Source of the DNA: Eledone cirrhosa
Lineage: Eukaryota
DNA: 64,000 bases
Direction of reading: 5' to 3'
NCBI GenBank assembly: GCA_964016885.1
Contig: OZ024757.1
Coordinates: 12,338,001 to 12,402,000, forward strand
A program made the translations under genes and the position numbers. Under the pieces are notes generated by a model. It did no database searches and had not been told where the DNA came from. It was given only the letters and a program-made list of their open reading frames with translations. Of the stretch, positions 1 to 64,000 are shown piece by piece. The first letter of the stretch is position 1; each line of letters begins with the position of its first letter.

Positions 1-224
1 AACTGCTACAATCTAACATATATGATACACAGCACATCTTTCTGTTAAAAGTGGTGACCCCGACGTGATGGACATATTTTGCTACACATATATATATGTA
101 TATACGGTATATATATGTATATATGGTACATATATGTATATACGGTATATATATATAGTACACAAAAGATATAATGGGAAAGTGAGTAGTCTAACTGGAA
201 GAGAGATTTTCGCATGTAGATGAG

Positions 225-880
225 GCACAGCAGAACTTGAGAGGAAAAGTGCTACTGTTATAAACCGTTTCCAGTCACAGGAAGGATATATAGATATGGT
301 TGATAGCTTCTGCTATCTAGGTGACCTAATCAGCAGCAGAGGAGGGTGTGCCAAGAGTAGAGTGGCTTGAATAAGGATAGGATGGAAGTTTAGTGAACCT
401 GTCCTACTGCTGATAACATAAGGTTTCTCCCTACACACAAAAGGAAGGGTATATGAAGCCTGTGTGCGATACTCCATGGTAGAGAAACATGGGCTGTGAC
501 TGAAGAGGACGTGATTAGACTGGAGAGAAATGACGCAACCATGTTTTGTTGGATGTGCAATATATATTTGGGAGAAAGGCAGAGCTTGGATGAGCTGAGG
601 GAGAAGCTGGGTTTAAGGGGAATCTGAGATGGTGTACAGGAGATACAACTGCAATACTATGGACATGTGATGTACATGGACAGTGACTGAAGGGTGAAGA
701 AATGTCAGGAAATCCTAGTGGAAGGAAGACACAGTAGAGGACGACCAAGAAAGTCAGGGGCAAATGTTGTGAGAGACGAAATCAAATCGCTAAAACTGGC
801 AGAGATGACGAAGGAACATATCTAGTGGAGAGATGCCATGCTGAGAAGGACCTGTACAACTGTTGCAAGCATGTAAAAGA
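225..880 (+). mobile_element. Degenerate RTE-clade LINE fragment (RT C-terminal part)
   Basis: GATAGCTTCTGCTATCTAGGTGACCTAATCAGC at ~302 encodes DSFCYLGDLISS, as in the RTE at 62860; followed by ETWA..., LQYYGHVM motifs with stops and frameshifts. Confidence 0.85.
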
Positions 881-984
881 AGATATAATGATGCTACACA
901 AAATATACACGATATATATAAATAATATGTGTATAGTGTATGTAGCACATATACACAAAATATACACTATTTTTTCATTTTTCA

Positions 985-1302
985 CATTTCATTTTACGTC
1001 CGCTTTTCCCTGCTTGCAAGGGTGGGACGGGAACTGATTCTGGCTTGATTTCTACAGATGGATGCCCTTCCTAACACCAACCTCATTTACAGTGAGTGCT
1101 GGGTGCTTTGTTGCCGTGGCACCTCCACGACCACTTTGCAGTGGAATGATAGGGACCCTAGTCCCTATCATCTCATTTCTACTGGAGCAATGTGAAATAA
1201 AGTCTCTTGCTCAAGGAAACAACACATCACCCGGTCTGAGAATTGAACTCACAACCTTTCGATTGCAAGACCAATGCTCTAACCACTAAGCCATGTGCCT
1301 CC
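985..1302 (-). mobile_element. tRNA-derived SINE with CORE-like middle and RTE-derived 3' tail
   Basis: Minus strand reads GGAGGCACATGGCTTAGTGGTTAGAGC (A box)...GAGTTCAATTC (B box)...CCTTGAGCAAGAGACT, then a tail matching the RTE 3'UTR at 63490-63640; second copy at 14540-14854. Confidence 0.85.
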
Positions 1303-2719
1303 TACCATATATATACTGCATATACAGAGTATATGCTACATATAGACAATATATAAACTATATATATACTACATAGACATTATATATAACGTTGTCCAAG
1401 GGAATAGCTAAAACAACTTGGCACCAATGACATCATAGATCATCATTTAATGTCTACTTTCCCTGCTAGCAAGGGTGGGACAGGTCTTTACAAACCAGGG
1501 AGAAATGGGAGAACACATCACTCTTACATATGGTCCCACATTCTACTGAGTGTATTTTATTGTGGCACCAGTACTAAAGAGGTTGTCATGTCTTTTACAG
1601 AACTGAAGGGTCCTACCAAACCTTTGTTTGGCAAGAGAAGAAAGTTGTAAAGTATTTTCAAATGTGAATTATTTTTAAAAAAAGTCATAATTTCAACTGT
1701 CATGAAAGTACCATCAACAAATATTAAAGTTATAAAATTGTTTTCATTTACACATAAATATGGATATTTTGTCATAAATATGAATATAAACCAGTTAGTG
1801 TTTGTAAAATAACACATATAAACACATCAATCTTGTTTTGTTTTTCTTGCACTGATGGAGTCATAGGGGTGTCACTGTGGACATTTGAAGCTTGGTGGAG
1901 CCCTTCACTCACCAGGTTGGAACAGGTGATTTCTTCCAGAGAAGGAGAGAGAATGAGAGAGAGGAAGTGAGATAGAAATATAGAGAGGATGAACAGACCC
2001 CTGTGGTAGACTGGTACTTTTTTGTTATCAACCTTGAATGGATGAAAGGCAAAGTTGACCTCAGCAGGATTTAAACTCAGAGAGCAGAGAACCAGAACAA
2101 ATATGGCAGAAAGCATTCCATCCATTGTTTTATAGACTTTAAATAAATGTTTCTACTTTTAAATCAACCCCAGCAATTGGAAGAGAAAGAGGAATGCAAA
2201 TTAAATCGACCCCAGTGCATTACTGGTACTTTTTTAAACCTAGAACATAAAGGGCTGTAACTATATGACACAAAGAATGTTGTCTGATGCTCTACAGATT
2301 CTGCCAATCCACCACCCTCAGCAATAAAATAAGATTGTGTCTCTATAAGAAACCTTAATGACAAATATGAAGTAGAACTTTCTACAGGGTGTATTTGTGG
2401 ATTACAATACAAAACCTGAGAATAATTTCCAACATATTTCACCATAATAAATGTTCATTAATATATATTATTATTTCGTGGCAATTTTGAGATCATTAAT
2501 CCCTACCTGAACATCCCTAAATATCTGATCTATGTAGGTCATTTTCAGTCATCCCGCTAGGGTCTTACTATGTTTAGGTATCCACCACAGGAGCCAGCTC
2601 ATCAGGTCATCCATTCATCGGTAGGAATGTCTGGCATATCTTGTCCTTCGCTCCCTAGTTATTGTAGTAATCTTCAATCTATGGCAGTATACTTCTTCCA
2701 TTTGATAGAGTATATATAT

Positions 2720-3105
2720 ATAGATGCATATGAAGGATGACAGCTACATTAAAAGGTGCAGAGCACTAAATGTCGCTGGAAGCCATAAAAGCGATGACGC
2801 AGGACGGTGCCCTCTGGCATCATGCAGTAATACAAAAAACCTGACTTCACACGGCTACAAGCCGAAGCTGAAGCATATAGACAAATATGTCCCCATCCCC
2901 ACCCACTGCAAAGTGGTCAACAAAAAAGCACCCAGCCCCCAGAGTAAAGTGGCTGTGTAGGCACCATGGTAAAAAAAGTACCTAGCACACAGAGTAAATG
3001 AGGTTTTGTGTTAAGAAGGACATCAAGCTGTAGAAATCAAGCCAAAATCAGTTCCCGTACGAGCAAGACGAGGTCACATGACGTAAAACGGTGATGATGA
3101 TAAGT
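2720..3105 (+). mobile_element. RTE LINE 3' end remnant
   Basis: MKDDSYIKRCRAL motif, 3'UTR similar to 63400-63740, (GAT)n tail. Confidence 0.8.
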
Positions 3106-3199
3106 ATAAGATAAGGATTTTTCAAGCTTCACATCTTATATTCTTCCTTACAGAGTGTGTCTGTATATTTGTGTGTTTCACATTTCACAGTGATGGGGT

Positions 3200-4288
<1,089 letters not shown>

Positions 4289-4829
4289 ATTTCTAGCTAG
4301 AGATCTTTACATAAAGGATTCTCACTACTTTTACTTATACATTAAGAAATGTAGGTATCGTTAATAGATGCCATGTATTCTAATATACAAAGGTTCCATA
4401 AAAGACTGCAGAGGTCTGCTTTCTTCTACTACAAGTTGTAATGTAGCATTTAGTTGGTACAAGTAATAAGACATATGTCAGTGTAAGACTGATCTTGGAT
4501 GAAGAAAAAGCAAGTACTTATATATATGTGTGTGATTATTGTGGAATATACCACTATTATTATTGTTAAAGTGAGAGGAGCTCTATTCACAATAAAATCC
4601 TCAGCTCATAAATCAGACGAATAAGACTTCTATAGTTAAGGTTCTTGTTATTGGGGACAGTTCAGGTGACAAGAGAATTAATATCCATAATTACAAAAGA
4701 TGAAGGTTAATATATATACATATATATATATACAGACATACTGTGTATACGTATAAGAGAGAGTAATCGACGTATGTGTGTGTGTGTGTAGGTGTTGTAA
4801 TAAATCAAGATATTTTAGTTCAGATAGAA

Positions 4830-5240
4830 AAGTTCACAATGTTTGTGTTGTGGTGGAAAACGAAATAATACGTACTTTAGTTCTCAATACCAAATATAAA
4901 GTCAAGAAATGTTAGTAAAAACTAAATGTTCACTGATTTCTGATTAAAATAATATTTTCCTGTCCTGTAAAATGTTGAACAACCACTTCAATATTTAATA
5001 ATACAGGTGATAAAACAACAACTATAAGGTAAATAAGTCACCTTATGTTATTTACAAACATTAACGTCCACCTTAATATGAAATAATCACTATAAAAGAT
5101 AAAATTAGTTGAGGTTTAAGTTGTAACAATGGAGCTGATATAAATGGTAATTTTTCACCGTTTAGTTGACACCGGTGTCATGACTTAAAAGTCCCCTACA
5201 GAATTTAATACATTAAGAAACAACTTCCGTTATATGAATT
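4830..5240. promoter_or_regulatory. Conserved non-coding module upstream of ZF genes
   Basis: Similar to 30830-31280, reverse complement 40990-41430 and partial 55790-55910; core GGTGTCATACGTTAAAAGTCCC. Confidence 0.5.
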
Positions 5241-5241
5241 T

Positions 5242-5420
5242 GCAGAAAACCACTCGAAGGTAGCATGTGTAGTATGTATATTGATATTATACGCAGGTAT
5301 ATATGATACATGTATATTTATACCTGCGTATAATATCAATATACACACTACACATGCTACCTTCGGGTGGTTTTCTGCTAGCATGTGTAGTGTGTATATT
5401 GATATTATACGCAAGTATAT
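5242..5420. repeat. Foldback: ~60-bp inverted repeat followed by a third direct partial copy
   Basis: 5242-5301 is the reverse complement of 5319-5378; 5379-5420 repeats 5261-5301. Confidence 0.9.
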
Positions 5421-5476
5421 ATATATACATGTAGATATGTTACATCAAATAAAATCGTAATTTACAATATATAATT

Positions 5477-6620
5477 GTTTCTACGTTAGGCACAAGGCCA
5501 GCAAATAGTCAGTGTATTACTGGTACTTTATTTTATCGACCCCGTAAGGATGAAAGGCAAAGTTAACCTCGGCGGGATTTGAACTCAGAATGGCAAGGGC
5601 CGTAACTCTATGCGTCAAAGCATGGCGTCCGACTCTCTACAGATACTGCCAATCCACCGCCTTGACAATATATAATAAACAGAAATTGAACGAAGACTGT
5701 GTTACACTGTCTTATGTAATCAGTAACGTAATCCATGATACATTAAAAAAGACGATATTATATATAAACTGCATTAGGAGAAAATTAGTGACAGAAAATT
5801 AGTATGTTTATTGAAGTGATGGTCAACCGGAAGTGTTGAAATTTCAGAAATTTTAAAGAAGTGAATATTTAAATAAACAAAATATATTTAATTAACAGCC
5901 ACGAAATTTAGTAGATAAATTATGTAATATTCATTCATTATTTATTCAAAGTGGATTGGCAGTATCAGTAGAGGGTCGGATGCCATGCTTTCCAGCATAG
6001 TTACGTCCCTTTACGATCTGAGTTCAAATCCCGCTGAGGTTGACTTTGCCTTTCATCCTGACGGGGTCGATAAAATAAAGTACCAGTAATGCACTGGGTA
6101 ATTGCTGGCCTTGTGCCTAAAGTAGAAACAATTATTTATTCAAAGTAATCCAACTTATTTTACTAATGGGATAACAAATTATAAACCGTACGCAGTCCCG
6201 CGCTCCTTCTTTTATTATAGTTTAGATTCATACGTTCAATAGATATGCTAGTACTTTATTCAGATTTGAATAAATAACAATATTAATTTCATATAACTGT
6301 TCATATTAAACCAAAACACATTATTAATGGTAATAAAATATTTCAGTAATGGAAAAAAAAACGAATCAAACAACGAAAATATTTGTTTCTACTTTTTGGC
6401 ACAAGGTCAGCAATTATTCCAGTGTATTACTGGATTTGAACTCAGATCATAAAGGGAGGTAACTCTATGCTACAAATCATGGCGTCCAACGCTCTACCGA
6501 TACTGCCAATCCAACGAAAATAATTGTTTCTACTTTTTGGCACAAGGCCAGCAATTACCCAGTGCATTACTGGTACATTATTTTATCGACCCCGTAAGGA
6601 TGAAAGGCAAAGTCAACCTT
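5477..6620. mobile_element. Cluster of tRNA-derived SINEs, second family (5477-5663 -, 5950-6130 +, 6385-6515 -, 6525-6620 -)
   Basis: GGATTGGCAGTATC.GTAGAG...GAGTTCAAATCCCGC.GAGGT..ACTTTGCCTTTCATCC...GATAAAATAAAGTACCAGT; further copies near 2000-2320, 8437-8612, 27085, 44760-44950, 53745-54070, 57050-57520. Confidence 0.8.
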
Positions 6621-7400
6621 AAAATAATGGGAGAAGGACAGACTTTATATTTCAGTCTCAGCTGTGATTCTGCCCCACCCTAAAGACAAAATGACAAAGG
6701 TGTTACCACAGAGAATAGCCAGAGTCGCCCACTACAAGATCCACCCCACCTCATGGGACTCCTTCCTCAAGTGGGCTGCTGTCTTTCTAATTTTAAGAAG
6801 GAAATCATCAGTGTGGGGACAAGAAGTGGTGAGTCAGGCCCCGGTATTTAACAATCTTCCTCTTCTCTCTATTGCAGGTAGTAAAGCCTGGGTTTGTGGC
6901 CGCAGTGAAAATGTTAAAGGCAGGGAATGATCCAACCCATGCTAAACCTCCAACTAATTCTGCTACTTGTCTTTTTCAGCTGTGGAGATTAGGGACATGT
7001 GAAATGATGTGTCTTGCTTAAGGACACAATGTACCTCCCTAACTGACAATTGAAAACATGATATTACCATATGTTGTATGACTTTACTATAAAATATATA
7101 TGTGTTTGTATACATATATATAGTATATATTTATGTGTATACATTGTCTCATACCATGAGAGTAACTTGGTCAGTCTATGAACTTCTCATCCGACCCTTC
7201 TATATGTATATACATGTTTGTCAGTGTGTGTGTACATATGTATATAGAATATTGTCACAACTACTATATACACCACATATACACTATATATAATATTGTC
7301 CAATATATATAGACTATATGTCATGTTGTCCAAGGGAAAGGCTGATATAGATCAGCACCAGTGACATTACAACTATTATATACACTATATATATATATAC
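6175..7400 (+). repeat. Local direct duplications (6175-7100 ~ 8223-8850 with an internal deletion; 6778-7400 ~ 11983-12600)
   Basis: Near-identical stretches starting AAATTATAAACCGTACGCAGTCCC and GCTGTCTTTCTAATTTT.AGAAGGAAATCA. Confidence 0.85.
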
Positions 7401-7514
7401 TACATACATACACTATATATAATGTCCAGAGGAATGGCTGAAACAGCTTGACACCAGCATTTATCATATATATATGCACTATACATACTATGTATACACT
7501 ATATATATATATCA

Positions 7515-8222
7515 TCATCATCACCATCATCGATTAACATCTATCTTCCATGGGTTACACAAATCCTATTTTGAGGCAAGTTGTGTCGGGTGACCGTGAC
7601 AGCTCATATAGGGGTGTTTCTGGATGGTTTTCTATGGCTGGATGCCCTTCCTAATGCCAACCACATTGACAGTGTGGGCTGGGTGCTTTTTGCTGTGTCT
7701 TTCACATGTCCACTTTACAGCATGGGCTGGGTGCTTTTTGCTGTGTCTTTCACACGTCCACTTTACAGTGTGGGCTGGGTGGGTGGGGGCATGCTGTACA
7801 TATGCTTCAGCTTGTGTTCCTGGTAAGTCAGGTCTTCTGTATTACTGCACATCGCCAGAGATCCCGGCCATGTGTCATCTCCTCTGAGAGGTACAATTGG
7901 GCAAGGTCGGCTTGTATCACCTCACACCAGGTCTTCTAACGTCTCCCCACTCCAAGGCTTCCAACAACTGAGCCCTCTGCACTTTTTTATGCAGCTGTCA
8001 TCCTTTATACGCAACACATGTCCATACCAATGCAATCTCCTCTCCTGCACACAGCATTTCATTTCTCTTATGCCTAGTTTCTCTCTCAGTTCATTTATGC
8101 TTCGACTTTCTCGCATATTACTATTACACATCCATCGGAGCATGTAGCCTTCATTTCTTTCCAATCTACACAAGTCTTCTGCATGCAGCACCCAAGTCTC
8201 ACTACCATGTAACATAGCTGTA
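7515..8222 (-). mobile_element. 5'-truncated RTE LINE
   Basis: ORF 7922-8215 MLHGSETWVL...RRLHWYGHVLRIKDDSCIKKC plus 3'UTR and (CAT)n tail. Confidence 0.9.
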
Positions 8223-8899
8223 CAAAATTATAAACCGTACGCAGTCCCACGCTCCTCCTTTTATTATAGTTTAGATTCATACGTTCAATAGATATGCTAG
8301 TACTTTATTCAGATTTGAATAAATAACGTTATTAATTTTATATAACTGTTCATATTAAACCAAAACACATTATTAAAGGTAATAAAATATTTAAGTAATG
8401 GAAAAAAAAACAAACGAATCAAACAACAAAATAATTGCTTCTACTTTTGGCACAAGGCCAGCAATTATTCCAGTGTATTACTGGTACTTTATTTTATTGA
8501 CCTCGTAAGGATGAAAGGCAAAGTTAACCCTGGCGGGATTTGAACTCAGATCATAAAGTGAGGTAACTACAAAGCATGGCGTCCAACGCTCTACCGATAC
8601 TGCTAATCCAACGAAAATAACGGATGAGGGACAGACTATATATTTCAGTCTGAGCTGTGATTCAGCCCCACCCTACAGACAAAATAGCAAAGGTGTTACC
8701 TCAGAGAATTACCAGAGGCATGTGGAATGATGTGCCTTGCTTAAGGACACAATGTACCTCCCTAACTGAGAATTGAAAACATAATAGGATGTATGACTTC
8801 CCTATATATATATATATGTGCGTTTGTATACACATTTATAAATATCTGTGTGTGTGTGTACATATGCATATCTCTCTCTCTATATATATATATATATCC

Positions 8900-9319
8900 A
8901 TATCATCATCATCATCGTTTAACGTCTATCTTCCACGCTAGGAAGAGTTAGACGGGAATTGTCCCACTTGTGGCAAGATTGATTGGGTGGCCATGTCTTG
9001 CTTCTATAGGACTGTATCTGGTAGGTTTTCTATGGCTGGATGCCCTTCCTTACACCAACCACATTTACATATGGACTGGGAACCTTTTTACCGTGTAACC
9101 TACATGACCACTTTACAGTGTGGACTGGGTGTTTTTGTCATGACACCTGCATGACCACTTTAGTTTGGATGGGATGTTCTGGTACCAACATAGCTTTACA
9201 GAGAACGGGTGGTGTTGGTGGGAGTGGGAGAATGGAGTAGGGGTAGTGGGTTGGGGTGTATATTTGGTTAAGAGGTGCCTACTGAGTGTAGGTTAGCTTT
9301 GTATGTAGGGAAGGAAGGT

Positions 9320-9320
<1 letters not shown>
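8900..9320 (-). mobile_element. RTE LINE 3'UTR fragment
   Basis: (CAT)n tail and GGATGCCCTTCCT.ACACCAACC motif shared with 12600-12960, 21360-21700 and 46435-46790. Confidence 0.75.
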
Positions 9321-9378
<58 letters not shown>

Positions 9379-9385
<7 letters not shown>

Positions 9386-9862
9386 CGTAAAATAAGAAAA
9401 TTATAAAATTAACTTACTTACTAAAAAATCACTTCCAACTAATTAGTTTCTGGAATGGAGTAAATATATTTTCCGAAGAAACACATCGAAAATCATTCCG
9501 TCATCAGGAAAGTCTTTTTCCGTATAGGTCTCCAGGCATAGCGAGGACACTGGAAACTTATTAAAAAAATAATTCAGTGGAATGGAAATAGCAAAGCGTG
9601 GACTGGATTCCAAGCCATTGAAAAAATCACTGCCTCCTCGTCTGTGGCAAATTCAAAAAGAATCAATCACGTGACATCGAGGTCAATCAGTGGAAAGCGA
9701 GTGGTTATTAAGACAGCGGCCAGCTTACTACCATAGTAGCAGTCATGGCCAAATATTGCTCGACAAATGAATTGGAGATAATTATAAGGAATTTATATCT
9801 AGTAACATTTATATACACACAGATGCATATCAATGCTAGCAAATATATAGGTTTTGTCTATA
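9379..9862 (-). mobile_element. Non-coding hammerhead-bearing unit (retrozyme/pLTR-like) in a (TA)n tract
   Basis: Flanked by TA repeats; contains the HHR at 9431-9513; permuted relative at 18670-18840. Confidence 0.7.
9431..9513 (-). ncRNA. Type I hammerhead ribozyme motif
   Basis: ACTTTC-CTGATGA-C GGAATG...CATTCC A-GAAA-CTAATTAG-TT-GGAAGT; palindromic stem III (AACTAATTAGTT); C/A mismatch at the base of stem II. Confidence 0.75.
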
Positions 9863-9909
9863 TATATGTAATATGTATATACACATGGGTTTGTATGATT
9901 GTGTATAGA

Positions 9910-11980
9910 AGATTATATTAATAAAAGGAATTCCAACGTTGTCTGATTTACTCGTTTTATTTACAATACTTTAAAATTTTTAATGGTATTAGAATGAAAT
10001 AGTATGGTGGAATATTAAATGTTAAGTGTTAATTGAACAAGTACTTTCATGCTTTCGCAATCTTCAGGTTCATAATGTGTGGTGACAGTCAAGTTTGCAA
10101 TTTTCAACTGTAATGAGATGGATAAATGTTGTGCCTTATATACAGTGAAAAGTGGCTCCAGAATGCTAAATCTTGCAAACTGTATTTTGACCAATTGGTG
10201 TGTAATTTCACTGTATTACTAAAGCTGATTGGTCTAGGTGTCACCGTTGGTTGAACATGTCTAACGACTACTAATTGACCCTATCCAAAGCATAAATTGT
10301 TTTGCTATTTTTAGAAATGATGAAAATAGCATTTTCTAGTAATCATCACCATCAACATCACTTTTATTATTATTATTATTATTGTTGTTGTTGTTGTTAG
10401 TGGTCGTAGTCATAGTCATAGTAGGATTAAATACCCATTATTATTGTTCATTTAGCTTGGGTTGAATTTATCAATAAAATTCTTTTCTTTGATTTTTCTC
10501 TTAATTTCACTTGGGCTGTGTAATTTGTAGAATGGGAATATTATAAATATTCCCTGATCACATGTTGCTAGATGGTTACTTAGGGGTATCTGACGGACAT
10601 TTGGGTTTCTGATTTGCTGTTGGTGTACCCGTGCACGTTGCGATAGTGCATTTCCAGTTTGACCGACATATAGTTCTTCACAATTCGGGCATTTAATGCA
10701 GTAAATTAGATTTCTGCTTTTGCAGTTCATATTTGCATTTGGGAATATTTTTCCAGTTTTTGTTTTCATATATTGACCGGCGTGTATGGATTGACATGTG
10801 CCACATCGACTATCATTGCATTTAGATACAGTGAATGATTGGTCTTTGCTTTTGTTAGTAATTGCTTCAAATATTTTGGCTGTCTTTTACTAAGAGTCAA
10901 AGATCGATCTGTGATTAAGCCTTTTAATTCATTACTTTGAGCAATGATGGGTAAGTTTGCTTTGGCAGTGTTGAAGATATTCTGGTGACATGGGTTGTGT
11001 GTCATTATAAATGGTATGACCAGTTCTTGGTTTCTTCTTCCTTGGGTTGTCCTAAGTTGTTGTATAGGTATTTTTATAACCCGCTGTATACCATTTTCTA
11101 TAAGTAGAGATGGGTATTTTTGTTTGAGCAAAAATTCTCTTAGTTCTGTTAGGCGTTTGTACCTGGTATTCGTATCTTCTACAATGGTACAAATTCTTCT
11201 GGCTAGGCAGTATGGGATGTTGCGTTTTGTATGAGGTGGATGTCACGACTTAAAATTCAGATATTGATGGGTGTCTGTGTGTTTATAATATATATCCGTG
11301 GTAATGGTGGTGTCGTTTTTGATTATCATTATATCTAGGAATGGTAATTTGGTAGTATTCATCTCTTTTGTGAATTGGAGAGATGGGTGTAGGTTATTCA
11401 GGAGGATATTGAACTCATCCAGAGTATCTAGAGATGTTGTCCAGATGATGAAACAGTCGTCAAGGTATCTCTTCCAAGATTTTTCAAAGTACTATATTTT
11501 TCCTCTATTTCTTGATAGAGTTGTTGTTCTAAGTATCCCATTACAGAGTTCGCGTAAACAGGAGCAAACTTCGTTCCCATCGCTGTGCCTCTAATTTTGA
11601 TTTAATTCTTTCCATTGAAAAAGTGTTGTTTTCCAGAATAAGTTTAACTGCGTCTAATATAAATGGGGCTGTGAATCTGATGGGAATCACTTCTCTATGT
11701 TTTTCCACACGGTATTTAACCGCCTTTATTCCTAAATCATGTGTAATGTTGGTGTAAAGGCTTACTACATCAAAACTAAGTAGAAGTGAATTCGTTTCCG
11801 TGGTTTTGGGAAGCTGGGACAGGAAGTCGATATCATCCCGGATGTGAATACATAGTGGTTTCAAAATAAAGTCAACAAAATTGCTTAGACGGTGGGTGGG
11901 GCAAAAACTTAAAACTTAGACCTATTATAGCTGGTCCAACATACCCCACCCACCGTCTAAGCAATTTTGTTGACATTATT
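9910..11980 (-). mobile_element. Penelope-like retroelement, 5'-truncated and frameshifted (RT + GIY-YIG endonuclease), with a short 5' inversion
   Basis: LLSFDVVSLYTNI (11541-11864), RYLDDCFII (~11443-11470), NLIYCIKCPNCEELYVGQT...R..HQ (10452-10769); LKLRPIIAGP..PTHRLSNFVDII inverted on the plus strand at ~11908-11980. Confidence 0.93.
10034..10072 (-). ncRNA. Minimal type I hammerhead ribozyme in the Penelope 3' region
   Basis: TGAAC-CTGAAGA-T TGC GAAA GCA T-GAAA-GTAC-TT-GTTCA; palindromic AAGTACTT stem III. Confidence 0.85.
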
Positions 11981-12597
11981 TTGCTGTCTTTCTAATTTTG
12001 AGAAGGAAATCAGCAGTGTGGGCACAAAGAAGAAGTGGTTTGTCAGGCCCCGGTATTTAACTATCTTTCTCTTCTCTCTATTGCATGTAGTAAAGCCTGG
12101 GTTTGTGGCCGTAGGGAAAATGTTGGAGGCAGAGAATGATCCAACCCATGCTAAACCTCCAACTAAAGCTGATACTTGTCTTTTTCAGCTGTGGAGATTA
12201 GAGACATGTGAAATGGTGTGTCTTGCTTAAGGACACAATGTACCTCCCTAACTGACAATTGAAAACATGATATTACCATATGTTGTATGACTTCACTATA
12301 CAATATATATGTGTTTGTATACCTATATATAATATATATTTGTGTATACATTGTCTCATTCCATGAGAGTAACTTGGTCAGTCTATGAACTCCTCATCTG
12401 ACCCTTCTATATGTATATACATGTTTGTCAGTGTGTGTGTACATATGTATATAGAATATTGTCACAACTACTATATACACCACATATACACTATATATAA
12501 TATTGTCCAATATATATAGACTATATGTCATGTTGTCCAAGGGAAAGGCTGATATTGATCAGCACCAGTGACATTACAACTATTATATACACTATAT

Positions 12598-13405
12598 ATC
12601 ATCATCATCATTATCATTTAATGTCTATCTTCCACGCTAGCATGGGTTAGACGGGAATTGTCCCACTTGAGGCAAGATTGATCGGGTAACAGTGACTCGC
12701 TCGTATAGGACTGTATCTGGCAGGTTTTCTACAGCTGGATGCCCTTCCTAACACCAACCACATTTCCAGTGTGGACTGGGAGTCTTTTCGTGATGACACC
12801 TACACTACCTCTTTAGTTTGGACTGGATGTTGTGGTACCAACATAACTTTACAGAGACATGGTGGTGTTGGTGGGAGGATGGAGTAGGGGTGTGTGGGTT
12901 GGGTGTATATTTGGTTAGGAGGGGCTTACTGACTGTAGGTTAACTTTGCACGTAGGGAAGGCAGGTCTTCTCTGTTAGTGTGTGGTGCCATAGATCTCGA
13001 TCCAGTGACATTTTCTAAGAGAGGTGTAAGTGTGCAAGTTTGGATTTTATGTCGTCCCAGGTGTTTCTGGGTCTACCTACTCCGTAACTTCCATCAATTT
13101 TGATCACCCTGCACTTTCATGCGCATCACATGACCATTCCAACGTAATCTTCTCTCAAGTAAACAGCATCTGATCCCTCTTATACCTAATTCTCACAAAG
13201 TTTGTTTATGTTTTGCCGTTCATGTATATTACAATTACACGTCCAACAGAGCATGCATGCTTTGTTCCTTTCGAATCTGCGCAGGTCCTCTGCACACAAT
13301 GCCCATGTCTCACTACCATGTAACATTGCTGTTCGTATACACGCATCATACAGCCTGCCTTTCATTTTTAGAGAAACTTTTTGTGTCCAGCAGCGGTATT
13401 AGCTC
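12598..13405 (-). mobile_element. 5'-truncated RTE LINE
   Basis: Reverse strand encodes KMKGRLYDACIRTAMLHGSETWALCAEDLRR; 3'UTR and (CAT)n tail. Confidence 0.88.
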
Positions 13406-13409
13406 ATTG

Positions 13410-13870
13410 TGACATGTGAGAGAAACCATTCTCTTTGAATGTTACATTAACTACACACAAACATATACATACAGCTGGGAAGCCATATCACTTTGATATA
13501 TTTGGTAAATCTTTCTCTAAATGTTGTGGCTTCACTAGACACTAACATATACAGGAGAGTAACTATATCACTATGATGTCTGTGGTAAATGTTTCTCTAA
13601 ATTCTGTGACTTTACTACACACTAACATATACAGGTGAGGAACCATATCACTGTGATGTCTGTGGTACCTCACTCTCTAAATGTTGTGGCTTCACTACAC
13701 ACTAACATATACAGGAGAGGAACCATATCACTGTGATGTCTGTGGTACCTCACTCTCTAAATGTTGTGGCTTCACTACACACTAACATATACAGGAGAGG
13801 AACCATATCACTGTGGTGTCTCTGGTACCTCACTCTCTAAAATTTGTTTGCTTTTAAGAAACCACTGGTA
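13410..13870 (+). pseudogene. Decayed C2H2 finger array turned into an 80-bp tandem repeat
   Basis: ACAGGAGAGGAACCATATCACTGTGATGTCTGTGGT (TGEEPYHCDVCG) recurs with an 80-bp period (13481, 13561, 13641, 13721, 13801). Confidence 0.85.
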
Positions 13871-13984
13871 AATGAAATAATTGCCTTATGTTGTTTATTA
13901 CATAACTATTAAGCTCTGTTACCTACATAGAGCACTCTTTTTTCCTGGACTTTTCCGACGGAATTACTTCACATATATATATAT

Positions 13985-14400
13985 AAACGGAAAAAATGAA
14001 ACGAAATTTCATTTCCCACTCTTACTATGGCTGTTACTTAAATATTAGTATGTATACGTACATACATATATGTATACAGACGTACAGTAGTATGTATATA
14101 TATATATACATACATGCACACATATATATATGTACGTATGGATTCACCAAACATTCATTACAATGCTCGGTGTGTTTGTAAACAAACATCCCGAATTAAG
14201 CCGTACAGTGTCTAACAACAATCGTTGCTCGTTTGTTCAGCACTGACAAAGGAACGCTGTACTAGTTTCAAGCTTGTTAGCTATCGTCAACAACCTTCCT
14301 GCCGATATGCAAATTGGGCTACTCAGCCGTTAATATGCATAAGGAAATTATATACTTTCGGACCATCTGGCAGGAAGGTATACGTTGCAATTTGTATATA
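13985..14400 (-). mobile_element. Diverged copy of the 466-bp hammerhead unit with its promoter-like segment inverted
   Basis: Minus strand GTTG-TTGACGA-TAGC TAACAA GCTT-GAAA-CTAG-TA-CAGCG at 14251-14299; plus strand ATATGCAAAT...TCAGCCGTTAAT...TTATATAC at 14305-14388. Confidence 0.8.
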
Positions 14401-14539
14401 ATAGGGGTTAATTTGAAGCAGAAAAGGTTGGGGACCACTTAAGACAACAAATCGTCCTTTTTATTTTATTACAATTATTATTATTATCATATGTATATAT
14501 ATTTTAGTCTTCAAATTTATTATTATTACTATATATATA

Positions 14540-14852
14540 TCATCATTTTATTTTACGTCCGCTTTTCCCTGCTTGCAAGAGTGGGACGGGAACTGATTCT
14601 GGCTTGATTTCTACAGCCGGATGCCTTTCCTAACACCAACCTCATTTACAGTGAGTGGTGGGTGCTTTTTTGCCGTGGCACCTCCACGACCACTTTGCAG
14701 TAGAATGATAGGGACTGGAGTCCCTATCATCTCATTTCTACAGCTGACTAAACTGGAGCAATGTGAAATAAAGTGTCTTGCTCAAGGAAACAAATTGAAC
14801 TCACAACCTTTCGATTGCAAGGTCAATGCTCTAACCACTAAGCCATGTGCCT

Positions 14853-14854
<2 letters not shown>
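14540..14854 (-). mobile_element. tRNA/CORE-like/RTE-tail SINE
   Basis: Closely similar to 985-1302. Confidence 0.85.
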
Positions 14855-14922
<68 letters not shown>

Positions 14923-15149
14923 AAGTATGCATGTATACGTACATACATATATGTATACAGACGTACAGTAGCGTGCACATATATATATATATATATACAT
15001 ATGCATACAGGTACACATACATATATGCACGTATCAGTTTAGCGGCGCTAACGTCGCTTTGTTCGTTTGTAAACAAACTGAACAGCCTGAATTTATGCCA
15101 TACGGTGTTAAGGCAACCACGTCACCTTTTTGTTCAACACTGACACAGG

Positions 15150-15194
15150 AACGATGTACTAGTTTCAAGCTTGTTAGCTATCATCAGCACCGTT
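15150..15194 (-). ncRNA. Minimal type I hammerhead ribozyme
   Basis: AACGGTG-CTGATGA-T AGC TAACAA GCT T-GAAA-CTAG-TA-CATCGTT. Confidence 0.9.
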
Positions 15195-15466
15195 TACCCA
15201 TCTGCCAGATAGTTGAACGTTCGAAAGTATATACTTTCCTTATGAAAATTAACGGCTGAGCAGCCTAATTTGCATATTGAGTGAGTTAAATCGGTCAGGC
15301 ATACCGAAAACGATAAATTGAAACAAAATGAAAACGAAATTTCATTTCTCACTCTTAGTATGGCACTCAATTTAACTCACTCAATATGCAAATTAGGCTG
15401 CTCAGCCGTTAATTTTCATAAGGAAAGTATATACTTTCGAACGTTCAACTATCTGGCAGCTGGGTA

Positions 15467-15511
15467 AACGGTGCTGATGATAGCTAACAAGCTTGAAACT
15501 TGTACATCGTT
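15467..15511 (+). ncRNA. Minimal type I hammerhead ribozyme (loop III variant CTTG)
   Basis: Same motif with GAAACTTGTA, which breaks the ACTAGT palindrome. Confidence 0.85.
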
Positions 15512-15851
15512 CCTGTGTCAGTGTTGAACAAAAAGGTGACGTGGTTGCCTTAACACCGTATGGCATAAATTCAGGCTGTTCAGTTTGTTTACAAACGAAC
15601 AAAGCGACGTTAGCGCCGCTAAACTGATACGTGCATATATGTATGTGTACCTGTATGCATATGTATATATATATGTATATATATATATATATGTGCATGC
15701 TACTGTACGTCTGTATACATATATGTATGTACGTATACATGCATACTTACATTTAAGTAAGTGCCATACTAAGAGTGAGAAATGAAATTTCGTTTTCATT
15801 TTGTTTCAATTTATCGTTTTCGGTATGCCTGACCGATTTAACTCACTCAAT

Positions 15852-15899
15852 ATGCAAATTAGGCTGCTCAGCCGTTAATTTTCATAAGGAAAGTATATA
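15852..15899 (+). promoter_or_regulatory. Octamer + conserved box + TATA promoter-like block (present in each unit)
   Basis: ATGCAAAT 15852-15859, TCAGCCGTTAATTTTCATA, TATATA 15894-15899; conserved in the diverged units at 14307 and 17069. Confidence 0.5.
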
Positions 15900-15932
15900 C
15901 TTTCGAACGTTCAACTATCTGGCAGATGGGTA

Positions 15933-15977
15933 AACGGTGCTGATGATAGCTAACAAGCTTGAAACTAGTACATCGTT
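15933..15977 (+). ncRNA. Minimal type I hammerhead ribozyme
   Basis: AACGGTG-CTGATGA-TAGC TAACAA GCTT-GAAA-CTAG-TA-CATCGTT; predicted GUA cleavage after 15970. Confidence 0.9.
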
Positions 15978-16398
15978 CCTGTGTCAGTGTTGAACAAAAA
16001 GGTGACGTGGTTGCCTTAACACCGTATGGCATAAATTCAGGCTGTTCAGTTTGTTTACAAACGAACAAAGCGACGTTAGCGCCGCTAAACTGATACGTGC
16101 ATATATGTATGTGTACCTGTATGCATATGTATATATATATGTATATATATATATATATGTGCATGCTACTGTACGTCTGTATACATATATGTATGTACGT
16201 ATACATGCATACTTACATTTAAGTAAGTGCCATACTAAGAGTGAGAAATGAAATTTCGTTTTCATTTTGTTTCAATTTATCGTTTTCGGTATGCCTGACC
16301 GATTTAACTCACTCAATATGCAAATTAGGCTGCTCAGCCGTTAATTTTCATAAGGAAAGTATATACTTTCGAACGTTCAACTATCTGGCAGATGGGTA

Positions 16399-16443
16399 AA
16401 CGGTGCTGATGATAGCTAACAAGCTTGAAACTAGTACATCGTT
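16399..16443 (+). ncRNA. Minimal type I hammerhead ribozyme
   Basis: Identical to 15933-15977. Confidence 0.9.
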
Positions 16444-16759
16444 CCTGTGTCAGTGTTGAACAAAAAGGTGACGTGGTTGCCTTAACACCGTATGGCATAA
16501 ATTCAGGCTGTTCAGTTTGTTTACAAACGAACAAAGCGACGTTAGCGCCGCTAAACTGATACGTGCATATATGTATGTGTACCTGTATGCATATGTATAT
16601 ATATATGTATATATATATATATATATGTGCATGCTACTGTACGTCTGTATACATATATGTATGTACGTATACATGCATACTTACATTTAAGTAAGTGCCA
16701 TACTAAGAGTGAGAAATGAAATTTCGTTTTCATTTTGTTTCTATATATATATATATATG

Positions 16760-16827
<68 letters not shown>

Positions 16828-16832
16828 CAAAT

Positions 16833-17421
16833 AATAGCTGGACACTCACAGTAAAGTGACCAGTGAAAAACTCGGTACATCTACATATGTATACGTGTGT
16901 GTATTCATATGCATACTAGTATTTCAGTATACATATGTGGATGTACATTTTTAACTTAATTGTTTAAGCGTCAGTCATACAAAAGTGAGTTACAAACGAA
17001 ACGAAATTTAATTTCGTTTCGTTATTTGTTTTTATCGTCTCCGTTGAACCGGTACGTACTCACGCTCTATGCAAATTAGTCTGCCCACTACTAATTTTCA
17101 TAGAAAAAGCATATAACGATATGTGCTTTTACGATTCTCTAGAGAGGCCGGAAGATAGGTAAATGTTGCTGATGAGATGTAACAACATCGAAACTAGTTC
17201 AATATTCCTTGTCTGGCTTTCTGGAGAATAGAGGAAAGGTGTTTCCTCAAAAACCAGTATGACTCTAAAAACCGGTTTGTCTGTGTGTTTACATACAGAA
17301 TAGCTGGACACTCACAGTAAAGTGACCAGTGAAAAACTCGGTACATCTACATATGTATACGTGTGTGTATTCATATGCATACTAGTATTTCAGTATACAT
17401 ATGTGGATGTACATTTTTAAC

Positions 17422-17428
<7 letters not shown>
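16833..17428 (+). mobile_element. Diverged subfamily of the 466-bp hammerhead unit (about 1.3 units, ~130-bp terminal direct repeat)
   Basis: ATAGCTGGACACTCAC at 16834 and 17300 (period 466); shares TATGCAAATTAG.CTGC and TAATTTTCATA with the adjacent array. Confidence 0.85.
17162..17206 (+). ncRNA. Minimal type I hammerhead ribozyme (covariant stems)
   Basis: AATGTTG-CTGATGA-GATG TAACAA CATC-GAAA-CTAG-TT-CAATATT. Confidence 0.9.
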
Positions 17429-17459
<31 letters not shown>

Positions 17460-17822
17460 GTTACATATGAAAATATATATGGGTTACATATGAAAAACTT
17501 TGTCCTCATCAGTGGCCATCCAACCGTCGTAGGCATTTCGTCGCATTAAAGGCCATATGGTGCGAGCAACGGCTAAAAAAAAGTCGTTCGGACACGTAAA
17601 TAAAGGGGACGCTAGGGTAAACAAACAAAATGGTTTAAGCAGCAGAAAGAGAGGGAGAAGGAAACAAGTCCCAGATTTCTATGAATATAAATTCGGTGGA
17701 ATCGTGAACGAGAGAATAAAGACCATCAAACCTGGTTGAAATGTGAGCAAGGAAGGAATTTCGCACAGGTCTAACGGGAGGAAGAAGGGGTCTGGTCTGC
17801 GAATTCGGTAAACATAAGTTCT

Positions 17823-17871
<49 letters not shown>

Positions 17872-17874
<3 letters not shown>

Positions 17875-18240
17875 AAATGAGGTCGTGTAGGTGTCACGAC
17901 AAAAAAAAAACACACAGTCCGCGCTGTAATGTGGCCGTGTAGGTAACACGGTAAAAACCTCCCAGTTCCACACTGTAAATGTGGTTGGTGTTAGGAAGGC
18001 CACCCAGCCGTAGAAAACCCGCCAGACAATCCTATGCGAGCAAGACAACCACTCTTGCCTCAAGTGGGAAAACTCCCGTCCAAACCCATGCAAGCGTGGA
18101 ATATGGACGTTAAACGAAGATGATGATGATGATGATGATGATAGTAATAATAATAAATTTGAAGACTAAAATCCAAATAGAGCTCGATAAGGATAAATAT
18201 ATATCAAATATATAAGAACCGTAGAGCAAATATTTATTAA
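17872..18240 (+). repeat. Direct duplicate of 21442-21885 (RTE 3' end plus flank)
   Basis: ACAAATGAGGTCGTGTAGGTGTCACGAC...(GAT)n...GAAGACTAAAATCCAAA...GAACCGTAGAGCAAATATTTATTAA in both places. Confidence 0.88.
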
Positions 18241-18422
18241 CATTTTTTCAGAAGATCCCGTTAAAGGTGAAAGCAGCGATTCTTTGCTTAAACTTTAATC
18301 TGTTATTTTAATAAATATATATATATATATGCAGAGGTTATATTTAATTTGTTGGGATTTAACAAGCTTAAACATTTTTATAACTGATATAAAGCACTCA
18401 ACACTTAGTGGTGTAAATACAC

Positions 18423-18596
18423 AATATATTAATAAATGGAAACTATATTTATAAAACCATATTTATTTTATTATACATATTTCAAGGACCACAATGTCTT
18501 TTAGAGGAGAAGAGATGCTAAAGAATGTGGCCCTTGAAATATGTATAATAAAATAAATATGGTTTTATAAATATAGTTTCTATTTATTAATATATT
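18423..18596. repeat. Foldback palindrome (~70-bp arms)
   Basis: 18423-18493 is the reverse complement of 18526-18596. Confidence 0.9.
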
Positions 18597-18617
18597 CTAT
18601 ATATATATATATATATA

Positions 18618-18845
18618 TATGAAAGACGTAAAATAAGAAAATTATAAAAATTAACTTACTTACAAAAAAGGAGTGAAATATTAGTAAGTAAGTTAATTTT
18701 TATAATTTTCTTATTTTACGTCTTTCATATAATTGTTCTGCATCCCCTTGCATTGAACCACAATGTTACTAAGACAAAACCTATATATTTGCTAGCATAG
18801 GTATGCATCTGTATATATATGTTGGTAGATATACTAATTCTTTAT
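18618..18845 (+). mobile_element. Permuted fragment of the 9379-9862 unit with an inverted tail
   Basis: 18618-18663 is the reverse complement of 18684-18730; 18771-18843 matches the reverse complement of 9790-9860. Confidence 0.8.
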
Positions 18846-19596
18846 TTATATATATATATATATGTGTATGTATATATACACAGATATATATATATATGTG
18901 TGTGTGTGTACCCCTCATTCCGTTTTTAAAAATACACTCGTTGAACACGTCATCCCCGTGGCAACACGTGGTTCAAATCATTCGCAGATTTGCATTTGCT
19001 GTATAAACACAGATGGTTATCTTCTTCTCCTTTGGTGAACATCAAAGAATTTAACTGCTGTGATTTACGGATTAATAGGTGAAATATATTTCTTACTTAA
19101 AGAAATATATACAAAGGCGATTAATCATTTTAAATGGTATCTATATTTGAAGTTCTAGTTAAACTTTAATTAGTTACCTACCTAGCTATGTGTGCCTACA
19201 TTCTTTACAAATTATTCCCTGTGATTGTTTCATGTATTTATTTTAATAATAATAATAATGAAATATTGTGTACAGTGCTCAGGTGCACTACAACTCATCA
19301 AAAAGTGTATGTATAGTACATAGGGTAATGTACAAACGTCAGGAAAATTAACAGTGCATGAGTCATGATACACACGTGTGCATGTGTATGGAAGGGGTAC
19401 ATCAGGTGTAGTTTTGGAGTATTTCGGGAAGCATGAGTGTCTTAAAGGATGCAGTTTTATATATATATATGTCAATCTATTTCTAGTTGATAAGTAATGC
19501 ACGGATCTAATCTTTGAGCTTATTCTACGGTGGATATGGCGCATGTCTCTCAGACATGACAACCCTTAATTTTAATTTTGTATATATATATATATA

Positions 19597-21708
19597 GAAG
19601 GTAGCTTGGAAGTGTCACTACGAAAGGCTACTAAATGAGGAGAATAAATGGGAGAAAGACAGTCTCCCCCACATCGACCCAATAGAGGGACCAGCAGTGT
19701 TAGTCGAAGGTAGTATAATAAGTAAGGCAATCAGAGATATGAAGACGGGTAAGGCCTTCGGAAATAGTTGCTGAGATACTGAAAGCCTCTGGAACGGTGG
19801 GACACACCATGGTCACCCGGATAGTAAACCAAGTCATACAGAATGGGGTTGTTCCGAAGGACTGGCGTAGCAGCAGCATCATTAACTGCTACAAGGGTAA
19901 AGGAGACGCCCTAGATAGGAGTAACTATAGAGGCATTAAATTAATCGACCAGGTCATGAAGGTCATGGAAAAAGTAATAGCGCAACTAATCAGAGAGAGA
20001 ATTGATCTAGATGAAATGCAGTTCGGGTTTGTGTCAGGCAAAAGTACCACAGACGCTCTTTTCATTGTACGACAACTACAGGAGAAGTACCTAGCTAAAA
20101 GTAAACCCCTATACTTAGCTTTTGTCGACTTGGAGAAAGCCTTCGACAGAGTCCCCCGTTCCATTATCTGGTGGGCTCTTAGAAAACTAGGTGTTGATGA
20201 ATGGCTTGTGAGAGCTATACAAGCCATGTAAAAAGAAACAGTCAGCAAGGTTAGAATTAACAACGAATATAGTGAAGGGTTTAGCGTAAAAGTTGGTGTT
20301 CATCAGGGCTCCGTTCTTAGCCCCCTACTATTTATTATAGCCCTTCAGGCTATAACAGTGGAGTTCAAGACCGGCTGCCCATGGGAGCTCCTATACGCAG
20401 ATGATCTAACGCTCATAGCTGAATCAATGGCCGAACTAGAGAAGAAATTCCAAACATGGAAGCACGGCCTAGAATCAAAAGGCCTTAAAATTAACCTGGC
20501 TAAGACTAAAGTTTTAGTTTGTAGGAAGGAAAATAGGGCGCCGGTCCCATCCGGGAAATGGCCATGCTCAGTATGTAGGAAAGGCGTAGGTAGAAACTCC
20601 ATTTTATGTCCCAAATGCAAAGTATGGGTGCATAAAAGATGTAGTGGGATCACAGGTAAGCTAACTAAGAACATAGATTTTACATGTGGCCGGTGCCCAC
20701 AAAATACTAGCTCTTTCAATTGCACAGAGGGTTCTATAGAAATAGTGGACAGCTTCCGTTACCTGGGTGACAAAATCAGCAGTGGGGGAGGGTGCTCTGA
20801 AAGTATAGTAGCTAGAGTCAGAACTGGATGGAAAAAGTTCAGAGAGCATATACCATTATTAGCCGCTAAAGGGTTCTCCCTAAAAATGAAAGGCAGGCTG
20901 TATGATGCCTGCATACGAACAGCAATGTTGCTTGGCAGTGAGACCTGGGCATTGTGTGCAGAGGATATACGCAGACTAGAGAGGAACGAAGCTTGCATGC
21001 TCCGCTGGATGTGTAATAGTAATATACGTGAACGGCAAAGCATTAACGAACTAAGGGAAACATTAGAAATAAGAGGGATCAGATGTTGTTTACTCGAGAG
21101 AAGTATGGTCACGTGATGCGCATGAAAGACGATAGCTGTATAAAAAAGTGCAGGGCAATAAAAATAGACGGTAGCCACGGAGTAGGCAGACCCAGAAAAA
21201 CCTGGGACGACTTGATAAATTCTGACCTCACACACTTGCACCTCTCCAAGACAATGTCACTGGACCGAGATCTTTGGCGGTACTCAGTAATAGAGAATCC
21301 CGCCTTACCTAAATACAAAGTAAAACATACTACAGTCAGTAGGCACCTTTAACAAAATACTCCCCCGTCCCACTACCCCCACCCCATCCACACCGCCCCT
21401 TTCAATGTAAAGTTATGTTGGTACCACAACATCCAGGCCGAAACAAATGAGGTCGTGTAGGTGTCACGACAAAAAAACACACAGTTCACGCTGTAATGTG
21501 GCCGTGTAGGTAACACAGTAAAAACCTCCCAGTTCCACACTGTAAATGTGGTTGGTGTTAGGAAGGGCATTCAACCGTAGAAAACCCGCCAGACAGTCCT
21601 ATGAGAGCAAGATAACCACTCTTGCCTCAAGTGGGAAAACTCCCGTTCAAACCCATGCAAGCGTGGAATATGGACGTTAAACGATGATGATGATGATGAT
21701 GATGATGA
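19597..21708 (+). mobile_element. 5'-truncated RTE LINE (RT + PHD finger), disrupted
   Basis: NYRGIKL, QFGF, AFVDLEKAFDRVP, LLYADDL, CSVC..CPKC..HKRC..CGRC, DSFRYLG; stop at 20229; (GAT)n tail. Confidence 0.95.
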
Positions 21709-21789
21709 TATATATATACACATATATATATATACATATAACATATGTATATATACATATATACATATAACATATATATATACATATAG

Positions 21790-22651
21790 TAATAATAATA
21801 AAATTGAAGACTAAAATCCAAAGAGGGCTCGATAAGGAAAATATATATCAAATATATAAGAACCGTAGAGCAAATATTTATTAAAATAACAGATTAAAGT
21901 TTAAGCAAAGAATCGCTGCTTTCACCCTTAACGGGATCTTCTGAAACTAACAAAGTCAATCTGTAAACGCAGAACTGGATATTTCAAAAAACGTTGCAAC
22001 CGGAGGAAGACAGGAAGACGATACTTTGGTTCATGGTAACGTTCCCTGGCAAAGAACGGGAAAAAACGAATAAACGTCATTAATAGGAGCGGTGAAAAAC
22101 AATTACGCGCAAAGACAGAACCACGTTTATGGTATAAAAGAGGTCGTAGACTAATGTTCTCTTAGGTGGTGCATAGAGACGTTCTCTGGCAATGAACGAA
22201 AAAACGAAGATAATAAGTCATATGTGGACCGTGGAGAACAATAGCACGCAAAGACAAAACCACGTAAATGGTATAGCAGAAGTTGTAGACTAAAATTCTA
22301 ACTAGGAGACCAAATGAATCTCCGCTACAGAGTTAAGAACAAAGTAAATAAATACAATACAGAAGTAATAGAAACAAATAAATACATACACGCAAACAGA
22401 TACGTACATACACAAGAATACGTAAAACCTTACCATAGGTATACAAAACCACGCACATATAAATATGTGTGTGTGTGTACGTTCTTTGCCAGCGAACGTT
22501 TCCACGAACCAAAGTATCGTCTTCCTGTCTTCCTCCGGTTGCAACGTTTTTTGAAATATCCAGTTCTGCGTTTACAGATTGACTTTGTTAGTTTCAGAAG
22601 ATCCCGTTAAGGGTGAAAGCAGCGATTCTTTGCTTAAACTTTAATCTGTTA

Positions 22652-22660
<9 letters not shown>
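21790..22660. mobile_element. Non-coding element with ~180-bp inverted arms (21880-22058 / 22480-22659), pLTR-like
   Basis: Direct reverse-complement match; sits between TA tracts; related pieces at 18150-18315 and 35255-35285. Confidence 0.75.
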
Positions 22661-22693
<33 letters not shown>

Positions 22694-22800
22694 GGAGGTT
22701 GGTGTTATGAAGGGCATCCAGCTGTAGAAATCAAGCCAGAATCAGTTCCTGTCCCACCCCTGCAAGCAGGGAAAAACGGACGTAAAATGATGATGATGAT

Positions 22801-22838
<38 letters not shown>

Positions 22839-23589
22839 CTCATGCATACACACAGATACTCACATTCATATATATATATTTATATAGTAAAGCACTTTAC
22901 GATTAGGATTATATATATATATCTATATATGTTGTTCTTGGCTGCTATTTCTAGCGCTAAAATTAAAACCGGAAGTGGACAAGATGAAAAAGTTACCTAA
23001 AGTTAAGTCTCAACTTTTTAAACAATAGATTTTTTTATGTCAACAAACGGAGAATATTTGGCAAGAAAGATAACTCTTGTCTTACTTAAAGCCAGAAATT
23101 GAGATAAAAATTTTGCGAGTCTGCAGTTTATGTAAACCTTCTTATTTGGTCTTGTTAACTGGCATTTGACTGCTATTTCTAGCATATATTAATAGACACT
23201 TTAGAAATAGCAGCCAAAAGTCAGCTAACAACACTATAGGAAACACCAGAAATAAGGTTTCATTCACACACATATATATATATATAAATGTACATGAGTG
23301 TGTGTGTGTGTATATATATACATGTACACACACACAGACATGTGTGTGTGCGTTTAAATATATATTCACACACACGCGCACAAATATATTAATATATGTG
23401 CGTATATATATATATAATATATGTATGTATGCATGTGTGTGTATGTGTGTATATACATATACATATATATATACGTATATATATGTATATGTATATATAC
23501 ATATACAGTATATGTGTGTACATGTATATATATGTATATGTGTGTGTGAATATTTATATACTACACCTTTAAGTTTAAATTTCAATTGA

Positions 23590-23832
23590 ATAACATTACA
23601 GATATGTTTTATATATATATATATATAAATAACATTACAGATATGTTATATATATATATATATATATATAAATAACATTACAAATATGTTTTATATATAT
23701 ATAACATTACAGATATGTTTTATATATATATATATAAATAACATTACAGATATGTTATATATATATATATATATATAAATAACATTACAGATATGTTTTA
23801 TATATATATATATAAATAACATTACAGATATG

Positions 23833-23902
<70 letters not shown>

Positions 23903-24052
23903 CATTACAGATATGTTGTATGTAAATAAATAACATTACAGATATGTTATATATATATATATAAATAACATTACAGATATGTTTTATATATATAAATAAA
24001 TAACATTACAGATATGTTATATATATATAAATAACATTACAGATATGTTATA
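23590..24052. repeat. Compound minisatellite AATAACATTACAGATATGTT + variable (TA)n
   Basis: About a dozen copies of the 20-mer separated by TA runs of different length. Confidence 0.95.
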
Positions 24053-24123
24053 TCATCATCATTTCATCATTTCATTTTATGTCCGCTTTTTCCCTGCTTG
24101 CAAGGGTGGGACGGAAACTGATT

Positions 24124-24360
24124 CAGTAAGGTGAGGCTAAGGTACTGAAATAACCAGGTACCCTCACCTAACACCCCAGTAAGGTGAGGCTAAGGTAGTA
24201 AAATAACCAAGTACCCTCACCTGACACCCCAGTAAGGTGAGGCTAAGGTACTGAAATAACCAGGTACCCTCACCTGACACCTCAGTAAGGTGATGCTAGG
24301 GTACTGAAATAACCAGGTACCCTCACAGACATCACCTGACACCTCAGTAAGGTGAGCCAC
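24124..24360. repeat. ~53-bp tandem repeat
   Basis: CAGTAAGGTGAGGCTAAGGTACTGAAATAACCAGGTACCCTCACCTGACACC x~4. Confidence 0.9.
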
Positions 24361-24369
24361 CAGTGATGA

Positions 24370-24940
24370 CAAGAACTTCACTGTCAGCCTCAAATGCCAC
24401 AGGCTGGAAGAAATAATTATTTCATAAGTCCTGGTATTTCCGTTCGGCAACGGAAGCAGTGACCCCCTCATTTACCGTGGTGTCCATGATGTGGGAGAGG
24501 GCAAAACAGTTTATGACTGTCACATCCCAGATGAGACATCTACCTTTCACCCAGGGACAAAGGGTAAGACCGTCTGGTCTCTCCCCATCACTTCTGGATA
24601 AACCAGCTGGATCCAGAACTGTGGGGATATTTTCCAGAGCCATGGCACCGTTTAACTCGGTGTGATGGGTAAAATGACCAGCATGCAGGTGGCAGGACAA
24701 ACCATGTAAAAATTGTAAAAATTGACAAACCATGTAAAAATTGATTGGAAAAGATCAAAGGAAGAGTTGAAAGTTTCCCTTGAACGCAGATTGTCCCATA
24801 CTCTCTGCTTCCGTCTATCCTCATCAGTAACTGGGACTGACAAACCCAGCTCTCTCCATTGTAGTAAAGCTTCATCCAACTCCCTGGTGGAACTAGTCCA
24901 ACGGTGGGAAGGAGAGGATGTTGTAGAAAATCTGTAGCGC
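24370..24940 (-). mobile_element. CRE-like (restriction-like endonuclease) non-LTR retrotransposon remnant
   Basis: PAGLSRSDGERPDGLTLCPWVKGRCLIWDVTV...AERKYQDL in ORF 24422-24733. Confidence 0.8.
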
Positions 24941-24949
24941 GAGCCCTGG

Positions 24950-26285
24950 TATCAGGTTGGATATCACGTTACGGTGTTCCTACCACTGTCACCATGGTAG
25001 ACAGTGGTAGGATATCACATTACGGTGTTCCTACCACTGTCACCAGCGACTATGGTGGAGAGTGGTAGGATATCACATTACGGTGTTCCTACCACTGTCA
25101 CCAGCGACTATGGTGGAGAGTGGTAGGATATCACATTACGGTGTTCCTACCACTGTCACCATGGTGGACAGTGGTAGTATATCACGTTACAGTGTTCCTA
25201 CCTCTGTCACCATGGTAGACAGTGGTAGGATATCACATTACGGTGTTCCTACCACTGTCACCATGGTGGACAGTGGTAGGATATCACATTACGGTGTTCC
25301 TACCACTGTCACCATGGTGGACAGTGGTAGTATATCACGTTACAGTGTTCCTACCTCTGTCACCATGGTAGACAGTGGTAGGATATCACGTTACGGTGTT
25401 CCTACCACTGTCACCATGGTGGACAGTGGTAGGATATCACGTTACAGTGTTCCTACCTCTGTCACCATGGTAGACAGTGGTAGGATATCACGTTACGGTG
25501 TTCCTATCACTGTCACCGTGGTGAACAGTGGTAGGATATCACATTACGGTGTTCTTACCACTGTCACCACCGACCATGGTAGACAGTTCGAGTCTCATCT
25601 CTTCCATTTAGGTGTACAACACATTTGAACTGCCAGCCACCATCCAGCTTCGAACAGTATGGTAGAACGCTTCCACCACCAATTGAAGGCCCCCTTGTGT
25701 GCTTAACCTGACCAGCAGTGGTGGAGCAAATACCTCCCTATTGTTCTTCTTGGCTGTTGTTCATTAGTCAGGGAAGATACTCCCCAGCTGGTTTATGGAG
25801 TACCTTTATCTCTGCCAGGTCAGATGTTGGCCCCACTTAACTTATCTGTGTCAGATACCATTGTGTACATAAACAGACTTTGATCGTATTTTAATGATCT
25901 TCCGCCGATGAATCCTAGGCAACAGACTATTAAATCTTTGGTTCCGAAGGACATTGCATGGTCACATGTGTTCCTTAGGAAGGACGCCGTGAGAGGTCCT
26001 CTCACGTTGCCCTACACAGAACCCTATCGTGTTCTTTCACACACCAACAGACTTTTCACCATAGACATTTGTGGGGTAAACAGGCCTTTTCAGACACTCT
26101 TACACCGGAGCCCCATCCCCCGCCCCGCCCCCCCCCCCCCCATACACCGTCCATCATCAAATGCAGGCTACACCTTCACAATTGCACACATCTTCCCCAC
26201 CTCCATCTACATATGTCACAACTATACGGAGTGGCTACCATGTTCACTGGCCCACCAAGCTTTGCAACACTATTTATATATGACC
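24950..26285 (+). mobile_element. Ty3/gypsy integrase remnant with an internal ~54-bp tandem expansion (24950-25590)
   Basis: ISRYGVPTTVT...TDHGRQFESHLF...HHPASNSMVERFHHQLK...KDAVRGPLTLPYTEPYRVL. Confidence 0.85.
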
Positions 26286-26412
26286 TAATTTATGTATAAC
26301 AAACTTTGAACTTGCCTTAAAACATGAACTATTTTTTGTTCAATTTTGCATTCACTTTGTTTGATTTGTGTTAATTATTGCATAGTTGAACTACTTCCAT
26401 CTTTTTTCAGCA

Positions 26413-26765
26413 TTTTGGTACTTCTGTTACCTTGTCAGATATTTTGGTACTTGTGTTACCTTGTCAGATATTTTGGTCCTTGTGTTACCTTGTCAGATAT
26501 TTTGGGACTTGTGTTACCTTTTCAGATATTTTGGTACTTGTGTTACCTTGTCAGATATTTTGGTACTTGTGTTACCTTGTCAGATATTTTGGTACTTGTG
26601 TTACCTTGTCAGATATTTTGGTCCTTGTGTTACCTTTTCAGATATTTTGTGACGTGTGTTACCTCCTCAGATAGTTTGGTACTTGTGTTACCTTGTCAGA
26701 TATTTTAGTACTTGTGTTACCTTTTCAGATATTTTGGTACTTGTGTTACATTCTCAGATATTTTC
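26413..26765. repeat. ~29-bp minisatellite
   Basis: GGTACTTGTGTTACCTTGTCAGATATTTT x~12. Confidence 0.95.
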
Positions 26766-27189
26766 TCATTCTTATCGACCACTTCGCAGTCTAAGCAGAG
26801 GCTGATGTAGCAGCATTATTTCCTATCTTGCAACAACATTCTTTCATGCGCAATTTGGTTACTGGTTCACCAATCATGGAAGTCACGCATGAATATACTG
26901 TTACTTCCGTCCTAGTAAACGGGTTTGAGAGTTCCTGACTGCCAGCAGAAGATGTCCTGAATATTATCCACAAAGATGAATTGAATATTTCCTGTATTGT
27001 TCTGGGATGATCTCTGTAGAATTAAAAAAGGTAGATGGACATATTCTACATTTACTTTAATATAGATTTAAACAAAGATGGTAGAATGGCAGAATTGGTA
27101 GAGCGTCAGATAAAATATCATTGCAATATTTGTTCTGGTTCTTAACATTCTCAGTTCAAATCCTGCCAACATCAAATAATTATTTCAAC

Positions 27190-27970
27190 ATTAAAACTAC
27201 TTACAAGGCGATATCATTATATATGATGTTAATAACAGAGAATTAGATGGGTGTTAAATGTATTAAAACTACTTACAAGATGATATCATTACATATGGTG
27301 TTAATAACAGAGATTTAGATAGGTGTTAGATGTATTAAAACTATTTACAAGATGATATCATTACATATGGTGTTAATAACAGAGATTTAGACGGGTGTTA
27401 GATGTATTAATACTACTTACAAGATGATATCATTACATATGGTGTTAATAACAGAGATTTAGATGGGTGTTAGATGTATTAAAACTATTTACAAGATGAT
27501 ATCATTACATATGGTGTTAATAACAGAGATTTAGATGGGTGTTACATGTATTAAAACTACTTACAAGATGATATCATTACATATGGTGTTAATAACAGAG
27601 ATTTAGATGGGTGTTAGATGTATTAAAACTATTTACAAGATGATATCATTACATATGGTGTTAATAACAGAGATTTAGATGGGTGTTAGATGTATTAGAA
27701 CTACTTACAAGATGATATCATTATATATGGTGTTAATAACAGAGATTTAGATGGGTGTTAAATGTATTAAAACTACTTACAAGATGATATCATTACATAT
27801 GGTGTTAATAACAGAGATTTAGACGGGTGCTAGATGTATTATAACTACTAACAAGATGATATCATTAGATATGGTGTTAATAACAGAGATTTAGATGGGT
27901 GTTACATGTATTAAAACTACTTACAAGATGATATCATTACATATGGTGTTAATAACAGAGATTTAGATGG
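27190..27970. repeat. 72-bp minisatellite (~11 copies; ~7 inverted copies at 43368-43870)
   Basis: AAGATGATATCATTACATATGGTGTTAATAACAGAGATTTAGATGGGTG with period 72 (27421, 27493). Confidence 0.95.
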
Positions 27971-28169
27971 CAAAATAACAAAAAGTTGAAGTTACAGACT
28001 TGATAAATTCCTTAAATATAATTCTTTTATTAACATCAAATAGAATGAAATTTAGGACATAAATACACTTCATAAAATTAATTATGAAAAATTAATAAAT
28101 TATTTACAAAACAAAAAATCAATAAAAAAAAAGGGAGTTAGAAAGAAAAAGAAAAGCAGGTAAAACTAC

Positions 28170-28575
28170 TCCTTCAATTACTATAACAGAGAACGTTGGT
28201 GTTACCCTCTAAAATTTCTGAGACTAGACACTCACAGCATTACCTCAGGTGATAGAGGGCCCTCCAATTACACACTACAACAGGGAATGTTGGTGTAGGC
28301 CTCTAAAATTCATCATAGCAGAGAACACATTACCTCAGATGATAGAGGGTCCCTTAATTACACACACTATAGGACGGAATGTCGGTGTAGGGCTCTAAAA
28401 TTCATCATAGCAGAAAATACATTATCTCAGATGATAGAGGGTCCCTTAATTACACACACGACAAGAGGGAATGTTGGTGTAGGCCCCTAAGATTTAACAT
28501 AGCAGACAAGACATTACCTCAGGTGATAGAGGGTCCCTTAATTACACACACTATAGCAGGGAATGTTGGTGTTGA
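28170..28575. repeat. ~91-bp tandem repeat in the ZF 3' flank
   Basis: CATTACCTCAGGTGATAGAGGGTCCC..GGGAATGTTGGTGT at 28238, 28328, 28420, 28512; relatives at 42860-43160, 58120-58745 and 49676-49770. Confidence 0.9.
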
Positions 28576-28956
28576 CAAACCAATGATGAAATTTCTGGCA
28601 TAGATTTAAAATTAATTCAAAAAGTCAAGAATAGATCAGAGAAAGATTTTAATTTCAAATGAAAATATATTTGTAAAAATGGCCAGCAATGTTTGGAGTC
28701 TATCAAACTGCCAAGTATTCACATTTGATATTGGTGGAAAATAAGTTTAGATTTGTAAGAGGAAGGATGTCTCATGTTTCACAGTTAAATACTTTCCTTC
28801 CTCTCTATGTTTGTGTCTAAATAACTGTTAGAGAAAAAACATTTCCCACATATTTCATTGTGTAAAACGTTTTTCACCAGTGTTTGTTATTTTGTGTTTA
28901 TTATATTCACTGTTACTAATGAAAGATTTTCCACATATTTCACAGTGATAGCGTTT

Positions 28957-29850
28957 CTATCCAGTATATGTTCTTTTGTGTTTAGTTAAGACATTACTCC
29001 TGCCAAAAGATTTCCCACATGTTTCACAGTGATAGGGTCTCTCTCCTGTATGTGTTCTTTTGTGTTTATTATAATGACTGTTACTAATAAAAGAGTTCCC
29101 ACATATTTTACAGTGGAAAGGCTTTTCTCCTGTGTGAGTACGTATGTGGACAATGAGATCAGGAGAATTTGTAAAAGATTTCCCACATATTTCACAGTGA
29201 TAGGATTTCTCTCCAGTATGTGTTCTTTTATGTACAGTTAAGGAATGGCTTGTTACAAACGCTTTCCCACATATTTCACAATGGAAGTATTTCTCTCCAG
29301 TGTGTCTTCTTCTGTGAACTATAAGAACAGCATTATGAGCAAAATATTTCCCACATATTTCACAGTGAAAAGTTTTCTCTCCGGTGTGAATACGTATATG
29401 TCTAACAAGATTGGCTTTCTCAGTGAAAGATTTCTCACATATTTCACAGTGAAATGGTTTTTCCCCACTGTGACTATGTAAATGCCTAATTAAATTGGCA
29501 TTTTGGCTGAAAGATTTCCCACATATTTCACAATGAAAAGGTTTCTCTCTTGTGTGACTTTTTATGTGTTCACGAAGATGAGGAGTTTTAGAGAAAGATT
29601 TTCCAAATATTTCACAATGATGGGGTTTGTCTTTAATATGTATGTGTTTGTGTGTAGATAATTCATGTTCTGATGAGAAAGTTTTCCTACAAATCTCACA
29701 GCTATATTCAGGAATATTTCTGTATAATGATCCTTGTTCAGTACATGTTTCACTGGGTAAAGGTTTCTCACCACTGTATCTCTGTATAACTCTATCTATA
29801 TTGGTAGAAACAGGTGTGTTAGAAATGTCCAAGGGTTTAACATCTTCCAT
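28957..29850 (-). CDS. C2H2 zinc-finger protein, 9 fingers (two imperfect)
   Basis: Open ORF (312 aa from 29895; likely start MEDVKPL at 29850, shared with paralogs); TAG replaces the linker Glu, with decayed fingers continuing to ~28760. Confidence 0.85.
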   Translation of the reverse strand: MEDVKPLDISNTPVSTNIDRVIQRYSGEKPLPSETCTEQGSLYRNIPEYSCEICRKTFSSEHELSTHKHIHIKDKPHHCEIFGKSFSKTPHLREHIKSHTREKPFHCEICGKSFSQNANLIRHLHSHSGEKPFHCEICEKSFTEKANLVRHIRIHTGEKTFHCEICGKYFAHNAVLIVHRRRHTGEKYFHCEICGKAFVTSHSLTVHKRTHTGEKSYHCEICGKSFTNSPDLIVHIRTHTGEKPFHCKICGNSFISNSHYNKHKRTHTGERPYHCETCGKSFGRSNVLTKHKRTYTG

Positions 29851-29933
29851 TGTAATTCTTGAAGAATTCTCTAAACTCGAGAAGACATATGACAATGTAT
29901 GAGTAATTTGGGGTAAGAAATGGCCCTCTATGT

Positions 29934-30000
<67 letters not shown>

Positions 30001-30003
<3 letters not shown>

Positions 30004-30704
30004 GTGTAAGGAATTCTTTTACAATGGAATTAGCTCGAAAGGAAATATTCCTGAGCCGTGTATAAAAGTAATATATATGAGTAATATATATGTTGAAACA
30101 GATACCAACATATCTGTATTTATATTGCAAAAGAAAGTTAGCCAGACTGAAGAATATTAATTATTATACCACAGTTCGTCCACATCGATTTAAAATAATA
30201 ATAATAATAAATCGACAAAAACTAGTTGTGCTGCCAAATGGCAATGATGTTTATACATATTTAAATTTCAAAGTCAAACCTGTTCAGTAGATAAGTTTAA
30301 ACCTCAAAATCCAAACATGTTTCGAGATGGATATAAGTGTAGGAATATCATGCCACTGCTCTCCTCAGTAAACATCCAGAGACAATTGATAAGCTTCACT
30401 TCTAAATACTTTAAAAGACTGTGTGACGCACATGGGTTCACAGATTCAGGCTAGTCTCATAACCGTACTGCTAGAAATAACAGTCGTATATATGAGGCGA
30501 AATTTAGCTCGTATATGTATAAACATCATTGCCATTTGGCAGCACAACTAGTTTTTGTCGATTTATTATTATTATTATTTTAAATCGATGTGGACGAACT
30601 GTGGTATAATAATTAATATTCTTCAGTCTGGCTAACTTTCTTTTGCAATATAAATACAGATATGTTGGTATCTGTTTCAACATATATATTACTCATATAT
30701 ATTA

Positions 30705-30710
<6 letters not shown>
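30001..30710 (-). mobile_element. ~510-bp hammerhead-bearing unit plus ~200-bp inverted tail, inserted in a TA site
   Basis: 30061-30260 is the reverse complement of 30512-30711; AATT(T)AGCTCG at both ends of the unit; absent from the paralogous site at ~41495-41510. Confidence 0.85.
30308..30373 (-). ncRNA. Type I hammerhead ribozyme motif
   Basis: GTTTA-CTGAGGA-GAG...CTC-GAAA-CATG-TT-TGGAT; palindromic AACATGTT; stem I weak (G-U rich). Confidence 0.7.
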
Positions 30711-30760
<50 letters not shown>

Positions 30761-31624
30761 CGGGTGCGTATCGATGTATATGCGAGCAGTCCTAGCAAAC
30801 CCGGTTTGTTCACCACGGAGTGTAGTAAAGTACACAATATCTGCTGTGGTAACAATACAAATAATACGTACTTTATATTTCAAGTCCAAGTGTAAAGTCA
30901 AGAAAGACCAGGGAAGCTAATTGTTCAGATGTTGGTGATTTAAACCTATTTCTCACTGTCCTATAAAATGTGGAACAACCAATTCACGATGTAGCGTAGT
31001 TTCTCATGAAATGAAATATTTAATCATGTAGGAGATGGAACACCTACCCTAGAACATGTAGCTCACTCTATGTTATCTACAGAATATTAACTTTCACCTT
31101 AACATGAGATAATTGCTATACAAGATATAATTAGATTAATTAAAGTTATAATTAACATAGCAGGTACGTGGTGTCGTTGGTAATGTTTACCAGCTCTTAA
31201 ACAACGCAGGTGTCATACGTTAAAAGTCCCTGACATAATTTAATACCTTCAGAAAGATCTTCAGTTATATCAATTCACTCCATCAACTGTATCCAACCCA
31301 TGCTAAGACAAGCAGCATCACTCAGGGAAATATTTATTACGTATCAACGAGGGAGTCTCATACCTGGTTACTTGACCTGGTAGAAATAGCAGCCAAATAT
31401 AACTCTCTACTGTCTTACAACAACAAAGACCATATTCTGCAGTTTACTCACACACACACACATGTATGTATACATATATATATATATATATATAAACATG
31501 ATGGTCACGGCTGGAACAACTTTAATTATAAGTCTCCTCAATCATACTAACATTGGATTTAAATTGAGCAAAGTCGGAGTTGTCTCCCTTGGTACTTTAC
31601 TACGCCACGTTTGTTTATATATTC

Positions 31625-34482
31625 CATCATCATCATCTTCAACATTATCATTTAACGTTTATTTTTATCACACCTGCTTGGGTTAAACAGGTTGTCACGT
31701 TATGAGACATGTCAGGTGTGGAGACCAGGTCTCATATGGATGTGTATTTTGGTTTGGTTTCTAAGGCTGGATGTCCTTCTTAACACGAAACACGTTACAA
31801 TGTGGACTGCACACTTTTGTATGACCACCTTACAGGATGAACTGGGTGTTTTTTATTGTTGTAGCATCAACGAGGTGTGTGGGATATTTAGTAGGTGAGG
31901 GCAGGGTCTTATGAATGGGGAGGGGTGAAGAGAAGATTGGTGCAGACTAGTGTGTTCTCTACATGTTTGTATTATTTCATGTTCAGCACATGGGAAGGGG
32001 GGGGGGTCTTCTACAGAACAGCATGACGCCAGGGGTCTCGATCCAGTGACATTTCCATTGAGAGGTTTAATTGGGCAAGGTGAGCTTTTATTATTTCATC
32101 CCAAGCTTTCCTAGGTCTTCCCCTTTCATAGTTAACATCGACTTTGACAAGCCTGTACCTTTTTATACAGCTGTCACCTTCCATATACATCACATGTCCA
32201 AACCACCACAATCTCCTCTCCTCTACACTGCATCTGACCTCTCTTATGCCTAATTTCTCTCTCAGTTTATTAATGCTTGTTGTTCATGCACACTATTACA
32301 CATCTATCAGATCATGTAAACTTCATTTCTTTCCAGTCTTTATAGGTCCTCTGAATATATTGCCCTGGTCTCACTTCAATATAACATTGTTGTTCGTACA
32401 CAGACTTCATACAATCTGCCTTTCACTTTCAGGGGAAATCATTTTGTAGGCAGCAGTAGTAGTAGCTCCCTAAACTTTTTCCATCCCATTCTCACTCAGG
32501 CTACTGTACCTCAGAACACCCACCTCCACTGTTAATTTGGTCATCTAGTTAACAGAAATTATTAACTGGTTTCTACAGAGCCTTCTGGACATTTAACCCT
32601 TTAGCATTTTAACCAGCGATATCCAACCAGAATACTCTCACATTTTTCTGTTCAAACCGGCCATAACTGGCCAATCATACTGGCGTTAAGGTATTGTTCT
32701 CAATATAAATAATATCAAAATCTCATAGATTCGATATTATATGAGATAAGTATGTAAGATAAAGCCTTTAGCACAAAAATACAATAGTATATAAAGAGTA
32801 ATGTAAATGCTAAAGGGTTAAAGTAGCTTATTTTTTTGTGAGCTGCTGCTACTTATTGCTCTTGTGCATCAAGCACATTAAAAAACTTATATTCTTTTTC
32901 TAATCTCACTGAGATCCCACTACATCTCTTGTTTATCCATAGTTGGAATTTCTACCTACTCCTTTCCTTTAGACTGAGCAAGGCTATTTTCTTGAGGGGA
33001 TATAGACCCTGCTTTCCTTTCTATTTTGCCAAGTCAACTTTAAGACATTTTCATTCTAGGCCATGCTTCCAGATTTGGAATTTCTCCTCTAATTTTACCA
33101 TAGATTAAGCTACAAGGGTTAAATCATGTGCATACAGGAGTTCCCATGGACAGCCAGTCTTAAACTCTTATGCAATAGCCTGCAGGATGAAAATAAACAG
33201 AAGAGGCTTAATAACAGAGCCCTGATAGACTTGCTCACTCAATTCCTCAATATAGCCATCATTACTTTTAACCTTACTGACTGCTCCTCCATACATGGCT
33301 TTTACTGCTCTCACAAGCCACTCATATACCCCTAGTTTTCTAAGTTACACACCAGATTATGGAACGGGCAAGTCTCACAGAAGCTCTCTCTGGGTCAACA
33401 AATGCCAAGTAGAGGGGTTTATATTAGCTAGGTACTGCTCTTGCAGTTGCCACACAAGGAAGAGGACATCAGTGGTACTTTTACTTGGCACAAATCCAAA
33501 CTTCATCTCATCTAGATTAACTTGGTCCCTAATCAGCTGTGTTATAACTCTAACACCTTCATGAAGTGTTCCATCTAATGTCTCTATAGTTTTCTAGCTC
33601 TAGTACATCTCCTTTGCCCTTGTAGCAGTTGATGATGATGATACTACACCATTTATTTGGTATGACACCATTTTGTATTACTTGCTGTATGATACCAGTG
33701 GTTAAGATGTGACCCACCACCCCAGATACTTTCAGTATCTCAGCAACTATCACCAATGGACAAGATACTTTCTCTGTCTTTATATCCTTAATTACCTTAC
33801 TACGCTACAGCTTACTTGTATGGCTGGACCCTCTGTTGGGCCCACTTTCAGTAGACTATCTTCCTCCAATGCATTCTCCTCATTCAGTAATCTTTCATAA
33901 AGGCATTTCCATGTTACAAAGGTTGGCTGAAAAGTTAATAGACTATCAATGATAGCATGATGCTAGAGCTGTGAAATCTTGCCGGCATTAATTTCAACTC
34001 TTCTTATTTATAACTGCATTGTTTCCTTCCAGGGACTATGTTGAAAAATAAACCTCATTTGGTCATTCCATGAGAGTATCTTGGTCTGCCTATGAACTTT
34101 TCAGCTGACCCTATTCAGCATCAGTGAGGACAAGTGCCCCTTTATCATCCTGGACACACTTTACCCCAACATCACAATTTTCCCTCACACACTGCCTCAC
34201 AATCCTGAACATCTCATGTATTTCGTCCTCACATCATAAAACCAGCTGAAATTATATATTCTCTGCTTCCCTCCTTGCAAAGAATACTTCTTGCCTAGCT
34301 TCCTGGTAGTGTACCCTCCAGCTTCCCCCATTCTGCCATTATTCCATGCCTGTCTCTTGGCCTTAACTGTCTCATCTACACTAGTGTTTTACCACCAAGT
34401 TACTCTCCTTCTCTCTGAAGCCCTGCTCCAGCCACAGATCTAGTTTGATACCTTCAGAAAAGTTTCTTTGAGGAACTTCCAC
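31625..34482 (-). mobile_element. Degenerate RTE LINE
   Basis: WFGHVMYMEGDSCIK, QVIQNGVIPNKWCSIIIINCYKGKGD; mirrored at 37640-40620. Confidence 0.9.
32597..32817. mobile_element. TTAA-specific (piggyBac-type) MITE
   Basis: TTAA|CCCTTTAGCATTT...AAATGCTAAAGGG|TTAA, inserted into the RTE; paralog 39421-39641. Confidence 0.88.
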
Positions 34483-35280
34483 CGTGCAACGCCGGGTACC
34501 ACTGTTACTATATATATAAAACTGAGGATGTCTGTCTGTGTGTGTGTTTGAATCCCTAAAACTTCAGAAGCACCAAACCGACTGTTTTCAAACTTTACAC
34601 ATGTAATACTTATGTTTCAGGGAGTGTTCTGAGCAAAACAAATTTCAAATGTTCAATGCCCTAGGGACCGCATTAGGCGATTTAGCGATCTCTCTTTATA
34701 ATTCTTAGTCTTTCTCTTTTTAGATAGATACATACATATAACGTCGCGTCCTTATAATATCTGTCTGCATTACGTCACTTCCCTGAGGATGTCTGTATGT
34801 GTGTGTGTGTCTGTGTGTGTGTGTGTGTCTGTGAGTTTGAATCCCTAAAATTCGAGAAGTACCCAACCGATTCTTTTCAAACTTTACATGTGTATTACTT
34901 ATGTTTCAGGGAGTGTTCTGCACATAAGAAATTCAACTTTTTGATCCCCTAGGGCCCATATTACGTGAAAAACTGCGTTTTTTTTCAGGTTTTTAGGGGT
35001 TTTTGAGGTGTTACGTCATACCGATTTCCTTGAAATTGTAACTATGTATTAGTCAGTCTCTTCTTCATAGCGCGAGCAAAGTAAATCCAACTTTTTTATG
35101 GTCTAGAGTGAAAAACTTCATTTTTTCAGCTTCTTAAGGCTTTTTGGAGGCGTTATGTCTAGCCGATTTTCCTGACATTTCAAGGCATATTATGCACATA
35201 AAAAATATTCATTTTCTTGATCCCCCAGGGCCCGCATTAGGTGAAAACCTGCATTAAAAGAACAGATTAAAGTTTAAGCA

Positions 35281-35315
<35 letters not shown>

Positions 35316-35325
35316 TGTATATGTA

Positions 35326-35365
<40 letters not shown>

Positions 35366-35680
35366 TGTATATGTATATATATATATATGAGTGTATATGT
35401 ATGTGTGGGGAAATTTCTGTCCATGAATATGATTGTATATTCATTTGTGTATATGTATATCTATATGTGAGTATAATTACGTGTGTATAAATATGTGTAT
35501 CTGTGTGTACATATGTGTATATTTATATATGTGTTCTTATATAGATGTGTGCACATCTGGATATATGTTCAGCGTCTGCTCTAGCTCTCAGAGTAAAAAT
35601 CCCACTGAGGTGAAGCTGCTTCTATAATTTGAGGTCCATAAATGAAATACTGATTCTGGCTGTCATTGTGTGTCTACTCT

Positions 35681-35794
<114 letters not shown>

Positions 35795-35889
35795 ATTATA
35801 TATAAATATATAACAAAGGAATTGTGGCAAGGAACCAGATGGACCATAACGCACCAGAGTACTCAATACTTAGAGTAGTAGAGTGGGAA

Positions 35890-36006
35890 ATAGGAAAAAG
35901 TATGACCCCGACCGCAGAGCTCAAGCCGTTTCGACGGCTATTTCTGGACTCGAAGTAGCCCTCGAAACGGCTTGAGCTCTGCCGTCGGGGTCATACTTTT
36001 TCCTAT
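35890..36006. repeat. Foldback palindrome containing the 3' half of a hammerhead
   Basis: Arms 35890-35944 / 35952-36006; GAAA-CGGC ttgagctct GCCG-TC at 35964-35986. Confidence 0.88.
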
Positions 36007-36034
36007 ATATATATATATGTGTGTGTGTGTGTAA

Positions 36035-36665
36035 TTATAATAGAATATAAAAGAAAAACGAACACAGACATATACATATATGTGTTCAAATCGCAAGGGG
36101 CCAGATTCGTTAAGGTGAAAAGAATACTAACTATAGATAATAAGGTTTGCCTGTCTCAATTTAAGAATAAATCAAGAAAATAAATACAAACCGGAATTGT
36201 GGTAACTACCAATCACCCAGACAGCTCTTGGTGCTGTTTCGCAATATTAATTGAGAATAGAAATACCAATTCTTGCTCATCAGTGGGTGATGAATTAGTA
36301 TCGTAGACACTTCTAAGTATATTAAGTAACTGAATAGTGTGCTATATATAACAACGCACGTGGTATCTTAGCGTGTCTCACAAACTTACACCACTAAAAA
36401 TAGCAGCCAGGTTTATTCGACATTTGAAATAGCTCAACAAATTAACGGAGCCGAATATATCAAAGGTATATATTGAGTTAGAAAGTCAAAATAGTCTCTT
36501 ACAATAAAATAGCTCTAAGAAAGAAAGAGATATTTCCGAGCCCTATATTATAATTGAATATAAAAGAAAAACGAACTCAGATATATACATATATGTGTTC
36601 AAATCGGTTTGTATTTATTTTCTTCATTTATTCTTAAATTGAGACTGGCAAACCCTATTGTCTTG
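36035..36665 (-). mobile_element. ~515-bp hammerhead-bearing unit with terminal direct repeat and inverted tail
   Basis: 36043-36093 repeated at 36556-36605; 36605-36662 is the reverse complement of 36136-36192. Confidence 0.85.
36212..36291 (-). ncRNA. Complete type I hammerhead ribozyme with stable stem III
   Basis: ATCACCCA-CTGATGA-GCAA...TTGC-GAAA-CAGC accaaga GCTG-TC-TGGGTGAT; canonical GUC site. Confidence 0.95.
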
Positions 36666-37639
36666 GCGCACCTGAAGCCTGTTATACCTTCCTAGGGTGC
36701 TTGGAAAAATTTATTTCCGTATCTTTCGCTAGGCGATATCACTCAGAAGGGCTGACACGCGGTAAGGTTGAGCCGACAGAGCCTGCAGTCGCCGCATGCT
36801 GTTTGACTGCTAAACAAAGACATAATCTTTACTCTATAATACAATTTAAGTTTCTTCATAAAAGACACAAATTTTAAACTGTTTAATTTTCAATTTTCTA
36901 ATTTCTTAAATTTTATAATGTTAATATTAAATATTAAATTTGTGTAACTTCATCCTATAGATCTAAACAAAAATTTAACGTTCCAATCTTCTGCTCACAC
37001 ATTGTAACATGCAGACCCCCACTATATTTACCTCTGTTAAGATACGGGTCCTTTAGAATAACATTTTTTCGCGCCACTCCTGGCCTGACTAGCTTGACAT
37101 TAGTACGGACTTCTCTTCCTCTTTCTTTCTGTCTTTCTTCTTGTAGCTCGACATTAACGCTGACTTTTCTTCTTCTTCCTTTTCTTCCCCTTTCTTTCTG
37201 TCTTTTTTCGTGTAGCATGATATTAACGCTGACTTATCTTCCTCTCCCTTTCTATTTGACCGGGAGGGTAGTAGCACACTAAAAGCTTTACCCCCCTCAC
37301 CAGATGGCCTCAAGTAGACTGAATAGCCAACACTTTAGGGCGACCGGCTGAAGTGAAAGATGGCGGCCCGCATTCCAAAATACCTTATCCCGTGCAATGC
37401 CGGGTACCACTGCTAGTATATATATATATGTATATAAGAGGGTCTTAACGTTTACCCGACAACCACTTCAACACCTATTGATAAGGTGAGCATGCCAGTC
37501 AGATTTTTATCCTCACCAGAAGATGAGATATTGACATTTGTAAACACACAATCCCCACCCCCTGGGGAAGAATGAACCTCCCAACATAACCCAGTAGTTA
37601 GTGATTTCATAGACTTAGATTAACTTGAAGACTGAGGGC

Positions 37640-40620
37640 AACCTGGAGGAGAAGGATATGGAAGTTGAAGGACCCCTCAGCCAGTTCCAAATTTAGAGAT
37701 ATTTTGTTTGATCTTTACAACAGTAAAGAAGAACAAATAGAAACATACAATATAGGGGAACAGTGGGAGTTCCTCAAAGAAACTTTGCTGAAGGTGTCAA
37801 ACTAGATCTGTGGCTGGAGCAGGGCTTCAGAGAGAAGGAGAGTAACTTGGTGGTGAAACACTAGGGTAGATGAGACAGTTAAGGCCAAGAGACAGGCATG
37901 GAATAATGGCAGAATGGGGGAAGCTGGAGGGTACACTACCAGGAAACTAGGAAAGAAGTATTCTTTGCAAGGAGGGAAGCAGAGAATATATAATTTCAGC
38001 TGGTTTTATGATGTGAGGATTAAATACATGAGATGTTCAGGATTGTGAGGCACTGTGTGAGGGAAAATTGTGATGTTGGGGTAAAGTGTGTCCAGGATGA
38101 TAATGGGGCACTTGACCTCACTGATGCTGAATAGGGTCAGCTGAAAAGTTCATAGGCAGACTCTCATGGAATGACCAAATGAGGTTTATTTTTAAACATA
38201 GTCTCTGGAAGGAAACAATGCAGTTATAAATAAGAAGAGTTGAAATTAATGCAGGCAAGATTTCACGGCTCTGGCATCATGCTATCATTGATAGTCTATG
38301 AACTTTTCAGCCAAGCTTTGTAACATGGAACTGCCTTTATGAAAGATTACTGAATGAGGAGAATGCATGGGAGGAAGATAGTCTATGGAAAGTGGGCCCA
38401 ACAGAGGGTCCAGCCATACAAGTAAGCTGTAGCGTAGTAAGGTAATTAAGGATATGAAGACAGGGAAAGTATCTTGTCCATTGGTGATAGTTGCTGAGAT
38501 ACTGAAAGTATCTGGGGTGGTGGGTCACATCTTAACCACTGGTATCGTACAGCAAGTAATACAAAATGGTGTCATACCAAATAAATGGTGTAGTATCATC
38601 ATCGTCAACTGCTACAAGGGCAAATGAGATGTACTAGAGCTAGAAAACTATAGAGAGACATTAGATGGACCACTTCATGAAGGTGTTAGAGTTATAACAC
38701 ATCTGATTAGGGACCAGGTTAACCTAGATGAGATGAAGTTTCGATTTGTGCCAGTAAAAGTACCACTGATGTCCTCTTCCTTGTGTGGCAACCGCAAGAG
38801 TAGTACCTAGCTAAAATAAGCCCCTCTACTTGGCATTTGTTGACCCAGAAAGAGCTTCTGTGAGACTTGCCCGTTCCATAATCTGGTGTGTAACTTAGAA
38901 AACTAGGGGTATATGAGTGGCTTGTGAGAGCAGTAAAAGCCATGTATGGAGGAGCAGTCAGTAAGGTTAAAAGTAATGATGGCTATAGTGAGGAATTGAG
39001 TGAGCAAGTCTATCAGGGCTCTGTTATTAACCCTCTTCTATTTATTTTCATCCTGCAGGCTATTACATAAGAGTTTAAGACTGGCTGTCCATGGGAACTC
39101 CTGTATACACATGACTGAACCCTTGTAACTTAATCTATGGTAAAATTAGAGGAGAAATTCCAAACCCAGAAGCCTGACCTAGAAGGAAAATGTCTTATAG
39201 TTAACTTGGCGAAATAGGAAGGAAAACAGGGTCTATATCACCTCAAGAAAATGCCCTTGCTCAGTCTAAAGGAAAAGAGTAGGTAGAAATTCCAAACTAT
39301 GGATAAACAAGAGATGTAGTGGGATCTCAGTAAGATTAGTAAAAGAATGTAAGTCTTTAATGTGCTTGATGCACAAGAGCAATAAGTAGCAAGTGCTCAG
39401 AAAAAAATAAGCTACTTTAACCCTTTATCATTTACATTACTCTATATATACTATTGTATTTTTGTGGTAAAGGCTTTATCTTACATAATTATCTCACTTT
39501 ATATCGAATCTACGAGATTTAGATATTATTTATTTTGAGAACAATACCTTAATGTAGGTATGATTGGCCAATTAGGGCCGGTTTGAACAGAAAGATGTAA
39601 GAGTATTCTGGCTAGGTTTGGTTGCTTTTAATGCTAAAGGGTTAAATGTCCAGAAGGCTCTGTAGAAACCGCTTCATAATTTCTGTTAACTAGATGACCA
39701 AATTAACAGTGGAGGTGGGTGTTCTGAAGGTACAGTAGCCTGAGTGAGAATGGGATGGAAAAAGTTTAGGGAGCTACTACTACTGCTGCCTACAAAATGA
39801 TTTTCCCTGAAAGTGAAAGGCATAATGTATGAAGTCTGTGTACGAACAGCAATGTTACATTGAAGTGAGACCAGGGCAATATATTCAGAGGACCTATAAA
39901 GACTGGAAAGAAATGAAGTTTACATGATCTGATAGATGTGTAATAGTGTGCATGAACAACAAGCATTAATAAACTGAGAGAGTAATTAGGCATAAGAGAG
40001 GTCAGATACAGTGTAGAGGAGAGGAGATTGTGGTGGTTTGGACATGTGATGTATATGGAAGATGACAGCTGTATAAAAAGGTACAGGCTTGTCAAAGTCG
40101 ATGTTAACTATGAAAGGGGAAGACCTAGGAAAGCTTGGGATGAAATAAAAAAAGCTCACCTTGCCCAATTAAACCTCTCAATGGAAATGTCACAGGATCG
40201 AGACCTCTGGCGTCATGCTGTTCTGTAAAAGAGCCCCCCCCCTCCCTTCCCATGTGCTGAAAATGAAATAATACAAACATGTAGAGAACTCACTAGTCTT
40301 CACCAATCTTCTCTTCACCCCTCCCCATTCATAAGACCCTGCCCTCACCTGCTAAATATCCCACACACCTCGTTGATGCTACAACAATAAAAACACCCAG
40401 TTCATCCTGTAAGGTGGTCATACAAAAGTGTGCAGTCCACATTGTAACGTGTTTCGTGTTAAGAAGGACATCCAGCCTTAGAAACCAAACCAAAATACAC
40501 ATCCATATGAGACCTGGTCTCCACACCTGACATGTCTCATAACGTGACAACCTGTTTAACCCATGCAGGTGTGATAAAAATGAACGTTAAATGATAATGT
40601 TGAAGATGATGATGATGATA
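37640..40620 (+). mobile_element. Degenerate RTE LINE (right-arm copy) containing TTAA MITE 39421-39641
   Basis: Collinear with the RTE at 61170-63750. Confidence 0.9.
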
Positions 40621-40747
40621 TATATAAACAAACGTGGCGTAGTAAAGTACCAAGGGAGACAACTCCACCTTTGATTAATTTAAATCCAATGTTAGTATGA
40701 TTGAGCAGACTTATAATTAAAGTTGTTCCAGCCGTGACTATCATGTT

Positions 40748-40818
<71 letters not shown>

Positions 40819-41593
40819 GTGTGTGTGACTAAACTGCAGAATATGGTCTTTGTTGTTGTAAGACAGAAGGGAGTGATATTTGGCTACTATTTCTACCAGG
40901 TGAAGTAACCAGGTAAGAGACTCTCTCGTTGATACGTAATAAATATTTCACTGAGTGATGCTGCTTGTTTTACCAGGGGTTGGATACAATTGATGGAGTG
41001 AATTGATATAACTGAAGGTCTTTCTGAAGGTATTAAATTATGTCAGGGACTTTTAACGTATGACACCGGTTTTATTTATGATCAGGGAAACATTGTCAAT
41101 GACACCACGTACCTGCTATGTTAATTATAACTTTAATTAATCTAATTTTATCTTGTATAGCAATTATCTCATGTTAAGGTGAAAGTTAATATTCTGTAGA
41201 TAACATAGAGTGAGCTACATGTTCCAGGGTAGGTGTTCCATCTCCTACATGATTAAGTATTAAATTTCATGAGAAACTACGCTACATTTTACAGGACAGT
41301 GAGAAATAAGTTTAAATCACCAACATCTGAACAATTAGCTTTCCTGGTCTTTCTTGACTTTACACTTGTACTTGAAATATAAAGTACGTATTATTTGTAT
41401 TGTTAACACAGCAGATATTGTGTACTTTTCTACATTCCGAGGTCAACAATCCTGGTTTGTTAGGACTGCTCTCATATACATCGATACGCACCGGATTATA
41501 TATTATAAGTAGATAGGGGGCCATTTTTTACCCCAAATTACTCGTACATTGTCATATCTCTTCTCGAGTTTTGAGAATTCTTGAAGAATTACA

Positions 41594-42484
41594 ATGGAAG
41601 ACGTTAAACCCTTGGACATTTCTACCACACCTGTTTCTACCAATATAGATACAGTTACAGAGACATACAGTGATAAGAAACCTTTACCTAGTGAAACGTA
41701 CTGAACAAGGATCATTATACAGAAATATTCCTGAATATAGCTGTGAGATTTGTAGGAAAACTTTCTCACCAGAACATGAATTATCGACACACAAATACAT
41801 ACATATTAAAGACAAACCATATCATTGTGAAATATGTGGGAAATCTTTCAGTCTGAATTCCAATTTTGTTAGGCATATACGTAGTCACAGTGGGGAAAAA
41901 CCATTTCACTGTGAAATACGTGGGAAATCTTTTGCTGAGAAAGCTAAACTTGTTACACGTATACATATTCACACCGGAGAGAAACCTTTTCCCTGTGAAA
42001 TATGTGGGAAATATTTTCCTGATATTGCTGTTCTTATTGTTCACAGAAGAACACACACCGGAGAGAAACCCTATCAATGTGAAATATGTGGGAAATATTT
42101 TGCTCATAATGCTGTTCTTATAGTTCACAGAAGAAGTTACACTGGAGAGAAATACTTCCATTGTGAAATATGTGGGAAGCGTTTGTAAAAAGCAGTGATT
42201 TAACTATACATAAAAGAACACATACTGGAGAGAAACCCTATCACTGTGAAATATGTGAGAAATCTTTTACAAATTCTCCTGATATCATTGTCCACATACG
42301 TACTCACACAGGAGAAAAGCCTTTCCACTGTAAAATATGTGGAAAATCTTTTATTAGTAACAGTAATTATAATAAATACAAAAGAACACATATAGGAGAG
42401 AGACCCTATCACTGTGAAATATGTGGGAAATCTTTTGGCAGGAGTAATGTCTTAACTAATCACAAAAGAACATATACTGGATAG
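41594..42484 (+). pseudogene. C2H2 zinc-finger gene, frameshifted paralog of 28957-29850
   Basis: ATGGAAGACGTTAAACCC start; 2-bp loss at ~41697 and 1-bp loss at ~42178; same TAG end. Confidence 0.85.
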
Positions 42485-44099
42485 AAACGCTATCACTGTG
42501 AAATATGTGGGAGATCTTTCATTAGTAACAGTGAATATAATAAACACAAAATAACAAACACTGGTGAAAAACGTTTTACACAATGAAATATGTGGGAAAT
42601 GTTTTTTCTCTAACAGTTATTTAGACACAAACATAGAGAGGAAGGAAAGTTTTTAACTGTGAAACATGAGACATCCTTCCTCTTACAACTCTGAACTTAT
42701 TTTCCATCAATATCAAATGTGAATACTTGGCAGTTTGATAGACTGGCCATTTTTACAAATATATTTTCATTTGAAATTAAAATCTTTCTCTGATCTATTC
42801 TTGACTTTTTGAATTAATTTTAAATCTATGCCAGAAGTTTCAGTATTGGTTTATCAACACCAACATTCTCTCCTTTAGTGTGTGTAATTAAGGGACCCTC
42901 TATCACCTGAGGTAATGTCTTCTCTGCTATGATAAATTTTAGAAGCCTACACCAACATTCCCTCCTATAGTGTGTGTAATTAAGGGACCCTCTATCACAT
43001 GAGGTAATGTCTTGTCTGCTATGATAAATGTTAGAGCCCTACACCAACATTCCCTGTTGTAGTGTGTAATTGGAGGGCCCTCTATCACCTGAGGTATTGC
43101 TGTGAGTGTCCAGTCTCAGAAATTTTAGAGGGTAACACCAACATTCTCTGTTACAGTAATTGAAGGAGTAGTTTTACCTGTTTTTCTTTTTCTTTCAAAC
43201 TCACTTTTTTTTTATTGATTTTTTTATTTTGTAAACAATTTATTAATTTTTCATAATTAATTTTATGAAGTGTATTTATGTCTTAAATTTCATTCTATTT
43301 GTTATTAATAAAATAATTATATTTAAGGAATTTATCAAGTCTGTAACTTCAACTTTTTATTATTTTGCCATCTAAATCTCTGTTATTAACACCATATGTA
43401 ATGATATCATCTTGTAAGTAGTTTTAATACATCTAACACCCATCTAAATCTCTGTTATTAACACCATATGTAATGATATCATCTTGTTAGTAGTTTTAAT
43501 ACATCTAACACCCGTCTAAATCTCTGTTATTAACACCATATATAATGATATCATCTTGTAAGTAGCATTAATACAACTAACACCCATCTAAATCTCTGTT
43601 ATTAACACCATATGTAATGATATCATCTTGTAAGTAGTTTTAATACATTTAACACCCATCTAAATCTCTGTTATTAACACCATATATAATGATATCATCT
43701 TGTAAGTAGTTCTAATACATCTAACACCCATCTAAATCTCTGTTATTAACACCATATGTAATGATATCATCTTGTAAGTAGTTTTAATACATCTAACACC
43801 CATCTAAATCTCTGTTATTAACACCATATGTAATGATATCATCTTGTAAGTAGATTAATACATCTAACACAAACACTTCAATATTGTTTAAAATGATTGA
43901 AATTCTATAACTCTTCGTATATTTTACAACTGAAATTTAGAAATTTGACAATATCCTGGTTACAGGGCCACTAACTTTGGTGGTATCATTGTTTCCCTAA
44001 AGTAACAAGAAATATTAAAACTTAGTCACAAAAGATCACAAACTGTTGAAGTATTAGTTGTTTGTTGTTGAACTTGTTGTAATGGAGATTTCTGGCATT

Positions 44100-44460
44100 G
44101 TTGGTCCCTATACCACCTCGCTAATAACTGTTAACAGGCTGGAGTTAGCCACCTACATGAGTGTCTTGTTAAACTATAGTGGTGGAGACAATTGTCAGAC
44201 TTGGTCCCTATACCACCTCCCTACTAACTGTTATCAGGGTGGAGTTAGCCACACACAGGAGTGTCTTGTTAAACTATAGTGGTGGAGACAATTGTCAGAC
44301 TTGGTCCCTATACCACCTCCCTACTAACTGCTCTCAGGGTGGAGTTAGCCATCCACAGGAGTGTCTTGTTAAACTATAGTGGTGGAGACAATTGTCAGAC
44401 TTGGTCCCTATACCACCTCCCTACTAACTGTTATCAGGGTGGAGTTGGCAACACACAGGA
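44100..44460. repeat. 100-bp tandem repeat (~3.6 copies)
   Basis: TTGGTCCCTATACCACCTC at 44101, 44201, 44301, 44401. Confidence 0.95.
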
Positions 44461-45146
44461 GAAAGCCCCACAGGTTTTAAAAGCTATTTCAACACATCTC
44501 ACTTTCTGTCCTCCAGGGTAACCCCCATTTCACCATTCTGTCCTCTCCTGGGACCACAAGGTAGCTGATACATAGTGTTCTCCATGCCAGAAAGAATTCT
44601 CCCAAACTGTCCAGGTTTGTATCATTGGGGGTAGTGATGGTATAGTTTACTGATTGTTGTTAGTCACAATCAATTATAAGAAATGTTTCAAGAAATATGA
44701 AGCAACAAATATTATTTGCTAAAACTAGTTAAATCTCTATTGATTTGTAAATTAGGCTCAAGAGCAGCAGATTTAGGCGAAGGGCAAAGTTGATTAAACC
44801 AACCCCAATACATGACTGGTAAAATATTTTATCAACTCTAGAATGTTGAAATAATTATTTGACCTTGGCAGGATTTGAACTGGGAATGTTAAGAACCAGA
44901 ACAAATACTGCAATAATATTTTATCTGACGCTCTACCAATTCTGCCATTCTACCATCTTTGTTTAAATCTATATTAAAGTAAATGTAGAATATGTCCATC
45001 TACCATTTGAAATTCTACTGAGATAGGACCAGAACAACACAGTAGTGTTTCAATAGAACAGAAACACACAAACTTTTTCTTACCCAAATTTCAGTCTTAC
45101 ACTGTAATATCAATTCTCAACTTTTAAATGTACTTCAAGAATTACT

Positions 45147-46050
45147 ATGGAGGACATTAAACAGTTGGTCATTTCTAACGCCACTCTCTCTACCAATATA
45201 GATACAGTCACACAGACATACAGTGGTGAAATATGTGGGAAATCTTTTGCTTCTAACAGTAATTTAACTGTACACAAAAGAACACACCCTGGTGAGAAAC
45301 CCTTCCGCTGTGAAATATGTGGGAAATCTTTCTCTGGAAATTTTAGTGTTGCTTTTCACAAACGAACACACACTGGAGAAAAACCTTTCAGTGTGAAATA
45401 TGTGGGAAATCTTTTGCTTGGAATGCAAATCTTGTTAGCCATATACGTAGCCACACTGGAGAGAAATCTTTCCATTGTGACATATGTGGGAAATCTTTCA
45501 GTGAGAGAAGTAAGCTTGTTGGGCATGTACGTAGTCACCCCGGAGAAAAACCTTTCCACTGCAAAATATATGGGAAATCTTTTGACAATAGCAGTAATAT
45601 AGTAATATGATTAAACACAAAAGAAGACATACTGGAGAAAAACCCTATCATTGTGAAATATGTAGAAAATATTTCACTGAGAATGTTAGTCTTGTAGTTC
45701 ACAAAAGAAGACACAGTGGAGAAAAACCTTTCCACTGTTATATATGTGGAAACTCCTTTGCCACTAGCAGTAAATTGACTGTCCATAAAAGAACACACAC
45801 TGGAGAGAAACCTTTCCACTGTGATATATGTGGGAAATCTTTTGCCACTAGCAGTCGTTTAACTGTCCACAAAAGAAGACACAGTGGAGAGAAACCTTTA
45901 CATTATGAAATATGTGGAAACTCCTTTGCCACTAGCAGTAAATTGATTGTCCACAAAAGAATACATGCTGGACAAAAAGCCTTCAACTCTAAAATAACTC
46001 TGACCTGGTTGACCATGTATGCAGTGACACTGGTAAAAACCCTTTTGTAA
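45147..46050 (+). pseudogene. C2H2 zinc-finger gene with frameshifts
   Basis: MEDIKQL start; fingers split between ORFs 45147-45602 and 45607-46050. Confidence 0.85.
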
Positions 46051-46869
46051 CTGATATAGTCACACACAAATATTTATGCAAGTAACAGAATGTGTGACTG
46101 TAAGTAAGACAGACTCCTGTCCCCAGCTTGTCTGGGAAGATGGAAGACCCACTTTAGTATTGTCTTGGACTATGTTCAACCCTTGTTAGCAGGGAAAGTG
46201 GGCTTTAAACAATGAAGATTATATTAACAAACACACACTTGAGGGAAACCTTTAAAGTATAAAATGTGAAACATCCTTTTACAAATCTAAAGATATTGTC
46301 CACCAACATTGTTAGTGAACCCTTAGTAGTTCTATAAAGTCCAAACATTGCTTGTCATTTTTGTAATGATATTTTTAGTTGGAATTATATTTTATTAATA
46401 TCTGATTCTTGTCTTCTTGAATTCATTCTTAATCATCATCATCATCATTTAACATCTATCTTCCACGCTAACATGGATTAGATGGGAATTGTCCCACTTG
46501 AGGCAAGATTGATCGGGTGACCATGTCTTGATCATATAGGACTGTATCTGGCAGGTTTTCTACGGCTGGATGCCCTTCTTAACACCGACCGCATTTACAG
46601 TGTGGACTGGGAGCCTTTTTACCATGTCTCCTACAGAACAACTTTACAGCATGGACTGGGTACTTTTTTGTTGTGACACCTACACAACCTCTTTAGTTTG
46701 GACTGGATGTTCTGTGGTAGCAACATAACTTTACAGAGAAAGGGTGGTGTTTGTGGGAGTGGGAGGATGGAGTCGGGTTGTATATTTGGTTTTTACTGCT
46801 AGTAAAAACCTACTGCTATGATGCTGGTTAAAATATTTGTTAATCATGTATGAGTGGATAGCTTGGAGA

Positions 46870-47475
46870 TCAGATAGTCACTCCAGGTAGAGCTGCTACT
46901 TCTCTGGATTGAGAGATCACAACTCTGATTCTATGGACATGTGGTTCGAATATCTCAGGAAAGAATCACTGGAGAGTCACTCCAGGTAGAGCTGTTACTC
47001 TTCTGAATTGAGAGATCACAGCTCTGATTCTTTGGACATGTGTTTAGAATATCTCAGGAAAGAATTGCTGGAGAGTCACTCCAGGTAGAGCTGCTACTTC
47101 TCTGAATTGAGAGATAACAGCTCTGATACTATGGACATGTGGTTAGAATGTCTCAGGAAAGAATTGCTGGAGAGTCACTCCAGGTAGAGCTGCTACTTCT
47201 CTGAATTGAGAGATCACAGCTCTGATACTATGGACATGTGGTTAGAATGTCTCAAGAAAGAATTGCTGGACAGATTTTAAAGCCAAAACCAACTGACAAG
47301 AGACCCAGAGGTAGACTCCGAACAAGATGGTTGGATAACATCCTCCATGAACTTGGCTGGTCTCAGTTAGAGATCCAGCAGTTGGAGATGGTTGCTTCTG
47401 ACAGGACTCACTGGTAGGAGAGTTTGAGGACTCTGCCCCCATGACCCCCTCAGGAATAAGTGCGCGAAGAAGAAG
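46870..47475 (+). mobile_element. 3' end of a second RTE-like LINE family with a 99-bp tandem expansion
   Basis: GGAGAGTCACTCCAGGTAGAGCTG at 46971, 47070, 47169 (ESLQVELLL..IERSQL..YGHVVRMSQER); unexpanded relative at 49800-50570. Confidence 0.75.
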
Positions 47476-47479
47476 ATAC

Positions 47480-49590
<2,111 letters not shown>

Positions 49591-49799
49591 TTAAATTCTT
49601 GTTCATGTCTATTCCTTGTCTTCTTGAACTCATTTTTAATCTATGTAGGAACTTTCAGTGTTCTTTTTCTTTTGCCAACACCAACATTCCCTGTTGTAGT
49701 ATTTAATTGAGGGACCCTCTCTCACCTCAGGAAATCCTGTGAGTGTCTAGTCTCAGAAACTTTAGATGGTTGGAAGTGGTATGACGACTAGTTGGTGTA

Positions 49800-50575
49800 A
49801 AAGTAGTTGGCTAGAATTTGCAGATGACATGGTGTTATTTAACTCAACAGAAGATGATCCCAGATGTTAACTTGATAGGTTTGCTACCAAGCCCTGCATG
49901 ACAGGACTGAAAACTGGTGCTGTGAAGACTGAGATACTCCTCTTCTCAGAGGAGCCTGCACAGGGAACGCTACATGTGAGTGGAGTTCCACTGAGGCAGG
50001 GGGAGATGTTCAAGTATCTAGGGTCTGTGTTCATGAGTTGATGAAGGCAAGAGGCAGAATTAAATGCAAACATTACAGGAGCTAGTGCAGTAATGTGTCA
50101 GCTTCAACATTTGGTATCAGAAGAAGGGAGGTAGGTGTAAAAGTAAAACTCACTGTCTTCAATTTGGTATTTGTCCCAACCCTTACCCTTGGTAATGAAT
50201 CTTGGGTAATGATCAAAGTATTTGTGGTGTAATGTTACTTGACAGAGTACACAACTCGGAGATCAGATTTACACCAGGTGGAGCCACTACTTATCTGAAT
50301 TGAGATATCACAGGTCCACTGTTATGGACAAGTGGTTAGAATGTCTCAGGAAAGAATTAGTGGACAGATTTTATGGGCAAAACCAACCAACAGGAAACCT
50401 AGGTGTAGACTCCAAGCCAGGTGGCTGGATAACATCCATGACTTGGCTGGTCTCATTTGGGGCTCCAGCCAGATCATTTGGAGAGGGTTCCTTCTAAGAG
50501 GACCTGCTGGAAAGTAGATTGAGGACTCTGCTTGTATAACCCTTCCAGGAATAAATACGTGAAGAAGATGAATAT
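49800..50575 (+). mobile_element. Degenerate RTE-like LINE (second family)
   Basis: LEFADDMVLF, FKYLGSVF, ESWVM, YGQVVRMSQER motifs; (GAA)n-like end. Confidence 0.75.
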
Positions 50576-50692
50576 CACCAACATTCTCTGCTGAGCAGTT
50601 TATGGAAAGCAAGATGGCAAAATTGCTGTCCCTTCTGCCATTAAATTGATATGAATTCTCCATTACACATATATATATATATGTATATGTGT

Positions 50693-51520
50693 ATCATCAT
50701 CATCATTTTACGTCTGCTTTTCGTTGCTTGCAAGGATGGGATGGGTCATTTTCAGCACAGCATCTCTCCCCTTGTCATGGTCCCTTGTCATCTCCTCTGT
50801 GATCTTCAGAAATCTGAGGTCAGCTCTCACCACCCCCACCCATGAATTTCGTGGTCTTCCTCTACTGTGTCTTCCTTCTACTGGGATATCTTGGCACTTC
50901 ATTACTCAGCAGTCATCCTCCATGCACATCACATGTCCATACCATCTCAGTCTTCTCTCCTGCACACCACAACTTATCCCTCTTATACCCAGTTTCTCTC
51001 CCAACACATCCATGCTGGGTCGTTCACACACATTGACATTGCACATCCAACAGAGCATGCTTGCTTCATTTCTCTCCAGCCGTCGTATATCCTCTGCAGT
51101 TGCTGCCCATGTCTCACTACGATACAGCATTGCGCATCTCACACAGGCATCATATAACCAACCTTTTGTATGCAGGGCGAAACCCTTCTTTGTCAACAGA
51201 GGAAGCAGCTCCCTAAACTTCTTCCAACTTGTCCTTATTCTAGATACTATGGCTTCGGAACACCCTCCTCCCTTGCTAATCTGATCACCTAGGTACTGGA
51301 AGCTATCAACCACATCTATAGAACCTACCTGCACTTGAAAAATATGTCCATCACTGCGACTTCTACTGCCAACTTTCCCTGTACATCTACTGCATACGTA
51401 TTTCTCCCTACCTGTTAGTTTGCCTGCTATCCCACTACATCTCTTGTGTACCCAAGATCTGCATTGTGTACATTTTATAGAATTTATGCCAACTCCTTTT
51501 CTATATATCGAACATATTTT
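50693..51520 (-). mobile_element. 5'-truncated RTE LINE with PHD-like finger
   Basis: ORF 50906-51565: CTQCRSWVHKRC..CSRC..DSFQYLGD..RRLRWYGHVM. Confidence 0.92.
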
Positions 51521-51740
51521 ACTGGTTAGAGTGTTGGGCTTACAATCATAAGGTTGTGATAGCAAGGAAGAAGAAATAAAGACGATATAGAGGAGCAGTG
51601 GGGGTTTCTGAGAGATAACCTGCTGAAAAAACCTTAACTATAGAAGATTTATTCGTCTGTTTTATGAGATGAGGATTTTAATGTGAATAGAGCTTCTCTC
51701 ACCTTAACAAAAATAATAGTGGAATATTCCAGAATAATCA

Positions 51741-51778
<38 letters not shown>

Positions 51779-52010
51779 AACTTGCTTTTTCTTCATCAGT
51801 CAAGATCAGTCTCACACTATCATATGTCTTATTACTTGTACCAACTGAATGCTACATTACAACTTTGTAGAAGAAGAAAGCGGAGTTCTGCAGTCTTTTA
51901 TGGACCCTTTGTATATTAGACTACATAGCATCTATTAACCATATCTACATATCTTAATGTATCAGTAGAAGTGGTGAGACTCCTTTATATAAAGATCTCT
52001 AGCTAGAAAT

Positions 52011-52772
52011 ATGTCTGAATATAGCTGTGAGATTTGCAGGAAAACTTTCTCTTCAAAACTGAAACTATCCTCACACAAGAAAATAAACAGTGGAGAAAAA
52101 CCCTTCCACTGTGAAATGTATGGGAAATCTTTTACCTATAATTCTAATCTTGTCGTCCACATACGGAGTCGCACTGGTGAAAAACCCTTCCACTGTGAAA
52201 TATGTGGTAAATCCTTTTCTAGTAATTCTACACTTGAATTTCACAAAAGAATACACACTGATGAAAGCCCCTTCCATTGTGAAATATGTGGGAAATCTTT
52301 TTCTCAGGGTTCGCATCTTGTACATCACAAAAGAATACACACAGGAGAAAAATCTTATTCATGTGAAATATGTGGGAAATATTTCACTCAGATGGTGCAA
52401 CTTGAATATCACAAAAGAACCCATACTGGAGAAAAGCCCTTCCATTGTGAAATATGTGGGAAATCTTTTTCACATTGTGTTAACTTAGTAAAACACAAAA
52501 GAATACACACTGGAGAAAAACCTTATTCATGTGAAATATGTGGGAAATCTTTTTCTCGAGGTTCTAGTCTTGTAGATCACAAAAGAATACACACAGGAGA
52601 AAAACCCTTCCATTGTGAAATATGTGGGAAATCTGTTTCTAATAGTTCTCATCTTGTACAGCACAAAAGAATACACACAGGAGAAAAACCTTATTCATGT
52701 GAAATATGTGGGAAATCTTTCTCTCAGAATTCGTCACAGGTTGTTCACCTACGTAGTCAACACTTGCAATAA
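52011..52772 (+). CDS. C2H2 zinc-finger protein, 9 fingers (first two degenerate)
   Basis: Uninterrupted 253-aa ORF with HTGEKP linkers; an upstream exon cannot be excluded. Confidence 0.85.
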   Translation: MSEYSCEICRKTFSSKLKLSSHKKINSGEKPFHCEMYGKSFTYNSNLVVHIRSRTGEKPFHCEICGKSFSSNSTLEFHKRIHTDESPFHCEICGKSFSQGSHLVHHKRIHTGEKSYSCEICGKYFTQMVQLEYHKRTHTGEKPFHCEICGKSFSHCVNLVKHKRIHTGEKPYSCEICGKSFSRGSSLVDHKRIHTGEKPFHCEICGKSVSNSSHLVQHKRIHTGEKPYSCEICGKSFSQNSSQVVHLRSQHLQ

Positions 52773-55700
52773 ACCCCATCACTGTTAAATGTGAAACACA
52801 CAAACATACAGAAACACTCTGGAAGGAAGAATCTAAAATGTGAAACTTGAAAAATCCTTATTTTATACTTATCATCATCATCATTGTTTTACGTCCATTC
52901 TTCCATGCTAGCATAAGTTAGATGGGTTGTCCTCTTGTGGGCAATGCCAGGTCAGGGAACTGATTTTGGCTTGATTTCTACAGCTGGATGCCCTTCCTAA
53001 CACAAAACCTCATTTACAGTGAGTGCTGGGGGCTTTTTTTACCATGGTACCTACACGAATACTTTACAGTGTGGGCTGGGTGCTTTTTTGTCGTGATATC
53101 TCCATGATCATTTTTGCAGTGGGTGCGGATGGGGACATATTTGGCTATATGCTTCAGCTTCGGCTTGTAGCCATGTGAAGTCGGGTCTTCTGTATTATTG
53201 CATGATGCCAGAGGGCACCGTCCTGCGTCATCACCAATTGGGCAAGGTCAGCTTTTATCACCTCATCCCAGGTCTTCCTGGATCTCCCGACTCCATGGCT
53301 TACATCAAATTTTAGAGGTCTGAACCTGTTAATGCAGTTGTCATCCTTCTTACGCATCTATGTATATATATATATTCCTCAATCAAACAAGAAGTATACT
53401 GCCATAGATTGAAGATTACCACAATAACTAGGGAGTGGGGACAAGACATACCAGACATTCCTACTGAAGAATGGCTCCTGTGGTGGATACCTAAACATAG
53501 TAAGACCCTAATGGGGTGACTGAAAATGACCTACATAGATCAGATGTCTAGGGATGTTCAGCTGGGGATTAATAATATCAAGAATGCCACGAAACAATAT
53601 ATATTAATGAACATTTATTATGGTGAAATATGTTTGAAATTATTCTCAGGTTTTGTATTGTAATCCACAAATACACCCTGTAGAAAGTTCTACTTCATAT
53701 TTGTCATTAAGGTTTCTTATAGAGACACAATCTTATTTTATTGCTGAGGGTGGTGGATTGGCAGAATCTGTAGAGTGTCAGACAACATTATTTGTGTCAT
53801 ATAGTTACATACCTTTATGTTCTGGGTTTAAAAATGTACCAGCAATGCACTGGGATTGATTTAATTGGCATTCCTCTTTCTCTTCCAATTGCTGGGGTTG
53901 ATTTAAAAGTAGAAACATTTATTTAAAGTCTATAAAACAATGGATGGAATGCTTTCTGCCATATTTGTTCTGGTTCTCTGCTCTGAGTTTAAATCCTGCT
54001 GAGGTCAACTTTGCCTTTCATCCATTCAAGGTTGATAACAAAAAAGTACCAGTCTACCACAGGGGTCTGTTCTTCCTCTCTATATTTCTTTCTCACTTCC
54101 TTTCTCTCATTCTCTCTCCTTCTCTGGAAGAAATCACCTATTCCAACCTGGAGAGTGAAGGGTTCCACCAAACTTCAAATGTCCACAGTGACACCCCTAT
54201 GACTCCATCAGTGCAAGAAAAACAAAACAAGATTGATGTGTTTATATGTGTTTATTTTACAAACACTAACTGGTTTATATTTATATTTATGACAAAATAT
54301 CCACATTTATGTGTAAATAAAAACAATTTTATAACTTTAATATTTGTTGATGGTACTTTCATGACAGTTGAAATTATGACTTTTTTTAGAAATAATTCAC
54401 ATTTGAAAATACTTTACAACTTTCTTCTCTTGCCAAACAAAGGTTTGGTAGGACCCTTCAGTTCTGTCAAAGACATGACAACCTCTTTAGTACTGGTGCC
54501 ACAATAAAATACACTCAGTAGAATGTGGGACCATATGTAAGAGAGGTGTGGTCTCCCACTGCACCCTGGTTTGTAAAGACCTGTCCCACCCTTGCTAGCA
54601 AGGAAAGTAGATATTAAATGATGATCTATGATGTCATTGGTGCCAAGCTGTTTCAGCTATTCCTTTGGACAACATTACATATAATGTGTATGTAGTATAT
54701 ATATAGTGTATATATTGTAGCACGTACACTATATACATAGAATTTATATGTATATATATAGTGTATATGTAGCACATACACTATATACATAGTATTTATA
54801 TCTATATATATAGTGTATATTTTGTGTATATGTAGCATATACACTATATACATAGTATTTATATATATAGTGTATATATTGTGTATATGTAACATGTACA
54901 CTATATACATAGTATTTATATGTATATATATAGTGTATATGTATCACATACACTATATACATAGCATATATATATATATAGTGTATATTTGTGTATCATC
55001 ATACTATTCCATGCTTGCATGGGTTGGACGGGTCCTTCTTATAACGACATCTCTCCACTAGATGCATTCCTTCGTCATCTCTTCCAGTCTTCACGATTTG
55101 AGTTAAGCTCTCACAATATTTGCCCCTGACTTTCTTGGTCATCCTCTACTGCAGCTTCCTTCCACTAGGAATTCCTCAGCTAGTCCAAGCTCTGTATTTC
55201 TCTTACATATACGTTGCAGATGCAACAAAACATGGTTGCTTAATTTTTCTCCAGTCTGATCGCATCAGCTGCAGTCACAGCCCATGTTTCTCTACCATGC
55301 AGTATTGTGCACTTCACACAGGCTTTATACACCCTTCCTTTTGTGTGTAGGGAGAAACCTTATGTTATCAGCAGTAGTAGTTCACTAAACTTCCATCCTA
55401 TCCTTATTCAAGCCAGTCTACTCTTGGCACACCGTCCTCTGCTGTTGATTAGGTCACCTAGATAGCAGAAGCTATCAACCACATCAATAGATCATTCCTG
55501 TGACTGGAAACGGCTTATAACAGTAGCACTCTTCCTCTCAATTTCTGCTGTGCTGCCTAACCAACCACTTCCTCTCTGTCCCTACACTGCTGATTTCCTT
55601 CTCAAAATTAGAAAGACAACAGCCCACTTGAGGAAGGAGACCCATGAGGTGGGTGTCTCTGGCTATTCTTTGTGGTAACACCGTTGTCATTTTGTCTGTA

Positions 55701-55984
55701 GGGTGGGGCTGCATCACAGCTCAGACGCGAATATAGTGTCTGTCCCTCACCCTCTCCCATTATTTTCGTTGCTAGATACGTTTTCGTTACTATATAAAAT
55801 ATAATTAGATTAATTAAAGTTATAATTAAGATAGCAGGTCGTTGACAATGTTTTCCTTTCCGGTTTTTGACCGGTGTCATACGTTAAAAGTCCCTAATAT
55901 AATTTAAAATATAAATATATTGCCTGTACGTTGATAAACACACACTCTCTCGTGTGTAATCGTTTCTTATATTATATATATATA

Positions 55985-56310
55985 TATGTATAAATATTTC
56001 GTATCTCCAAGGAAATACGGTTTTAGGAAGCCGTAGCTATGCAAACACTAGGGGACTAACGCCCTCTGGTGATGTCCAGCAGAAGCAAGGGGGACAACCG
56101 TCTATGCCTTTCAGGCTTTACTGGCCTCCGTCAGGACGGTCCCTCCCACCGCTTGCGACTTTAGTCGCACCAGTTAAGCCTGAAAGGCATAGACGGTTGT
56201 CCCCCTTGCTACTGCTGGACATCACCAGAGGGCGTTAGCCCCACCGGTGTTTGCATAGCTACGGCTTCCTAAAACCGTATTTCCTTGGAGATACGAAATA
56301 TTTATACATA
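55985..56310. repeat. Foldback palindrome (~140-bp arms) with a degenerate hammerhead at 56097-56140 (-)
   Basis: Arms 55985-56124 / 56170-56310; ACCGTC-CTGACGG-AGGC cagtaaa GCCT-GAAA-GGCA-TA-GACGGT. Confidence 0.88.
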
Positions 56311-56345
56311 TTGTATAAAGTTATGCTTGAAGCGAAATCCTATTT

Positions 56346-56392
<47 letters not shown>

Positions 56393-58939
56393 TGGTGGTC
56401 ATCGATCTGTCCAGTTCGTTTGTCTAACAGCGTATCAGTAAAAAATTATACATTTTCTATGTATTTTCTCTAAGGAGAACATGTTTTGCCTACATAAAAC
56501 TTTGATCTTCGAAATATATATAATGAAATAAATAGAGATGATATAAAGTATATATATTCCGTTTATTACTAATATTATAATATATATATATAATAGTTTA
56601 TTGTCACGGCAGGAAAACCTTTAATTATAAGTTTACTTGATCATACTAACCTGGGACTTAATTTAAGCCAGACGGTGTTGTCTCCATTAGCACTAATCAC
56701 TGTGTTTAGTTAAGCCTTTATCATTAACGTTACTCTATATTTACTATTATATTTTCGCAGTAAACATAATTATCTCACAAAATATTGAATCTATGAGATT
56801 TTGAAATTATTTATTTTGGGAACAATACCTTAACATCAGCATGAGCGGCTTGTTAGGGTCAGTTAGAACAGAAAATGTAAGAGAATTCTGGCCAGATACG
56901 GACGGTTTAAATAAATGATTTAATAAATAACAGCTCTATTGAAACACTACTGTGTTGTTCTGAGATGATTTCAGTAGAATTTCAAATGGTAGAAGGACAA
57001 ATATATTCTACATTTACTTTAATATAGATTTAAACAAAGATAGTAGAATGACAGAATTGGTAGAGTGTCACATAACCTGCCATTGCAGTATTTGTCCTGG
57101 TTTTTAATATTTTGAGTTCAAATTCCACTGAGGTAAATTTTATATTTTATTCTTCTAGGCTGGATAAAATATATTATATGTACTACGGTTGATTTAATAA
57201 ACTTTGCCCTTCCCCCAAAATTGGTGGTTTTGAGCCTAATTTACAAATAAATAGAGATTTAACGAGTTTGTTGCTTCAAATTTCTCAAAACCCTTTTATT
57301 TAGTGTGACTAGTGCAGTAAATTGGCAGTAATCGGTAGAGCGTCAGACAACAAGCTTTGCATCATATAGTTATGTCCTGTTACGTTCTGAGTTCAAATCA
57401 TGTGGAGGGTAGCTTTCCCTTTCATCCATACATGGTTGATAAAATAAAGTACCAGTAATGCACTGAGGTTGATTAAAGTTTCTTCACCCCCAATATTATT
57501 GGGCCTGTGCCTACATCAAATACCATTATTTACTGTGTCTAACAACACTCAGTAACCTATACTATCACTACCCCAATGATACCAGCCAATAGTGTCTAAA
57601 AATTCTCTCTGCCCTGCAGAAACCCAGGAACCAGTTGCCTCATGCTCCTGGCTAAGGACAGAATGGAGAAAGGGGTAACCTGGAGGATAGTGAGGGAGGT
57701 GTGTTGAAGTAAGCATTAAAACCTCTTGGGGGCCTAACAAGTTTTAAAAACAACAACGTCCAATAGAATTTTAAACATTTCAAATACCAATGAAGTGTTT
57801 GTGTTTGATTTATTCTAACTACTTTCAAGATATCATTACATATGGTGTTCATAACAGATATTTAGATGGGAAAATAACAAAAATATGGAATCATAGACTG
57901 GACAAATTCCTCAAATGTAACTCTTTACTTAACAAAAATAGATTGAATATCAGGAGATAAATATAATTTATTTATCATCATTATCATCATCATTTTACGC
58001 CCGCTTTACCCTGCCTGCAAGGGTGGGACGGGAACTGATTCTGGGTTTATTATATATTATGAAAATAATTTACTCAAAAAAGAAAGAAGAATAAAACTCA
58101 GAAAAGATATATACATTGCATCAATTACACACCACAAGAGGGAATGTTAGTGTTGACCTCTAACATATCAGAGATAAGACACAGCATTACCTCAGATGAT
58201 AGAGGGTCCTCCACTAATGCAATACAACAGGGAATGTTGGTGTTGACCTCTAGTATTTCTGAGACACAGCATTACCTCAGGTTATAGAGGGTCCTCCACT
58301 AATGCAATGCAACAGGGAATGTTGGTGTTGACCTCTAGTATTTCTGAGACACAGCATTACCTCAGGTGATAGAGGGTCCTCCACTAATGCAATACAACAG
58401 GGAATGTTGGTGTTGACCTCTAGTATTTCTGAGACACAGCATTACCTCAGGTGATAGAGTCTCTCACTAATGCAATACAACAGGGAATGTTGGTGCTGAC
58501 CTCTAGTATTTCTGAGACACAGCATTACCTCAGGTGATAGAGAGTCTCCCACTAATGCAATACAACAGGGAATGTTGGTGTTGACCTCTAGTATTTCTGA
58601 GACACAGCATTACCTCAGGTGATAGAGAGTCTCTCACTAATGTAATACAACAGGAAATGTTGGTGCTGACCTCTAGTATTTCTGAGACACAGCATTACCT
58701 CAGGTGATAGAGAGTCTCTCACTAATGCAATACAACAGGGAATTTTAGGTATTACCGGAAAAAAAGAAATTTTACATTTATATCATTAAAAATGAATTTA
58801 GGAAGACAAAAGTTAGACATGCAAAGAATTTTGTTTCCAGTTAAAAACATATTTAAGAAATGGAGTCTGTAGAAGTGTTATGGTTACATTTTTGATGTTG
58901 GTGGACAATAAGTTTAGACTAGTAAAAGGAAGGGTATCT

Positions 58940-64000
<5,061 letters not shown>

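What the first reader, a model, noticed from the sequence alone, without database searches (positions are those of the whole stretch)
13985..17428. Three diverged subfamilies side by side: ribozyme stems covary and two share a 466-bp unit length
Seen: subfamily A has stem I AACGGTG/CATCGTT and stem II TAGC/GCTT. Subfamily B (17162-17206) has AATGTTG/CAATATT and GATG/CATC, with identical loop II (TAACAA), core and CTAG. Much of the rest of the unit is hard to align by eye, yet B's period (16834 to 17300) is also 466. A third subfamily (13985-14400) keeps stem II but has a TTGACGA core. Inferred: selection on RNA structure and possibly on monomer size, and repeated targeting of the same TA-rich site.
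Basis: partly seen in the sequence, partly recalled or inferred. Interest (0 to 1): 0.8.

Follow-up and report, generated by a model that had tools for sequence, protein, structure and literature searches.

The report
Ribozyme retroposons sharing one whole-circle fold
Three related repeats of roughly 430-470 bases in an animal genome each carry a hammerhead ribozyme motif and sit at TA microsatellites; the two complete ones keep the same predicted RNA fold through about twenty compensating changes, so they are likely retrozymes copied by a Penelope-like retrotransposon, while their matching 466-base length is probably chance.

Summary
Subfamilies A, B and C are homologous type I hammerhead units. 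A's and B's periods are both 466, but A's copies run 456-468, C is about 422-429, and an exact match has about 4% chance (26% for falling in A's range). Selection on size is not supported.

Covariation is real and reaches beyond the ribozyme. Circular A and B monomers (61% identical) fold independently into the same helix layout (z about -8.4 and -9.0). They share 47 of 157 pairs, against at most 27 in 150 neutral simulations. A hand register shows 21 double-sided changes. Variants in public runs avoid paired positions (7 of 24, P 6e-4).

All three insertions carry an inverted piece. Five of six outer ends abut TA repeats and fall at two fixed sites of the fold, like the two reverse-transcription starts of Penelope-like elements (PLEs). 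A broken PLE with a Neptune/Nematis-type linker lies 2 kb away but is not the parent. C's TTGACGA core looks like damage to this copy.

Verdict: new non-LTR retrozymes, likely non-autonomous PLEs. Cleavage, expression and circularity were not tested.

The parts
13973..13985 (.). short TA run at C's 3' end
   Evidence: sequence
13986..14303 (-). subfamily C body, 5'-truncated; hammerhead core at 14290 with U at position 3 and a 5' arm 6 nt shorter than in the + piece; predicted cut after 14260; ends at site ii
14304..14388 (+). subfamily C inverted 5' piece (octamer hairpin, second hairpin, 5' arm of stem I, ending on C3)
   Evidence: (D8, D13)
14855..14918 (.). (AT)32 array, left flank of A
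14920..15369 (-). subfamily A inverted arm, about one monomer (period 456), core at 15187; outer end at site i (loop of hairpin H9)
   Evidence: (I1-I3)
15370..15835 (+). A unit 1 (466 nt), hammerhead 15467-15511 with loop III CTTG; 2 substitutions against unit 2
15836..16301 (+). A unit 2 (466 nt), hammerhead 15933-15977, predicted cut after 15970; reference for the fold
15851..15886 (+). hairpin H1 with ATGCAAAT in its 5' arm (octamer label recalled); homologues at 17068-17102 (B) and 14306-14341 (C); possible internal promoter or protein site
16302..16741 (+). A unit 3, partial (+2 nt in the TA tract), hammerhead 16399-16443; outer end at site ii, 6 nt after hairpin H10
16742..16823 (.). 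(TA)41 imperfect array shared by A (right flank) and B (left flank)
16821..16834 (-). subfamily B inverted 14-nt stub, reverse complement of 17022-17035; outer end at site ii
   Evidence: chance about 4e-4
16833..17426 (+). subfamily B, 1.27 units (period 466, 129-nt terminal direct repeat), hammerhead 17162-17206, predicted cut after 17199; outer end at site i
   Evidence: (D9)
17427..17457 (.). (TA)15 array, right flank of B

Best explanation
A, B and C are three diverged subfamilies of one non-coding repeat with a type I hammerhead motif, likely non-LTR retrozymes that a Penelope-like retrotransposon (PLE) copied into TA microsatellites, and the two complete monomers are predicted to share one branched RNA fold that is likely under selection. 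Proposed cycle: (1) tandem copies are transcribed (inferred; an internal snRNA-type promoter is possible). (2) Neighbouring hammerheads would cut the multimer into 466-nt monomers, probably as dimers because stem III is a 6-nt palindrome (inferred from the axolotl and newt precedent). (3) A host ligase would circularise them (inferred from PMC7229834). (4) A PLE protein would nick both strands of (TA)n and start reverse transcription inside the RNA at one of two fixed sites, the loop of hairpin H9 or just after hairpin H10 (the ends are seen; the enzyme is inferred). (5) The two cDNAs grown from the two flanks would join at their truncated ends, leaving the inverted piece plus partial tandem that is seen. 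Length is only loosely bounded by the helix layout; 466 = 466 is likely chance.
For: Hammerhead cores with stems in all copies (0 in each of 30 shuffles); B matches Rfam HH9 over the full model at E 8e-8. Circular MFE z -8.4 (A) and -9.0 (B) against 40 dinucleotide shuffles each. Same order and nesting of helices. 47 of 157 A pairs are kept exactly in B; 150 neutral simulations gave mean 4.9, maximum 27. Outside the ribozyme and the TA hairpin, 37 of 79 against a maximum of 17 of 100 simulations, and 32 of 100 at half the divergence. Hand register of 102 positions: 100 pair in both, 21 change on both sides, 6 on one side, all through G.U; two double changes lie in long-range helix P5. The sense strand folds about 35 kcal/mol lower than the antisense in both. 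Of 24 variant places in laid public contigs, 7 are paired where 180 of 288 places are paired (P 6e-4). Run X2 gave 4382 laid contig pieces at 80-100% likeness, one opposite-strand joint, and 4 contigs running into TA repeats just after site ii. Inverted pieces in 3 of 3 insertions; 5 of 6 outer ends at sites i/ii and next to TA. PLEs show partial tandems, inverted 5' copies, a tail at one end and microsatellite bias (PMC8557442). A PLE protein extends both target strands and starts at two internal RNA sites (PMC11167929). Xenopus retrozymes are related to PLE pLTRs (10.64898/2026.07.22.740005). A broken PLE with RT, CX4CX2C linker, GIY-YIG, its own hammerhead and its own inverted 5' piece lies at 10067-11983.
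Against: Cleavage, transcription and circles were not tested. Li et al. found cleavage in only 1 of 9 predicted Xenopus dimers. The active hammerhead fold costs about 7.5 kcal/mol over the free fold in A2 and B. The full-length comparison rests on two sequences, and the hand register was fitted by eye (an automatic alignment counted only 6 double changes, against a null maximum of 2). The 24 variants are not independent events: many mark one C-like lineage and several rest mainly on one low-depth contig. Four of the 7 paired variants break a pair taken singly, and in X2 the change at 16439 (38%) is not matched by its partner at 16403 (5.5%). No core position varies, but that alone is not significant (P 0.34). 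C breaks 4 of 50 A pairs, and C's right end is at neither site. The distance between sites is 56 nt (A) and about 75 nt (B), longer than the 30-40 nt PLE tail. The neighbouring PLE shares no real sequence with A or B, so the mobilising element was not found. B and C have one ribozyme each and cannot release a monomer from these loci alone.
Confidence: 0.8

Rival explanations
1. The units are detached pseudo-LTRs (solo ends) of autonomous PLEs. The fold was selected in the full-length PLE transcript, and these copies are dead by-products, not independent circular RNAs.
For: PLE pLTRs carry type I hammerheads and give the same tandem/inverted insertions. A PLE with a hammerhead of similar build (T.T at the base of stem II, palindromic stem III) lies nearby.
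Against: Unit 1 runs straight into units 2 and 3 with no ORF remnant. Helices P0 and P5 close across the unit in a way that suits a circle or multimer. A and B have a long stem I with an internal bulge. The nearby PLE's 3' region does not match A or B.
Confidence: 0.12
2. They are satellite-like DNA repeats whose hairpins come from DNA-level processes (slippage, quasi-palindrome correction), with no selection on RNA outside the ribozyme.
For: The longest hairpin is a TA-rich, self-complementary tract that slips between copies. Local inverted repeats can be perfected by template switching (established knowledge, recalled).
Against: The signal remains without the TA hairpin and the ribozyme (37 of 79 against a maximum of 17). 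Long-range helix P5 has two double changes. All six one-sided changes use G.U. The fold is strand-specific by 35 kcal/mol.
Confidence: 0.04
3. Monomer length itself is under tight selection at 466 nt, for example for nucleosome phasing or circle geometry.
For: A and B match exactly despite 26 indel events; P 0.038.
Against: A's own copies span 456-468; P 0.26 for B to fall in that range. C is estimated at 422-429. One match among three subfamily pairs. Published retrozyme families range from 51 to 972 bp. This rival can hold alongside the best explanation.
Confidence: 0.1
4. The conserved block upstream of the ribozyme is a DNA promoter of the snRNA type (octamer, proximal element, TATA-like box) carried inside each unit, as reported for newt satellite 2. 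This can hold alongside the best explanation.
For: ATGCAAAT is invariant in A, B and C, 81-100 nt before the core and has no variant at 5% or more in laid contigs. The block is 19 of 22 identical between A and B with no compensatory change. Newt satellite 2 is said to use an snRNA promoter (secondary statement in PMC2220036).
Against: The octamer and the TATA-like box both lie inside predicted hairpins, and the second hairpin has two double changes, so RNA structure explains part of the conservation. No host snRNA promoter was available to compare. Runs of four or more T in each unit would stop RNA polymerase III (recalled), so the promoter could not be copied with the RNA unless polymerase II reads through.
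Confidence: 0.3

Closest known systems
Non-LTR retrozymes of animals (Cervera and de la Pena 2020, PMC7229834; mussel 350-390 nt, axolotl 331/353 nt)
   Same: Tandem, AT-rich, non-coding units with one type I hammerhead each; highly self-paired predicted circle; stem III of one pair plus a palindromic tetraloop (as HHR_Amex1); U.U at the base of stem II in A and C (as HHR_Amex2).
   Different: Unit slightly above the 150-450 bp range given there. In the sections I read, the folds are minimum-energy predictions, with no whole-unit covariation and no mapping of insertion ends; the supplement could not be read. Expression was shown there and not here.
Retrozymes as non-autonomous PLEs (Li, Clavereau, Pollet 2026, 10.64898/2026.07.22.740005)
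   Same: Co-occurrence with an endonuclease-bearing PLE; A meets their rule of two or more consecutive units with complete ribozymes; length inside their 51-972 bp range.
   Different: Their link is pLTR sequence homology and co-occurrence, mostly in vertebrates. Here no parent pLTR was found, and the link rests on insertion anatomy (inverted piece, two fixed end sites, TA targets).
Penelope-like elements, Neptune/Nematis and Poseidon clades (Craig et al. 2021, PMC8557442; Frangieh et al. 2024, PMC11167929)
   Same: Partial tandems, inverted truncated copy, tail at one end only, two internal start sites, AT-rich or microsatellite targets, hammerhead in the repeat.
   Different: No ORF; tail 56-75 nt instead of 30-40 nt.
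Newt satellite 2 (known to me through PMC7229834 and one sentence in PMC2220036; original papers not read)
   Same: Tandem hammerhead unit with a minimal palindromic stem III; possible internal snRNA-type promoter.
   Different: No promoter function shown here; dispersed short insertions with inversions.
Rfam Hammerhead_HH9 (RF02275)
   Same: B aligns to the whole model, E 8e-8, with a similar loop II and stem I bulge.
   Different: 34.9 bits (A 18.5) against a gathering score of 52; stem III loop absent.

Membership tests
Type I hammerhead ribozyme | Conserved core CUGANGA ... GAAA ... UH | tested here: met
   A (4 copies) and B; triplet ends in A (A, C) or U (B)
Type I hammerhead ribozyme | Canonical C3 in copy C | tested here: not met
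   U at position 3 (14290) next to a 6-nt shorter arm; the + piece of the same insertion has C3; not a listed variant
Type I hammerhead ribozyme | Stems I (open), II and III can form | tested here: met
   stem III is one pair plus a palindromic loop; the active fold is about 7.5 kcal/mol above the free fold in A2 and B
Type I hammerhead ribozyme | Self-cleavage | not testable with these tools
   needs in vitro transcription
Rfam Hammerhead_HH9 | Score at or above gathering threshold (52 bits) | tested here: not met
   B 34.9, A 18.5 bits; not filed under HH9
Non-LTR retrozyme | Tandem units each with a type I hammerhead | tested here: met
   A: 3 consecutive cores 466 nt apart. B (1.27 units) and C are single-ribozyme, truncated members of the same family
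Non-LTR retrozyme | A few hundred bp, low G+C, non-coding | tested here: met
   466 nt; G+C 0.35-0.36 over 14001-18000; no ORF of 120 aa within the units (one frame through the flanking repeat and TA array runs about 50 nt into A's inverted arm)
Non-LTR retrozyme | No LTR, primer-binding site or polypurine tract | not tested
   no tRNA-like match in the region; PBS and PPT not searched
Non-LTR retrozyme | Highly self-paired monomer | tested here: met
   67% paired, z -8.4 and -9.0
Non-LTR retrozyme | Expressed as linear and circular monomers | not testable with these tools
   no RNA run was available to lay
Non-autonomous Penelope-like element | Partial tandem with inverted truncated copy | tested here: met
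   inverted piece in 3 of 3 insertions; partial tandem in A and B
Non-autonomous Penelope-like element | 30-40 nt tail between two start sites, often at one end | tested here: inconclusive
   two sites seen at 5 of 6 ends, one of each in A and in B, but 56 and about 75 nt apart
Non-autonomous Penelope-like element | Insertion bias for microsatellites or AT-rich DNA | tested here: met
   5 of 6 outer ends abut TA repeats; 4 contigs in X2 run into TA
Non-autonomous Penelope-like element | Sequence shared with the pLTR of an autonomous PLE | tested here: inconclusive
   none with the one PLE in the window; the rest of the genome is not held

The most novel reading that the evidence does not exclude
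These are endogenous viroid-like RNA circles. The entire branched fold, not just the ribozyme, is the selected unit: it carries its own promoter, presents two defined start sites to a hijacked Penelope reverse transcriptase, and may persist or even be copied at the RNA level between rounds of genomic insertion.
Probability: 0.12. Interest if true: 0.8.

Novelty: new member of a known kind. Interest (0 to 1): 0.45.

Why it matters
Animal retrozymes are known, but how they are copied and what the non-ribozyme 90% of the unit is for are open questions. Here two natural variants at 61% identity give a covariation-backed model of a whole monomer. The insertion ends map to two fixed places in that model, which is the footprint expected from PLE internal initiation. 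That turns 'PLEs mobilise retrozymes' into a direct test: give a host PLE protein these RNAs and ask whether it starts at sites i and ii and needs helices P0, P5, H9 and H10. Searches (open-access library only) listed no paper describing this family or a whole-unit covariation analysis of an animal retrozyme. Most subscription papers, Repbase/Dfam and the supplements of PMC7229834 and of the 2026 preprint were not seen.

Tried and rejected
Whole-genome survey: no genome is held, so the requested length histogram and R-scape test could not be run.

Rfam at gathering threshold: only one tRNA-like hit at 1236-1293. The many microRNA hits at loose threshold are TA-tract artefacts, all far below gathering scores.

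Pattern scans: strict pattern, 0 hits in metagenome contigs. Loose pattern, 117 metagenome loci (1 of 64 parts scanned) and 120 viral loci (25 of 64 parts), plus 1 genome locus from a stricter pattern. Of 242 matches in these 238 loci, 3 passed the stem test and none had sequence similarity to A, B or C.

Sequencing runs: no RNA holder listed; this says nothing about expression. Of 24 listed runs I laid 4. X24 gave 0 of 12,836,656 reads (no test). X1 gave 5 pieces and X13 gave 13, at low depth; whether these runs hold the host itself is not shown, and X1 may be the window's source. The tool skipped 16035-16212 as repeat, so length variation in the TA tract was not measured.

Host identity: two zinc-finger searches did not name it (no hit; best identity 54% among the 120 listed, across many animals). 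A cephalopod is my impression from recall only; the O. vulgaris repeat paper has 0 mentions of 'ribozyme'.

Promoter: no mollusc snRNA promoter paper turned up in the listing. Pfam named only the GIY-YIG piece among 3 PLE fragments.

One search's first hand register had five mis-set helix coordinates and is replaced; only its simulation is used.

Earlier-findings look-ups by place and by sequence were empty.

Rejected: TTGACGA as a subfamily core; tight selection on 466 nt; the neighbouring PLE as direct parent.
Full report
Setting. The window is from an animal genome: arrays of C2H2 zinc-finger genes, retrotransposon fragments and many TA microsatellites. The tools did not name the host; my impression of a cephalopod is recall only. 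No whole genome is held.

The observation. A similar scan gave 0 cores in each of 30 block-shuffled windows. B aligns to the whole Rfam HH9 model at E 8e-8, but at 34.9 bits against a threshold of 52. Both periods are 466. A and B align end to end, 309 of 506 columns; C is about 75% identical to A.

Anatomy. A is one insertion: (AT)32, an inverted near-monomer (14920-15369), 2.95 forward units (15370-16741), then (TA)41. Its copies differ by a few substitutions and by slips in the TA tract, giving periods of 456, 466, 466 and 468, so it is young. B follows in the same TA array: a 14-nt inverted stub (16821-16834, the reverse complement of 17022-17035; chance about 4e-4), 1.27 forward units, then (TA)15. 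C is a minus-strand truncated unit with an inverted piece whose end overlaps the start of the body, the geometry expected from priming on both target strands (inference). Five of the six outer ends abut TA repeats, and the same five fall at two places: site i, in the loop of hairpin H9 (A left, B right), and site ii, 6-12 nt after hairpin H10 (A right, B left, C left). C's right end fits neither.

Structure. Folded separately as circles, A and B give -152 and -159 kcal/mol, z -8.4 and -9.0 against 40 dinucleotide shuffles each. They show the same nested layout: a closing helix P0 around hairpins H1 and H2, the long ribozyme stem, H4, and a second closing helix P5 around H6-H9, with H10 outside. 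With an automatic alignment, 47 of A's 157 pairs recur exactly in B; 150 neutral simulations with the same substitutions and indels gave 4.9 on average and 27 at most. Leaving out the ribozyme and the TA hairpin, 37 of 79 recur, against at most 17 of 100 simulations, or 32 of 100 at half the divergence. A hand register of 102 positions has 73 unchanged, 21 changed on both sides, 6 on one side (all through G.U), one T.T to G-C and one shared C.T mismatch. It was fitted by eye; the automatic count of double changes is 6 against a null maximum of 2. The ribozyme strand folds about 35 kcal/mol lower than its complement in both, which points to RNA and not to DNA cruciforms. C keeps most helices but breaks 4 of 50 A pairs.

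Other copies. Twenty of 24 listed runs, from 15 studies, hold words of unit A; I laid four. Run X2 gave 4382 contig pieces (957, 1350, 1575 and 500 at 99+, 95-99, 90-95 and under 90% likeness). This indicates a large, varied family but is not a copy number. X1 gave 5 pieces, X13 gave 13 and X24 none. Over the 288 bases covered, 24 places varied at 5% or more in some run; 7 are paired where 180 of 288 are paired (P 6e-4). The events are not independent. Four of the seven break a pair taken singly, and the stem I change at 16439 (38% in X2) is not matched at 16403 (5.5%), so that pair does not covary cleanly. No core base varies (P 0.34 alone). N7 varies in 42% of X2 depth but C3 is not listed, and 26 contigs continue with the longer 5' arm seen in C's + piece. 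So C's TTGACGA core with its shortened arm is most likely damage to this copy. One further opposite-strand joint was seen, and 4 contigs pass into TA repeats just after site ii; 98 loose-end rows were not shown.

Length. Twenty-six indel events separate A and B. With random signs they cancel exactly in 3.8% of trials, come within 2 nt in 11%, and fall within A's own range in 26%. The three landmark segments are 88/312/66 in A, 100/307/59 in B and 81/282/unknown in C, so C is about 422-429. The fixed set of helices bounds the size loosely; the exact match is best read as chance. The genome-wide histogram could not be made.

Mechanism. Shown: motifs, tandem and inverted anatomy, end sites, TA flanks, conserved pairing potential. 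Inferred: transcription, cleavage (probably as dimers, given the palindromic stem III and the axolotl result in PMC7229834), ligation into circles, and copying by a PLE enzyme. PMC11167929 shows a PLE protein that nicks and extends both strands of AT-rich DNA and starts at two internal RNA sites that define the genomic tail. PMC8557442 describes partial tandems, inverted copies, a tail at one end and microsatellite bias. A and B each have one end with the tail and one without, although the tail is 56-75 nt, not 30-40. A broken PLE lies at 10458-11903 (-), 59-77% identical to an unnamed full-length PLE protein, with a CX4CX2C linker (Neptune/Nematis type by the definition in PMC8557442), GIY-YIG, a hammerhead at 10067 and an inverted piece at 11906-11983. 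It shares no real sequence with A or B. It shows that such an enzyme existed in this genome, not that it moved these units. All eight hammerhead cores of the window lie between 9.5 and 17.2 kb, while 24 TA arrays are spread from 8.9 to 56.4 kb. TA preference alone may therefore not explain the cluster; re-cutting near earlier insertions is a possibility, not tested.

Promoter. The block upstream of the ribozyme holds an invariant ATGCAAAT (octamer label recalled) and a TATA-like run. Both lie in hairpins. H1 is conserved in sequence without compensatory change, which fits a DNA or protein site, while H2 covaries like RNA. Newt satellite 2 is said to use an snRNA promoter (one sentence in PMC2220036). 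I leave this at about 30%.

Comparison and verdict. It works like a non-LTR retrozyme moved by a PLE, and A meets the sequence criteria for membership; expression and cleavage could not be tested. It is a new member of a known kind. What is uncommon is the covariation-backed fold of a whole monomer and the mapping of insertion ends onto it. Interest 0.45.

Papers seen: 10.64898/2026.07.22.740005, parts 1-3 of 5 (abstract to discussion; supplements closed); PMC7229834, passages and parts 2-4 of 6 (results, discussion; supplement unreadable, and it holds structure figures that may bear on novelty); PMC11167929, parts 1-2 of 4; PMC8557442, PMC2220036, PMC10886601 and PMC13282606, passages only; Coats et al. 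1994, not read.

Noticed in passing
window 10067-11983 (-): Broken Penelope-like element of Neptune/Nematis type (RT, CX4CX2C linker, GIY-YIG; frameshifts and stops), with an inverted 78-nt 5' piece at 11906-11983 and a minimal hammerhead core at 10067.
   Followed up: partly
window 9380-9865 (-), with related pieces at 18616-18850: A fourth, unrelated hammerhead-bearing repeat: core at 9507 with a 50-nt extended stem II and a 10-nt palindromic stem III, ending in (TA)28. At 18621-18726 its end sequence occurs as an inverted pair next to a TA array, followed by sequence matching 9859-9784, which suggests another tandem unit of roughly 500 nt.
   Followed up: partly
window 9.5-17.2 kb: All eight hammerhead cores of the 64 kb window, from at least five families or subfamilies, cluster in under 8 kb although TA arrays occur over most of the window.
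   Followed up: no
L118:1-613 (NZ_BMSF01000152.1): A 613-nt AT-rich contig in a Streptomyces narbonensis assembly is a 1.15-unit repeat (period about 530) with a type I hammerhead with the same loop II and stem III as here but no other similarity; likely eukaryotic contamination.
   Followed up: partly
window 15350-15375: The junction of A's inverted and forward arms has a short duplication of nearby sequence, as from microhomology-mediated joining.
   Followed up: no
window 16240-16280 (run X1 records 2-5): The 35-40 nt block around hairpin H10 matches four contigs with unrelated flanks (5-7 differences); either chance AT-rich matches or a motif shared with other elements.
   Followed up: no
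window 1236-1293 (-), 14530-14920 and many other places: A tRNA-like segment (Rfam 30.5 bits) and several dispersed SINE-like repeat families; one composite lies between C and A.
   Followed up: no
window 3242-4296, 28836-29850, 41649-42605, 45108-46050, 51993-52772, 59970-60581: A cluster of at least six C2H2 zinc-finger genes or pseudogenes with 84-nt periodicity, among many minisatellites and fragments that look like LINE reverse transcriptase (19743-21116, 61447-63004; label from recall).
   Followed up: no

Follow-up and report, generated by a model that had tools for sequence, protein, structure and literature searches.

A candidate octamer-and-TATA promoter carried within a 466-nt hammerhead ribozyme unit of Eledone cirrhosa

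The question raised by this locus is whether a block combining an octamer with a TATA-like box, just upstream of a hammerhead ribozyme motif, constitutes a promoter that a repeated unit carries within itself, and, if so, which polymerase would read it. The window, i.e., the whole 64,000-nt stretch analyzed here, is AT-rich animal DNA (GC content of 28 to 46%) with C2H2 zinc-finger arrays, reverse-transcriptase remnants, and many (TA)n tracts. Within it, the octamer block and the hammerhead motif are parts of a 466-nt tandem unit (GC content of 35 to 36%) that occurs as subfamilies A, B, and C (Table 1). Sequence comparison makes it roughly an even call that the 49-base block at 15851 to 15899 is the unit's own compact RNA polymerase II (Pol II) promoter, composed of two facing octamer/POU sites plus a TATA box and present in every cleavage-to-cleavage monomer.

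Table 1. Positions of the block, the hammerhead, the unit copies, and the neighboring Penelope-like element in the window
Feature	Position	Strand	Remarks
Forward octamer/POU-type site TATGCAAATTA, 5' arm of dyad	15851..15861	+	First 10 nt identical in A, B, and C
Inner spacer of dyad, holding the "PSE-like" 5' half	15862..15875	+	Short stem-loop in A and C; other sequence, 1 nt shorter, in B
Inverted octamer arm with one mismatch	15876..15886	-	Versus A, 11/11 in B and 9/11 in C
TATA-like hexamer (15894-15899), center of 16-bp palindrome	15889..15904	+	8 nt past inverted octamer in A, B, and C
5' strand of extended stem I, including GGCAG (15921)	15909..15939	+	Constrained fold; pairs with 15971-15995
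Type I hammerhead core	15940..15970	+	CUGAUGA, stem II, GAAA, short palindromic stem III; structural descriptor search
3' strand of stem I; first bases of predicted monomer	15971..15995	+	Constrained fold
Palindrome and T-runs where inserted copies end in (TA)n	16246..16275	+	Hairpin in A, B, and C
Subfamily A array	15370..16741	+	~3 units of 466 nt, 99% identity
Inverted subfamily A copy	14920..15375	-	~1 monomer; octamer at 15268, hammerhead at 15187; ends in (TA)32
Subfamily B	16833..17427	+	~1.3 units; block at 17068-17116; hammerhead core from 17169
Subfamily C body	~13986..14303	-	Degenerate hammerhead core (14290); ~74% identical to A
Inverted subfamily C piece	14305..14388	+	Holds block; stops just short of ribozyme core
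Broken, 5'-truncated Penelope-like element	~9380-11983	-	RT motif, Cys-rich linker, GIY-YIG; small 5' inversion; ends in (TA)28

The unit fits the non-LTR retrozymes by virtue of its hammerhead tandem, its Penelope-like insertion pattern, and the Penelope-like element nearby, its cleavage and circles being only predicted. Type I hammerheads stand in consecutive units (cores at 15474, 15940, and 16406 on the plus strand and at 15187 on the minus strand), as in retrozymes. The unit is non-coding (no Pfam family in the six cluster frames of at least 95 aa that were scanned) and has no LTR. Subfamilies A and B share the 466-nt period despite ~65% identity and many indels, which may indicate a constraint on monomer length.

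A structural search of both strands of the window returned eight type I hammerhead-like motifs: six in this family, one in the Penelope-like element, and a weak one at 30368, which we dismissed because its stems are weak and it sits between long inverted repeats. Those repeats (30073 to 30260 and 30513 to 30712) form a perfect inverted repeat of ~190 to 200 bp flanking a 250-bp core that contains the match, a fold-back or MITE-like arrangement. At the gathering score, Rfam reported neither a hammerhead nor an snRNA anywhere in the window; below that score, the Hammerhead_HH9 model matched copy B (E = 2.9e-6) and the A copies (E = 0.57), and the list by E value consisted mostly of TA-rich microRNA models, taken as chance. 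A tRNA-like head at 1236 to 1293 on the minus strand (Rfam, 30.5 bits) is probably part of a SINE. The palindromic stem III is intact in two of the three direct A copies; a change at 15501 breaks it in copy 1. The short palindromic form of this stem has been described, in the part of the source drawn on here, as acting in dimers (PMC4209133). The predicted cut follows GUA at 15970, and the constrained fold preserves stem I pairing in subfamily B with different letters. Elsewhere, a hammerhead-pattern scan gave no loci in viral contigs and eight in metagenome contigs, none of them like the unit by BLAST; an octamer lay within 260 nt upstream in one of the eight, a locus that by eye is not a hammerhead. 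An exact 27-mer search of genome contigs returned nothing.

The block lies within the unit, from ~120 to ~70 nt ahead of the predicted cut; a monomer running from one cut to the next would therefore always include the copy that belongs to the following unit. The motifs listed in the earlier note are all in place: the exact octamer ATGCAAAT at 15852 to 15859, TCAGCCGTTAATTTTCATA at 15868 to 15886, and TATATA at 15894 to 15899, which begins 27 nt (start to start) ahead of GGCAG at 15921, itself 50 nt before the predicted cut. The middle motif had been likened to a proximal sequence element (PSE), a description that did not survive comparison of the subfamilies: its conserved part is the second arm of the dyad, an inverted one-mismatch octamer reading TATGAAAATTA in A and B (plus-strand letters TAATTTTCATA) and TATGCATATTA in C, and its PSE-like 5' half is lost in B. 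Across the spacer stretch 15861 to 15875, identity to A is 9/15 in B and 13/15 in C.

Conservation of the same block had also been claimed at 14307 and 17069, and it is partial at both. At 17069, in subfamily B, the octamer and TAATTTTCATA are retained, but the TCAGCCG half is replaced, CATATAA stands in place of TATATA, and the GGCAG equivalent follows at 40 nt. At 14307, in subfamily C, 44 of 49 nt are retained and the TATA-like box stands 20 nt before GGCAG, but the block belongs to an inverted piece ending at 14388, and the ribozyme of that copy is on the minus strand; this rules it out as a promoter for an intact downstream ribozyme. Internally, the spacing of the block is fixed, with octamer starts 26, 25, and 26 nt apart in A, B, and C and then 8 nt to the TATA-like box, while the distance from TATA to the ribozyme is free (46 nt to the hammerhead core in A and 59 nt in B), a combination that favors a promoter. 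The TATA-to-GGCAG distance likewise varies (27, 40, and 20 nt in A, B, and C), which identifies GGCAG as a ribozyme stem rather than a fixed start. Transcription had been proposed to begin at GGCAG 15921; we dismissed GGCAG as a conserved start on account of this variable distance and of its place in a paired strand of stem I.

The same distances bear on the type of promoter. An octamer-PSE-TATA layout of the U6 kind had been suggested, which would make the block a type 3 promoter for Pol III with its start at GGCAG 15921, and we find this extremely unlikely. The separation of box and TATA is 7 nt as against 15 to 19 bp in human type 3 promoters, among which, according to the portion of the source drawn on here, U6 is inactivated by 5-bp changes (PMC7949045), and the position of the PSE is occupied by the octamer. 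The stretch of the block that does lie at the 15- to 19-bp PSE distance is its least conserved part, the distances being human and possibly not those of the host. The T4 runs noted earlier near 16259 to 16268 are present (at 16259 and 16265) and are joined by others at 16283 and 16345 in the A unit, by a T5 run in B, and by a T6 run in C, all of them ahead of the next ribozyme. Such T4 to T6 runs would halt Pol III after ~340 nt, short of the following block and ribozyme, and yet the arrays hold whole monomers; together with the 7-nt spacer, this makes Pol III unlikely. In favor of a U6-type start are the placement of TATATA 27 nt ahead of a G in subfamily A, the position of inserted copies' ends beside T-runs, and the compact human H1 promoter, which is described in parts of two sources as packing octamer, PSE, and TATA into ~100 bp (PMC7949045, PMC3499247). 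The idea of a promoter inside the unit thus stands in part: the location of the block within the monomer, its above-background identity, its fixed spacing, and the newt precedent (see below) uphold it, while the 7-nt spacer, the T-runs, and the variable TATA-to-GGCAG distance go against its U6-type version.

A second alternative keeps Pol II but posits an snRNA-type promoter like that of the newt, in which an octamer acts with a host-specific PSE bound by SNAPc and transcription starts in or just before stem I. The newt satellite 2 precedent (PMC2220036, in part) speaks for it, as do the exact octamer in all six block copies and a stretch of 21 nt that ends at 15885 and is followed, after 8 nt, by the TATA-like box, matching the fly PSEA (1 to 21)/PSEB (30 to 37) geometry. 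The portion of the source used for the fly geometry also gives a PSE center 50 to 55 bp upstream and fast evolution of PSE sequences among animals (PMC1761439); applied to the block, that distance would place the start near 15925 to 15930. In the same portion, insects conserve the 5' half of the PSE (PMC1761439), whereas the block conserves the 3' half, which is the inverted octamer, and the invariant letters of the fly element are absent in a by-eye comparison. Searches of the open-access literature brought up no mollusc PSE. We regard this alternative as quite unlikely.

How far the block stands out from the rest of the unit depends on the control. Of the 10 exact octamers in the window, 6 belong to the family and 4 to the other 60.5 kb (~0.03 per 466 nt). 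The succession of octamer, inverted octamer (at most one mismatch), and TATA-like hexamer follows 6/6 family octamers and 0/4 others, a pattern derived from the family itself, in which four of the six are near-identical copies. One further exact octamer, at 18988 in a minus-strand stretch (18920 to 19000) that is single in the window, is followed by E-box- and CRE-like words. Between A and B, the block is identical at 39/49 positions (80%) compared to 213/340 (63%) for the rest outside the ribozyme (Fisher P = 0.013). Between A and C, the values are 44/49 (90%) and 220/305 (72%) (Fisher P = 0.004), counts that merge the minus-strand C body with the inverted piece and omit the spacer segment before the octamer, of which C covers 10 of 40 positions. 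No difference was found between the block and the ribozyme (53/71 in B and 61/71 in C; P ~0.35). Identity above the unit background and equal to that of the ribozyme favors the promoter reading, as far as three independent sequences (A, B, and C) can carry the comparison. Counting against it, when 20,000 permutations were scored by their most conserved 49-nt window at any position, 44% (B) and 17% (C) of them reached the values of the block, which is not significant; B has CATATAA; and TATA-like hexamers are common in the window (10% per eight positions). The three-way identical 10-nt run at the octamer, expected 0.4 times, ties with a TA-rich run. Both octamer arms are retained in full between A and B (21/21 positions at a background of 63%), a result with a probability of 5e-5 if positions are independent and the arms had not been chosen post hoc.

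The main rival concerns RNA rather than DNA. The block could be retained for the structure that it forms in RNA or single-stranded DNA, or as a hairpin by which the circular RNA binds a protein, in which case the octamer would be a chance word and the arrays would be transcribed by read-through from host promoters. The dyad indeed forms a hairpin in each subfamily (plus-strand RNA z scores of -1.5, -4.5, and -2.4 in A, B, and C, where equally good folds came from 34, 0, and 12 of 500 shuffles), and the TATA region, a 16-bp palindrome in A, is remade in B as an 11-bp hairpin with other letters, as selection on RNA would do. These folds count against the promoter reading. The unit is, moreover, a chain of hairpins in which pairing is kept between subfamilies, and ~3% of 466-nt stretches here hold an exact octamer by chance. 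Four other hairpins (the 3' palindrome, stem II, and two body hairpins) preserve their pairing while their letters change across subfamilies, as is typical of RNA structure. This does not apply to the octamer arms: they are letter-identical between A and B, including the same unpaired position, and in the inverted arm of C one octamer mismatch is exchanged for another with no net gain of pairs, so that no compensatory change appears across A, B, and C; in addition, the TATA region of C has no stable fold. Because letters and unpaired position are unchanged where other hairpins keep only their pairing, this comparison of three sequences suggests that the arms are read as sequence. We consider a role as a hairpin alone possible but doubtful.

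The two roles need not be separate. An invertebrate retrozyme might, independently of the newt, have turned two of its own RNA hairpins into a 50-bp octamer promoter, the dyad then serving both in DNA, as a double POU site plus TATA, and in the circular RNA, as stem-loops. We think this speculative and unlikely; if true, no other self-renewing cassette of this kind, with promoter and ribozyme together, would be as small, and an animal group with few genetic tools would have a compact promoter ready for use.

Public sequencing runs give a further view of block conservation. Four of the 24 listed runs (X1, X11, X20, and X23) were compared with 16165 to 16590 at an 80% threshold; no RNA run is among the listed holders, so the comparison is silent on expression. 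In X11, a run of unrecorded kind represented by 81 contigs, summed contig depth, which is not copy number, peaked at the 3' palindrome (2442 to 4324), the block (1246 and 1213), and the ribozyme (2747 to 5540). Flanking values were 251 to 524 just upstream of the block and 310 to 644 just downstream, and depth fell to 65 to 491 in the trough after the ribozyme. The X11 variant table, which uses a 5% threshold and covers differences away from contig ends, has no row in 16316 to 16345; C-type letters appear at 16346 (seven contigs) and 16348 (six contigs). X20 yielded six pieces, among them a 226-nt contig from 16316 with seven substitutions and two gaps relative to the unit; the six listed of these nine differences fall at 16483 to 16514, beyond the block and the ribozyme. 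The depth peak on the block in X11 and the position of the X20 differences count for the promoter. Since the block peak is about one-fourth as high as those of the ribozyme and the 3' palindrome, however, the block of many relatives must be too diverged for the 80% threshold or absent, which tells against universal conservation.

The same X20 contig (16316 to 16532), and X11 as well, combines an A-type block and ribozyme with C-type letters at 16489 to 16497, which suggests mosaics of subfamilies. Of the five X1 pieces, one is an identical contig of 470 nt and the others are short and weak. As a separate observation, the unit occurs in 20 listed runs under 16 labels; raw reads of one such label (X23) gave no match, and in another a single identical contig was present at low depth. 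An abundant molecule that spread between samples as a contaminant seems a likelier cause here than a wide host range.

The insertion pattern of the unit resembles that of Penelope-like elements. Insertions end at 16741 (A) and ~13986 (C, minus strand), and X11 has contigs whose loose ends, at 16261 and 16280, continue as TA repeats; there are two sites, ~55 nt apart, at which copies give way to (TA)n, and the 5' side of copies carries inverted arms. The palindrome with T-runs at this end is likely a recognition or priming end for reverse transcription. The Penelope-like element itself lies 2 kb from the cluster and is recognizable by its GIY-YIG domain (E = 3.2e-7 at 10455 to 10886 in the Pfam scan). 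Its relatives include full-length elements with RT plus GIY-YIG, and the nearest named relatives of its protein, at 55% identity, come from records that bear the label of a bivalve gill symbiont. Noncoding pieces of the same Penelope 3' end occur at 18617 to 18845; two of these, 53 to 59 nt long, form an inverted pair beside (TA)n. Also bounded by (TA)n tracts is a single-copy stretch at 17460 to 17825 (minus strand), which ends in CTGATGA with no complete hammerhead and in two frames gave no Pfam match.

In its 3' region, the Penelope-like element carries a minimal type I hammerhead (10034 to 10072, position 10067) preceded by CCAAT at 10232 and 10198 and by TATATAA at 10142. The order matches that of the unit, with upstream boxes and a TATA-like motif preceding the ribozyme motif, and counts for the promoter, the motifs having been picked post hoc. 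Conversely, the octamer dyad was not found ahead of this hammerhead or at three related Penelope loci, which counts against it. The three loci come from genome contigs (L009, L010, and L011), with none in viral contigs; TATATA lies 27 nt before a downstream hammerhead motif in one of them (L010), L009 has no descriptor match, and the L011 match is on the opposite strand, the dyad being absent upstream of both hammerhead-like matches among the three. As an aside, the Penelope-like elements at L009 (3480 to 3875) and L010 (1640 to 2021) are in bacterial assemblies, likely as host DNA, and have CRE-like words upstream of hammerhead-like motifs, that of L009 seen by eye.

It might also be argued that the block is a relic, inherited from a repeat end that a Penelope-like ancestor carried, with selection lost and the apparent conservation being noise among three sequences. 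The permutation controls, which were not significant, are in keeping with this, as is the proposal, in part of a preprint, that retrozymes stem from Penelope repeat ends (bioRxiv 10.64898/2026.07.22.740005). The intact octamer arms and the X11 depth peak argue otherwise, and the unit shows no significant sequence link to the Penelope element of the window, with no likeness to its 3' region except TA-rich sequence. We judge a relic very unlikely.

If the block is a compact Pol II promoter, POU proteins and TBP would bind it, and transcription would start somewhere downstream of TATA and ahead of the ribozyme core, without a fixed base, since the cut would set the RNA end. Pol II would pass through the T-runs into the following units, and the hammerheads, probably paired as dimers given their short palindromic stem III, would free 466-nt monomers that circularize. 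A Penelope-type reverse transcriptase plus endonuclease would then copy monomers into (TA)n sites as tandem or inverted arrays. With the block situated between one cut and the next, any new array longer than one unit would again have a promoter upstream.

Animal retrozymes have been reported to be abundantly expressed in most tissues. In the literature surveyed, the transcription of retrozymes or hammerhead satellites in animals is documented only for the newt (Pol II, snRNA type) and for a schistosome satellite (Pol III). Having a defined 49-bp candidate whose arms can be mutated allows the question to be put to the test in another phylum and a role as DNA site to be told apart from one as RNA hairpin. 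Should it be a promoter, it would show an upstream promoter surviving retroposition, given that the ribozyme cut rather than the start site sets the monomer; should it be a hairpin only, the unit is an ordinary retrozyme.

Searches of the main texts of the open-access literature gave no account of this unit or of an inverted-octamer-plus-TATA block; a giant squid paper counts 235 hammerhead-1 matches with no detail. Metazoan non-LTR retrozymes, as described in parts of two sources, resemble the unit in being noncoding, tandem, low in GC, and likely mobilized by Penelope, with one type I hammerhead per unit; they differ in length (~200 to 400 nt reported, compared to 466 nt here) and in that the present unit has an internal TA-rich hairpin (PMC7229834; bioRxiv 10.64898/2026.07.22.740005). 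The searched parts of the same two sources do not discuss a retrozyme promoter, one mentioning T7 only and the other giving no matches. Penelope repeat ends, in the portions of the sources used here, share with the unit a short palindromic helix III, partial tandems, an inverted 5' arm, extension at one end, and microsatellite targets (PMC4209133; bioRxiv 10.1101/2021.04.23.441226). The unit differs in having no RT or GIY-YIG ORF and in an end extension of ~55 nt, as opposed to 30 to 40 nt in Penelope (bioRxiv 10.1101/2021.04.23.441226); it also has an octamer dyad where the Penelope-like element of the window has CCAAT and TATA.

The type 3 Pol III genes U6, 7SK, and H1 likewise have an octamer and TATA upstream of a short noncoding RNA, within ~100 bp for H1 in the portions consulted (PMC7949045, PMC3499247), but the unit has no conserved PSE 15 to 19 bp from TATA, has the octamer at the PSE position, and has T-runs in the transcript that it would need. 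The plant LTR retrozyme NbRZ1 offers a promoter within a ribozyme-bearing repeat (PMC12029980) and differs in its type III hammerhead, LTR structure, and plant host; the consulted part of that work suggests Pol II and mapped the start only after inactivation of the ribozyme, because the ribozyme cuts off the 5' piece and so hides the start (PMC12029980). For satellites, part of another source gives an snRNA promoter for Pol II in newt satellite 2 and a Pol III promoter in the schistosome (PMC2220036). The newt satellite also resembles the present unit in build, being a tandem unit with a type I hammerhead, a short stem III, and an internal promoter, used by Pol II. Coats, Zhang, and Epstein reportedly tested that promoter in oocytes in 1994 and found an octamer plus PSE of the snRNA type. 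The present unit, known from sequence and from an invertebrate host, differs in having an inverted octamer pair with a TATA-like box and no conserved PSE. Newt satellite 2 and NbRZ1 are thus precedents that, by analogy, count for the promoter reading, and they mean that a promoter carried within a hammerhead unit is already known.
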